In this document: in pieces, positions 1-64,000 of the stretch
Numbering within the stretch: position 1 is the stretch's first letter
Layout: each line of letters begins with the position of its first letter
NCBI GenBank assembly: GCA_001600815.1
Contig: BCKZ01000019.1
Location: 124,001 to 188,000, forward strand
Length of the DNA: 64,000 nucleotides
Direction of reading: 5' to 3'
Source of the DNA: Alloascoidea hylecoeti
Taxonomy: Eukaryota
Program-made: the position numbers and the translations under genes
Notes under the pieces: model-generated
Told to the model about the DNA's origin: nothing
Database searches by the model: none
What the model saw: the letters and a program-made list of their open reading frames with translations, nothing else

Positions 1-1176
1 TGTATAATTTGGATCAATTTGTAAAACACAATATTTTCCACCTTTTTTCCTTTTCAAGATTGCTAATGCTTCTGGTTCATAACCTGGTGCAATAACACCA
101 TCACTAACTTCTTTTGAAATGATCCTTGCAGTTGAAACATCTACAATGTTAGATAAAGCAATCCAATCACCAAAACTACTCATTCTATCAGCACCTCTTG
201 CTCTAGCATAGGCATTTGCTAAAGGAGATAGGTTTTCAATATCTTGAACAAAATATACCTTTTTTTCAACTTCAGACAAAGGTAATCCAACAGCTGCGCC
301 GGCAGGGGACACATGTTTAAATGAAGCAGCAGCAGGCAAATTCAAAGATGCACTTAATTCCTTAACCAATGGCCATGAGTTTAAAGCATCCAATAAATTG
401 ATATAACCAGGAGATCCCGAAAGAACCTTGAAAGGTAGGACACCTTCAGTTACATAAGCCTGGGCAGGTTTTTGATGAGGATTTGCACCATATCTTAAAG
501 GTAATTGAGAAATACCTTCTGAATACTTCTTTCTAAAAAAATCTGAAATTGCAGAATCGTAATCAGCAGTATGTTCAAAAGCTTTCAAGGCAAAGATTTT
601 CTTTGATTGATCAGTAATTTCACCTTTTTTCAATTCTTCCAAAAAACTTGGATAATCATTTGGATCAGATAAAATAGTAACTCTAGAATGATTTTTAGCA
701 GCAGCTCTTAATAAAGTAACACCACCAATATCGATTTCTTCAACAGCTTCATCAATTGTAACATTAATTTTAGAAACAGTTTGTTTAAAAGGATATAAAT
801 TACAAACGACAAAATCAACTTTTTCAATATGTTGATCGGCCAAATCTTTTTCATCTGATTCTATATTACGAGCTAAGATACCAGCATGAACGGCAGGATG
901 AAGAGTTTTAACCCGTCCCGACAACATCTCCGGTGCATGTGTAATAGTACTAACATCTCTTTATAATCAACAATATTAGAAAAATGGGATCAATTGATCA
1001 ATGGATCAATAAAAAAGATCTACTTACTCAACAGGGAAACCAGCTTCTCTGACCATTTTGGCAGTACCACCAGAAGCTAATAATCTGACGTTGTTTTGGA
1101 CCAATCCTTTGGCTAAATCCAAAAGACCTGTTTTGTTATAAACGGATATAATGGCTGTTTTCCTTGCTTCCGACAT
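1..1176 (-). CDS. ADE17: Bifunctional AICAR transformylase/IMP cyclohydrolase (Ade16/Ade17, PurH); 5' part only, runs off the window; one intron 959..1027
   Basis: Manual translation from ATG at 1176 gives [25 protein letters not shown]...[49 protein letters not shown]...[21 protein letters not shown]...LRYGANPHQ. The intron has a GTAAGT donor, TTCTAAT branch and AAG acceptor, and removing it restores the frame. Missed by the ORF track. Confidence 0.96.
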
Positions 1177-1261
1177 GATGAAAAATCAAAAAGTTTGCCT
1201 GGTTTTCGGTTGAAGTTTCAGAGGTTTGAAGGTTTGGGCAGAGAATAAAGAAAAATTGAAG

Positions 1262-1289
1262 TGACTCACAAGTTACCCTGACTGATTCA
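1262..1289. promoter_or_regulatory. Gcn4/Bas1-type sites (TGACTC at 1262; TGATTCA at 1283) in the 153-bp divergent promoter
   Basis: TGACTC is the known Bas1/Gcn4 core in yeast ADE promoters and lies ~90 bp upstream of the ADE17 ATG. Binding is inferred. Confidence 0.6.
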
Positions 1290-1329
1290 CGGACGTCCAA
1301 ACCTCCATCACCAGAAATTGTACAACACA

Positions 1330-3241
1330 ATGTCTAACTCTGCTACTTCCGCAACTTCTCCAGCAGATATCTCCTGGAGAGCCAGAAACTTAGGTATGTA
1401 AAAAAATGAAATAGTGAAACAGAAAATTTCAATTGTCAATTTTAAATTTTGAATTTGCAATTTTCGATTGTGTTTTGAATGTGATTATTAACAAAATCTT
1501 AGGTCCCCTTGAGCAATACTTTACTGTCAGAAGTGAAAAAGATCTTTATAAATCGATTTTAGTCTCCGCTTCTTATTCTACTCCAATCTCTAAACCGGAA
1601 TTAATCAGAGCCGTTAGAGCTGTGGTCTTGGATAATCCAATTCTATCTGCAAATGTCTTTCAACTTGAAGATGGTTGTAAATCAGCCTGGTTAGGAATTG
1701 TCCCCTCTTTTGACATTGAATGTGCAATTGAATATAGGTATACTTCCGATAAATACGGTCCTAATAAAATGCCAGAGGATGGTTCTATTTTTCAATTTAC
1801 TGCGGATCTATTTCCTGGGTTAATGAATGAAGGTTTTAGTTCAAATTTAAGTCAGCAAGATAAAGTTTTATGGAAATTAATTGTTTTAAATAATACAGAG
1901 GTTTGTTTTATTTATGATCATTGTTTAGCTGATGGAATGTCAAGTTGTTTCTTCCACGATTCTTTATTTAAGAAACTAGTTGAATTTGAAAATCAACCTT
2001 TAAATCCATCATCTTTAAACTCAAAGTTTGTATTTTCTGATTTTAATCCTTCAAATCCGTTACCACCACCAATTGAACTATTACTTGACTTTCATACTTC
2101 AATGAAATCATTAGCTGGTGAATTATGGAATTATTATGCTCCAAAATTTTTAAAATCAAAAAAAATCGCAAATGCATGGAAAGCAAAACCAATTTCAGAT
2201 ACAAGAGAAGCATTATTTGATTTAAAAACTGGTAAAGCAATAATTAATTCATCACCAATTTATGATTTAATTACACTTGATAATAAATCAACTTCTAAAA
2301 TCTTATCAATTTGTAAAGAAAAAAAAGTAACAGTTACTTCATTTTTAACAATTGCATTTTTAGAATCAATTTTAGATATAACTAAAAGTAAGCCAACTCA
2401 ATTTGCAATTGCTGTTGATGCAAGAAGATATTTAGATGTTGATAAATTTAATCAATTACAAAAAAATTCAAATATTACAAGTGTTAATAATTTAATTGGT
2501 TGTTATTTAACAGATGTTACATTTAATTTAAATCCAGTTGTTCCAGGTAATACAGCATGGGAAGTAGTTGATGAATTATCAAATAGTATTAAATATAAAA
2601 TCAAGCCTGAAATCATTTCAAAATCAGATACAACTCATGAATTAAAATTTATTGATGATTTTAGTGAATTTTTTGTTAAAAGAACATTAGAACCAATTGA
2701 TGAGACATTATCCCTTTCAAATCTTGGTTATAGGAAATTTGTTGCTACTGCCACTCATGCTGCTACTGCCACCAATGCTGCCACTACTACCCCTGCCGTT
2801 ACTGTAACTCCTGCCGTTACTGTAACTCCTGCTACTGTTACTCCTGTAGTTACTGCTCTTGCTGCTGCTACTCCTGCCACTACTCCTGCCATTGCTACAC
2901 CTGTTATTGCTTCTGCTACTATCACTACTGCTACTCCTGTAGTTACTGCTGCTCCTGTTGCTCCTGTTGCTGCTCCTACTGCAACTGCTACTGCAGATCC
3001 TGCGATTTCAAATTCAAATTCAAAGTCAAAATATCATGTTGAAAGACTAACATTTAATACATCTAATTTTGCATACTCATTTGATGTTAATGTCATTACT
3101 GTTGAAAGTTCAAATGGTCCAGTTTTAAGTATTGGTTTATGTGCTGGGATTAGTATTTTCAATAAAAATTCAAAATTCACATTTAAAGATGTTGTTGAAA
3201 AATTCCATAGCATATTATTGGATCCTGAACACAAATTATAA
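1330..3241 (+). CDS. Alcohol/N-acetyltransferase (AATase family, Atf1/Atf2/Sli1-like); join(1330..1393,1503..3241)
   Basis: Catalytic HxxxDG motif (DHCLADG), WKLIVL, AVDARRYL and LSLSNLG motifs. Exon 1 MSNSATS...RARNL is followed by a GTATGT donor at 1394, TATTAAC branch and TAG acceptor at 1502, joining in frame to GPLEQYF. Confidence 0.9.
2741..3000 (+). repeat. Low-complexity GCT/ACT/CCT/GTT codon repeats encoding an Ala/Thr/Pro/Val linker inside the acetyltransferase
   Basis: Repeated units such as cctgccgttactgtaact give ATTTPAVTVTPAVTVTP... of about 85 aa. Confidence 0.85.
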
Positions 3242-4288
3242 ATATTAAATAAAAATAAAGAGAAGGGGAATTGATTTCATGTTGGAAATAGCATACACAT
3301 ATATATAGGTTTTTTTTTTTTATTAAATATGGGCCTATATATTGATTTAAGATTACTATATTATTATACTCGTTTCTTTATGTGCTTTGCGTAAAAGACC
3401 TATTCATGCCGGTTCATCAGGCTCCGGCTCTGTTGAAGAGGCTGAAGACCCAAATAAAGAATGGTCAGTCGTAACTTTTTTCATTGAAATGGTAAAGATG
3501 AAACTAGTAGATTTGCAAGGAAAGAAGAGTTTTTTATTGAACTATAAAATATGCATATTTATAGGTCTATGCCATACACACTGTTGACTTATAATTAGCA
3601 TCAATCTTTTTTAGAACCTCCTATTGCCAATGATTTAGTTAGCTCTAATCCCATTTTCCCCATTTATTTAAGATTGTGATTGGGATTGATTATTAGAAAA
3701 ATATTGATATCAATCAGATATTGATTACGTGTATGAGTACATTTTAGAGTTAGCAATCAATATGGCAAATGAAGAAGGAAGGTCTAGATAAGCCTGTTAT
3801 AATTAAGCAGTGATGTAAGCACTCTAATCGGGAAAGTGTAAAGGGCCTATACCTTATAATACAGTTAAAGATGAAAACTATTTATTTTGTATAGTTCTAT
3901 AATATATTATAGTTAGTCTTTTTAAAGGATATATAAATGTAATTCAGTGAAGAATAAAACCCGCAAAGTAGATTTTATTCTCCTTTTATATTTTAACCAG
4001 CTAATTAAATATTTAACTATTCCATGTGTATTAATTTCTAGCAAACTAGCTATTATATTTATAGGAGGTTTAAGCGAAAGTAACTGTTGTTATTAAGGAA
4101 AGTTTTGGCGAACTTCACCTATAATTCAGAACTACCAACGTTACAATTTATGCAAATAAACTAAGGACATTTCACATTATAATCATGTCATTAAGTAATT
4201 TATAATAAAAATCTAACAAATGTAATAATAATAAATACATCAATATTAAATTTGAATAATTTAAATGTCTTCAATTTCCTTTTCAACC

Positions 4289-4783
4289 TCATCTTTTCAT
4301 AGCCCACTCATTCTCTTTCTTGATTTGAGTTTCTTCCTCTGGGGTAAAATCGTTAACAATACCGAACATCTCCCTCATTTCTTCTGCACTCTTTCCCTTC
4401 ATCATATTTGCCACGGTTTTACAGCAAAGATCCAATAGGTGCCTGATATTCATATAATTGGCAACTGCTAGGATTTGAAATATAGCAGTTTTATCATTGG
4501 CATTTAGGAATTTTTTATCCCAATCATCAATGTGGATTATCTTATGGTTTGCCTGATCTTCGTCAATGGGTGAAAGATCATCATCTTTGTGATGATCAAG
4601 CCATTCGATAACCCTTTTTAATACAAATGAGCTAGCTAGTGGTAAAGGAACAACTATGTCTTTGTCAAACTCTTTGAAGTGAGAAATCATACTTCTAACC
4701 ATTATAGAGTGTTCAATAATTTTTTGTTTAACTTTAAACTGTTCACCATTGGAGGATATTAACGTAATAGATATGGATGACAT
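4289..4783 (-). CDS. SKP1: Skp1-family protein (SCF adaptor), divergent; likely start at ATG 4783
   Basis: ITLISSNGEQF, VPLP...VLKRVIEWLDHHK, IDDWDKKFL, ANYMNIRHLLDLCCKTVANMMKGKSAEEMREMFGIVNDFTPEEE...ENEW match the Skp1 POZ and dimerisation domains. The ORF-track start is TTG. May be a paralogue rather than the main SKP1. Confidence 0.9.
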   Translation of the reverse strand: MSSISITLISSNGEQFKVKQKIIEHSIMVRSMISHFKEFDKDIVVPLPLASSFVLKRVIEWLDHHKDDDLSPIDEDQANHKIIHIDDWDKKFLNANDKTAIFQILAVANYMNIRHLLDLCCKTVANMMKGKSAEEMREMFGIVNDFTPEEETQIKKENEWAMKR

Positions 4784-7089
4784 TGCAGTAAAAAAAGTAA
4801 ACAAATTGGAATGCTTTTATATAAATAATGGGTGGCAGCAGCACTGACTGTGCATAAAGTTTAATATATAATTTGTTGTAACTACCTAAATGGATTTTGG
4901 TGTGTCTTTCTAACTTATTAGTATGCATAATATTCTATATCATATGTAGGAATGACTTTATGTAATGACTGCTTTAAATTTAGTTCCGTACTCCTCTCTT
5001 TATAAGAGTTATAGGCGAAGGGAAGTCTTACTGTAGGTATTCGGAACACTAGTAATTTATTATAAAATATTGATCTTTTATTTGAGTGATTATAAGAAGA
5101 TATATATGGTAGAGAGTTTTGATCATGACATTGAGGCCAAGTTCTGCAGAACGATTGAATATAGTTCCTACTATGAGATTTATATAGAAATCGATATGAT
5201 ATTTCTTATATTTCTTTATGTTTATATATAATTATATGCATGCTCTTGATTCTTGGTATGACACTCTTGAAGTTTTCATCAACGAGCATCACTATAAATC
5301 AATTGAAATTCATAATGTTAATTAAACCGGTTTCTAATCCTGGTGAAACCATTAAAAGTTGGAATGTTTGGACGCTGGGTGGCGATTCAAGACTATCGCA
5401 ATGAAATGAGCGAAGTTGAGTGTGATACGACTAATTTCTGTATTAATTGAAACTGAGTATTGACCACACAAAAAATAAATTGAATAATAGGAAGATGAAA
5501 CATTAGAATAATGATAATCGGATAATTATTAGTTGACCAGATATTAGCACATGAATTTTCTAGAGCTTTTGGAAAATTATCCTCTCCTAATATTTAGAAC
5601 TCTACATATAACTTTTATAGCTAATTAAAAATTTTTTCTCCACCATTTAATATCTTATCGCAGTATTCCACATCTTACTTCATTGATTTTAGGTTTTTTG
5701 TTTGTACGCAACAGCCACCTGGTTAGAATGTGTTGTTGGATATATTACACTCTTAGAACAGTTCACTAGAGAGTCGATTGGCTTTTTAGTGCAACCGGGA
5801 GAACAGACACTTTGAACTTTATCATGTGTCACCCGATAATCGGCAGTTATGGCGCTAAAAGACAAACCTCATCATGAAGGCTGTTTTCACTAGATAATGA
5901 CGTATGACAGCAAAAAGCATCATTTCTATCTTTGTCTCTACTGACACAGAGATTTATCCAGTGTTGTTTAGAACCAACTAAAAACGATTTGGATTCTTTG
6001 AACCAAGGATTAGATGAAGACCCGAGGGTTATTTATGGAATGGATGTTCATGTGACAAACATCATTGGTGTGATGTGGAGATCCTCAAAAAGCCTGATTC
6101 CCCACCTGAATATTATGTGTTAGGCACAAGCCGCGAGACTTGTACTGAAGAGTGCGGGAAGCAAAACAACCAGATCCGTTTTCTTATAATAGAAATTCAT
6201 TAAAGAAAGGTAGAAGAGGTAAATCTGAAATTCTCTATGAGACACATCTTACCTTTGACCCAAGTATGAAGAATTCATAATATTAAGTAGAATTGATATT
6301 TAAATTATTTAGCTTTTAGAATAAAATTGGTGATCATGTAACTTACACTTTGGGTGTTACGAAACTTTCCCGATCTTATAGTGTATAATTATGTTTTGAT
6401 AATTATAAGCTATTCTCGTGATTGATTTATTTTAGACCCCGTAATTGATATTAAATAAGTAATTCATCACTATGTTATAGTCAGTTCAATAATTAGTACT
6501 ATGATAGTAATATTGAACTAACTTATATGCCTGCATATGCACAGTTCCGGAATCATTGTACTTGCATAACAGTATCCATTTATGGAATTATCCAATTGTA
6601 ATGAATACTCCATCTACAACGAAACCTCAAAAAATAATACCAAACAGTTATATTCAATAAATAGAATAAAAATATATAATTAACATACGTAGCTAAGTAT
6701 AACATATCAATCTATCTATCTCTATGATCATTTGGATGATGATCGATATCGATGCTTGTGAAGTTGTGCTCTTTCTCGTTAGATATTCCCTTTTTGATAA
6801 ATTTCATTAAAAATTTGAAAGATAGAGGCCGTCTATTATTCATTTTATGAGCCTTTTTTTACTTAATTGTATCATTTTTTTGAATTACAAAAGTTTGTCG
6901 ATTTCCTACCATTTTTTGGATTAAGAATCCATCCTACCAATGAAAAAATTCAACTTTAATATGTCCAACTCATAATCTATGTGGTGAAAAAAAGTTTAGG
7001 TTTTGTGTTTCTTATACATATCAATGATATATTCTTTGACGTTTAGTGTATTTGTAATTTAAGAAATGAAAAATAATAATATAGTAAAA

Positions 7090-7340
7090 GTTTATATTAA
7101 ATGGGTTAGTGATATCCTGTATAACGATTGTTAACACAGCTGTGTTAATATACAATTGTATTTTTACTGATAGAGGGCCAATTGATATTTTTAAAATGAG
7201 ATCATGAAATGATTACAACTATTATAAAATTATATCTACAGATTAAGTAGTAAGAAAGCAAACAAAGAACAGATATTACTCAAAAATGTTACCTTGACTC
7301 CTCACTGATTCCTCAAAGGATTAATATGCAAGAGTGGTTA
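7090..7340 (+). mobile_element. Dispersed repeat family A, copy 1 (probable decayed solo LTR)
   Basis: Shares blocks in order with 26570..26920: atatcc..aacgattgttaa..ctgtgttaa.atac.attg, aactattataaaa, aaagga...atatgcaag. Confidence 0.55.
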
Positions 7341-8877
7341 TCGTTTGGAGTACATGAACAATTCCTATTCAACGTATCCTATATGTAGGAATTACAAAAA
7401 AAAAAAGAAGAGTGAGGATCTTGATTGTTGAGTTAAATGAAAGCAAAAATGACGATGGCTCCTAGTATTTCGAAAAAAATGTATTTTTCGAAAGATATCT
7501 CTCTGTAAAGTGTTTTTAAAATTGAATATAATGAAAGATTGAGATGAACTATATTTTAGAAAAGTTAAGATTTGAAAGTGAAGCAGAATGGATATGTAAG
7601 GATGAATTCCTATTTTCATATAAGTCATATATACCATTAACTAGTAATAATATACAATTATTAACCTTATTGAAAGCCGAAAGAATTACCCCAAAATACA
7701 TAATTGTATGAATTAAACTTAAAAAACTAGCATATACTGATTGGTATGGAAGTTGATATAAAGTAGCATTATATTGCCACTACCTATAAAAAAAAGTATG
7801 ACAAAATAAATATATTTCAGAATTCAAATGAACATTTTTACTTAGGACTCTTAATTAAATGATACTGATACCGTTCCAATAAAGATATAGAAAACCCGAT
7901 TTATTATTATATAAATCTGTTAATAAATTCTTTAATTTAAACATGACACATTTCTCTTTAATAATTTATTAAGTCCTAAGTATTCATAAGTCAATCATCA
8001 TTAATATTAGTAAAATTATTGAACAATAAAGTATTTTAGAACAAATTGAATTGAAAAACAACAATTATAATAACCGATAAATCTATAATCAAAGAAATCA
8101 TTCCAAAATGGTCTTAATTGAAATGAACAACTGAAAAGTTATTGCTATGCACAGTAAAAACATTTTCATTAAACTCATACATGGATGAATTGATAGCACT
8201 TCTTGACTTTAAAATGAGGATAAATTCAACGATAAATCCGGGTAACATGAGTACATCAATTACAAAGTTCTCTATGAGGAACAAATTTGAATACTTAAAA
8301 GCCAAAAAAACCTTGTATTATAAAAAGGTAGAGAATGGGGATGAGGTCGAGGATGTCTTTTATGAATTAGGAACATAAATGCATAAGATAAAGTCTGATA
8401 ACGTATAAAATAGTAATAATTTGCATTATCTAAGCTTAGATAGAGAGATAATTTGAACACGAGGCGCTTTTAATAATAACTATAATAAAATCATTTATAA
8501 TTATAGGATTTGATTCTTTAACTTTTAATAAAAGCCAAAACTTTTTAATGATTATTATGATGAGGTTTAATTTGTAAGAAATATATAGTATAAAGCATTA
8601 TATTTTATTCTCTATCTATAATTATGAGTAAGTATAGCACACTACATATCGATCAATTAAAATCGCAAACAAAATTATGTTTAAATATTACCTATAGCTA
8701 TACTTAATTCAATTATAATATAATTAAACCAACTTCAATATTAATTGTAAAAAAATGAAAAAAAAAAAAAAATTGAAAAAAAAAAAAGAGTATTGAAATA
8801 ATAAAATAAATTATAGCTATATGAAAAAATGAAAAGAAAAAAAAAAAAAAAACAAAAACATTGAAAATATAAAATCA

Positions 8878-8885
<8 letters not shown>

Positions 8886-8911
<26 letters not shown>
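8886..8911. repeat. (TA)n microsatellite within a poly(A)-rich tract
   Basis: Direct reading; flanked by long A runs at 8750-8940. Confidence 0.9.
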
Positions 8912-8916
<5 letters not shown>

Positions 8917-9279
8917 GAATTGATAAAAAAAAAAAATCTCATTCCTTCCTTCCTTTTATTATTATTCCCTTTATTAACATCTTATGTCCCTCAATTATAA
9001 CATTGTATTTTATCTTATGAAATCTTTTTGAATCTCTTAATCTTTCTTTTTTAAATTAAATTAAATCAAATTTTGTTTAAATGAAATTGATTAACATTAT
9101 AATGCTATTATTATTTATTTATCAATAATTAATTTAGTTAGTATAATTAGCTAAAGCCCCCTATATTATATCCCAACGCATTTTCAAATCAATGCAAATT
9201 CAAACAAAATCAAATTAAAAAAATTCATAAAAAAATTCATAAAAATAAAGAAATATCAATCACTTTTTTCCTTTTAATT

Positions 9280-9523
9280 NNNNNNNNNNNNNNNNNNNNN
9301 NNNNNNNNNNNNNNNNNNNNNNNNNNNNNNNNNNNNNNNNNNNNNNNNNNNNNNNNNNNNNNNNNNNNNNNNNNNNNNNNNNNNNNNNNNNNNNNNNNNN
9401 NNNNNNNNNNNNNNNNNNNNNNNNNNNNNNNNNNNNNNNNNNNNNNNNNNNNNNNNNNNNNNNNNNNNNNNNNNNNNNNNNNNNNNNNNNNNNNNNNNNN
9501 NNNNNNNNNNNNNNNNNNNNNNN
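9280..9523. other. Assembly gap (244 N)
   Basis: Run of n in very AT-rich homopolymeric sequence. Confidence 1.
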
Positions 9524-9562
9524 TTTTTATTTATAATTGATGAAAATATTTATAATGAAATA

Positions 9563-9594
<32 letters not shown>

Positions 9595-9689
9595 GATTTT
9601 TAAAAATAAAATATGAAATCAATAAATAAAAATAAATAAAAATAAATAAAAAAAAACCCTTTAAAAATATTGAATATTGAATTTATTAA

Positions 9690-11025
9690 TTAATGTTTTC
9701 TTCTTCTACCAAAACCAAATAATTTTTTCTTTTCTTTTGATTTAGTTTTACTTAAACTTAAATTTTTTTCATCATTTAAAACAATTGGAATAGATTTTCT
9801 ATTTTCAATTTCAATTCCATTTGAAGTTAAATTATTACCATCATTTAAAATAATAGGCATTGATTTTCTATTTTCATTAATATTAATATCAAATTCTAAA
9901 ACAGTTGAAGGAGTTGTTGAATTAGTACCATTATTTAATTGATTATTATTACCATTTGAATTTGAGCCAGAACCAGAACCAGAACCAGAACCAATTGATG
10001 ATGAATTATTTGAACTTGTACCAATTGGAGAAATTACAATTGATTCATTAATATTTGAATTTCTTAATTGTTGTTGTTTTTGTTGTTGTTGATTTAATGG
10101 AATATTATTTCCATTAACATTTCCATTTGTATGTTTAAATGGTATCATTGGTTGAGTAGTACCACCATAAGATTTATGTTTTCTATTATTACTAATTAAT
10201 GAAGCTTGATATTGATAATTATCATTTTGATTACCATTCATTTGATTAATTTGATTCATTTGATTCATTTGCATCTGATTATTAAACATAGGAGAAGATC
10301 TTCTTTTCCCTTGAACAATTCTTTGTTGTTGTAATGATTGTGGTTGTTGTTGAGAATTATTTCTTTGAATTGATAATCTTCTACCAGTATCAACAGAACC
10401 ATATCTATCACTAGTTGTACCTAAATCAACAATTCCTAAAGAATTTAAATCTAAATTATTATTAAAATCTCCTGAATTATCATTAATATTTTTTAAATTT
10501 GGATCATAAAAGTTAAAACTTCTTTTAACATCTGTATAACTTTTACTTCTATTTTTATTACTAACAACTGATCCTCTATTTGATTTATTGTTATTATAAT
10601 TCATTAAAGAAATTGAATCATGACGATGTCTTCTACCAGTAAATGACATAATATCAAAATTTTTAGCTTGTTGTGGTGTTAGGATTGGTAATGTTGTTGA
10701 TATATCATTTGATGTATATTGTGATTGTGAAATTGATGGAGCTCTTGAATAATCATTTTGATTTTGATTTTGATTTTGATTTTGATTTTGATTTTGATTT
10801 TGATTTTGATTTTGATTTTGATTTGTTGGTGTGAAATAAGATTGTTGATTATTTGTTGATAAATAACCATTACTATTACCATTTTGAGTTTGAGGAGATG
10901 GAGTAGATTGATATTGAGATAATTGTAATTGTAAATTATTTAATTGTTGTTCTTTTTGATTTAATAAAATTTCTCTTTTATTTAAAAAATCTTCTTTTTC
11001 TTTTAATTTTTCATTTACATCATCA

Positions 11026-11072
<47 letters not shown>

Positions 11073-12242
11073 TAAGTCATTTAAAATTTTTGGAATTAAA
11101 AATAAAGATTTTTTTAAATAAATTAATTGATATTGTTTTAAAATAATATAAAAAATTTCTAAATAAGGACAATTTAAATTAAATTCATCACTTTTAAATA
11201 ATATTGATAAAAAGGATAAATCAATTAATGGATTTAAATTATTAATTAAATTATATTGTAATTCATTTGTTAAAGAATTTAAATTTAAAATTAAATTTTC
11301 AGAAGATGATGAAGATGATGAAGATGATGATGATGATGATGATGAAGATAATGATTGAATTTTTAAAGATAAAGAATTTAAATCAATATTTTGAAAATTT
11401 GTTGATGATTTTAAAATTTTTTCTTTTAAATCTTTTAAAGTTAAATTTGAATTTAAATTTGAATTTAAATTTGAATTTAAATTTGAACCATTAATTTTTT
11501 GATAAATATTTAATAATTCAATTAATAAACCATTAAATATTGGTTTTAATAAGATATTTTCTTTATTCTTATGTTTTTGATGACTATTTTCAGTAGAAGT
11601 TGACAAAAGGATATTTTTTAAAAAAGGAATTGAAATTTCAAAAATAGTTGATAATAAATCAATTGATAATTTTGGAATTAATAAGTCAAAAGAAATTTTA
11701 GAAAAATCCGATTGGTTTATCAATCTTGTTGGTATACCATTATTTGACAAATTTTCAACTAGTTTCAAAAGTAAAGGGGTAGTTGATTCATAATTGATTA
11801 TAGAGGAAATGTAGATTTTAGTGTGGGAAGAAATTAGAAAACAGTTGTGGTTTAAATACCTGAAGTCCGAATCCACCAAAATCAGATAGAACTGGGATTT
11901 CGGGAGTGATTGTTTTTGGACCTTGGAGATTCGGTCCAAGACAATGGAATTTAGGCCGATGGAATGGTTGGCCAGGATCAGGACCAGTTCAGCATCCGCG
12001 TGCAAGCCGGACAGGAGGGAGCCGAGGTGGAGCAGGGAGGTGGGGGCCAGCAGCGTGAGGGAGGAGTCGAGCGCGAGGGTCGTGTGGCAGTCGAGCGAGG
12101 GGGAGATCCACGTGACGGCATCGCGAGGCTGAGCAGCGTGGCGGACGGGGGCGCCGCGGACGGGCGGGGGCGGGGGCGAGGGCGAGGGGAGACAGTGGGA
12201 GCGGATGAGGGTCGCCGGCCCGCTTTCTTGGTCAAACCGCAT
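9690..12242 (-). CDS. Hypothetical 850-aa protein: folded-looking N-terminal half, a coiled coil, and an N/Q/S-rich disordered C-terminus with a basic tail
   Basis: Uninterrupted 2.55-kb ORF in AT-rich DNA. Coiled-coil EKLKEKEDFLNKREILLNQKEQQLNNLQ; ends KKKLFGFGRRRKH. Family not recognised, and the start in the GC-rich part is uncertain. Confidence 0.8.
10755..10820. repeat. (ATTTTG)11 coding microsatellite (QN dipeptide repeat)
   Basis: Direct reading. A poly-Asn (TTA)n run also lies at ~11028-11072. Confidence 0.95.
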
Positions 12243-13220
12243 CTCACACAGGACGGCCGGGTGTTCAGATTAAGCGAGAGAAGAAGTTGCGACGAGGAAG
12301 AAAGAGAGCGTCGGCCGGTAGTAGCGGGCGCACACCCACACACCCACACCCCCCCGCCTCCTATAAAGGGCCGCTTGTACTCCCATCCTCCCGTTCCAGC
12401 ACACAACCACGCTGCTGGCGTCGTTCCCCGAGTGGAGGAACTGGATGCCGCCCTCCCCGCGCACGGACCCCAGCCGGCCCGCGCGCGTGGGTGCGACCGT
12501 GGGACAGCAACGCAGCGTGTATCTCCGACCTTCGATCTGAGGACAGGAGACCGTCGGTCATAAACGTCGCCACATTCTAAAAGTTTTCGCTCGGGAGCCG
12601 GTGCTTCCGGAGTACAACAGTACAGTATTTTAATTATCTATCCTCGCTATCTATTCCTCAAAGCTCCTAATGCTCGCGGGGGCAATGGCCCTGATGCTCG
12701 CCAGCGTGTCCAGGCTGTACCTCCGGCTCGTGAACTGCGTGCTGCTGGCCAGCGTGATCACACTAGCGTCGTCCACCCCCGCCCCCGTGCCCGCCCCCCC
12801 GTGCCCGTGCCCGCTCCCGCTGTTCATGATGCTCGTCGTGTAGTGCGTGTTGAACGTGTTGAACGTGTTGAACGTTCCGTAGGTGACCTGCGTCAGCACC
12901 GTCGGCGACGTGGATGCCCCATCGTTGGAAAACAGGGACAGCGATGTCGACTGTGTCACCGTCGACGAGGCTAGCGAATTGCTCGATTTGTTCGATCTTA
13001 TCGAGTTGGTTGTTGAGCGGTTCATATTTTGATTGTTCGCAAACGTCAACGGCAGTAGCGATGAGTTATAGTTATATCGAATCGATCGAGATCGTGTTGA
13101 GTTATGTGATATTGATGGCGTCGGCTTATCTCCGTTCGCGTTCGCGTTCGCGTTCGCGTTCGAACTCGATTCTGCAATTTTATTTATATTGGATGTCGAT
13201 GTCGATGTCGACGTTTCTGA
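11930..13220. other. GC-rich island spanning the 5' end of one gene, the intergenic region and the 3' end of the next gene
   Basis: Hand counts: 12121-12180 is 51/60 G+C, versus 4/60 at 11041-11100 in the same ORF. Confidence 0.95.
12332..12344 (+). promoter_or_regulatory. Rap1-consensus / C1-3A-like site ACACCCACACACC
   Basis: Matches the S. cerevisiae Rap1 consensus ACACCCRYACAYM; ~90 bp upstream of the 12242 ATG. Binding is inferred. Confidence 0.4.
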
Positions 13221-14780
13221 CGTTGATGATGATGATATTGATGACGTTTTGATTTTAATCCGATTGCTCTTAAATGATTGTCCATTATGTTCATTTGATG
13301 ATGATGTGGATTCTTTAAACTCTGGTTCGGTTTCTGTTTCTTCTAATGTTGATGGTGATGATTGTTTACATAACATTTCTCCAAATGTAACACTCCTTGG
13401 TGTTTTAACATTACTTGACTCGTCTTCGTCTTCGTCTTCGTCTTCTTTTTCTTGTTCTTGTTCTTTTTCTTTTTCTTTTTCTTTTTCTTTTTCATTTTCA
13501 TTTTCATTTTCTTTTTCATTATGTAAAATATTTGTTAGTTTTACTGTTTCTTCTTTAACCTTTAATTTCTTATCATTTTCATTCTCATCATTACTATCAC
13601 TATCATTATCATCATCATCATCATCATCTTTATTAAATGATTGTCTTGCACTAACAAAACTTTTATTATTACTTGTACTCCATGATAAAACACTAGTAGT
13701 ACTCAACTCTTCTAAAGATTTTGATCTTTTCCAGCTTTTTCCAAGACTATAATCATCCCTTCCATCTTCAACATTTTCATTCTCTCCATCATCACTTTGA
13801 TCACTTTGATCATTATAATTCCTAATACTATTTGAGTTATTATTCTTATCATCAATTATATTATAATTAAATAATGGTAATGTTGAACATTGTGATTGTG
13901 ATCTTTTAAAACTTGGTGGTAAATTTGATGATCCATAAAAAAAATCTGTTGAAATTTGTAATTGTTCTGGTGAATAAAATAATTGACTTTGATTATTAAA
14001 ATCATTATCATAATCATTATCATATAAATAATCATAATCATTTTCATTTTCATTTTCATTTTCATTTTCATATTCATTTTCATATTCATTTTCATTTTCA
14101 TATTCATTTTCATATTCATATCCATGATTATGGATTTGTTTTTGTTTAATTAATGTTTCATCTTTTGCCTTACCTTTATTATTATTATTCTTATTATTAT
14201 TATTAATATTATTATTATTATTATTCTTATTATTCTTATTATTATTTTTATTATTATTATGATGATGATGCTTATTATTTTTAATTTTTGTTTGTTTTGT
14301 TTGTTTTCTTGATCTTGATTTATTCTTAATTGGTTTTTTAATTGACTGTTTTAAAAAATTATCATTTAAATGAACTAAATTTGAACTGCTAAATGATTTT
14401 GGAATTTGAATTTGATTTATATTCCCATTCTTATTACCACTTTCATTTTCATTTTCATTTTCATTTATATTTATATTCTCATTTGTATTTATATTTGATG
14501 TTGACGTTGTATTAAAATCAATAGTATTCTCAAGATTATAAGAATGATGATTTATATGTGAACGACGAGTTACTTTTTGTGTATTTAAATTACTTGAATT
14601 TGATACTAATTTCCTAACCCATGAAAATCGACCTCCTTTAACTTGTTGTTGAGGTTGTCCTTGACCTTGATTCCCATTCGGATTTGTAGTTACATTTGAA
14701 TGTTGATTTGTTGGCGATGAATGAGGATGTTGATGTTGAGAATGTGGCTCAGTTGGACTTTTATGTTCAAAGTCAGGCAT
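12651..14780 (-). CDS. Hypothetical low-complexity fungal protein (~709 aa) with N-terminal RFSWVRKL and C-terminal DDASVITLASS...SLDTLASIRAIAPAS motifs
   Basis: Long ORF; first ATG at 14780 (ORF-track start 14849 is TTG). From memory, the C-terminal motif resembles an uncharacterised ascomycete family (ASI.TLASS...S.DT.AS.RA.AP); not verified by search. Confidence 0.82.
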   Translation of the reverse strand: MPDFEHKSPTEPHSQHQHPHSSPTNQHSNVTTNPNGNQGQGQPQQQVKGGRFSWVRKLVSNSSNLNTQKVTRRSHINHHSYNLENTIDFNTTSTSNINTNENININENENENESGNKNGNINQIQIPKSFSSSNLVHLNDNFLKQSIKKPIKNKSRSRKQTKQTKIKNNKHHHHNNNKNNNKNNKNNNNNNINNNNKNNNNKGKAKDETLIKQKQIHNHGYEYENEYENENEYENEYENENENENENDYDYLYDNDYDNDFNNQSQLFYSPEQLQISTDFFYGSSNLPPSFKRSQSQCSTLPLFNYNIIDDKNNNSNSIRNYNDQSDQSDDGENENVEDGRDDYSLGKSWKRSKSLEELSTTSVLSWSTSNNKSFVSARQSFNKDDDDDDDNDSDSNDENENDKKLKVKEETVKLTNILHNEKENENENEKEKEKEKEKEQEQEKEDEDEDEDESSNVKTPRSVTFGEMLCKQSSPSTLEETETEPEFKESTSSSNEHNGQSFKSNRIKIKTSSISSSSTSETSTSTSTSNINKIAESSSNANANANANGDKPTPSISHNSTRSRSIRYNYNSSLLPLTFANNQNMNRSTTNSIRSNKSSNSLASSTVTQSTSLSLFSNDGASTSPTVLTQVTYGTFNTFNTFNTHYTTSIMNSGSGHGHGGAGTGAGVDDASVITLASSTQFTSRRYSLDTLASIRAIAPASIRSFEE

Positions 14781-15599
14781 TTTTAAAAAGTGAATGGTAA
14801 GAAGAAGAAAAACAAAATGTAAAAATCTAAAACCAAAATTTACATACAAACTTTACTTTAGCGTAAAAAAATGTAAATCTTACAACATCATTTATATTTT
14901 TTTACATTTTTAATAAATAGTTTATTTTTATTGGGTGGACTTGTTTTATTTTGAAGGCTGTTTTCATTTTCATTTTTATTTTTATTTTTATTTTCATTTT
15001 TATTTTTGTTCTGTAAATAAAGGGGTGTTTTTTTTTCTTTCTATTTGTACGTTTATTTTTGTTTGATGATGTTTCTTTTTCTTTTTCTTTTTCTTATCTA
15101 AATCTTATATATTTTTTTTTTACCTTGTATTTGGGGGGGAATGCATCTTCATTCTGGGGAAAATCATGGTTTAATTCATTCTTCATTTCCAAGTATATTT
15201 ATAGTATACAACAAGTAGATAAACAAATATTTAAACAAGAAGATTCGTTTCTTTTCATCTTTATCATTGATCAACATTCAAATTATGAGAATGCTTATTA
15301 TATATAGGTTCTTGATAAAGTTTCGGTAAGTGGGCAAACAACCATCTAGCATAATCGAGATAATCAAGGTAATCACAGAATAAAAGATATCAATTCTACT
15401 CCCTCATCTACACAATTATCTTTTCTTAAACGTGTGTAGTATTAAATACAAGGTTATTTAGAGAAGTTGCTCACTCAAAATCAATATTTACTAAAACAAC
15501 AAACAACCAAATATGAATATATATTCTGTTTATAGAAACTACTTATCATAATACAAGTCTCATATACTCTCGTTTGTTTTCTGTTCAAAATTGAAGTTG

Positions 15600-18500
15600 T
15601 TCTTTTTTGATCTTATTTTTACACATCAAGTACAATAAGGTTTCCCTCTTGTGAACTTTTTCTCGTTGGTTGGATTTTTAATTGAATTTCTTTCTCTTTT
15701 TTCCTAGTATATATTCTATTATCAAGAGAGACTCCCGTTTAAAAATGTCGATGGTACTGTTTGCTTGATGAACTTTAAATCTAAATCTAGATCTAGAACA
15801 ACTCTCCATTTGCATATTCTTTAAATGCTTTATTAATATTGAGATTAAACATACATAAATTTAAACTTCTAGAACCGCTAAAAAAATCTGTCATACATAT
15901 ATTGAATAAATACTATTTGTTGAAGTTATTGTTATGATGTATGTATAAGTATCGAACAATACATAAATGTTCATGTTTTGAATCATAGCTAACAAGTTTA
16001 TTTATGGTGGAACTAACATCCTATGGAGAACCATATAAATTACTATAGATCTAAATCGAGAGTATGTTCCCTCTACCTTGTTATTGAGAATCTTATTCAC
16101 ATAATGATGTGTTATAGCATCCAGCAGATTTCTAGTAGTTTTTTTTTTTTTTGTGAACATTGAATTCCTGTAATTATATTTTAAAATTTTACTTTTTAAA
16201 TAATTGGTATGTTTAAATAATATGGTATTTTGTACCCGAATCGAGTGGCCGTATGACCCGCTGTACTAGGTGTATTTCCGAGTGGCGAAATTCTCTCTAC
16301 AAAACGGCGAATTCTGAATGGAAAAATATATACTCCTCATCTGGATAAAATAAAATATAAAAAATATATCACTTCTTTTAGCAAACGGGAGTGCCTAATT
16401 TGATCAAGCTATTGATTCCAGTGATCATATCATTTTGAATTGTGTTGTTGTATTAGAAGTACTAACTATCTTGATTAGTCATCCAGGGGTTTAAACATTC
16501 TCCTTCTTCTCTCATCTATTTTATTTTATCCTTCTTTTGGCACAGATTAGAACATCATCTACGTAATTGAGATTTTGACTTTTTTGTTTTAGAATATGCA
16601 TGGCTCCAAAATGTTATAACACAGTCTAAACTTCTTTGACACTTCAACAGGCTCATCCATATGAGATTTGTTTTAAAATACAATCATCCGTTGAATGTTC
16701 AGTTGAGCCGCATCTAAAGCAAAGTTTGGGTTTAGAATCTTTATAATCAATTCCTGTATTGGATTGTATTCTATTATATTTTAAATGGTGAAAGTGTGGG
16801 GTTCTAGATAACTTCTTATATTGTGAACTTTGGGATAATAATCTTATCGATATTAATGATGATTTTTACCTTATGAACACTCAGGATTTTTTTTTTTCCT
16901 TTTTTTCAATTAAAGGAAAATGATTCATGTTTAAATTAAAAGAATTAGTTAACAGATTTATCTGATAATAAATCGAGTTTTCTATCTTTTTTTTAGAAGT
17001 TTCATTTTAATTAATAGTCTTAAGTAAAATATTGTTCATTTGAATTCTGAAATATCTTTATGTTTATGTTGCTGGTCTCCTATAATAATACTAATTTATA
17101 GGTAGACACACATATAATACTATATTATATCAACTTCTATAGTAATCTATATTCTTTTTTTTTTGAGTTAACGTTTAATGCATATGGGTATTTCATTCGA
17201 CTTTCAATAAGGTTACTAATTAATATTTCATATTATTACATATAGGACTACCCTAAAACAAGCTTACTAGGTCAATCACCAACATCACAGTATGAATATA
17301 ACTAGATATCATATTCTGTATGTATAGTTAAACTACTTATCCTAATACGATCTAATAATATATGTTTATCTCAAGTGAAATAACTTGTCAACAGCAACCG
17401 TTGAATTTTCATTGAATATCTGTGTCTTTTCTCATCTACCTCTACTTAACTGTTTTATTCTATTTTCAAGAGAGATTAGGAGATTCCCTTTTAAAAGTGC
17501 TGTTTGTTGATGAACTTTAAATTTAGATTATACTTATTATCGCCACCAAAACATCTTATAAAATTGAGTAGACCTCCAAAACAAGATGATTAAATAACCG
17601 CTAGTTTGAATGAAAATTCAATTTGTTCACCGGTGAAATCAACACTTGTTAATACATCGATTAAACACTGTTTGTAGAACTCATCAGATAAAAAACTTCA
17701 TCGATAGTTGTAATTCATGATATAAATATGGACCGATACTTCTCACAAGTTTTATTTATAGTGTAATTAATATGAACAGAGCAAATACCATTTGATATAT
17801 ATATATAGTTTATAGAAATGGTTATGTTAAACTAAACTTCTCTGGTAGATTTTATTAACATTGAGTTCCTATATATTTTAAAATCATTTTTGAATAATTG
17901 GTATTTATATATGCTAAATCATTTTAAATAACAAGTTGAATGATATTTTCTTGCTACTGATAATAGTAATCACCATGGCCAAAATTACATGAGATTACTT
18001 ACCAATAAATTTTCACAAAAACACTTAAAGATCTAATATTCAAATTAGCTGTTAATTTATTGAAAAAGTATTAATTGACTTTATTCTTGTTACTTATTGC
18101 ACAAAAACAAAATATTATCCACAATTTCACCTAAAGTCTTATAAGATGACTAATATTAATATTAATATATATGATGTGTGAAAATTTAAGGAAAGAGACT
18201 AAGATACAACAAATATCAAAATGAAAACACAAACTCTCAGAATAAAATAAGGTATCTATCTAACCCCGCCGGTATACCCTTTAGTCGAAAACTTAATAAT
18301 CAGTAACCCAACCAAAAATGATGAACTCTCTCAAACGTGTTAAATACTATGTTCTTAAAATCTTTTAAAAGTTTCTTGATTGTTGTGAATCCTACATGGC
18401 CTAGTCTTTTGTTCACAATATTCCTTGATTTATTTATGGTAGACGATTTGATATACAATTGATTGCTTGATAACATATAAATATCTTATCGACATTGATG

Positions 18501-19390
18501 ATGATTTACTTACACTTAGCACTTAATTCACAGCCTTATTATCAAAGGGAAATGAGTCCTGTTTAAATTAAAGAATTAGTTAACAGATTTTATGTAATAA
18601 TAAATCGAGTTTTCTATCTTTTATTGGAACAATATCATTTAATCGATAGTCCTAAGTAAAATAATGTTTATTTGAATTCTGAAATATATTAATGACTGCT
18701 CTTCCCTATAGCTATACTCATAAGCAAAGGCGCACAATTTCTCACAATCCAACATATTATGCTACATTCTATCAACTTCCATAAGGCTTAGGCACAATGA
18801 TGCATATTTTTTCAGTTCAGGTCATACGATTGTGAGGTATTTCCATTGGCTTTCAATAACATTACTTAATATAAGTTATGTCACTACTACTCAAGATAAG
18901 GGTTGAAGTGACTACTCTGTTTTTACGAGTTCCTTTGTTTTTAATTCAAAGTTGGAAGGTTTCTTCTTTTTTAAGTGCAATAAGTTTCTCTCTTTCCGTA
19001 TCATCAAAACCGTTGGATCCTCTTCAAACATATTTGCCTCGCTTCTTCTACTCTACTCGATTCTCAATTTGTATTTAATAATGTTAATTGAACTGTTTGT
19101 TTGATGAACTTTAACTCTAGATCTAACGAAAACTCTCCATGTGCATCTTCAGTGACATAATCTTCAAATGCTTTATTAATATTGAGATAAATCAAGTTAT
19201 CTCCTGGTTCAATCAAATAATCCTCTAGAACCGCTAAAAAAATTCAGTTTGTCATCGGCTAAATCACTATCTGTTAATATATTGAATAAATACTATTTGT
19301 TGAAGTTATTGGATGAAAATTTCATCGACAGTTATGATGTATGTAGAAGTATCGAACAAACTAAATGTTCATGCTTTGAATCAAGATGGA
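15600..19390 (-). pseudogene. Decayed tandem array of ~3 units (~1.6-1.75 kb period) of an unidentified coding sequence
   Basis: Anchors recur: tgatgaactttaa at ~15766/17508/19102; aaatcgagttttctatctttt at ~16970/18602; aacattga.ttcct at ~16156/17857. The minus strand of the third unit reads ...AVLEDYLIEPGDNLIYLNINKAFEDYVTEDAHGEFSLDLELKFIKQ... with stops and frameshifts. Confidence 0.7.
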
Positions 19391-19399
19391 GGGAACATG

Positions 19400-19720
19400 T
19401 TTTGCTAATCATTTTGTTGGACATAAATGCAAGGTGGCCGAACTTAAGTGAGAAGCTTGAATACTATTACACCATGTGGGCGAGAGTAGCTTCACAGTTG
19501 AGTGACCATTATATTTGCATCGTGGTGGACATAATCGAGGAGACTATTCTTTATTTTGGCCGGGGTTTTCCATTAAAAGTCCATAAACCTCTCTAGGGTG
19601 ACAACACAGCCATTCTCAAATATTTCTAAAAGACGAGAAAGTATATCAACTCGCGGTTCTTTTTTGTAACTGCCGAATTTATCATATTATTACAGGTGAA
19701 GTTTGAACTGGGGTCTTCAG
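19400..19720 (-). mobile_element. Dispersed repeat family B, copy 1 (inverted relative to the copy at ~22880-23060)
   Basis: Its reverse complement shares gaagacc, cc.ccac..., tcgcccac, ttcggccac and caacaaaat in order with 22880-23060. Confidence 0.5.
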
Positions 19721-20124
19721 GTTAATGGGTACATGTTACAACCATCTTGTATGATACATTAACATATCTAGTAAGTCCATAAGTTAAAGCAAGTTTTCCT
19801 TTAAATATCAATCCATGAACTTTCTCAAGAATTCAAGCTTAAATTAAGTCGTGGAGTCTGTCATAAGCGCTTTACAAAATTTTGTTGACTATCCTCTTGC
19901 AAAATTGCGATCATATGGCATATCGGCTCTACTTCATGGATGTCCTAAGTATCCGCTACAAAAAAGTGAATGAAATTCGTTTATCAACATAGTAAATATG
20001 CGCAAAATAATAGGCTTCTAGATGTGTTGTCACATGACAAACCCCACCATGGATTTTTCTCGAAATATCAATCTGTCATCTTCTAGTTTATCTCAACACT
20101 TAATTTATATTTGGTATTTGAAGG

Positions 20125-21899
20125 ATGAAATTAAATATTTTAGGGATTTTAATTAGTTCAATTTATTTAAATTCTTACGTTTTTGCAATCGAAAGACCTG
20201 AATTCACAGTAAGTTCTTTTCTTACTCGCTTTTTCTTAATATATCTTTAATTTAATATTAATACTGAAAGTTTTAGCCACTTAACAATATAAAAGCACCA
20301 TTTTTTGAACAATTTTCAAATAAAATTAGATCTGAAAAGAAATGGATTCGATCATTATTTAAAGATAATAATAATAAAAATAATGAAAATTCATATAATG
20401 GGAAATGGAAAATTGAAGAACCAATAACTTATCCTGGTTTTGAAAAAGATTTTGGATTGGTTTTAAAATCAAGTGCAACAAAAGCAGCTATTAGCTATAA
20501 ATTACCTCAAGATTTTGATAATTCTAAAGATACATTAGTTTTACAATATGAAGTTAAAACGCAAAATGGTTTACAATGTGGTGGTGCTTATATTAAATTA
20601 TTAAGTGCTAAAGATGAAAAAACTGGGTTAACTTTTAATCCTGAAAATTTTAATGATGATTCATCATATCAAGTAATGTTTGGACCAGATAAATGTGGAT
20701 CAATGAATAAAGTTCATTTTATTATAAGAAGAAAAAATCCATTTACTGGTAAATATGAAGAAAAACATTTAAATAATCCACCAATGAGTAAATCAACAAA
20801 ATTAAGCGTTTTATATACTTTAATAATTGAACCTAATCAAGATTTTCAAATTAGGATTAATGGAGAAGTTGCAAAAGCCGGAAATTTATTAAATCCTAAG
20901 ATTTTAAAACCATCTTTAGATTCAGAAGAAGAAATTGATGATGTTAATGATGTGAAACCAACAGATTGGGTTGAATTAAAGAAAATTAGGGATCCAAAAG
21001 CAATTAAACCAGAGGATTGGGATGAAGAGCAACCATATCAAATTCCAGACCCCAATGCAGTAAAGCCAAACGATTGGGATGAAGAAATGGAGGAATATAT
21101 TAGTGATCCAACTGCAATTAAACCTGATTATTGGAATGATGAAGAAGATGGAGAATGGATTGAACCTGAAATTTATAATCCAGAGTGTGAAAAGCATGGA
21201 TGTGGTATTTGGGCCCGACCAACAATTAAAAATCCGTTATATAAAGGTAAATGGAAAGCACCATTGATCCCTAATCCTGATTATAAAGGAGAATGGGAAC
21301 CACGAAAAATCCCAAATCCTGATTATTTTAGAGATAGAACACCATCAAATTTAGAACCTATTGGAGGTATTGGATTTGAATTATGGACAATGGAATCAAA
21401 TATTTTATTTGATAATATTTATCTTGGACATTCAACTAAAGATGCAGAATTTATTGGTAATAAAACTTTTTTACCAAAATTAAGACTTGAAGAGGAAGAT
21501 GCTAAAATAACGGCACCAAAACCTAACATTGAACCTGATTTACCACCAACTGATGGACAAGAAAAAGAAGACGAACCATTCTTTGATATTTTAAAGCTTG
21601 TTTTTAAAGAATTTATTGAAGATTTAAGAGCATACTATGTTAAATTTCAAATTGATCCAATTGAAACAGTTACAAATGATCCAATATCTGGTATAACGTA
21701 TGCAAGTCTTGCTCTGGGAACATTCACATTCACTTTTGGGATAGTTAGTGCTATTTCATTTTTGATTGGGAATGGGTTTCAAAGGATTTCCGAACAGACT
21801 CCTGCTACAAGGACTACAAGGATTGCAAGTAAGGAAGGTACTAGTACTGGTAGTAGTAGTACTGGGAGTACAAAGGTATCGAAAAGACGGGTTATGTAA
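20125..21899 (+). CDS. CNE1: Calnexin; join(20125..20208,20277..21899)
   Basis: Signal peptide MKLNILGILISSIYLNSYVFA in exon 1; GTAAGT..TAG intron. Motifs QYEVK...CGGAYIKLL and VMFGPDKCG, P-domain KPEDWDE and GxWxxPxIxNP repeats, C-terminal TM helix. Confidence 0.97.
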
Positions 21900-21923
21900 A
21901 GATATAATTATATATTTAATATA

Positions 21924-22388
21924 TTAAGTATGCTTGTTATCTAAGAAAAGAGAGTTGTTTGCTGGAGGGGCATAAGGAGGAGGTTGTGTAGAAGGACCTG
22001 CTTCATTATCTTCATTTGATTGATTGTTTTGATTGTTTTGATTTTTTTGAATGGGTTGATTGTGTTGGTTATTTTGGGTGGCGCCATAACCACCAACATA
22101 TCCACCAGAAATCTGTCCAGACACCTGTTGATTCTCACGATTTGATTGTTGTTCCACAATTGGAAGATATGATTGTTGTTTGTTTGTTCTGTAAATAATA
22201 TACCAGGCATGAATTAAACCAGGAAATCCACCCAGAATACAAAGTAAAATATTGATGATGAGATCAGCTGAGAAACCAACACAGATGACAACAGGCAAAG
22301 GAGGAAATAATAAAGCCACCAGGACTAAAAAAAAAGAATTATTTATGAGATTGTGTATATCTGATGATGCTGCTGATGATTGTGGCAT
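21924..22388 (-). CDS. SNA3: Pmp3/Sna-family proteolipid with a PPxY motif (Sna3-like Rsp5 adaptor)
   Basis: ALLFPPLPV...DLIINILLCILGGFPGLIHAWYII is the Pmp3 domain; the cytosolic tail has QPPPY and a LDNK end. Confidence 0.8.
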   Translation of the reverse strand: MPQSSAASSDIHNLINNSFFLVLVALLFPPLPVVICVGFSADLIINILLCILGGFPGLIHAWYIIYRTNKQQSYLPIVEQQSNRENQQVSGQISGGYVGGYGATQNNQHNQPIQKNQNNQNNQSNEDNEAGPSTQPPPYAPPANNSLFLDNKHT

Positions 22389-22879
22389 TTTTTTATGTTT
22401 ATGTTTGATGTTGATATCGATGTAAAATGATAAGATTTATATTTTTGGTTTATTTCTTTATTCTTACCACCCCACATTTTTTTTACATTCTTCGATAATG
22501 CTCATTGCCACAATTTGCCACCAGCTGGCTGGATCTTAAACATAAAAGTCTTACTCAACAACCAAAAGACCGTTTTTCATCGGTTAGGAGCTTAGTATCT
22601 AATTTATTTGATTTAAATTCTCAGTGAGTGGCTCTTCCCGTCGTTCTCATATCATGATCATCATAGTAAATTTAGCAAAAGGATAGTTAATCCGTAATTA
22701 GATTATCGAGAATAGGAAACCAATCTCTAATGTGACTTTTACTGAGTTTCAATTGATAACGACTTGCAGAGACCTTCTGAATCTTCAAATCAAAATTTTA
22801 CCACGATAATCAACTTTTTTTTGAGCACTAAATTTAAATTACCGTATTCACACTTAATTTAGGCCATATTCTGCATAGA

Positions 22880-23060
22880 ATAATCGGGCTTCAGAAGACC
22901 AAATACTCGACCATATTTCGAACTATTACTCCGCCACATTTTGCATTAATGCCCACTGCTCAGCCATGATGATGAATAATTATCGCCCACCCTATTCATT
23001 AAATCTTCGGCCACATTTCCCACAACAAAATCAATCCACAGAACCAACAAAACTAATACA
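22880..23060 (+). mobile_element. Dispersed repeat family B, copy 2
   Basis: See the copy at 19400-19720; lies just upstream of a Tc1 relic. Confidence 0.5.
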
Positions 23061-23239
23061 TGTATTAATCTTCACTTATCAACCAAAACAATAATGTAAC
23101 CACCAAATATGAATTGCCAGCAGAATAATGTCATCAGGCGGAAAATTTTTGCGTAAAACATTTATAATTTTTATTTTAGAATATCTCATTGAACCTTTCA
23201 TATATTTCGACCATTCGAAAAATAACTGACTCGTCTGAT

Positions 23240-23638
23240 TTCAGGGGAGAAGTACGTAGTATCGGGTTTATTTGGTCGGCTTAGGTCATACCTACGGTGA
23301 AACTGCAAGATGCGTCTTGGTTCATTACAAGACCATTAATTTATAAATCAAAAAATAGAGGTGGAAAATCAACTGAAACAATTACTTTGGTTTGTGAGCT
23401 CTCGAGACCTAAATCCCATTGAAAAACATGTGTCTCATCCTCAAAATCGAAATAGTAAAGCAACACCTAAAATTAGCTACAGTAGAAGGATATCAAGAAT
23501 ATCAAGAATCATATTTTAGAAATATTACGAGAGTTATGGGATAGTCTAGATCAATATCTTTTTGACATGCTGATCGCATCCAGGACAAAACGACTAAACC
23601 GAGTTGTAGAAGCAAAAGGAGGGCATACAAACTACTAA
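23240..23638 (+). mobile_element. Tc1/mariner (Tc1-type DDE) transposase relic, C-terminal part
   Basis: SRDLNPIE at 23400 (consensus SPDLNPIE), then after a frameshift ILRELWDSLDQYLFDMLIASRTKRLNRVVEAKGGHTNY* (consensus SMPRR..AVI.AKGG.TKY*). Confidence 0.9.
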
Positions 23639-23859
23639 AAAATAATATTTAGATAGGTTAGAAAACGTTTTATATGTTATTTAGTAATATTTCATTAGAC
23701 AGCAGCTACTTCAACTCTTATGTAATACGTAATACCTAGATTACATAATAATATGTAATTAAACGTAAACTTTGATGCATTTTAAATCATTTGATAAATT
23801 GGTTGGATTTCTACTTAGTATTGATCCAGGACTAACCATCAATAGTAATTAAATTTTGG

Positions 23860-24344
23860 AACCCTTAAACTTGGGTGCTTTTTCATATTGATGTATAGGA
23901 ACTAATAACGTATTAACATCAAATACCAGGAATTGCTTCGTAAATTTTTTTTACCAGAAAGAATACAACCTTTTAATCTATCCAAAGTGCGTTATTTGGA
24001 AATAAATCACACATATTTTGTAAAGCATCTTCTAACTTTTTACCAGGATGCATAAGTATTGGTAATAGTTCATTATTATGTTTTGAAGTTGGTGGTGTTG
24101 AAAATGCATTATCTGAACTTTTTCATTTTTCATAAATTAATTCAGAATCACTTGCATTTTCATTTTCATTTCATTTTTTAAGTGTAAATACGTTTTTATA
24201 CGCTTCAGTAACAGAAATCGCAAAATTTGTACCGGTAAATTTAAAAGGTCCATCATAAAAAACTAAAAGATCTAATAATGCAATACCACCATGAATATTT
24301 TTTGATTTTGTAGCAGCATCCCATAACATTTTAACACCATAAAA
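23860..24344 (-). pseudogene. Disrupted fragment of an unidentified host-like gene
   Basis: The minus strand reads FYGVKMLWDAATKSKNIHGGIALLDLLVFYDGPFKFTGTNFAISVTEAYKNVF...ELLPILMHPGKKLEDALQNMCDLFPNN...DRLKGCILSG..YEAIPG.FDVNTLLVPIHQYEKAP with host-like codon usage, in-frame stops and frameshifts. Confidence 0.7.
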
Positions 24345-25160
24345 ACTGAGATAATATAGTGTACACGTACAGCTAATAGACTAAACACAAATTTAAAAGT
24401 CAATTGGCTTTTTGGCGTAACTGGGAGAAACAGGCACTTAGAACTTTGATACATACTGATCATTCATTTCTATATATATAACACTAAGTAGTTTCATTCA
24501 GCTTAATATCAAGGGGTTCTTACTGTGAAAATATTGCACAAACAAGCTTTAGATCTTTTATAATCATTTTCAATTCAAAAATTCGAATATGCATCCACAT
24601 GCACTTACATATCGATAAGCAGCATTGATGGTAATTGCAAATAAAAACGGAACAATCTTTTCCATATCAATATAACCGATTAAAATGTACTGTTATAAAC
24701 CCTTAATTATGAATTTCTTAAAATCACCATATATTTGTGTAGCCAAATACTAGCCATTAATATTCTGTTAATTAGTTAATTTTTATTAGAGCCTAGGTAA
24801 TGGAATAAGTTCCAGTGGGGCTGATTTACTTAAAACAAAACAAAATACACATTTAAAACATGTATCCAAAAAAGGTTTCCAAGATTATTTGACACTCAAC
24901 GATTGGTCATTAATTAAAATAGCTTATTATTGTGTTAGGTATTTCAACCTCTTTGGAGACTTGAATACTTTTTCAAGTCGGAGACTCCATCCTGTGCATA
25001 TGCATATCATCTCCATCATGTGTACTTCTACATATGAATAAAAATATAATGTATGAGCTTATTGCATTTCAGCGTCATTAGTGATGATAGTAAATATGTA
25101 AGGTATAAGTTATATAGCTCTTTTTAATTCCTTATTTATTATTCTTCTTCTTTCTCAGCA

Positions 25161-25732
25161 ATGTCAGAAGCACACAAAGGTACCGAAATGGGCAATATAT
25201 TTGAAGAAGCTTCCTTCACATTGAAAAACGAATTTCAAAATTTTCCCTGATTCTTTCAAGCTTTAATAATTGGCTCAACTAATTTACTATTTAGCTAAAT
25301 CTATAAAAGCTACGTTAATTACCTTGGAAATTAATAAAATCATTAATATTTTTTCAAAAAATGAAAAAAATGAAAAAGAACAATCTTCTTTAAAAGAAGA
25401 AAAATTATCAACCCTAAATGAACTGACAGAACTCAAAAATATCACTGGTGAGTTGAAAGATACCAATTCCCAACTATCTAATGAGTTAAATTTGAGTAAT
25501 CACATTCGAATGATAAACCAAGCTACTTCTTCATTTGGAGATAGAGATAGCAAACAAGATTGCAACTGATCTGAGTCTTATATTAAGTGAAAAGAAAGAT
25601 TACAATGAACAAATTATTGAAATGAAAAATATTTTATCTGGAATTTCAGAAAAGTTTGATGAGCGAATTGGTACCATATTTAATTTAGAAATCAGAAAGG
25701 TTGTATCCGATCATAAAAAAAAAAAAAATTAA
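25161..25732 (+). pseudogene. Frameshifted coiled-coil-like ORF remnants
   Basis: ATG 25161 MSEAHKGTEMGNIFEEASF..., then overlapping 99-aa and 65-aa heptad-like pieces in different frames. It could instead be a spliced small gene. Confidence 0.4.
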
Positions 25733-26569
25733 AGAAGCAACCCCAAATAAATAAATTAATCAACAAAAACCTACTTTATTATTTTGTAATTAATTGTGTT
25801 ACTTATATGTTCTATATTTGTATTTATCTATTTATTTTCTACATTCAAATTTTATTATTTCTTGATTAATTATGTTACAATTATATTTATCTACGTATAC
25901 AAATCTAAATTAAATCCTTCTTTAAATAAAATGGCTGGAACTGTAGTCCTTAACAATAATCCAACTTGCTGAGACTTGTGAAAGCAATCTAATTACTCCC
26001 CTAATCCTTGATTGTAATATTACACAGTTACACAATACTTATATACCTCCTTTATACCAAATGGTAAACACTATGATATTGTAGGGCATTACAGTTATAT
26101 CTACAGTGCTTTTCATATCGACTAACTAGTGTTGACCTATATAATCTTACACTGGCACCTTACTTCTTCAATTTGATACTTCAAATTCTCGCAAAGAGAT
26201 CCTACTGTTTAAGAAAGATATAGATACTGAATGCTGACCGGTACGTTTTGGACTCAAAATGAAAAATAGAGACAAATATTGTGGGAGTTGACGTAAGTCG
26301 CTTGCTATTTCACCTTTGAAAGATGATGATGTCCTTAATCAACAATACGTATACAGCGCTATAATTAAGTGAAGCAGGTAAGGAGTTTGGAAGAAATACC
26401 CATTATTATTGGCTTGGACATGAATCATTTACGTATATTATATCCTAAGAGATTATTATTACTGAGGATGTTTGCACAATTAATGTGCGCATATGCTATA
26501 GGAGTGAGAAAAATTAAGCATTGATGCTTTGACGTCGTGATATTTGTATATATTTGTGTAATTGTAAAT

Positions 26570-26920
26570 TAAAAGTAAAGTAATATTATATGAGTTATAA
26601 ATATCCAGTTCAACGATTGTTAATACTGTGTTAAAATACTATTGCATATATATTGTAAATTTAAATAATTAAGAACCTATTGGTGACCTTAGAGTGTCAT
26701 CAAAGATAACTATTATAAAACTAAAAACTTGAAGAACAAAGGAAATGAAAGAAAAGTATTAATATAACCAAAAAGGGCTTACCCTGAATTCAGCTAAACT
26801 CAAGCTAAAATGCTAAAGGATCCATATGCAAGTCTCTCAAACAAGGACTTATAGAGATACCCTAGATTTTCTAAAGAGATGAGTATGTATAGACATATGG
26901 TGCGGGGTTTAATAGGTTAA
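26570..26920 (+). mobile_element. Dispersed repeat family A, copy 2 (probable solo LTR)
   Basis: Similar to 7090-7340 (direct) and to 59320-59600 (inverted: aaccccgcaccat, gctgaattc, tataatag.tat...tcaccaata). Confidence 0.55.
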
Positions 26921-28299
26921 ATGGGTCTTAAACGGATGACTTTATCCTTTTTTTGAGTGATTTACTCTTATTTTTATATAGAGTATAGTATAAGTACTAT
27001 ATAGTTTATAAATAATATATAATCTGTGTATTTAATGTAAAAATTAACTAGCTATATCTCTTCTTTCTCTTCTCCGGTCTCTTCAACAGCTATTTTATAA
27101 ATGTGTATTACATTATAGATTAATTTGAGTTCGTCTTCCTTACTTTGAGAATCATAACTCGGGAATGACCTTATATAAATACTTACAGATAGATTATTAC
27201 ACTCGCGTCCAAACGCCCACAAGCGAACAACTATAGGATTGCCTAAGGCTCAATTGACACGACATACATAGTAGGGGGACGGATCGACGATTTGGAATTT
27301 CTATATTAGTGTATGCACATATGCATAAATACTGTATGAGGTACTATTTATGCACATGGGTATTAGTACCTGACTTTGTGCATGCATATACATACATATT
27401 ATTACATACTCTTACTATGTGTAATAAAATGGGACGGATGTGAAAAAAGCCTATATTTGAAAGCTTAGGGACTTCACAACGCAAGCCAAAAAGGAAAAAT
27501 AAGAATGTAGTAATTTATTTGGCCATTTTTCTATCGATTTACGTTTTTAAAATTATATTTAGTGTTGTTGGTGGATAACTTCATTAGGGTTGAAAAAAAT
27601 GGCTGCAGGTAAAAAGTTTTATGTCTGTCAATTTCGGTGAGCTGCATCATAAGCATATGCAGGTGATCTTCTATCGACAACTATAAGCAACTATGCATAA
27701 AGCCTTAAAAGTATAGCTCTAACTATTTCCAACAACATGATAAATATAATAGGTGACCTAAAGAAAAAACTCCAAGTCAAATTTTTGATTATGTATTGGT
27801 ATAAAAGCATATATAATTATCTAGGGTGCACGAATACGTAAGAGTCTAATTGTTGACATTTGGGGCCCGGGTATAGTTAACTGTTACTTTGAACTAGCGT
27901 AAATGATCGAGCTTGAGGGTAGTTGAAATATCCCTACGATCTAAAATTTTAAGATAATTATCGTATTATTATTAGGTGTGTCAATAAGTCTAATGTTATA
28001 ATCGTCGTAAAGTAAATATATGAATCGACAATATTAATCCTCACTTTATAATTCTAATAATAATGTTATCAATTTGAAGTAAAGCCATATTTAGTCCATC
28101 CAAGGATCATAATTGTATAAACCTACAACTTGGTAAACTTAAAAGTAAGTTTCTTTTTTTTTTGGATACTTGCATCTAGGTAGCGAGAAGTACTAAGAAC
28201 CCTTCTGAAAAATATAGATATGAAACATTTTCGATATTTGAGTATACTGAGTACGCTTATCAGAATGAGAAAAACTAAAGAAACATAAATGGATGGTTA

Positions 28300-28625
28300 A
28301 AAGATAAGTTGGACGCTTGGAATTTGGTTATACAGTGTAGCGTGGTTGGTGATCCTAATTGCAGAAACAAAGGAGCAACCACCCGTTCCCGCATACAACT
28401 TTTGGGGGACCTTTTATAAGATTCCCGTTTTATCTTCATGCAGGATAATGCATCTATAGATAGGTGGAATCAAGATAAATTGTTTTAACGATAAGGAGAT
28501 AGAGGCGTTGGAGTGACTGCCTTATTTGGACCTAAATCCAATTAAGCAGTGAGACGTGACTGAGATCTCATATAAGTATCAGAGTACCTTTGATGATCCG
28601 ATTGACTCCATGCCTCGTAGAATAG
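28300..28625 (+). mobile_element. Second Tc1-type transposase relic
   Basis: RFIFMQDNASI at 28426 (second catalytic D motif), then FNDKEIEALE*LPYLDLNPIK (consensus W.P.SPDLNPIE), then IDSMPRRI at ~28600. Confidence 0.88.
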
Positions 28626-31600
28626 GAATAGCAGCTGTTAACTTGTATAATCACGAGATCGTACGTGATGGGTATGGGTAACCATGATATTAATCTAAAG
28701 AATTCAGCAACTAGATGTACACATGTATATTATTCTGAACAGTCTACGAATTGAATGTAATTGTAGATGGTTGTTAAATTCTATTAATACTTAGAAAAAA
28801 GTAACTAATTGTAAATTATTCGGGAACCCCTGTAACACCTCCAATTGACAGAGCTTATTCTGATGTCTGCAACGTTGAGTTATTAATTAAAATATCATAA
28901 TTGTTATATTCTATAAAAGAAAAGATATAAAATTTATATATATAGAGATATTTTGATCTTTATGATCTACATAAAAACATCATAACTATAGTGTATTAAC
29001 CATCTCAAATTACCCATGCCGAATTCTCAGTGGTATTATTGTAGACATATGTATTATAAAAGATATACGAATTATTCTTAGTCTCAGTTAGTGACCGTTT
29101 GTATTTTTGGTCCTTATAATTCATGAAATTCAATGCATATGCATAGCTAAAATGGATAATTATAATGTTTAACATTAGAGTATTATAAACCTTAACCTTT
29201 TATATATAAGATAAGTCAAATATATTCCAAATTTCCAATAGAGATATCATATTTTCTAACATTTACTACGGAGAGTCTCATCACATATGGCTGAGCTATA
29301 TATGTAACTAGATCCAGCTCACTTTATAAGACAATATTTAGATGTACTGCAATTAGTATTTTCTCATGTAGCTATATGAATATTTAGGTACAGATTAACT
29401 ATAATCTACCTTATTTCATTCATAATTATAGATCTTCTTTGATAAAAAGGTTCTTATAGACCCAGATTTTTACAGAACGAGAAATTAATTGAAATATATC
29501 ACGGAACACAGTATTCAATTGGCTAAATTTAAGGCTTGTAATTATATTTTGGCACGCGCTCGATCCATGATCGCGTTTGAAACTCCTGTGTCATTTGTTT
29601 GAAAGTATAACGAATATTAAAATTTTAACAATATCTTTAATACTATCAGTACCCCGCGCAAACGATAATATTAATGCTGTCATGAAATTCAAAGCTTGTT
29701 AGACCAATTGAAACATCTATAATTGCGATCGGATTAATTGATAATAAATTTAAAGTATTATAGAACAGATGAAAGAGCCGTCAGTTGCTACTCCTTTCTC
29801 GAATATGAATTTTACTTATTTTACCAAGGTTTTAGGTTTGTTCTTATTTCAGCTGAAATATTAGTAATTTCAGCTATTTAGGATATATGTCTTATACTTA
29901 GTTATCTAGTACCTAAAGTTATTTTTCTAATATTTTATCCTTATATACACATTAAGAAATTTGAAAAAAAATGTAATCAAAATACAATTATTGTAATTGA
30001 CATTCAGGCATAAATATGATATATAAGTTTTCAAATGCAATATAACATTCTTTTCAAAGGTTTATTTCAATATGAAATAGTAATTGAAGTTGAGACAAAT
30101 TTAATTTGGTTATTTATCTGAAGATATTCGTAGTATATTGATTTATACTTTATGGTAAGATATTCAATTTCAAACCCAAAACACGTTAAAAAAACTCCTA
30201 TAGACTTATAAACTATATTTAAATTTTATAAATTCTGTATCAATCACAATTTTTCATGGTTCTACAGCTGGATGAACGATTTTATTAATTAGTAATAAGT
30301 TTAAGCTTGGCAGCCATTATTATTCGTATTAAACTATGATAACATAATATTACTTTTCCTTTGGTGGATCATATTCCACTCCTTTGTACAACTTCTCTCA
30401 AAAAAAATTGTGGTAGCGCATCAAAAACCCCGGTTTTATAACTAAATCTAATTTTCCTGTTTTGAGTGTGTCTTGTTGGATCCTCAATTTCTACTACTAT
30501 TTAACGGAAAGGAATAATCTTCTCTATACCCATATAATAACTATATTCTGATATATTGATCGACAGGAGTGTACAACAATCAACCACCTTCAAAATTGGA
30601 AGATATTAAATTAAATAAAAAGAAAGCAATTTTATCTTAATAAACCTGTTGCTAGCAAATGTAATGCTTAGCTTTCAAATGAAATTTAATTTTAATAATT
30701 AAACCAAAGAATATTCTCAGGATTCTCCTGTTGAAGTGTGCTATTCAACTAATTGACTTAGGTATGGGAAACATTAATTTTCGACCTCTGAGTTAAATAG
30801 TTTTGAACACAACCACCGAATGTTCATGTAGCCAGCAAATTCATATATATCATTTATTAGTTCACAGATCAATCGCCAATATTTTTTGAATATATATATA
30901 ATTAGAAGGAAATTTGGGGCCGGAGCCCTATAAGAAAACCAAAGCAGTTTGGTTACAATTGTGTGAACCTTAGCTATAATTATTATAAACTTTTTTCACT
31001 CAAAATCCATATTTCTATTCATTCTTCCTATATCAATCTCCTACTCGTTTCTAGATCTCTCTATAGATCTATACCAGTATCTCTGTACTCTTGATTGATA
31101 GTTTATAATAACTAAATATATTTACAATTATATATATAAATCTGATAAATATCCAGTCGGTATATATATATATATATGTGTGTGTGATGTGTGTGTTCGG
31201 CTGTGAATATTCTAATTTTATAAATCTATGGCATATACTACATTGCCCTCTTTAAATTAATATATTATTTTAGATTTTTTTATTTTGAAATGACATCTTT
31301 TATCTGTGATTTTATCCTCCAATTCACAATTATTAAATTTGATGTATATATCTGGGTATTGTATTTATATAAAGGCTGTGAACTATAAACTCAAGTACGG
31401 CACTACACACCAAATGTTGGTTTACAATAACCATTATTTTGCAGGTAAAATATTATGTGGTTGGAAGTATTTATCTTTAAAATTAAGTCAAAGGAAACAT
31501 AAATGAGATCTTCAAGTGAAGTTTGATATCATGACCATCACAACAATAAAGTCAAAAGATCAACTATTGTTAGTGCCTTAAGCTTCAACTGAATAAATAT

Positions 31601-34600
31601 ATGTGAAACATGAGAGAGAATACTATTACCAGCGGAATATATATATTTAAAGTTTAAAGATAACAAAAATATGAGAAGAAGAATTAATATATCTCAGGAA
31701 AAATAGAAGACAAATTAAACTTAAGAACCAAGGAAGAATCTAAGAGTAAGGCAGGTTTCGCCTCTTATTGATTTTCCACCATAACATTACACAACTTAAA
31801 ATTAACATGATTATTTTAACCTTCCTATATAGTTTAATTTTTCGAAATCTGACCTACTACGTGTGATAAAACTTTAACTGAAACTCATCCAATAACAAGT
31901 ACACCAATGGATCTTCTGGATCTTCTATATCTGTATACTGTCACAGATTTTCTAGATTTTTGTTGTAACATCCTGCAGCAATCTTTATTTTCTTAATTAT
32001 AATCATATTTAATTCTTCCTTATGTTAATAGCATAATTAATATTGTCATGATCACTAGAAATAGAGCTTACCAAGAAGTATAAGAATTATTATTATACAA
32101 AAGATGGTATTGACAATAATTTCCCATAGTAATGGGAACTCATACCCTACTTGATGGCAGATGAGTCCGAAAGGGATATTTACTTAACTGGCTGTATTAC
32201 ACAATTACCACTCTGATTTAACATTGGAAATGAGATCAGTTTTGTCATGATTATTACAATGGAAAGTGATAGGAAAAAAAATAAAATAGAGATATAGGAA
32301 TATATAAATGTATAATATTTTTTCTAGATGGTGCAAAAAGAAGGTAATAATTAATTCATAAATTCTATCCTAGAAAATACTATTCAAAATAATCAAGGTT
32401 ATAAATCAACATCTTTCTGTTGCTTGAGACCTATTGTAATTAGTTTTAATAATCATATACCTATACACCCGCAAATGAATTAACTTAGTATATAACAGTT
32501 TTACTCGAATACCTGGCTAATATGTATTTTGTTATTAACTATAATCTATAGTATTGTTCTCAGTTTAATTTATAAAGGGTAGAATAAAAGAAGATCATCG
32601 ACATAAGCTTTTGATCTTCATGTATTCCTCCACTTATTTGTCACAACCACATATAAAATATATGGTATGCTATACAATCTTAAACTTAAGGCTGCAGTTA
32701 AAGTAAATATGAGTTATATTTAAGTCCTTATAGTTATTGCATGTACTGGTGCTAATATGATGATGTTGCATTACCATCATATTATTATAAGCCAAAACAA
32801 ATAAATACATCATTTTCCGTTTATTTGATAGAATTTAAATATATAACTATAAATCTGACCGGATCTTAAGAACTTATTTTTATTGAAGATGATATATTTT
32901 CTGGTGTGCAATGTCTGTCTTCGCTCACATACTGTGTGGAGTGCATACCCTATACCACGTGCGGAAGTTTACTGGTTGAAGATTGATACAATTAAAAGGA
33001 TATAAGTCAGGGTTTAATCAAGTGATAGATATTGTGATACGACTTCCATGAAGTTCCGGTTTAAAAGGATATATCATGCATATATGACTTAATTAACCCA
33101 CCCAATCTACTATAATCAACAAATTCAAACCCTCCTTAAAGATACATGTAGCTGTATATGTCGACCACGGAAAATGCATACTCAATTATAAATTTAAATC
33201 AAATTGTTTAAAATTCGAAGGTGGAAACTATAGCCGAAAATGGACCATTCTGATAAATATACACCTGCATATATGGAAATATTTCGCGCTCCTTCTTAAA
33301 ATTAAGAGTTTCACATAATCTCGATTCTTATACAATGAGCAATAGATATCAGTATACATTCGAAGCAGTCTTTTTCGCAGTCATAATTGAATTTTTATTT
33401 TCAATTCAACAATGCCAAAAGTTTATTCTGAACAGCTTCGGGCCTAATTATTTAATAGTTTTAATTTTTTTTCTTCTTCTTTATTTCTAGGACTTTTTTA
33501 TTTTTTGCCACGAGTGAAATTAATTTTCTGATTTTAGTTGTATAACATTATAATCGTTTAGCAATCTATGATTATGATTATTATTGATATGTAAATTTTA
33601 TATAGAGAACTTGCGTACCGATCGCGTCTCCTAGAATTTGAGCCTTTCTCAGTTTCTGGACTTCTTTTTTGGTTTTTATATACGCCATTTTGGTACGGAA
33701 CTGGACACTTAAAAATTAAGTGTTACAGAGAATACAATCTCAAGTTAGTTTTCTGAACTCGCGATTGGTGGTAGACTCGTAGTTGGTACGTAACTTACGA
33801 TACTTAATAGTATTAAAAATTGTAAGCTCAAGTAGTCTAATATATGCCATGTCTAGTTACAGTAGCTTTAATATTTTATATAAGTATTAAGAACATTGTT
33901 TTTACTATGAGAAGCTTTAAAACTACATTACAACAATTTCGGCTCATCTTATTTTTCCTAATACTATGATGATTAAATCATCTTATTTTAGGTTTCAAAA
34001 GTATGTTTTATGTTTTAAGTTTATAGTTTTTAATTGATGATAATTGACATTTATTCATCTATCAATTCATCCTGTGCCGGTCATACCTGGAGAATTTAGA
34101 TTACTCACGAATTTTGATCAGTCGTGATTATTATTATTAAACTTCCAACGGGATCGCTGAACTTATAAATAACCATTCCAATCTTATATTTTTCTACACC
34201 CCTTTAATTAAATTAATTAAATTAATTAAATCCATGCTATTGTAAATAATAAAAATCATTACAATCTATCTGACTTTTCATTGATTCATTCAAATACAAT
34301 ATTTCCATTGAGTGGTAATAGAATTAGTTCATAGAAATGTTCCTTTAATTATAAATGCATGTAGTTCTATAATCCAGATCATATGCTTAAATTATGAGAT
34401 TAGAGTTGGGAAATCTTTTGGGAAGCATTCAGCAAATAAAAGCAGCATAGTAATATAGTATTAAACACCACCATGGCCATTTGCAACTTTTGTCATAGTA
34501 ACATTTAAATATATAGGCACATATAATCAATTTTCTATAGCGGTACATTTATGATTAAGATTAAGCCTTCGAGAAATAACCGTATTACCATTAAGTGTAC

Positions 34601-34722
34601 AATGTCTACAGCTTATTCTACCAATATATATGTATAATTAAATATATTCGCTGAAGAAAAAAGAATGATTATTATTATATGCAAATGCGGAGCTAATATA
34701 TTTTTAATATATGTACTTAGGG

Positions 34723-35040
34723 CTTACTTAAAGCTTGGTAAAAACTTACTTCTCGTACTGTGTTTGTACCTATTATCAAAGGTCTTATCAGGAGTTTGAT
34801 CTATGTTTTCCGGAATCAGGCTGCAGAAGCATGAGTAATAATCATAGAACCGAGAACGTTTTATAATCACTTGGACCTTACTTAAAGCTTGATGAAAACT
34901 AGCTTTTTGGCTCTGTAGTATGTACAACGGGGTACCTATTCTCAGGAGGTCTTATCAGAGAGTGTTTTGTAGAGGTTTTTTCCGAGATCAGGCTGCAGAA
35001 TCATGAGTAATAATTATGGAACCGAGAACAATTTATAATT
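34723..35040 (+). repeat. Diverged tandem duplication, 2 x ~155-167 bp, upstream of RME1
   Basis: cttacttaaagcttg at 34723/34877; ggtcttatcag at 34781/34948; atcaggctgcagaa.catgagtaataat and aaccgagaac in both copies. Confidence 0.9.
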
Positions 35041-35912
35041 GATCTCCCTGTAAAGACAAAGTCAAAATACTTACGTGTATAATTAAAATAGGAAATATAT
35101 ATCAAGCCAATGTGAATATTTCTCCAATACTATTAAGGTCTGTGAAATATTAAGAACAAATGTAACTTACACATATTATTATAATCGGATCAATAAATAT
35201 TACTAGTTAATGATTGTGTCATATTTCAGCTACCATAGGAGTATCAATTTTTGCGTAAGAATTCATCAAGCATTGTTTAGAAGTAGCAACACAGGGGTCA
35301 GTAAAATATAACACGCATATTTTTTAAATATTCCAAATAAAATGTGATACACAATATATCTCATAATGCGAAAGAGAGAGATTTTCACGTCAAAATTGTT
35401 GAACATGCATGTTAACTTCTGTAGATTTATTAAATTATGCGACTAATACAATGTCTTTGTGGATAATAACCCCTGACTATCTAATATCTATAGGAAAGAC
35501 TTAAGGCATGAGCATGCTAATAATGCTAGTGGTGTTATAATCACTGTAGTATTAAATGGTATACGATTACAAAATACAAGCGTTATTTGCATAAATCAAG
35601 AAGCTGTATGATATCTACAATCATGCATCTATTTTTTAAAGTGTGATGCATATATATGCACCATTGCATTTACTATTAAACTATTTGCGTCTCGCAAACT
35701 ATATGCATGAAGCCTAAATTGTCCAAAACGATGAACTTCATCATTATTATATATGCAAGAAATCCAAAAACTAATAAATGTACTCAATTTCCTAAAGTTT
35801 TGAAATTGTTATATTAAAACAAGATATACCAGCTATTTCTTTCTTTTCAAAAACCACATTCATTTTTACATAACTCAACATATTATCTTGTAATCTTAAG
35901 ATTCTATTACAC

Positions 35913-37391
35913 ATGCTCAATTCCCATAACACGAACCAAAATTTCAATCAGGAATACTTATCAAGACATTGGAAGCCACAAACATATAATAATAAACAAA
36001 TGATCTCCTTTTTTTCAATGGATCAAGTTAGAGTTCCAGCCAAAGTGCCTATTATGTCTGATCAAGATCAACAAAACAACCAACGCCATTATTCACTTGG
36101 CACAAATGATGGTTCTTGGTATGATGTATCTCACACTCCAACGCCCTCCAAAAGTACGGCAATTTCAACGCTCGTTTCTTTAGAAAGAAGAAATGGTGAA
36201 TCAGAAACAATTGAGAACCCGATGATTGCGGCTGGTATGGATATGAATTCGCTATCTGACAATTTAGCACCTAGAATAATGTCCCAGAGTTTACCCGAAT
36301 CACCGAGATCAATGGACATGGAATTCTATTCTAATGTGGGACAAACAGGTTATCATCCTTCTAGTTTACAACAACATCAAGAGTCCTCGGCTCACAATGA
36401 AAACCAGAGATACGACTTGATGGACCAAAGAATCCAAAGACACCAACCTGGTCAAATTTTCCACGAAAAAGAACAAATGGATTTGTTTCATAATGCTGGA
36501 ATGGTTTCTCAGTCGCAACTAGTTCATCCAAACAGTATAACAACAAGTATGAATATGGAAGGCAATATCAATCCTACTACTTCCCATTTCGGATTGGAAC
36601 AAACTCCATCTTTATATACTCCTGCAATAATGATAGAAGACATGAGTATTGGACATCCATATTTCGATGAAACAGCTTGGTCATTATCTCCTGGTGGTAT
36701 GGCAGCTGAGAAAAGTTACAGCGATGGTGATTATGGTACTGAAGCAAGCACTCCTGGTGATCAAATTACTCCTGTTGACTCCTGCTGTAGTGAAACTTAT
36801 AATCATCTTCCTTCATCATATTCTTCTTTCACTATCACAGGATTTCCTCCACAATATACAGGAAGTACATCCTCATTAAATAGTGACAGAATGGCTAGTC
36901 CTTTAGAACACCTTACACAGCAATCGGAGAGACCAGAAAAGGATTTACCTCTTTATGAACAATTAAAGCAAAGCAAGGTAATCTGGAATAAGATACTGAC
37001 TACAAATAAAAAGGGTGTTTATAAGTGTAACCATTGTACAGAAAAATTTACAAAACTTGATAAATTCGCACAGCATTTGGATTATTACCAAATATCGCGA
37101 CTATTTAAATGCAAACACTATTCATGTCCTTGGAGCATTATTGGACTAAATAGTGCAAGTGAATTAAGAAGACATTTAAAGCATCAGCATAATGAAAAAG
37201 GAATGCAGTACAACTGTGAATATTGTTCTAAACCATTCAATAGATCGGACTCTGTTCAGAGACATGAAAAGTTAGTCCATCAAAATAAATCATCTCGCTA
37301 CAACAAGAGAATCAATAAGGCAAAAACATTACAATTACAAAAGTCTCAAGAAGAAGCAAGAAAAACTCGAGAACAAATGAAATTAAAATAA
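35913..37391 (+). CDS. RME1: C2H2 zinc-finger transcription factor Rme1
   Basis: Three C-terminal fingers, including the Rme1-type CPWSIIGL...LRRH..QH and F.RSDSVQRHEKLVHQNKSSRYNKR (cf. CPWKILG...LRRH / RH..MVH.N..SRFNKR). Exact start ATG uncertain. Confidence 0.88.
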   Translation: MLNSHNTNQNFNQEYLSRHWKPQTYNNKQMISFFSMDQVRVPAKVPIMSDQDQQNNQRHYSLGTNDGSWYDVSHTPTPSKSTAISTLVSLERRNGESETIENPMIAAGMDMNSLSDNLAPRIMSQSLPESPRSMDMEFYSNVGQTGYHPSSLQQHQESSAHNENQRYDLMDQRIQRHQPGQIFHEKEQMDLFHNAGMVSQSQLVHPNSITTSMNMEGNINPTTSHFGLEQTPSLYTPAIMIEDMSIGHPYFDETAWSLSPGGMAAEKSYSDGDYGTEASTPGDQITPVDSCCSETYNHLPSSYSSFTITGFPPQYTGSTSSLNSDRMASPLEHLTQQSERPEKDLPLYEQLKQSKVIWNKILTTNKKGVYKCNHCTEKFTKLDKFAQHLDYYQISRLFKCKHYSCPWSIIGLNSASELRRHLKHQHNEKGMQYNCEYCSKPFNRSDSVQRHEKLVHQNKSSRYNKRINKAKTLQLQKSQEEARKTREQMKLK

Positions 37392-38548
37392 TGATCATTA
37401 TAAAAAGGTAATTTAATTTAAATTTTGTTTAATGTATTTTTGTTTTCATGTTTTCATAGTTACATATAATGTTTGTTTTCGTTCCATTAGTTGGTTTTTA
37501 GGTATTCTTTCAATAGCTTTTATTAAATATGAATTTTTTACAAGGATAATGCAATCTATTTCGAGTGCAGTAATCAAGATTTTAAAGAATCAGCTGAAAT
37601 TGTAAATGCCAGAAAAGCGTCTTTTGATCATGTGAACTCTGAATCGCTGACCAATAATTTCAAGTTCGAGACTCCTTTTTCCTGTCGAACAACTTTATAT
37701 CTGATTTATAAACTTTTACCTTTGTCGTGCTTCTCCTACATAAATTTTGTAAATTCTGATGTAAACATTTTCATAGGTTTTCAGCTTCTGAAGTGAATCT
37801 AATTAATTGATATTAATGATCATGACCATTAGAAAATTACATAAGGACCTGCTCTATATGACATCTTATATGAATCTAGTGATATCTGAGTTTTGTAGGA
37901 AAATTGGATAAATAATATATTTTTAAACTTTTTATTCTCGCTTTATCCAAATTTTTTCTTCGGTTTTTCTGATGTATGCCCATTTCCCATAATCCATGAT
38001 CCCCTTTATAGCTATAATAAGAAGATGAGCGTTACATACATTTATGTTTTCCCTCCGTAGCAGCTAAATATTATTTTACTTATTTCTTTAATTCATCCAG
38101 AAAATTTGATTTGATGCAAATCTTAGGTTTCCCTTAATTAGTTCTCTAGATTTTTTCAGCCCCGGATTTCAGACCAAATTTTATTCACTCATATTGAAAT
38201 TCTCAGTCCGGATTAAACTTTGAACGGTTACAAGTACGATGACGTATTATTTATTTCACTGGAGTATTATCATTATCGAGTAATATCACAAGAATATATC
38301 AGTCTCATTAGCATAAAATGAAAATTGGTAAGCTAACAAGTAGGAAGATTGGTTCACTACACTTCATGTAAGTTTATGAGAACTTATACTTCAATTAATT
38401 TGTTATCTATCCCTATATTAATTTGCTTACGTCTATATTAATTGTTTTAATTTATAAATGAGGGGTAGGTTCAACACGAGATATAAAATATACTCTGTTC
38501 TTAAATTTAATTTGTTATTTATAATGATAACCATTTTTTTTTATAAAA

Positions 38549-40168
38549 TTAAGCCGGTCCAATCTTTTCCAGATATGACTGTAAAGTAGGCGTTGAATAT
38601 TTAACCCCTAATCCACTTGCAATTGACTTACCCAAATCATCTTCTAATAAACCGAAATAAAGGGCTACATTTTCTTTAATACTCTGAACTCTAATACTAG
38701 AAGCATGACCAACAACATTCTTAACGAATCTGTCTTTTTGTTCTTTATTATAAACATTTTGATATAAAGCCCTTGGCTGCTCTAAATCAAGTTCCGAAAT
38801 CCCTGATATGTAAAAAGAAGATTTAGTCAAGATCTTCTCATCATGTTCCTTCAATTCAAGTTGCTTTTTTTCTAAATCTTGGCTGACTACTCCTGTATAC
38901 GATTTATGATCTCTTTCTTTACCAGCAATACTATGAATTGGTCTTAATGTGCTAAGATAATTAGGTCTATTTCCTTGATTGTCATAAGCCATAGCTCCAT
39001 CCCTTTGAAAATTTCCACCTAGAAAAGGGCATCCAACACCTTTCACCAGAGTGGAGGATCTATTCACAGGTAATTGTTGATAATTGGGACCAATTCTATG
39101 CCTATGTGTATCTGAATAAGAATATAACCTTGATTGAAGAACTGGATCATTGGATGGATATATTCCATTCACAAGATGAGCAGGGCTAAAAGCAATTTGT
39201 TCAACTTCAGCAAAATAGTTTTCTGGATTTTTATTAAGCACCATTTTGCCAAATTTCCTTAAAGGATAATCTTTATGGGACCAAATTTTTGTTAAATCAA
39301 GAATTGAATATCTAAAATCTTCAGCTTGTTTTGGTGTCATTGTTTGTATATAAAAAGTCCAACTTGGAAATTCCCCTTCTTCGATTGCTTCAAAAAGATC
39401 TTTAGAGTTATAGTCAGGGGCTGAACCTGCTAGTTCGACTGACTTTTCTTGGGTAAAGTTTTTTTCTTCTTGGTCTGCTATAGCATGAATCTGAACATAA
39501 GTAAGATCGCCTTTATCATTTACCATCTTAAAAGTATGTCCTGAATAACCATTCATCTTTCTCCAACTTGCAGGAACACCTCTATCTCCAAACAAATAGG
39601 CTACTTGATGGATACTTTCAGGATTTTGAACAAAGTAATCCCAAGTCATTGTAGAATCTGATATCTGATTCAAGTGTGTTTGTGGATCTCGTTTTTGAGT
39701 ATGAATAAAATGGGGAAATTTATTAGGATCTCTTATAAAAAATACTGGAGTATTATTAAATACCCAATCCATAATACCCTCATCAGTCCTTAATTTAATT
39801 GCAAAACCTCTTGGATCCCTAATTGTATCTGCAGATCCAGATTCACCGCCGACGGTAGAAAATCTTACAGAAACAGGAAATGAAGTCCCCTTTTTTTGAA
39901 ATGGATGTGCAAAAGTTATATCCTTCAAAGTATCAGTAACTTCAAAAAATCCATGAGCACCACCACCTTTTGCATGAACAACTCTCTCTGGTACTCGTTC
40001 TCTATCAAAATGTGAAAGAGAGTCAATAAGGTTAAAATCTTGAAGAAGTAATGGTCCAGTTGGACCTGCTCTTTCTGCACCGTATGGATGTTTTGAAAAG
40101 GATACACCATTGGATGTTGAATAGACTGCATCCTCATCAGGATTGTTTAATAAAGAGTTTGAAACCAT
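38549..40168 (-). CDS. CTT1: Heme catalase, cytosolic catalase T type
   Basis: FDRERVPERVVHAKG, RFSTVGGESGSADT.RDPRGF, RLYSYSDTH heme-ligand motif; GCPF..GNFQRDG segment typical of catalase T; no PTS1 at the C-terminus. Confidence 0.93.
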   Translation of the reverse strand: MVSNSLLNNPDEDAVYSTSNGVSFSKHPYGAERAGPTGPLLLQDFNLIDSLSHFDRERVPERVVHAKGGGAHGFFEVTDTLKDITFAHPFQKKGTSFPVSVRFSTVGGESGSADTIRDPRGFAIKLRTDEGIMDWVFNNTPVFFIRDPNKFPHFIHTQKRDPQTHLNQISDSTMTWDYFVQNPESIHQVAYLFGDRGVPASWRKMNGYSGHTFKMVNDKGDLTYVQIHAIADQEEKNFTQEKSVELAGSAPDYNSKDLFEAIEEGEFPSWTFYIQTMTPKQAEDFRYSILDLTKIWSHKDYPLRKFGKMVLNKNPENYFAEVEQIAFSPAHLVNGIYPSNDPVLQSRLYSYSDTHRHRIGPNYQQLPVNRSSTLVKGVGCPFLGGNFQRDGAMAYDNQGNRPNYLSTLRPIHSIAGKERDHKSYTGVVSQDLEKKQLELKEHDEKILTKSSFYISGISELDLEQPRALYQNVYNKEQKDRFVKNVVGHASSIRVQSIKENVALYFGLLEDDLGKSIASGLGVKYSTPTLQSYLEKIGPA

Positions 40169-42081
40169 ACTTTTACTTTTTAAATAATATATTGAGGTAG
40201 TAAATAATAAATATGATATATTAATGAAATAAAATACGTAAAAGGATTTTTAGATATATATATATGTTTCCAATTCCCAGCAATCGAATATATAATATGT
40301 AATACGTAACTAGACAGAAATAACGTTTGATGGGCCATGTGCATATTTATGTTTTGCAATTGTCTCTTTAAATTTGTAATTGCTGGTTCTAGAAAAATAT
40401 AAGATCTTATCCAACAAAGCAATATATTAATTAATTCATAGAGAAATTGTGAATAAATGAAATCAATTGCAATCATAATATATTCATTTTCTACTCAATT
40501 CCTAATAGGCCTATACCATACCTGTGTAGCAATAAAAATTGGGCTTGATCACCTTTACAATGCTCTGGTGTTCGATTTAATGAAGCCCGTGACATTGTCA
40601 AATCACAAGAGATATATTTCTAAGGATGACCAGTATTGCCATTGTCATAAACTTTGTTTTCTTTGTCCCACAAAAATTCATTAATTATAAAGAAACGTCA
40701 GAGCAACCGAATCATTCTCTGTGACGTATTATGTAGTACCAATTAAGTTATGAAATTATACCAATTATTCAGTGTGCGTAGTATACCATTTATTTGTCCA
40801 AGCTCAAACCCAAGTATATTAAGGCCGATTGTTAATAATTGCAGTGTTTCAATTCAGTGTTCACTGCGGTCCTTAAGTTATTCATGATATTTTTTAATGT
40901 TTCCTCCATTCACCAAATGTGGTTGATGTGTGGGTATAGCTTTATGTAATATGTAGTTACATCTCCACTGCTCTCGATATCTCTCCATTCTAAACATGCA
41001 ACGTTAGATTGACATTGCTCTAATATGATTCTCATAAACGGTTGATGGAAATAACCCGAGTATTAATCGATTAGTAGTGAAGATATTGTACGAAAAAGAA
41101 GTCACCTTTTCTCCCTGAGGTGGATTCTAGATTTGAAGGAAGAAGAGGTTTAGCTTCATTACTTTGTGAACATATGGACAAGGTCACATAAATTACAAAC
41201 CAATACATAACTTATCAAGGAAAATAATCTTCTCTAGGTAGTATAATTCTATTAATCTAGATCTTATCCAGCTCCAATGGCTTAAACTTAAAAACGTCTA
41301 AAAGTAGTGCTTTCTGTGATCGAATTATTTAACCTCATATGGCCTAATATTTAGTGCACCACAAAACTGTCTGACATTAAGTGTAATGGCTGCATATTAT
41401 TCATTCCCCATTGATTTTGATATTCTTTTTTTCAACAAATCAATAATAATCAGCCATGTGTTACTATCATCAACCTAGGAATAACCTACAAAGGAAAAAC
41501 CGTTTCTATACGTATACTATATTAAAAGCTATCCAACTATTCAAATTTTTCAATTCAAATTCACTTTTGAATTAATTTTTCCTAAAACTTCCTTTCTCAA
41601 TCTTATTGTTTCAACCATTAACTATCGATCCGGAAGCCTGGAAAATCTCTGTTCCGGTCCCTTTCCTATGCTCATTAACATTGTTCTGCCATATTATTGT
41701 ACATAACACTGTCATACATTATTGCACAAAAATAAATATAAGAAATCTTAATCTGCTTACGGTTGTAAAAAAGTATGGGGAAAACTTTAAAATTATATCA
41801 TGACACATGAGCATCACATTAGCTTCGCATAAGCTTCACATAAGCTTTACAAGCAAGGCTATCAAAAAATATAATTAAACTGATATACAATAATAAAATT
41901 AAAATATAGAAATACATATATCTAACATATTATATATAATCCTATAAATAACATACATCATATGCACTATATATTCAAATCTTGGCATTATACACTTCAT
42001 ATTTTTTTTAAAAAACCAAGATTTCATTAAAGTTAAATAAACGTTTATAGCAATATTTTTTTGAAAATTGGTTGATTCGCT

Positions 42082-43968
42082 TTAGATTTGCTCTAGGATC
42101 AATCTAAATTTCGGATATTTTACAGCATTTTTAGTAATCGTTTCATGAATAACAGAAGTACTAGTGTGTGTAGAAGTGCTAGTGTATGTAGAAGTGATAT
42201 GAGATGTGTACGTTTCAATTGTAGTGAGTGTAACAAATATGGTCGAGCCGGAAGTTCTACTAAATGAGCTTGGCATAGAAGGCGATGGCCGTGACGAAGT
42301 GATTGTAGTTGATAATTTGGAGGTTGAAGTTGACACTGGATTTGAAGTCAAAGGTGCTGAAGTGGTAGGAGCAACTGGACTTGATGGGTCATAAGTGTTA
42401 GTTGATGTCTCATAGGGATAGGATGAAGTTGATGTCTCATAAGTATTAGTTGATGTCTCATAGGGATAGGATGAAGTTGATGTCTCATAAGGATAAGAAG
42501 TTGAAGGGTCGTAAGATGAAGTTGATGTCTCATAAGGATACGATGAACTTGATGGGTCATAAGTATAAGACGAACTTGAAGGTTCATAGGGATAAGATGA
42601 AAGAGCTCTGTCCGATGAAGACACAAGGAATGAACTTGTTAATGATGTTGGGTCAGGTGGCAAGGTAACAAAGGAAGTAGAACTGGAAGGCTTAGGTGGC
42701 AAGCCGATTGAAGAAGTTGAGTTTGGACTAGTTGAGCTTGAAGTGATTAATCTTGAGGAGGTTGGTCTAGGAGGTAACCATGTAATCACAATAGAAGAGG
42801 GTGGAACGCGACTTGAGGATGTCACAGAGCTGGTACTAGTGGTGGTACGAACAATGCTGTTGGTGGTATAGCAGCTTGAAGAACTACTAGCTATAGTTGT
42901 CACAAAGATAGTACTAGTGGTACGAACATCGCTATTAGTAGTAAAAGAGCTTGAAGATCGAGTTCTAGGTTTAGAAGCAATAGTGGTAGGAGATGATGAC
43001 AAGTCCGAAGAATTTTTCAAAATACTGATAAGTTGCTCAATATAATTTGTTCCATCTTTCATATTAGAAAATCCTTGACTTGCATCCCAAACCATAAATC
43101 CACCGAAATAAGGATCTGAAAGAACAGAATTAGATACCAATGTAGAATTGACTATATCTAAATCAACATAACCAGAACCTGCAGCGGTTGTAGAACCAGG
43201 TAAACCAACATAAATTTTAGTATTTAAATTTTTTGCAATATCCTTTGCATAGTTACTCCAAATATCCCAATTAAAATCAGATTTATCTAAATCACAATAA
43301 TTATTATAAAATTGAATAAAAACAAAATCAATATCAGATAATAATAAAGTATTATTAAGGCTTGCATCAGGATAAACACATTGTGGAGCTGCTGAAATAT
43401 AATAATCAGATTTGGAATTATTTTGATTATTAAAAAGTTCTCTCAATCTTGAAATCATAGCTGGATAACCTGTCTGTTGTTGATTTTCTAAATCTAAATC
43501 AAAACCATCAATAATCGCATCATCAAAAGGTCTTGTTTCACTTTCACCTTCACCGAACATTTTCCATAAAGTGTCTGCAAAATCTTCAGCTTCCGAATCA
43601 GATGTAAAACCATAATCACCAATTGCACCACCAAGAGATAAAAGAACTTTTTTACCTTTTTCTTGACAATCCTTAATATTACTACCTATTGTTGTACAGT
43701 GAAGAAGCCCATTTGAAAATGTATCATCACATTTATTAGCAAAATTAAGTCCCGGAACATCATTATTACCTGGAAAAATATTCATAAATGCCAAAAGGAA
43801 AATATCAATATCACTATCGCAATAATCCGAGAGATCGTTTTGAGAACCAGCTGAATTTTGTCCCCAATACACTCCCATATTGTTGTTGGATGTAGCGTTG
43901 AATGCTGATAGGGAGGCATGGATAAATAGGACCAATAAAACATTGAAAAGGAGATTTGAAAACAACAT
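42082..43968 (-). CDS. Secreted GH18 class III chitinase (Cts1/Cht-like) with a long Ser/Thr-rich tail
   Basis: Signal peptide, VYWGQN, KVLLSLGGA, catalytic DGFDLDLE, SAAPQC..PD, FIQFYNNYC. ATG at 43968 (43971 is TTG). Confidence 0.95.
   Translation of the reverse strand: MLFSNLLFNVLLVLFIHASLSAFNATSNNNMGVYWGQNSAGSQNDLSDYCDSDIDIFLLAFMNIFPGNNDVPGLNFANKCDDTFSNGLLHCTTIGSNIKDCQEKGKKVLLSLGGAIGDYGFTSDSEAEDFADTLWKMFGEGESETRPFDDAIIDGFDLDLENQQQTGYPAMISRLRELFNNQNNSKSDYYISAAPQCVYPDASLNNTLLLSDIDFVFIQFYNNYCDLDKSDFNWDIWSNYAKDIAKNLNTKIYVGLPGSTTAAGSGYVDLDIVNSTLVSNSVLSDPYFGGFMVWDASQGFSNMKDGTNYIEQLISILKNSSDLSSSPTTIASKPRTRSSSSFTTNSDVRTTSTIFVTTIASSSSSCYTTNSIVRTTTSTSSVTSSSRVPPSSIVITWLPPRPTSSRLITSSSTSPNSTSSIGLPPKPSSSTSFVTLPPDPTSLTSSFLVSSSDRALSSYPYEPSSSSYTYDPSSSSYPYETSTSSYDPSTSYPYETSTSSYPYETSTNTYETSTSSYPYETSTNTYDPSSPVAPTTSAPLTSNPVSTSTSKLSTTITSSRPSPSMPSSFSRTSGSTIFVTLTTIETYTSHITSTYTSTSTHTSTSVIHETITKNAVKYPKFRLILEQI
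42380..42601 (-). repeat. Coding minisatellite (21-27 bp units) encoding S(S)YPYETST / TYDPSS repeats
   Basis: gttgatgtctcata recurs at 42401, 42428, 42449, 42476 and 42521. Confidence 0.9.
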
Positions 43969-46900
43969 CAAAAAATAAAATTATCTAATATAGGGATTGA
44001 AAATATATGTATACTTCTTTGAATCCGACTGAATAAATTAATGTATTTTGAGGACAGAAATATTAATTATCTTGGATTCAATTTAATGAGAACGTATTTA
44101 AAATATAGCAAATGGATAATTTAATTCATGGGGACTCGTCTTATTTATACACACAACCTGAAGGCTCAGATCCATTGATGAATGTTGATAGCTGAAGGGA
44201 AGGTTTATGCAGTTGCCGTTTAGGGAATTTGATAGTTATGTTTTGGACTGAATTCTGATATCAGCCAAAATATCCATTGTCATCGTAAGTTTCGTAACTG
44301 TTAATCAAATATAACGAGCCAGTAAGTATCTTCTCGTATAACCAATTTAGCTGTACGTATCCTAATAAGGTAATATTTTAACTATTTAGGAAAATTGCAA
44401 CATTATAGCTAGGAATATTTGAATATTTGGATTTTTTTGAGAATCATTCTGGTGATAATAGTATTCTGCTGATCATTTACCTTTATCATCGGTCACAGCT
44501 GCAATGGCGGTTGAAAATTAACATTGAACTACTTCGTGAAATGAATACCCTTGTATCAAGTGAGATGAAGGCTATGTGCTAGCTAGTTACTATTATTTCT
44601 ATCCGGGTAAATTGTCATATCAGCTTTTTAGTAACTAATTATACAATTTATAATCAGAAGTATTAAGATAAATGGAGAATTACTAGTATTACCTACAGAA
44701 TCGTGTGATCCCTGTTTGAGAATTTAGGTTACGTAATCTGCCATATGATAAAATAACTAGGATGTTACATAAGTACGTAGTGTTGACTGAGTAATAAAAA
44801 TCGATATATATGTATGCATGATTTTATATATTGCCTTATACTTAGTTATATTCGATATGGTATGGAAACCGTTCCATTCCTAAGTCAAAATTCCAAGGAA
44901 TAACTTAACTTTGAGTTCAAATACAACTGTAGGAGAAAGCCTGCCTGTGCAAACAGAGCACAGAGATTGCAGTGGTAGTCATCCATATTAATAAACCATA
45001 ACGTTGTCAGACTGAGTAATTATAACTACAATAGCAGGTAATCACATATAGTAATGATCTTACATGCACGTTCACGTGATAAGGATGGTGATGAATGTAT
45101 AATTACGTGAAATTACATTTATTGTATAAAGCGCCTGGTCGTCGGTTGTAGCTAGTATAAGTATTATAACTTCATTTAAAAGATATACAATGTTCCTAAT
45201 TTTCCAGATGTATCTGAATCCAAACGAAACAAATATAAATAAGATTAAATATATCTTGTGTAGTTTTGTTACTTCTACTTTAGGGCAGCTGCAGTTTTAA
45301 ATGAAGAAAACCGTTAGACACGAAACTATAGCTAACACTTTAAATATGAGTTATTTATATAATACACGACAGTCTACGTATATGGCTACGCATGATTGAA
45401 AGACTTATATTTATATATAATTTTGAACTCCTTTAGGTATTCTTTCAGTCGAAAACAATCAATTTCTCTGATTTTCTCATAATAAACCATTGCAGTTGTC
45501 AAAATTAACTTCACTTTACGGAGACTTTAATTTATCATAGAGTATAAGAATAATTTTAAACATTTCGTAACTATAGCTATATTTTAATACTGCTAACTTT
45601 AGAATCAATTTTTAACTATATATTTATATTTAAAATAGAAATAAGTTTTCTAGTAATAGTTTAAATTCTGACAGGTGAACTAAAACTTTATTTTCTAGCC
45701 TGAATCGGCGTGAACGTGTATCTAACTATATTTGACTAATCATTATAATCACTACGTCTATAGTGTTATACAGTTAATTAAAATATTAAATTTTCTCAGC
45801 CTCTCTGTGATTGTTTTTAAGTTTCGAGATTGTAGATATATTTATAGAATATAATATTATAGATATTAGGACACCTATGAATTGTGGTTAAACATCTTAT
45901 CAGTATAATATATATTGACATCCGACGGTTATCGATGAAACATCAATTTCTCCGCTAATTCTCCTCAATTACATAATTATTAAATCTGTAAATATAAGTT
46001 ATAGAAGAATTTTAACTTTCAGATATTAACATATCTTTATCGTAACATTGACCTTGACGCAAATATGTTGAAATATTAACTAGCTAAAGATGTAAGATAT
46101 ACATTAACATACAAATGCTAATAAACAATGCTTATACATTATAAAAAAGATTTCTAACAGAATTAAGCACACATATTGTTATGTTTAGTACGCATGATAG
46201 AGAAAGTTATTGTATATTACTTGTTTTAGTTGTTATAAGGAATCCGCCTTCTCGGGATCATAATCTATCCGGATCCTGATCTATCTAAAATTATAGGAGC
46301 TACTATCTTATAGTTTCTTTGTTAATAATCTAACCACTGCTGCGGTACTTCTTAGTTTTATTTTGAACTATGGTTAAACACAATTATATACGGTTATTAA
46401 AAAGAAGATAACTGAAGTGATAAAACTATTCAATCAACAAAACTTTTACTCGATAACATGTGCCATTGCAATTAACTTCTTGACGTATGATTGATATTTT
46501 AAGTTTCATATGAAGCCTACATTTAAGACACCAGCTGATGAGGTTCAATTGATACCGGAAAATTATATTTCTAATATGGTAACCACATCTTTCCTTTAAC
46601 ATAAATATAATGACATATAAAATTTTTTTGATCGCTATTAGGCGCATAAGTAACGGGCCGCTGAATTGAAGAATATATAACTTATATATTTATTACGTAC
46701 ACTTTTTTTAACGCTACAATTGATCTCATTCATGATAGCAGTAACTATATCTACTATCTAGACATTTGTATAATTATGCAAAAATATTTACTTTTAGATT
46801 ATAGAGTCTTATACTTATATATCTCATTATTAATATTCATATGTAGTTTTATTAAATTTGAAATATGACGCAGCATGTGAAAAGTTTAGATTTATACCAA

Positions 46901-48110
46901 ATTAACTTCAAATTCATTACTTTTGAAATTATGGTTATAAAGAATATTCTCTGAAAACTCATTTTGTTTTCTTTGACTTGATCTATATTTGAAAGGCGTA
47001 ATAGAAATTATAGCTCTTCTATAGCTGTCGCTGATAAGGTTATTAACTTTCCAATATGAGGAACTGAGGTGGAATGCTAATCTTATCAATTATACTCATC
47101 TGCATATATGTTGGTTATGATGTTCGGTTGCGTAATATTTATATGAATCAAATGTAAATATAACAGGACAATGTTGTGAGTATTGTATAGTTACATGGAA
47201 TGTCTTGTTATATAGAACTCAAAAAGCATTCTGCTTAAGCTTTTGAGAAATGCAATGTACGAGTTGTGATCTCATTTTTAGACGCCTATGATATCATAGT
47301 ATTTGTTATATCTACGTTAATGTTAAACATGAATAAATAATATTGATGTTTTTGGTCGATATCTGTTTTTTTAGTGTTACTATCATAATCAGCATTATTG
47401 TAAAATTTGGATTTGTGTATTGCATAATTTGTATTCATTAAGCGCATACGCATATGCATTATCAATTGCAAAATCTATCAAATTGAAAGAATATGATTTT
47501 TTTATCAGTGTAAATTTTAGCCATATTTTCCCCCAGTAATTTGCTAAAAGCGTCTATTATAAACAATTACGTATCTTTGTACAAATGTCGCACAATATTA
47601 ACTATATTAAGCCGATACGATTTAAATTTTGAACCGAGGGATGCTCTTCATAAGAACCATATGCGTGTGCCTAAAACAATTGTCAAGATTAATATATGCT
47701 GAACATGCATATTTATCAAGAGTGAGTAGATTCCATAGGTTACCATTTTGCCGAATAGTTTCAACTAGAAGCTTGCGCTATACAGTCAGCCCACTACAGT
47801 TTAAACAGTACTACGGGAATGAGTAACTACAATATCAACTACCTAATAATATGAAGTATGTTATAAATTTAGTTAGTTGAAGTTTTATTTAATTCTACAG
47901 CGCATATATATTTTAATATCTTAAGACATACTTTATAAATATAAATCAAATATAAATAATTTTTTGATTACATGTACTTATTAAAGAAATGCTTATATAC
48001 AGGTAAAATATTAACTAAAACAAAGCATTTATATAAAATTATATCTAGCAATTGCAATTGTAAGATTTAAGGTAACAAGAGTCTATGTTACAAGTATTAT
48101 TAAATGATTA

Positions 48111-49547
48111 TCAATAATCCCAAGGATTTCGAGGAGCTTCATTTTGAGCTGCTTGAGAAGCAAAATTACTTAAACTATTTAAACCGGGAGGTAAATTTAA
48201 GTCATTATTTGAATTGACTAAATTATTTTCTTTGTTTCTTTCTTGTCTGATAACATCAACCACACCTCCCATTTGATTATTTCTACCATTATTCCGTTGG
48301 TTCTGTCCTCCTTGGTTTTGATTTTGAAATTGTGATGCATAATCTGCCCTTTCACCTGAATATGCCGCTCCCTCAAATGTTTGGGGATCATTAGGCCGTG
48401 CTCTACACCAGAATCGAGTTGATTTATCAGCACCACCAGATACTAATATGTGACCACATGGATGATATTGTATACATTGAACTGCTTTATCGTGGGCATA
48501 AGGTATACGATTTGCAGGTACAATGAAACCATTTTCAGTTGCACCCCCATTTGATGTTGAAAAAGATGGGGCTAATACAAAATGATTGATAGAACCATCA
48601 TAAGCACCAACAGTTAATAAATTTGAATGTATAGGATGCCATGCCATACAGTTAAGGTCGGATTCAATTCCTCTCATAATAACGACATCTTTCATGGTTC
48701 TTAAATCAAATATTCTACCAGATCTGTCCCTAGATACTGATGCTAATAATCGTTTTGAACCAGTGGTTGAGAATTTGGTATCCATAACTGTATTTTTAAA
48801 GCCATGCAGTGTCGATATACAATTACCATTTGATGTTGTTGCAATTCTTGGATCCCATAATTTCACTAAATTATCTTTTGAACCAGAAACAACCAATCCT
48901 AAATCAGAATGCCAATCACAACTTTTAACATCCCAATGATGACCATTTAAAGTTGTTTCCGGTATACCATTATTAAAATCCCATACTTTTAAACTTGAAT
49001 CATCAGAACATGATACAAATTTTGAATCATTTGGTGAAAAACTAATATCACGTATTGCATTTGAGTGAGCTTCATTTAAAATTTTAACGCAATTGAAATT
49101 TATTTGCCAAATTTTAATACTACCATCATGAGAACCACTTAATAACCATTCTTGATTATGAGAATAACGAAGAGTATTAATTGAAGAATCATGGGCTTGC
49201 ATGATTGTTTCAAAATTAAATGTCATACTATTCCATAAAGTAAATTCTCCACTATGAGCACCTACAAGTACTCTTCGACCTTCCGGGGTCCAAGCTAAAG
49301 CATGTACAGTATGCTTTGCTTTATTAGCACTCAAATGAACAAATTTACAAATTATATCGTTTGCAGGATTTTGACGATATGCTTTTGGGGGTAAAAGGTC
49401 GATTAAATAACTTGCTTCTGGACGAATTGTTCCTGGAGATAGATACCGAGGAGTTAATCGTCCCAATTGTTTTAATAAATAATATCTTCCATATGAGTTT
49501 CCATAGTCGATTGTCCGTCGATGAATTATCTTTTTTTGTTGTTGTTG

Positions 49548-49582
<35 letters not shown>

Positions 49583-49583
49583 T
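48111..49583 (-). CDS. PFS2: Polyadenylation factor subunit 2 (WD40; WDR33/Pfs2)
   Basis: [22 protein letters not shown]...[55 protein letters not shown]. Confidence 0.96.
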
Positions 49584-49714
49584 TTCGACTGTTATCGCGA
49601 TTATAAATTAAGATTTACTGTTGTGAAAAAAATCAGTGGTGATGTAAGGATGATTGCAATTGTTTGTGTGACACTTTACAAAACCTCTTTTTTCCATTAT
49701 CGTCCTTATCTGAG

Positions 49715-52700
49715 ATGAACTGGATTCCAAATATTCAACAACGGCTATTTTCGTTTGTTCTACATCAGATATCGATATTGTCGCCTTCGGCCTCTTTATC
49801 GGGCGCACACCCCCCCACAGATAGTGCTAATGGAGGGTTTGGTCCTCTGGAAATCGATACGGAGCTCATCTCTATGCCCGTACCTGGTTTAAACTTAAGG
49901 TCTGGCACGATAACAAAGCTAAATATACAGATGGTCGGGAGAACAGGATTAAAAGTTTGTGTGAAGGATGCTATAGCTGTTTTGGGTTTAAGGGAGCCCA
50001 TTTTTTCAGGTTTGGGTCATGTGAGTGATCTAGGCACGTCTTTTTCAAAGGATTTAGTTACTTCGATTCTTATCGACCCTTCAAATGAAAGTGGCGATGA
50101 TCACGATTTATCGGCTTCTTCAGTCTCAGATTTCAGAGATAGTATTAATGAAGATGAAAATGGTAAAGAAGGTTATTTTACAAATTATATGTCAAAAGTT
50201 TTGGAGCTTGCTTTATCAAAATTAAAAGTATCTTTGGAATCAACAAAATTAATCGTTATCATTGATGATGTGAACTTAGAGATTGAAATAGGAGATGTGG
50301 AGTTTTACGTTGTTGATGGAGTCAGGTTTGTGGAAGTTAAGTCTATTATTGTTAAAACTGGTTCACCCAATGATGAGAGAACAAGTGAAAATAATTCAGA
50401 TAATGAAGATGAACATGATAATGATGCATTAGAGAAGAGTGGTTTGATGGATAGTATGATGTTCACACATGAAGAAGCAAGTTCGATTTATATGAGTGCA
50501 ACTTCAAATCAATTTGCATCAACACGTTCATCGTCTATCGATTCATCAAACCCCAAACTAAATACAAACAATAATTATAATAATGATAGTAATATCTATG
50601 GGTTGAAATTAATCAGTATAAACTATATTTTATTGAAATTTAAAGGTTCAAATTTACATGATACTTCTATTGAGATTGATGAGATTGATACTGAAGGTGG
50701 AAATTTCCCTAATATATTGGTGGATGTATTACAATTTTTGAAGCGTTATTTAGCAACCCTAGCACAAGTTCAAAATTCGACTAAGAAAAAATCATCAAAG
50801 AATAAGAATAAGAACAATAAAAAACCAAATAATAAATCAAAAGAAGATGAAAATTACGAAAATGAGATTCCTGAAGATGATGCAGATTTCAGTTTTTCTA
50901 GCTTCCAGTTGAATAAACTAACCCTTCACCTCAATCCAATATCCAATGAGACTACGGAAACAGAAAATAATGATAATAGTGAAAGTCATACACAATTAAT
51001 CTTACAAAAGATCGAAGCAAATATGAATAAAGCAGGTCTTATCTATGGTAATATTTCTCATATTGAGATTTCGAATCTGGATTCACATGATAAAATATTT
51101 CAATTTATTTCAAATAATAACTCAAAATCAACTTCAAATACAGCGCATGACATTAAATTTGAATATTGGACTGGTTCTCAATCATCTAATGGAATCACAA
51201 TATTATGTCCTAAAAATACTGAAATCAAACTAACCGAAAATGATTTAAAAAATTTATGGAATATGTATTTAAAATTATCACCTTGTTTTGATATATTATC
51301 ATCAATTGGTTCAACACCTTCAAACTCAACGATAAATTATTCTCCTTCCTCTGATGCTAAAGTACCTTTTATTTTACAAACTGGAGTCCACAATATAAAT
51401 ATTTCTTTGCCTCATTCAAATGCATCCAATATTCTTGATTCTAAATCAAATAATAATTTGAATCTTGGTATTACGATATATCCAATCTCTTTTGATAATT
51501 ATTTAAAAACTTCCAAAATCATAATCAAATGGGAAAATAACGAAATTTCTATTAATAAAACTAGACTCATTTCATCTTCATCATCCCCTTCTCCTGCTTC
51601 TCCGACATATCCAAATAAATCATCTATGAGCTCATCATCTATGAACTCTTCATCAATGAAAAAACAATATGGACTTCAATTTTATGGTGAGAATGGTAAT
51701 GAAGTGAGGATTTCTGCATCGACTATTCTAAAAATTGATTCAGTTTTGGGTCGGTGTCATTTATCCCGATTACAAGCTCTCATCGACACATTTCAATCTT
51801 TCAGTAACTCTTTACCTTCTAAGCCAATTGTTAATACCGCTACGACCTCATTTAATGGAAATAAAAGTATTTATGGTTATAACACTGCATATGGTGGTGG
51901 TAGTATTGCAGTTGCAAAACGGAAAGTGAGAATGAATATGAATAGTACTATATTATACCCTCCTACACCATCGGTTAATCTTTTTATTTCAATAAATAGA
52001 GTTGCATTTAGTTTAAATTGTTCAATTTCAGATTCAACTTCATTGAATGGTATCGATACAAATAAAGATCAATTTGGGACATTAACTTTTGATTGTCGTC
52101 AAATTTTAACTGCTTTTTATGCAAATGATACAATACAATCATCAATACTTGATATTTTAATCTTAAGGTCATCGGATACAACTGGTTTAAATTCTGATCC
52201 AGTGTTTGAGCCATTAATTAAAAAATCGAATCCAAATATTAAGGATCTACCAATGCTTTTTCTTAAAACAAGTAATACCACAACAAATTTAACAGATGGG
52301 AAAAGTGAAAAGTTTATTAATGTTTACCCTAAAAACTTTGTTATTGAATATTTTACAAAATGGCTAGCTTTTTTAGATAAAGATGATGAAGAAAAGATTT
52401 ATAATGAAGATGGACAATATTTTGATGTCAAAGATGAAAATGATTCAGATGATGAAAAAGAAATTGGGAAATTAAATATTAGAGTTAATCTTGATGATTT
52501 TTCAATTGGTTTAAACCCTTATCAATTACAGTCAAAAGCTATACTTGTTGTTAAGAAAGGAACACTACATGTTACTGTCACAAATGGAACAACCTTAGCT
52601 AAATCTGTCATCAGATCAGCATCTATCTTTGTTATAGATGATAATATTAAAGGAAATGGTGGTGGGGCTGCAACTTCAACTTCAACTTCAACATTAAATG

Positions 52701-55700
52701 GTATTGGTCATGGTCGAGTTCCCAATTCGACTGGAAATGATAAAAACAGGTCTCAAATAAGTTGGTATAAACAATGTGGTTATGTTCCTGTTGCTAGTCT
52801 TAATTCTGTTCATCTTGAAACCAAAATCAACAATTATGAATCTTTAAGACAACACCCTCATCATTCTAATTTTTTCCTTAGCTCTCATCTATTACCATTA
52901 ATCGATATAAATATTTCAATTTCCAGTATTGTTCTTGAAGCTTGTGCTGATTCAATGCAAGCATTCCTTCAATTATCAAATGATTTAAAATTGCCGGTTC
53001 GTTTAGAGACGAGTCAAAAATTCAAAACAACAGTTGAAAAAGATATTAATGGTAAATTTTTAAATGTTTTTGATAATGTTGATGACTCTGCATTTAAATA
53101 TCCCAAACAATATGAAAGTTCAACAACCGCAAAGTCTGTTAGATCATTTTCATTTAATTCAGATGATATGGAATTTGTAGATAGCAATGTTCCACAACTT
53201 GATCTAGTTGAAAGTTATTATGGAGATAAGACTCAAACATTATTCAACTCGTCCTTACGAAATTCTGTTAGAAATAAACTTGGAGACGTTTCTACTTTAA
53301 TGGATAGTAATGCTAATATTTTACTTGATCGTGAATTTAATGAATTGGCTGTAAGCTTTACCAAAGATCATGAAACAGTATCAGGAAGTTCCAACAGTCT
53401 AGATGGTGTTGAAAATAGTACAGTAAGTATCGAAACTACCAAAGAAGGTGATCCACCTAATCCACACGACTCTTTACAGTTTAATAATAATTATTTTAAT
53501 CAATCTTTGGCAACACTAACTGGATATAAACCTGCTAAAATAATACCTATGGCACTTCGTCTTCTAATTTCAAATGCAAAGATTAACCTATATGATGGGT
53601 ATGATTGGGAGGTTACTAGAGATTCAATTAATAATGCTGTGAAAAGGGTTCAAGCAAGAGTTCAAGAAGCTAATATAAATTTAAGAGAAAAAATATTAAA
53701 AGAACAAGAAATCGAAAGAATACGTGGAAGACAGAAACTTGCCGATGATTTCTCTAAACGTAAAAAAACTGTTACACATCATGATGATTATAATGATGAC
53801 GATGAAGATGAAAATGAAGAAACACAAGTTATTGGTGAATATCTATATGACTCAATACATGTTGCATTGCCTGTTGGTTCTGATCCTTCGAGACTACGAA
53901 AGGATATTAATAGAAATCTTCATGATGATGAAGATACAAGCAGCATCTTTAGTAATAGTACAGCAACAAGTACAACTAACGGAATATCCACGAATGGAAA
54001 TGGACATCGAAGTAAGCATAATCATAAACACAAGGTGGCCTTACGCCGATCTAAATATTATAAAGTTCAAGTTGAAGCTAAAGATATAAATGTTGAAATG
54101 CTATGTCACTTACCCAGTGATTTAATTAAAACTGCAATCCACCAACAAAATAGTAAGAATGAAATTGATCCTGATGATGAAGATGCAGAACTTATAACCT
54201 CAGTAAATGTTAGGATCAAAGATCTTGAAATTCTTGATAATGTTCCAACATCAACTTGGAATAAATTTGTTACTTATTTACGTGAAGCTGGACAACGTGA
54301 AATTGGGGCCGATATGATACATTTCGCAATGGATACTGTAAGACCAGTACCAACACTTGATTCTATGGAATACCGAATAAAAGTTAATGTATTGCCATTA
54401 CGATTGCATGTTGATCAAGATACACTTGAATTTTTAACAAGGTTTGGAGAATTTAAAGATCCTAGATTTTTACCCAATGATCTTAGTTCTGATGATGATG
54501 AAATCCCGTTTATTCAAAGATTTAAAATTAACTCAGTTGTTGTCAAATTGGATTATAAACCTAAAAAGGTCGACTATTCTGGTATTAGATCTGGTCATAC
54601 AACTGAATTTATGAATTTCTTTATTTTAGATGAAGCTGATATGACATTAAGAAATTTAAAACTTTATGGTATTAGTGGATTTCCAAGATTATCCGATACC
54701 TTAAATGATATTTGGATGCCTGATATTAAAGCAAATCAATTAGGTGGTGTTCTTGCTGGGTTAGCGCCCGTAAAGTCTGTTGTTAAAATAGGTGGTGGAG
54801 TCAAAGATTTAGTAGTAATTCCAATACGTGAATACAAAAAAGATGGTAGAGCAGTAAGAAGTATTCAAAAAGGGGCGGTTGCTTTTGCTTTCACTACCAC
54901 CAATGAGTTATTAAAATTCGGGGCTAAATTAGCCGCTGGAACACAAACATTGCTAGAAAATGCAGAACATGCTCTTGGTGGTAATGGTAACCTTGTATCA
55001 GTTGAGTCAACTTCTGCTTCTAGAAATAATGGAAATGCGTATCGAATTGAAGAAGACTATGACGAAGATGACGAAGATGATAAATATTATGATGAAATGG
55101 GTGGTGGATTAATTCGAAATCGACTTGTTGCATCATCAATTTCTAATTTGGAGCAAAGTTTAAGATTTACTAGAAATGATTTTGATAATAATAACAGACG
55201 CTATTCACCAAGTTTTGTTTCTCGTTCACCTTTAAGGTCAGGTTCGAGAACACCCAGAGCACATGATCACGATGAGATTAATTCTGAGTCAGAGGTTGAA
55301 GAAAGTCATAAAGCTATCAGTTTATATGCTGTTCAGCCAATAAATGCAATCGAAGGACTTAAGCTAGCATATACGAGTTTGGAACGTAATTTGGGGGTTG
55401 CGAGAGATGCCGTTTATGGAATTGGCGATGAAGCATCAGAAAGTGGTAGTGCTCAGGTATGATTTTATTTATAAACAGATACTATTTTTCTACCTTTTTT
55501 GAATTTACTAACATATTTTTTATTGTCTTTTTTATAGGGTGCTGCAATTGCTGTTGCTAAAGCCGCACCTATAGCTATTATTCGACCAATGATAGGAGCT
55601 ACAGAAGCTGTATCCAAGGCCTTGTTTGGTGTTACCAATCAATTAGATCCAGAAAATAAAAGAAATGCCGAAGAAGTATGTTATCAATATTTGATTTCTA

Positions 55701-55772
55701 TTTCTCTTTAATTTTATATTTACTAACATCATTTTAATTTAGAAATATAAACGGATTGCTGGTAGAAGATAA
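49715..55772 (+). CDS. ATG2: Autophagy protein Atg2; join(49715..55456,55538..55675,55743..55772)
   Basis: N-terminal [59 protein letters not shown]. Two 3' introns (GTATGA/GTATGT..TACTAAC..TAG) restore the C-terminus [27 protein letters not shown]...EEKYK. Confidence 0.96.
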
Positions 55773-56204
55773 TAATGGTCTGGTCATGCTAAATAAGGTT
55801 AATGCTTTACAAACGGGGATATGAGGGTTTATATATTTTTATTGGAAGGAGAGATAATAGGGTTCTTTTTTTGGTTCTTTCTCAATTTATCATTTAATAT
55901 TGATGTGTCTCTTCATTATGGTAGTTCAATTCATAGTTTTTGTTGATTTCATGCACATTTTTTATTATTACTATTTATTCTGCATTCATTGGTTTAGAAT
56001 AATGTATTGAATTTTGCAATAAATATATAGAGAACATACTAATCATTGTTATATAATCTTATATGACTTAACTTATCGTTTATTTAAATTTACAATATTA
56101 GCAATGCTATAATTACTGACCACCATGAAGTTCACTTCGAGTTTTTAATTAAATTCCTTGATTTTATACTCTACGACTGTATGGTAGTATAAAATTATTT
56201 TCAA

Positions 56205-57071
56205 TTATTTAAATGAGTCCCATTCCCATTCTCCGTTATTAACAAAATCATTTTGAGTTTCAATGAAGCTCAATCCCTTACCCGGACCTTGAGCAGCTGG
56301 AGTATCAACGAAAATTAAAAATTCGGAAGGTTCTTTCAATCCTCTTTTATATACTTCATTTGCTATTTTGAGTTGTTCTTCTAATGGTAGAACTGTAACT
56401 TCAAGTTTCTTACCAGTTGACTTCTTATATAGATCAATAAAATGTCTCTTTGGTAATAGAGCTGAATTGAATAATATCTTATCAGGAATTGTTGATGGGT
56501 CCTTTGAAATAACACTTGCAATAACTTTCCCGATATCTGAAAGCGATGAGAAAGAAACAGGGTAATCTTCTTTCCCAATTAACGTATATTTACCTGATGA
56601 GAATAAAAAGGCATTTTCTCCCAGATAAAAGTCTGCAAATAAACCACTTTTTAATAACACTGTTTTTAACCCACTAGCACGAGCTGCTTCGTAATGTGAT
56701 CTTTTACCATCGTAAATTTTAGCCCAATCGCTATTCTCATAATCGGTACCAAATTCCGAAGGAATATAAAGCTTAATGTTACTTTTAATTGCAGATTTTA
56801 AGAGGTTATCCCAATTGGAACCAGGACCTGAAATGTTGACAAGGACATCAGCACCTTTCAATGCTTCAGTTAGTTCCTCAATGGATGTATTTGGAGCAGC
56901 ATAGTACTTTACTTGATCAGTATCTTTTACCTTTGAAACATCTCTAGTAATAACACGAATTGGGAAAGTAAATTTTTTAGCGAATAAAGNTGAAGTAATT
57001 GCTGAGATAGTAGGTTTTCCCAAGAATCCATTAGCACCAAAGATTGCAACAACTGGTTTGTAAGAGGACAT
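56205..57071 (-). CDS. NmrA-like / isoflavone-reductase-like NAD(P)-binding oxidoreductase, copy 1
   Basis: VAIFGANGFLG Rossmann motif, ALKGADVLVN, YIPSEFG, K in DGKR; one N at 56990. Confidence 0.9.
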   Translation of the reverse strand: MSSYKPVVAIFGANGFLGKPTISAITSXLFAKKFTFPIRVITRDVSKVKDTDQVKYYAAPNTSIEELTEALKGADVLVNISGPGSNWDNLLKSAIKSNIKLYIPSEFGTDYENSDWAKIYDGKRSHYEAARASGLKTVLLKSGLFADFYLGENAFLFSSGKYTLIGKEDYPVSFSSLSDIGKVIASVISKDPSTIPDKILFNSALLPKRHFIDLYKKSTGKKLEVTVLPLEEQLKIANEVYKRGLKEPSEFLIFVDTPAAQGPGKGLSFIETQNDFVNNGEWEWDSFK

Positions 57072-58725
57072 TTTATTTCAAGTATAATTATGATTTTGTA
57101 TAGAACTTTTTAGAGTCAGAAAGATAATTGTTAAAAAGTAATAAAAGTAATAGTGATATTAGTCCTTTTATATATTTGTCGACTATATAAACATTATATG
57201 AGCATTAATTACTAATTATTTAAGTATATTGATCATTTTTAAAGCTTATGTGATTATTTGTAATTGGATATGCATGCAGGAACGAACAAAGTATTGGGCC
57301 ATACTTCTAGTTTCTCTAAATTTAGTTAATCAATTAAAGCTACCATGTATAAAATATCACTTGGTGTCAAATAAACGAAATATCTTTCGGTATCGCAAAT
57401 ATATAACTTCGGTAAAGAAAAAGAGAAGCAGTAGCTCCACGACGCAAATACTCTCAAAAGAGTTTAGACTCTAGATCTATGATAAATAAATATTAACGAT
57501 TGACAAAAAAAAAAATTCGTAATCAAAGGACTCGATGAGATGATTATCAATTTGTATAAGCTTAATTGGAGATTTCACAGTTACTATTGTTTAGCATATG
57601 CAATCGAAATAATATTTAATTAAGGAATATGCATGGCTGTGCAGAATAATGCATACAGAGATAGATTATAAATATTTATATAAGCAATATTAAGCATTAC
57701 AAATGATGAATACGCAAATAAGTAATGTTTATATAATGTTAAAATATGTAGTCGACAAATATATAAAAGGACTAATATCACTATTACTTTTATTACTTTT
57801 TAACAATTATCTTTCTGACTCTAAAAAGTTCTATACAAAATCATAATTATACTTGAAATAAAATGTCCTCTTACAAACCAGTTGTTGCAATCTTTGGTGC
57901 TAATGGATTCTTGGGAAAACCTACTATCTCAGCAATTACTTCANCTTTATTCGCTAAAAAATTTACTTTCCCAATTCGTGTTATTACTAGAGATGTTTCA
58001 AAGGTAAAAGATACTGATCAAGTAAAGTACTATGCTGCTCCAAATACATCCATTGAGGAACTAACTGAAGCATTGAAAGGTGCTGATGTCCTTGTCAACA
58101 TTTCAGGTCCTGGTTCCAATTGGGATAACCTCTTAAAATCTGCAATTAAAAGTAACATTAAGCTTTATATTCCTTCGGAATTTGGTACCGATTATGAAAA
58201 TAGCGATTGGGCTAAAATTTACGATGGTAAAAGATCACATTACGAAGCAGCTCGTGCTAGTGGGTTAAAAACAGTGTTATTAAAAAGTGGTTTATTTGCA
58301 GACTTTTATCTGGGAGAAAATGCCTTTTTATTCTCATCAGGTAAATATACGTTAATTGGGAAAGAAGATTACCCTGTTTCTTTCTCATCGCTTTCAGATA
58401 TCGGGAAAGTTATTGCAAGTGTTATTTCAAAGGACCCATCAACAATTCCTGATAAGATATTATTCAATTCAGCTCTATTACCAAAGAGACATTTTATTGA
58501 TCTATATAAGAAGTCAACTGGTAAGAAACTTGAAGTTACAGTTCTACCATTAGAAGAACAACTCAAAATAGCAAATGAAGTATATAAAAGAGGATTGAAA
58601 GAACCTTCCGAATTTTTAATTTTCGTTGATACTCCAGCTGCTCAAGGTCCGGGTAAGGGATTGAGCTTCATTGAAACTCAAAATGATTTTGTTAATAACG
58701 GAGAATGGGAATGGGACTCATTTAA
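56209..58725. repeat. Inverted repeat: arms 56209..57185 and 57749..58725 (977 bp), spacer 57186..57748
   Basis: Paired positions sum to 114934 throughout. Only one difference was noticed by eye (56736 vs 58198, synonymous GAG/GAA), plus the same N in both arms. Confidence 0.97.
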
Positions 58726-58729
58726 TTAG
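57863..58729 (+). CDS. NmrA-like / isoflavone-reductase-like oxidoreductase, copy 2
   Basis: Translation identical to copy 1 except the last residue (N vs K); N at 57944. Confidence 0.9.
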   Translation: MSSYKPVVAIFGANGFLGKPTISAITSXLFAKKFTFPIRVITRDVSKVKDTDQVKYYAAPNTSIEELTEALKGADVLVNISGPGSNWDNLLKSAIKSNIKLYIPSEFGTDYENSDWAKIYDGKRSHYEAARASGLKTVLLKSGLFADFYLGENAFLFSSGKYTLIGKEDYPVSFSSLSDIGKVIASVISKDPSTIPDKILFNSALLPKRHFIDLYKKSTGKKLEVTVLPLEEQLKIANEVYKRGLKEPSEFLIFVDTPAAQGPGKGLSFIETQNDFVNNGEWEWDSFN

Positions 58730-59319
58730 AAATATTATTAATTATTGTAATAAATAAGATCAACAAACAGCAAGTCACAAAAGGTAAATAGCAGATAAGA
58801 TAAGAAAATAACACTACAAATTGCAAGATATCAAAAGGTATGTCTTGGTATAAGTGGTGTCTTTTATATTTTATATTTTATATTTTTGCTAATGACAAGT
58901 GATAACCAACTCGTGTAGTCCGATAAATAATATCCGTAAATATCAAATAAGTATCAGCAGCTGTTTTATCTGTAAAGCTTCTGGTGTGATACCAATTCGT
59001 AAATTTAGAGTGCTGAAAATGACTCTGATTGATTTGTTCGGTTAAAGAAATTCACCAATTGGAAATTATTCAGCTGCCATATGCCATGGCAGTAATACTA
59101 GTATCTAGCAAGTAGATTATTTGCTACAAAAGGTAAGGAGTTTGAGCTAATTACATTCCGTATCTATAACTTTCATAATGTTACTTAAAAGATTAAGAGA
59201 ATTAGAGCAAATACGGTGTTCAGATTGCTTAATTATGCTCGGAATTTTTGACTAAGTTTTTCAATTCTGCTCCTTACGTGCACACTTGTGAAGTGATTTT
59301 AAATTGATCTCGATTCTCA

Positions 59320-59600
59320 AGTCCCTTAACCCCGCACCATCATATTTGATAGACTCTTTGCATTCCAATATGTCAATCTCATTTGTACCAATTACCACAA
59401 CCTGTAATAAGTGGCTTATTTAAGTACTTTTGCTGAATTCCTCAGTTGAGTATACACATCTAAAAATTGATATAAATGATAGTATTATCTATTTTATTTC
59501 ATACCCCTATAATAGCTATTGACTCCAAGAGATATCACCAATATATGATGCATGTATAAATTATCGCAACAATTTATTGCTCAGTCCTTAATAAAGAACC
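59320..59600 (-). mobile_element. Dispersed repeat family A, copy 3 (inverted)
   Basis: aaccccgcaccat, gctgaattc and tataatagctat...tcaccaata match the reverse complement of 26570-26920 in order and with similar spacing. Confidence 0.5.
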
Positions 59601-60271
59601 AATTAAAGGACTATTGCATTGATTTCAATCCAATTGGAGCGTAAAAATTTTATCTTTACTTTTTCTAATTAATTCATGAGTCTCGAAAGTAGAAAACAAC
59701 AAAAACATAAAAATAAATGCTTATTTCAGAACATAAAATCTTAGAATTTCTCGACTTATTACATAGCCTATAATTAATGTACGCTAAAATGATAGGATTA
59801 CTTATTTTACTCTGCAATTCCTAAAAATATGGTAATTCCAAGGTATACATATATATATCTCTAAAATATACAGATATATGCCAAGTATAATTGTTAGAAG
59901 GCTAATTAAAGGCCTTGTGCAATTGATTAAAGAGCAATTAAAAGAATGGTATTGCTTATATTTGCTTTACCCTACTCATTATCTTTCCACAACAAACCTA
60001 TGCCCAATTTCCGAGCAGCTGTCTCAACCCTTGTGTTTTGGTGGAATGTTCGGGAAAGAAGCTCTATAAGCCGAAGCATATCATTTCTTCAGTAAAACAA
60101 CTACATATACCCCTTTTTGTTAGGAAATACCAAAAGTAATATTTGGGTGACTAGACTTGTTTGATTGGCTTTTCCTGTCATGTGTGTGATACAATTATAA
60201 GCATTGAGTGTTTGAGTTAAAAAGACAATTGCTTAATCCAGTTAATCTAGAATTATCTGGGCAATTTTTAC

Positions 60272-60294
60272 TGTGTGTGTGTGTGTGTGTGTGT
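60272..60294. repeat. (TG)n microsatellite
   Basis: Direct reading. Confidence 0.9.
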
Positions 60295-62868
60295 ACTTAT
60301 AATAATTACGTAAAGTATACGACTCTATTTGTGTGCATAAAACCTATTAACCGCCGAATCATTCTTATGCCAACGTGAAGATTTCATTAATATAGCTATA
60401 AGGCTTAGACCAAAAACTTGATAAACTAGATTCTCTATTGAAAATGTACTAGTAATAACTAATTAAGAATGAGATTTTGCGAGCAAGACTGTGTGAATTG
60501 TGTATTATGGAAGTTTTGAATGTTTTCCACCCCAGTTTGAGTCTCTCTACAACAATTTTCAGAAAAAGGTTTTAAAACGTGGTATTTGGATAGGTCCCAA
60601 TATTAATTGTAAAGGGGCTCACTGTTATATTTATAAAAGCTCATGTTAATTGACAGATTTACTATTCTATATAATCAATTGCAGGGCTGATTCAATTCTG
60701 CAAAATTTCAGCTTACTCGAAATATTACCAAAATATCTGAAAACTAAATTAGTTAATTGGCCAATTATTTGGGAATCAATATGTACCCTAAGATTATTTT
60801 CTTGAGTTTATATAGCTATAGAAATTGCCTGTAATTAAAGACACACGCAACACATTTATCGTCCGACATCATCTAGTAATTGTGTGTGTTGAAAGTTATT
60901 CAGCTAATATGCTGAACCTAATTAATTGTTTGAAAAGTATAGAACTGTTGATAGCGATTTGATTTATAAAATAGAGAGAATTGTAGGAATTATCATCTAC
61001 AATAATAAACGAATAGTACAAATGTAATATCAGCTATAGGTTTATATATATTGATGTCATAACTCTAGAAATAAAATATAATTATCATCAACTACAATAT
61101 ACAAGTTGAAATTAGTTGGAGATAAACAGAAGTTGACTATCTAGTGATTCATTTAGTTGAGAATTAAGGACTATTCTATTCTTACTTACAAGTAGCTATT
61201 AATTTATACCGGTGTTATATCCAACGTAATTGAACGTATAACTCAGAGCATCACCAGCCATAATATTATAAATATTAAATATGCAGTATATACTATATAT
61301 ATAGGGCATATATTTTTTTATGCTGGCATGCACTATCGGAAGATTAATGTATGATTATACAGATAATATAATATTTATTATTTTAAATTGGTTATTTATA
61401 TGAATGCGGCTAAACTCATACAGACAATAATCAATTATATTTCCAGATCTAAAGAACAAGAGATCTTGGCGATGTTGGCACGGCCTGGCTATATGGGAAA
61501 AGTGAAGCTAGGTTTCAAAATTGTCATAATTATAGACTGCAGCTTACCAACGATTATATGTTACCTTAAACCATATAATTTGATTCACGGTTAATATGCA
61601 CTTATGATTGCTCGTTTTTTTCCTCGCAATTTAAATTTATACTATTATTTGCTATAACTAGGTGCTGCTAATTATTTGATCATAAATACTATAATATAAG
61701 GCCTTTATATATGGGTAGTTGCAAAGTTCAGCAAACTTTTAATTAATTGAAATTTCAATCACATTTTAATACAAAGACGTACAATAATATTTTATTAAAT
61801 TGCGCAATTATGTCTCATTATAACTTAATTTATAAGGCATTTTGGTGGTGTATGGTATAAATGTAATCTAAGATTATGTCATATCACGGGTGAGATTTCT
61901 ATATAAAATTGATAATGCGCTTACAATCAGTTTTTAATGGTTAATGGTGGTAATCAGCGTTAAGATTCGTCATCTCAACTGTAACACCAATATTCTCCCC
62001 CAATTATTATTGGCCGTAGCGTTTTCTATAACTAATTACACCGGAGATCAAATTATTGCAACATATGACTCTGCTTTGCACATGTATTAATATCGTCGAA
62101 CTCTACCTCTCTCATACTTCATGATGTATTAAATGTAACCAGGTATTTGTTTCACCAAAAAGTCGCACGACTCCTTGTCGACTGCTGTAGCTAGAATTCA
62201 CCTACAAACAGTCATTAATCAGTTTAAACGCTAACACTTAATTTATACTTGTTTCGCGACCGGCTAAATAAGAAATGTTTATGTAGCAGAATCAAAATAT
62301 AGTGTATTATATGCTGAATTATCGTCTGCCAGCTTGCAATCGCTATTGCAATGCATATGTTACCTGTATACCAAGATTTACGTATATTTAATTTTATAAT
62401 ATTTACAGATATGTATTAAAGAAGCCGTGCATATACTACACAATCGTCGCCGCATAATTATTCTATTTATCTATATCTTTTTTATAATAATTCATTCTCA
62501 TTTATAAATAGAGAAGACAGCAAATAAGATCATATAAGATTTATATATATCGCTTTTATCGCTTTTTTACTTTCGTAGGGCATAAAATAATTATATAATT
62601 ATAATTAATACATATTATATACCGTGAAAAATATCATGATAATTTGCAATTGAAAAGAAAAATGTAACATTGAAGTATATTCGATAGAAAAATAGAAACT
62701 GGGAAAATTAATCAAGATCAATATGGTAAATATAAAAAGAATCACATTTTCTTAGATTTATATTCATTATTTGAAATTTGATTGTAATTGATTTGAGTTA
62801 TCGAAATTATTATTTTATACCTGTACATTAATATTACAACATTAATCTATATCATAATATATTCAAAA

Positions 62869-64000
62869 ATGTCAATAGACGATAACAGTTATAAGAATGG
62901 TAAGTTGATACATATGTATTGTCATTTTCAATTGTAATTAAAACCCACAAGCATTTCAAGATCAAACAATATTGAAAATTTTATACTGATATAAATATAT
63001 CTAGAAAATCCAAAAAAGACAACTTCAATAACAGCTATCGATGATGTTGAATCACAACCAATAACTAAATATGTTGATGAATACAATCCTGATGGATTAA
63101 GAATTGCAACAAAAGAAGAATTGGAGACTTTGAGAAAAGTTCCAGGTTATATCCCATGGGCTTGTTACTTAGTATGTCTTATTGAATTCGCAGAAAGAGG
63201 AAGCTATTATGGTGTTACAGGAAGTTTATCAAATTTTATACAATTTTCTTTACCTGAGGGTGGTAATGGGGCAGGTGCAACTAAAGTTGGAACCCAAGAA
63301 ACTCCAGGTGCACTAGGTCTTGGCTTACAAACTGCAAGTGCCTTAACATTGTTATTAACATTTTTGGCTTACGTTTTTCCTTTACTCGGTGGTATCTTAG
63401 CAGATGTCGTATTTGGTCGTTATAAAACTATTTGGATCGGTGTTTATTTTGATATAATTGGTCATATATTACTTGTTATTTCTGCAATTCCTTCGGTTAT
63501 TTCGGGTGGTCATGCTGTTGTACCATTAGCTATAGCTATTATAGTAATTGCGCTTGGTACTGGATTAATTAAACCAAATTTATTACCGTTATTACTAGAT
63601 CAATATACAGAAGAAAATGATGTTGTGAAAGTTTTGGAAACTGGTGAAAAAGTTGTTGTCAGTAGACAAGTAACACAACAAAGAGCCACACTAATATTTT
63701 ATTGGGCCATCAATGTTGGTGCATTTCTAGCGGTTGCTACAAGTTACTGTGAAAAAAGAGTTGGCTTTTGGTTGGCTTTTTTTATTCCGTTGGTTGTATT
63801 TATGGTCATGCCAGTCGTGCTTATTATTTTAAGTAAGAGGATGATAAAGTGTAAGCCACAAGGTACCATTTTGATTGATTCTTGGAAAGTAATAAAGGTT
63901 ACTTTTAGAAAGGGATGGTATGGAAGATGGAAACGTGGTGAATTATGGTATCATGCTAGACCAAGTGAGATGCAAAAACGAGGTGAATTAACATATACAA
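62869..64000 (+). CDS. PTR2: Proton-dependent oligopeptide (POT/PTR) transporter; join(62869..62899,63005..>64000), runs off the window
   Basis: Exon 1 MSIDDNSYKN, GTAAGT donor at 62900, TACTGAT branch, TAG acceptor at 63004. Then LRKVPGYIPWACYLVCLIEFAERGSYYG (ExxER motif), GGILADVVFGRYKTI, GTGLIKPN, FYWAINVGA. Missed by the ORF track. Confidence 0.95.

Follow-up and report, generated by a model that had tools for sequence, protein, structure and literature searches.

We analysed a GC-rich island in a 64,000-nucleotide stretch of the Alloascoidea hylecoeti genome (the window) and found that it is one of many sharp GC peaks centred on promoters, which are accompanied by a zone AT-richer than the genomic background (the moat) and by a strand skew mirrored about the peak centre. 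Position, symmetry, amplitude, moat, skew and recurrence in the genome are direct observations. The peaks are probably caused by GC-biased gene conversion (gBGC) at stable promoter-type Spo11 hotspots; mutagenesis during break repair would account for the skew and the moat. The source assembly comprises 24.8 Mb in 136 contigs, and the GC content of the window is 30%. The gene content of the window is that of a budding yeast (Skp1, calreticulin family, catalase, Atg2). The top named matches of the glutamate synthase of the same genome were Geotrichum reessii (82%), Kuraishia capsulata and Candida boidinii (81%), with Magnusiomyces and Nadsonia (80%) among the further ones.

The GC core extends from 11900 to 13200 and has its centre at about 12453, where silent-site GC is about 0.9; half-height is reached 550–650 bp from the centre. 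GC per 100 bp rises from 0.17 (11601) to 0.78 (12101), stays at 0.48–0.74 up to 13000 and is 0.21 again by 13501. The best 600-bp segment has a GC of 0.68, about 8 SD above the 100 other 600-bp bins of the window (mean 0.30, SD 0.044, maximum 0.40). The initial annotation had described a steep GC contrast within one reading frame, and our counts agree: in the frame at 9690–12242 (ORF A) the richest 60 bp (at 12140) have 86.7% GC, whereas the poorest (at 11028) have 3.3%. Both frames were said to stay open, as they do (9690–12242, minus strand, 850 aa; 12651–14780, minus strand, 709 aa, ORF B; 408 bp between them), and the described grading of their third positions was also found. Per 30 codons, GC3 is 0.87, 0.87, 0.90, 0.63, 0.50, 0.20 and 0.03 in ORF A, and 0.17, 0.23, 0.30, 0.50, 0.60, 0.77, 0.97, 0.93 and 0.80 in ORF B. 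In 150-bp steps from 12453, silent GC is 0.86, 0.92, 0.66, 0.32, 0.08 and 0.02 in the 5' end of ORF A, and 0.88, 0.94, 0.69, 0.46, 0.24 and 0.12 in the 3' end of ORF B. The two decay curves are nearly the same, with a drop in silent-site GC from about 0.9 to 0.02–0.1 within 900 bp on each side.

The peak straddles the 408-bp intergene at 12243–12650 (GC 0.56–0.74 per 100 bp), which had been described as a promoter. It is the promoter of ORF A, but because the genes are in tandem it is also the terminator of ORF B, and GC dips to 0.48 at 12601–12700 near the ORF B stop. The proposal that coding microsatellites change type at the island is only partly borne out: AACGCG (13133–13163), ACATCG (13192–13209) and GAAGAC (13420–13445) repeats are present, but the last lies outside the island. 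An E-box, CACGTGAC, at 12109–12116 inside ORF A, which we take to be Cbf1-type, belongs to a motif enriched in peak cores. A G-quadruplex-type motif occurs at 12162–12189 on the plus strand, the strand running into the peak, and two more on the minus strand, all three being pattern matches. The promoter also carries a CA-rich tract followed by a TATAAA-like word (12331–12367, plus strand), a putative functional element; the CA tract (12331–12355) is presumably telomere-like or Rap1-like. Most other cores have 0–2 of the CA-tract words, and thus the tract has no role as a shared determinant. The plus-strand ORFs at 11964–12563 and 12914–13252 are taken as putative stop-poor shadows of GC-rich DNA. 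Rfam gave no match over 4800–20700, and an RNA run matched the window only in short repeat-level pieces that have no bearing on expression.

ORF A, whose 5' end lies within the GC core, had no Pfam or NCBIfam match and no homologue in our searches; homologue searches with ORF B, a low-complexity protein whose 3' end lies within the core, were also empty. The atlas score of ORF A for ApbA was 0.82, a value that shuffled proteins reach one third of the time. Its comparison with three of the four ApbA proteins of the genome gave a single 28-residue match of 1.1 bits, and its single-sequence predicted fold had a pLDDT of 36. A Svl3/Pam1-like ApbA-fold protein is a candidate identity, as a lead only. 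For ORF B, the atlas lead was to ascomycete hypothetical proteins (0.79–0.81). After the first Met of ORF A, the next does not occur before about residue 530, and there may be an intron near its start.

The island had initially been treated as singular, which does not hold. We defined a peak as a 600-bp segment with GC of at least 0.5 and studied about 0.86 Mb, made up of 564 kb in three contiguous regions and of 30 targeted loci of 10 kb each. Twenty-six peaks were called: the contiguous regions gave 5, and the remaining 21 came from 21 of the targeted loci; the other 9 loci, picked for long G/C runs, had no such 600-bp peak and were left out of the set. Because most peaks were located via long G/C runs, strong peaks are favoured in this sample; the peak of the window is the joint highest of the 26. 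Strong peaks occur about once per 110–280 kb (2 unselected, 5 in total, in 564 kb), and long G/C runs were matched on many contigs. Of the 5 contiguous-region peaks, 3 were known beforehand, so that by extrapolation the genome total is probably of order 100–200 peaks.

Gene context was read by eye from the gene calls. It was divergent for 12 peaks, tandem for 9 and convergent for none; of the other five, four adjoin a gene start on one flank while the opposite flank has no called gene, and one is unclear. Convergent arrangements thus account for 0 of 26 peaks compared with 30 of 107 neighbouring gene pairs (p ~0.001), and every resolved peak is in contact with a promoter. In the set of 26, GC at four-fold sites declines through 0.79, 0.63, 0.34, 0.16 and 0.07 in genes running away from the peak, and through 0.74, 0.56, 0.32, 0.17 and 0.13 in genes running toward it. 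Two-fold sites rise as four-fold sites do, and non-coding GC within 400 bp of the centre is 0.52–0.57 against 0.31 in the background. CpG observed/expected is 0.89 in cores and 0.69 in the background. The flanking genes are mixed (kinases, transcription factors, RPS4, catalase). In 68 long genes, 5' GC3 and body GC3 were uncorrelated overall (ρ = −0.09), and a low-GC body was limited to the strongest 5' peaks. No dispersed repeat lay inside any sampled core, so that repeats were unusable as a neutral marker. We also considered centromeres and rejected them, because contigs carry several peaks each, amid ordinary genes.

The low GC values against which the island was initially compared do not represent the genome background; they come from a local AT moat. 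The left moat (8400–11750, silent GC 0.00–0.05 in ORF A) is interrupted by an assembly gap at 9280–9523 (244 N), which lies beside long A and T runs; the right moat is at 13450–15000 (silent GC 0.00–0.12 in ORF B). Among the 26 peaks, four-fold GC past the first kilobase in genes running away is 0.07–0.11 out to 4–5 kb, compared with 0.19 in the background and 0.17–0.19 deep in long genes. The median silent GC per gene is 0.07 at 1.5–4 kb from a peak (59 genes) and 0.21 in 87 background genes (p = 2 × 10−13). Higher peaks have AT-richer flanks (ρ = −0.68; 24 peaks with 500-bp GC of at least 0.45 in the contiguous regions). The share of sequence occupied by perfect microsatellites is 2.4% in moats, 1.2% in cores and 0.27% in the background, with 0.74–0.23% in background bins at 24–28% GC. 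Amino-acid usage tracks GC too: GARP is 0.31 in cores, 0.16 in moats and 0.19 in the background.

Strand skew was calculated at four-fold sites 100–800 bp from the centre, excluding repeated codons. In genes running away from the peak, the GC skew is −0.32 and the AT skew −0.17, negative in 23/25 and 23/27 genes with enough sites, respectively. Genes running into the peak have +0.30 and +0.24, and both skews are positive in 7/8 genes. The background values for the last 170 codons are −0.09 and −0.08 (p = 0.002 and 0.0006). The counts in the window are C44:G21 for ORF A, and G40:C12 and A16:T2 for ORF B. The outward strand is pyrimidine-rich (62%, background 54%) and the inward strand purine-rich (63%); the asymmetry therefore consists mostly of transversions. 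In non-coding DNA the outward strand is C-rich in 22/22 peaks tested. The four-fold skew jumps by about 60 points at the centre, and the all-base skew dies away over about 2 kb. The mirror is imperfect: at 1.5–3 kb the AT skew is +0.20 in genes running in (8 genes only) and −0.04 in genes running away. Smagulova is said to have seen, in 2011, a purine/pyrimidine flip at mouse hotspot centres, the inward strand being the one with purines.

To follow the direction of change, we compared homologous DNA, which appears to gain GC in cores and to lose it in moats, as judged from paralogues and orthologues. Of two STE-domain paralogues, one aligns within a core and the other on a shoulder; W/S differences between them favoured the core copy by 68 to 22 (p = 1 × 10−6). 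Two genes on peak flanks, a catalase and a member of the tRNA-synthetase family, were AT-richer than their paralogues (55:80 and 9:27). At GLT1 sites that are A/T in both fungal outgroups, G/C is found here at 10/33 in codons 1–250 and at 10/341 in the body (p = 7 × 10−7), the outgroups being distant and probably saturated. Shared G/C sites are kept at 15/25 in codons 1–250 and at 4/126 beyond. The 5' GC3 of GLT1 is 64 and 56% here and 54–56 and 46–50% in the outgroups. Since these outgroups are remote and their 5' ends equally GC-rich, the comparison shows a higher local equilibrium and not a dated gain; and since GLT1 is barely above them, part of this moderate peak may be retained and not gained. 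Amino-acid polarisation of GLT1 together with 64 other proteins gave 2 derived sites in the core and no acceleration in the moat. The initial annotation had suggested polarising AT>GC substitutions with orthologues; our searches returned none for the two genes at the island, and the strain differences are unpolarised. Among the listed differences between a wood-decay metagenome (X4) and the reference, the unpolarised W>S/S>W counts were 6/0 in the shoulder (11794–12056), 0/3 in the moats and 11/4 in the background, leaving out the paralogous-repeat rows common to sample X1 (described below). The shoulder differed from the moats at p = 0.012 and from the background at p = 0.28.

A recombination hotspot with gBGC had been proposed for the island from the start. 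This explanation is one that we infer, and it fits 0/26 convergent peaks, the symmetric sub-kilobase decay, the rise of all site classes and the presence of SPO11; the AT moat and mirrored skew had been missed. gBGC alone explains neither, because it is strand-symmetric and predicts neither a skew nor a moat. The peaks behave as hotspots should in that they lie in divergent or tandem and not convergent intergenes, decay symmetrically over a conversion-tract length regardless of gene direction, and raise all W/S classes (two-fold, four-fold and non-coding); the genes for meiotic breaks and mismatch repair are present. In our reading, the tandem promoter would have long been a strong hotspot of meiotic double-strand breaks, centred at about 12453, and the island would be the footprint built up there. 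Spo11 would cut the open promoter in each generation. Heteroduplex would then reach about 0.6–0.9 kb each way and be repaired toward G/C, raising silent and non-coding GC against strong AT mutation pressure, which would imply a population-scaled bias B of about 4–6 (log-odds of 0.92 against 0.19 or 0.03). The mirrored skew could stem from transversions that fall unequally on the two strands, either on resected single-stranded tails or during repair synthesis, and error-prone repair over a wider zone of 3–5 kb could leave the AT-rich, microsatellite-rich moat. The steps for skew and moat, proposed by analogy with the mutagenesis of mammalian hotspots described below and with the mouse purine/pyrimidine flip, are the least secure of the cutting, biased repair and mutagenesis that we infer. 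More tentatively, the peaks may be a three-layer fossil record of meiotic break repair, with a core of about ±0.7 kb, skew to 1.5–3 kb and a moat to 3–5 kb. The core might then correspond to heteroduplex with a mammal-like conversion bias, the skew to resected-tail damage or repair synthesis, and the moat to error-prone repair.

We searched the genome for the proteins concerned. A SPO11 domain is present, and there are six MutS-family loci, some of them intron-split. The glycosylases comprise one Ung1-type UDG and Nth-, Ogg1- and AlkA/Mag-like HhH proteins; MutY and TDG-type repair genes and an unusual GC-favouring glycosylase were not found in the genome. The repair genes found explain no strong GC repair bias. 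No PF00145 match (C5 methylase) occurs in the genome, whose assembly may be incomplete. The SPO11-domain match (L082) lies opposite ORF pieces resembling an AAA-ATPase gene. Among 180 hexamers of the same composition, CACGTG ranks top in cores (29 sites), and it is a promoter mark and not a sufficient cause. Five CACGTG sites, four of them spaced 18–37 bp, occur in one divergent promoter core at L008, ~4860–4970.

Several other explanations were weighed against hotspot conversion. A foreign insertion, contaminant or chimeric assembly, which had been argued against at the outset, is largely refuted and has a negligible probability. It could draw on the facts that neither ORF A nor ORF B protein has a detected homologue and that the sole listed contig across both edges, from X1, may stem from the assembly's own sample. 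However, the edges are graded inside open frames, and the X1 contig covers 11458–13413 with 0 differences at a depth of 25, compared with 20–22 for its neighbours. A second sample of the same organism (X3) has a contig across the left edge (11359–12042), and X4 has one inside the island (12369–13130) with no substitution; among the contigs listed, no independent one crosses the right edge. Parts of the island are therefore present in two other strains. The 26 like peaks also lie over ordinary conserved genes, such as GLT1 and RPS4. Abrupt edges, broken frames, a change of depth and absence from other strains were all not found. It is also improbable that the peaks are efficient replication origins whose skew reflects leading/lagging-strand asymmetry. 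Komagataella has origins at GC-rich promoters, and a spacing of about one strong peak per 110–280 kb would suit origins. The skew changes sign at the centre and would place C on the leading strand, in keeping with yeast origins (PMC3459929), and the bidirectional asymmetries of human CpG islands have been attributed to origins (PMC2817419). However, the accessible part of PMC3459929 gives a leading strand rich in A and C for S. cerevisiae, K. lactis and C. albicans, and a GC-skew jump of about 9% at S. cerevisiae origins. The outward strand here is rich in T and C, its four-fold jump is about 60 points and its all-base skew fades within about 2 kb, so the sign of the TA skew, the size and the range mismatch. 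Origins would also leave the 1-kb GC core unexplained.

A non-meiotic local mutational process at open, bidirectionally transcribed promoters, creating or preserving the GC core and the skew, is unlikely; R-loops or G-quadruplexes, uracil/abasic-site bypass, or protection from deamination would be candidates. It would agree with the contact of every resolved peak with a promoter, with the C-rich outward strand of non-coding DNA in all 22 peaks tested (background coding strands share the sign weakly), with the G4-type pattern matches in 18/26 cores and CACGTG in 17/26, and with outgroup GLT1 5' ends that are equally GC-rich. However, such a process must bring all W>S classes, transitions among them, up to 0.9 and must extend to the same degree into the 3' end of the gene upstream; 42 of the 47 CACGTG sites in the contiguous sample are outside GC-rich DNA, and the flanking genes are mixed. 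Selection that keeps promoters and gene ends GC-rich, for chromatin, DNA structure, mRNA structure or translation, seems very improbable. The promoter location and the enrichment of CACGTG and G4 motifs would accord with it, but the rise is smooth with distance and blind to gene boundaries and orientation, amino-acid usage is altered by the GARP values above, and GC3 of RPS4 goes from 0.6 to 0.0 within 261 codons.

gBGC at hotspots is a process already known, of which the present peaks, given their amplitude, moat and skew, are probably an extreme variant far beyond baker's-yeast measurements. Marsolier-Kergoat has described, in the available part of a 2011 study (PMC3020949), a GC3 decay at gene ends of S. 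cerevisiae and Candida, attributed to conversion tracts that start from meiotic breaks in intergenes, together with a model of decay from break-bearing promoters. GC3 is likewise highest beside the intergene and falls into both genes, but that decay is an average over gene classes, while single loci here go from about 0.9 to 0.02 in 900 bp; the sub-background moat and mirrored skew also set our peaks apart from it. Lam and Keeney (10.1101/023176, seen in part) reported that Saccharomyces Spo11 hotspots lie in divergent and tandem, not convergent, intergenes, form a continuum of strengths and are stable enough for a footprint to build up. Those hotspots are known by their breaks, and gBGC measured in S. 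cerevisiae tetrads is about nil (50.03% to 50.62%, in the accessible portion of PMC9129041), whereas our peaks are known from sequence alone; the tetrad values make an implied B of 4–6 striking. In the parts available, Polak and Arndt (2009, PMC2817419) showed that human CpG islands are likewise promoter-centred, with a gBGC signature and an asymmetry that flips at the island. Unlike them, the present peaks occur with no C5 methylase match and have a local, not long-range, asymmetry; they are not unmethylated islands in a methylated genome of the vertebrate type. Mammalian hotspots, according to the excerpts at hand, show GC>AT changes where DNA is resected (PMC5698624) and C>G changes where meiotic breaks occur (PMC9575207), a combination of AT-ward and transversion mutagenesis with gBGC that would resemble the present case. 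However, the mammalian GC>AT effect depends on methylated CpG and on short-lived PRDM9 hotspots, and the present one would have become fixed to an extreme degree in a yeast with no detected methylase. A literature search, with most subscription papers outside its reach, returned no budding-yeast description of such peaks with an AT moat, and the available part of PMC6701816 does not discuss such GC peaks. New here are the AT moat, the mirrored skew, and the apparent GC gain in cores and loss in moats between paralogues and orthologues.

Appreciable gBGC in fungi is disputed because the S. cerevisiae tetrad data show almost none. Peaks of 90% silent GC against a floor of 2–7% would make it directly testable at sites named in advance, and the moat and mirrored skew would allow the mutagenesis that accompanies recombination to be mapped alongside it. 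If our reading is true, this is a budding yeast with very strong gBGC, in which some 100–200 hotspots could be mapped from sequence alone and conversion has the strength to alter the composition of proteins encoded at gene ends. Near promoters of this kind, calls of codon usage, selection and gene starts would be misled in this genome.

Some further observations were made. Degenerate dispersed repeats (71–95% identity, 42 matches genome-wide) make up the gene-poor flanks of the peak in the window at about 7600–8000 and 15100–19500, and are partly inverted around it. The STE-domain paralogues are transcription factors at L073:3284-4975 and L077:2966-5176, on different contigs, and both adjoin GC peaks. 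A TPR and glycosyltransferase-41 gene resembling O-GlcNAc transferase is found at L073:5207-9268; to our knowledge, this family is absent from S. cerevisiae. A perfect inverted repeat of 984 bp, with arms 555 bp apart, holds two near-identical 288-aa genes (56205–57071, minus strand; 57863–58729, plus strand), which we take to be NmrA-like. Both genes have N at the same place, and the repeat could come from a recent duplication, ongoing conversion or an assembly effect.
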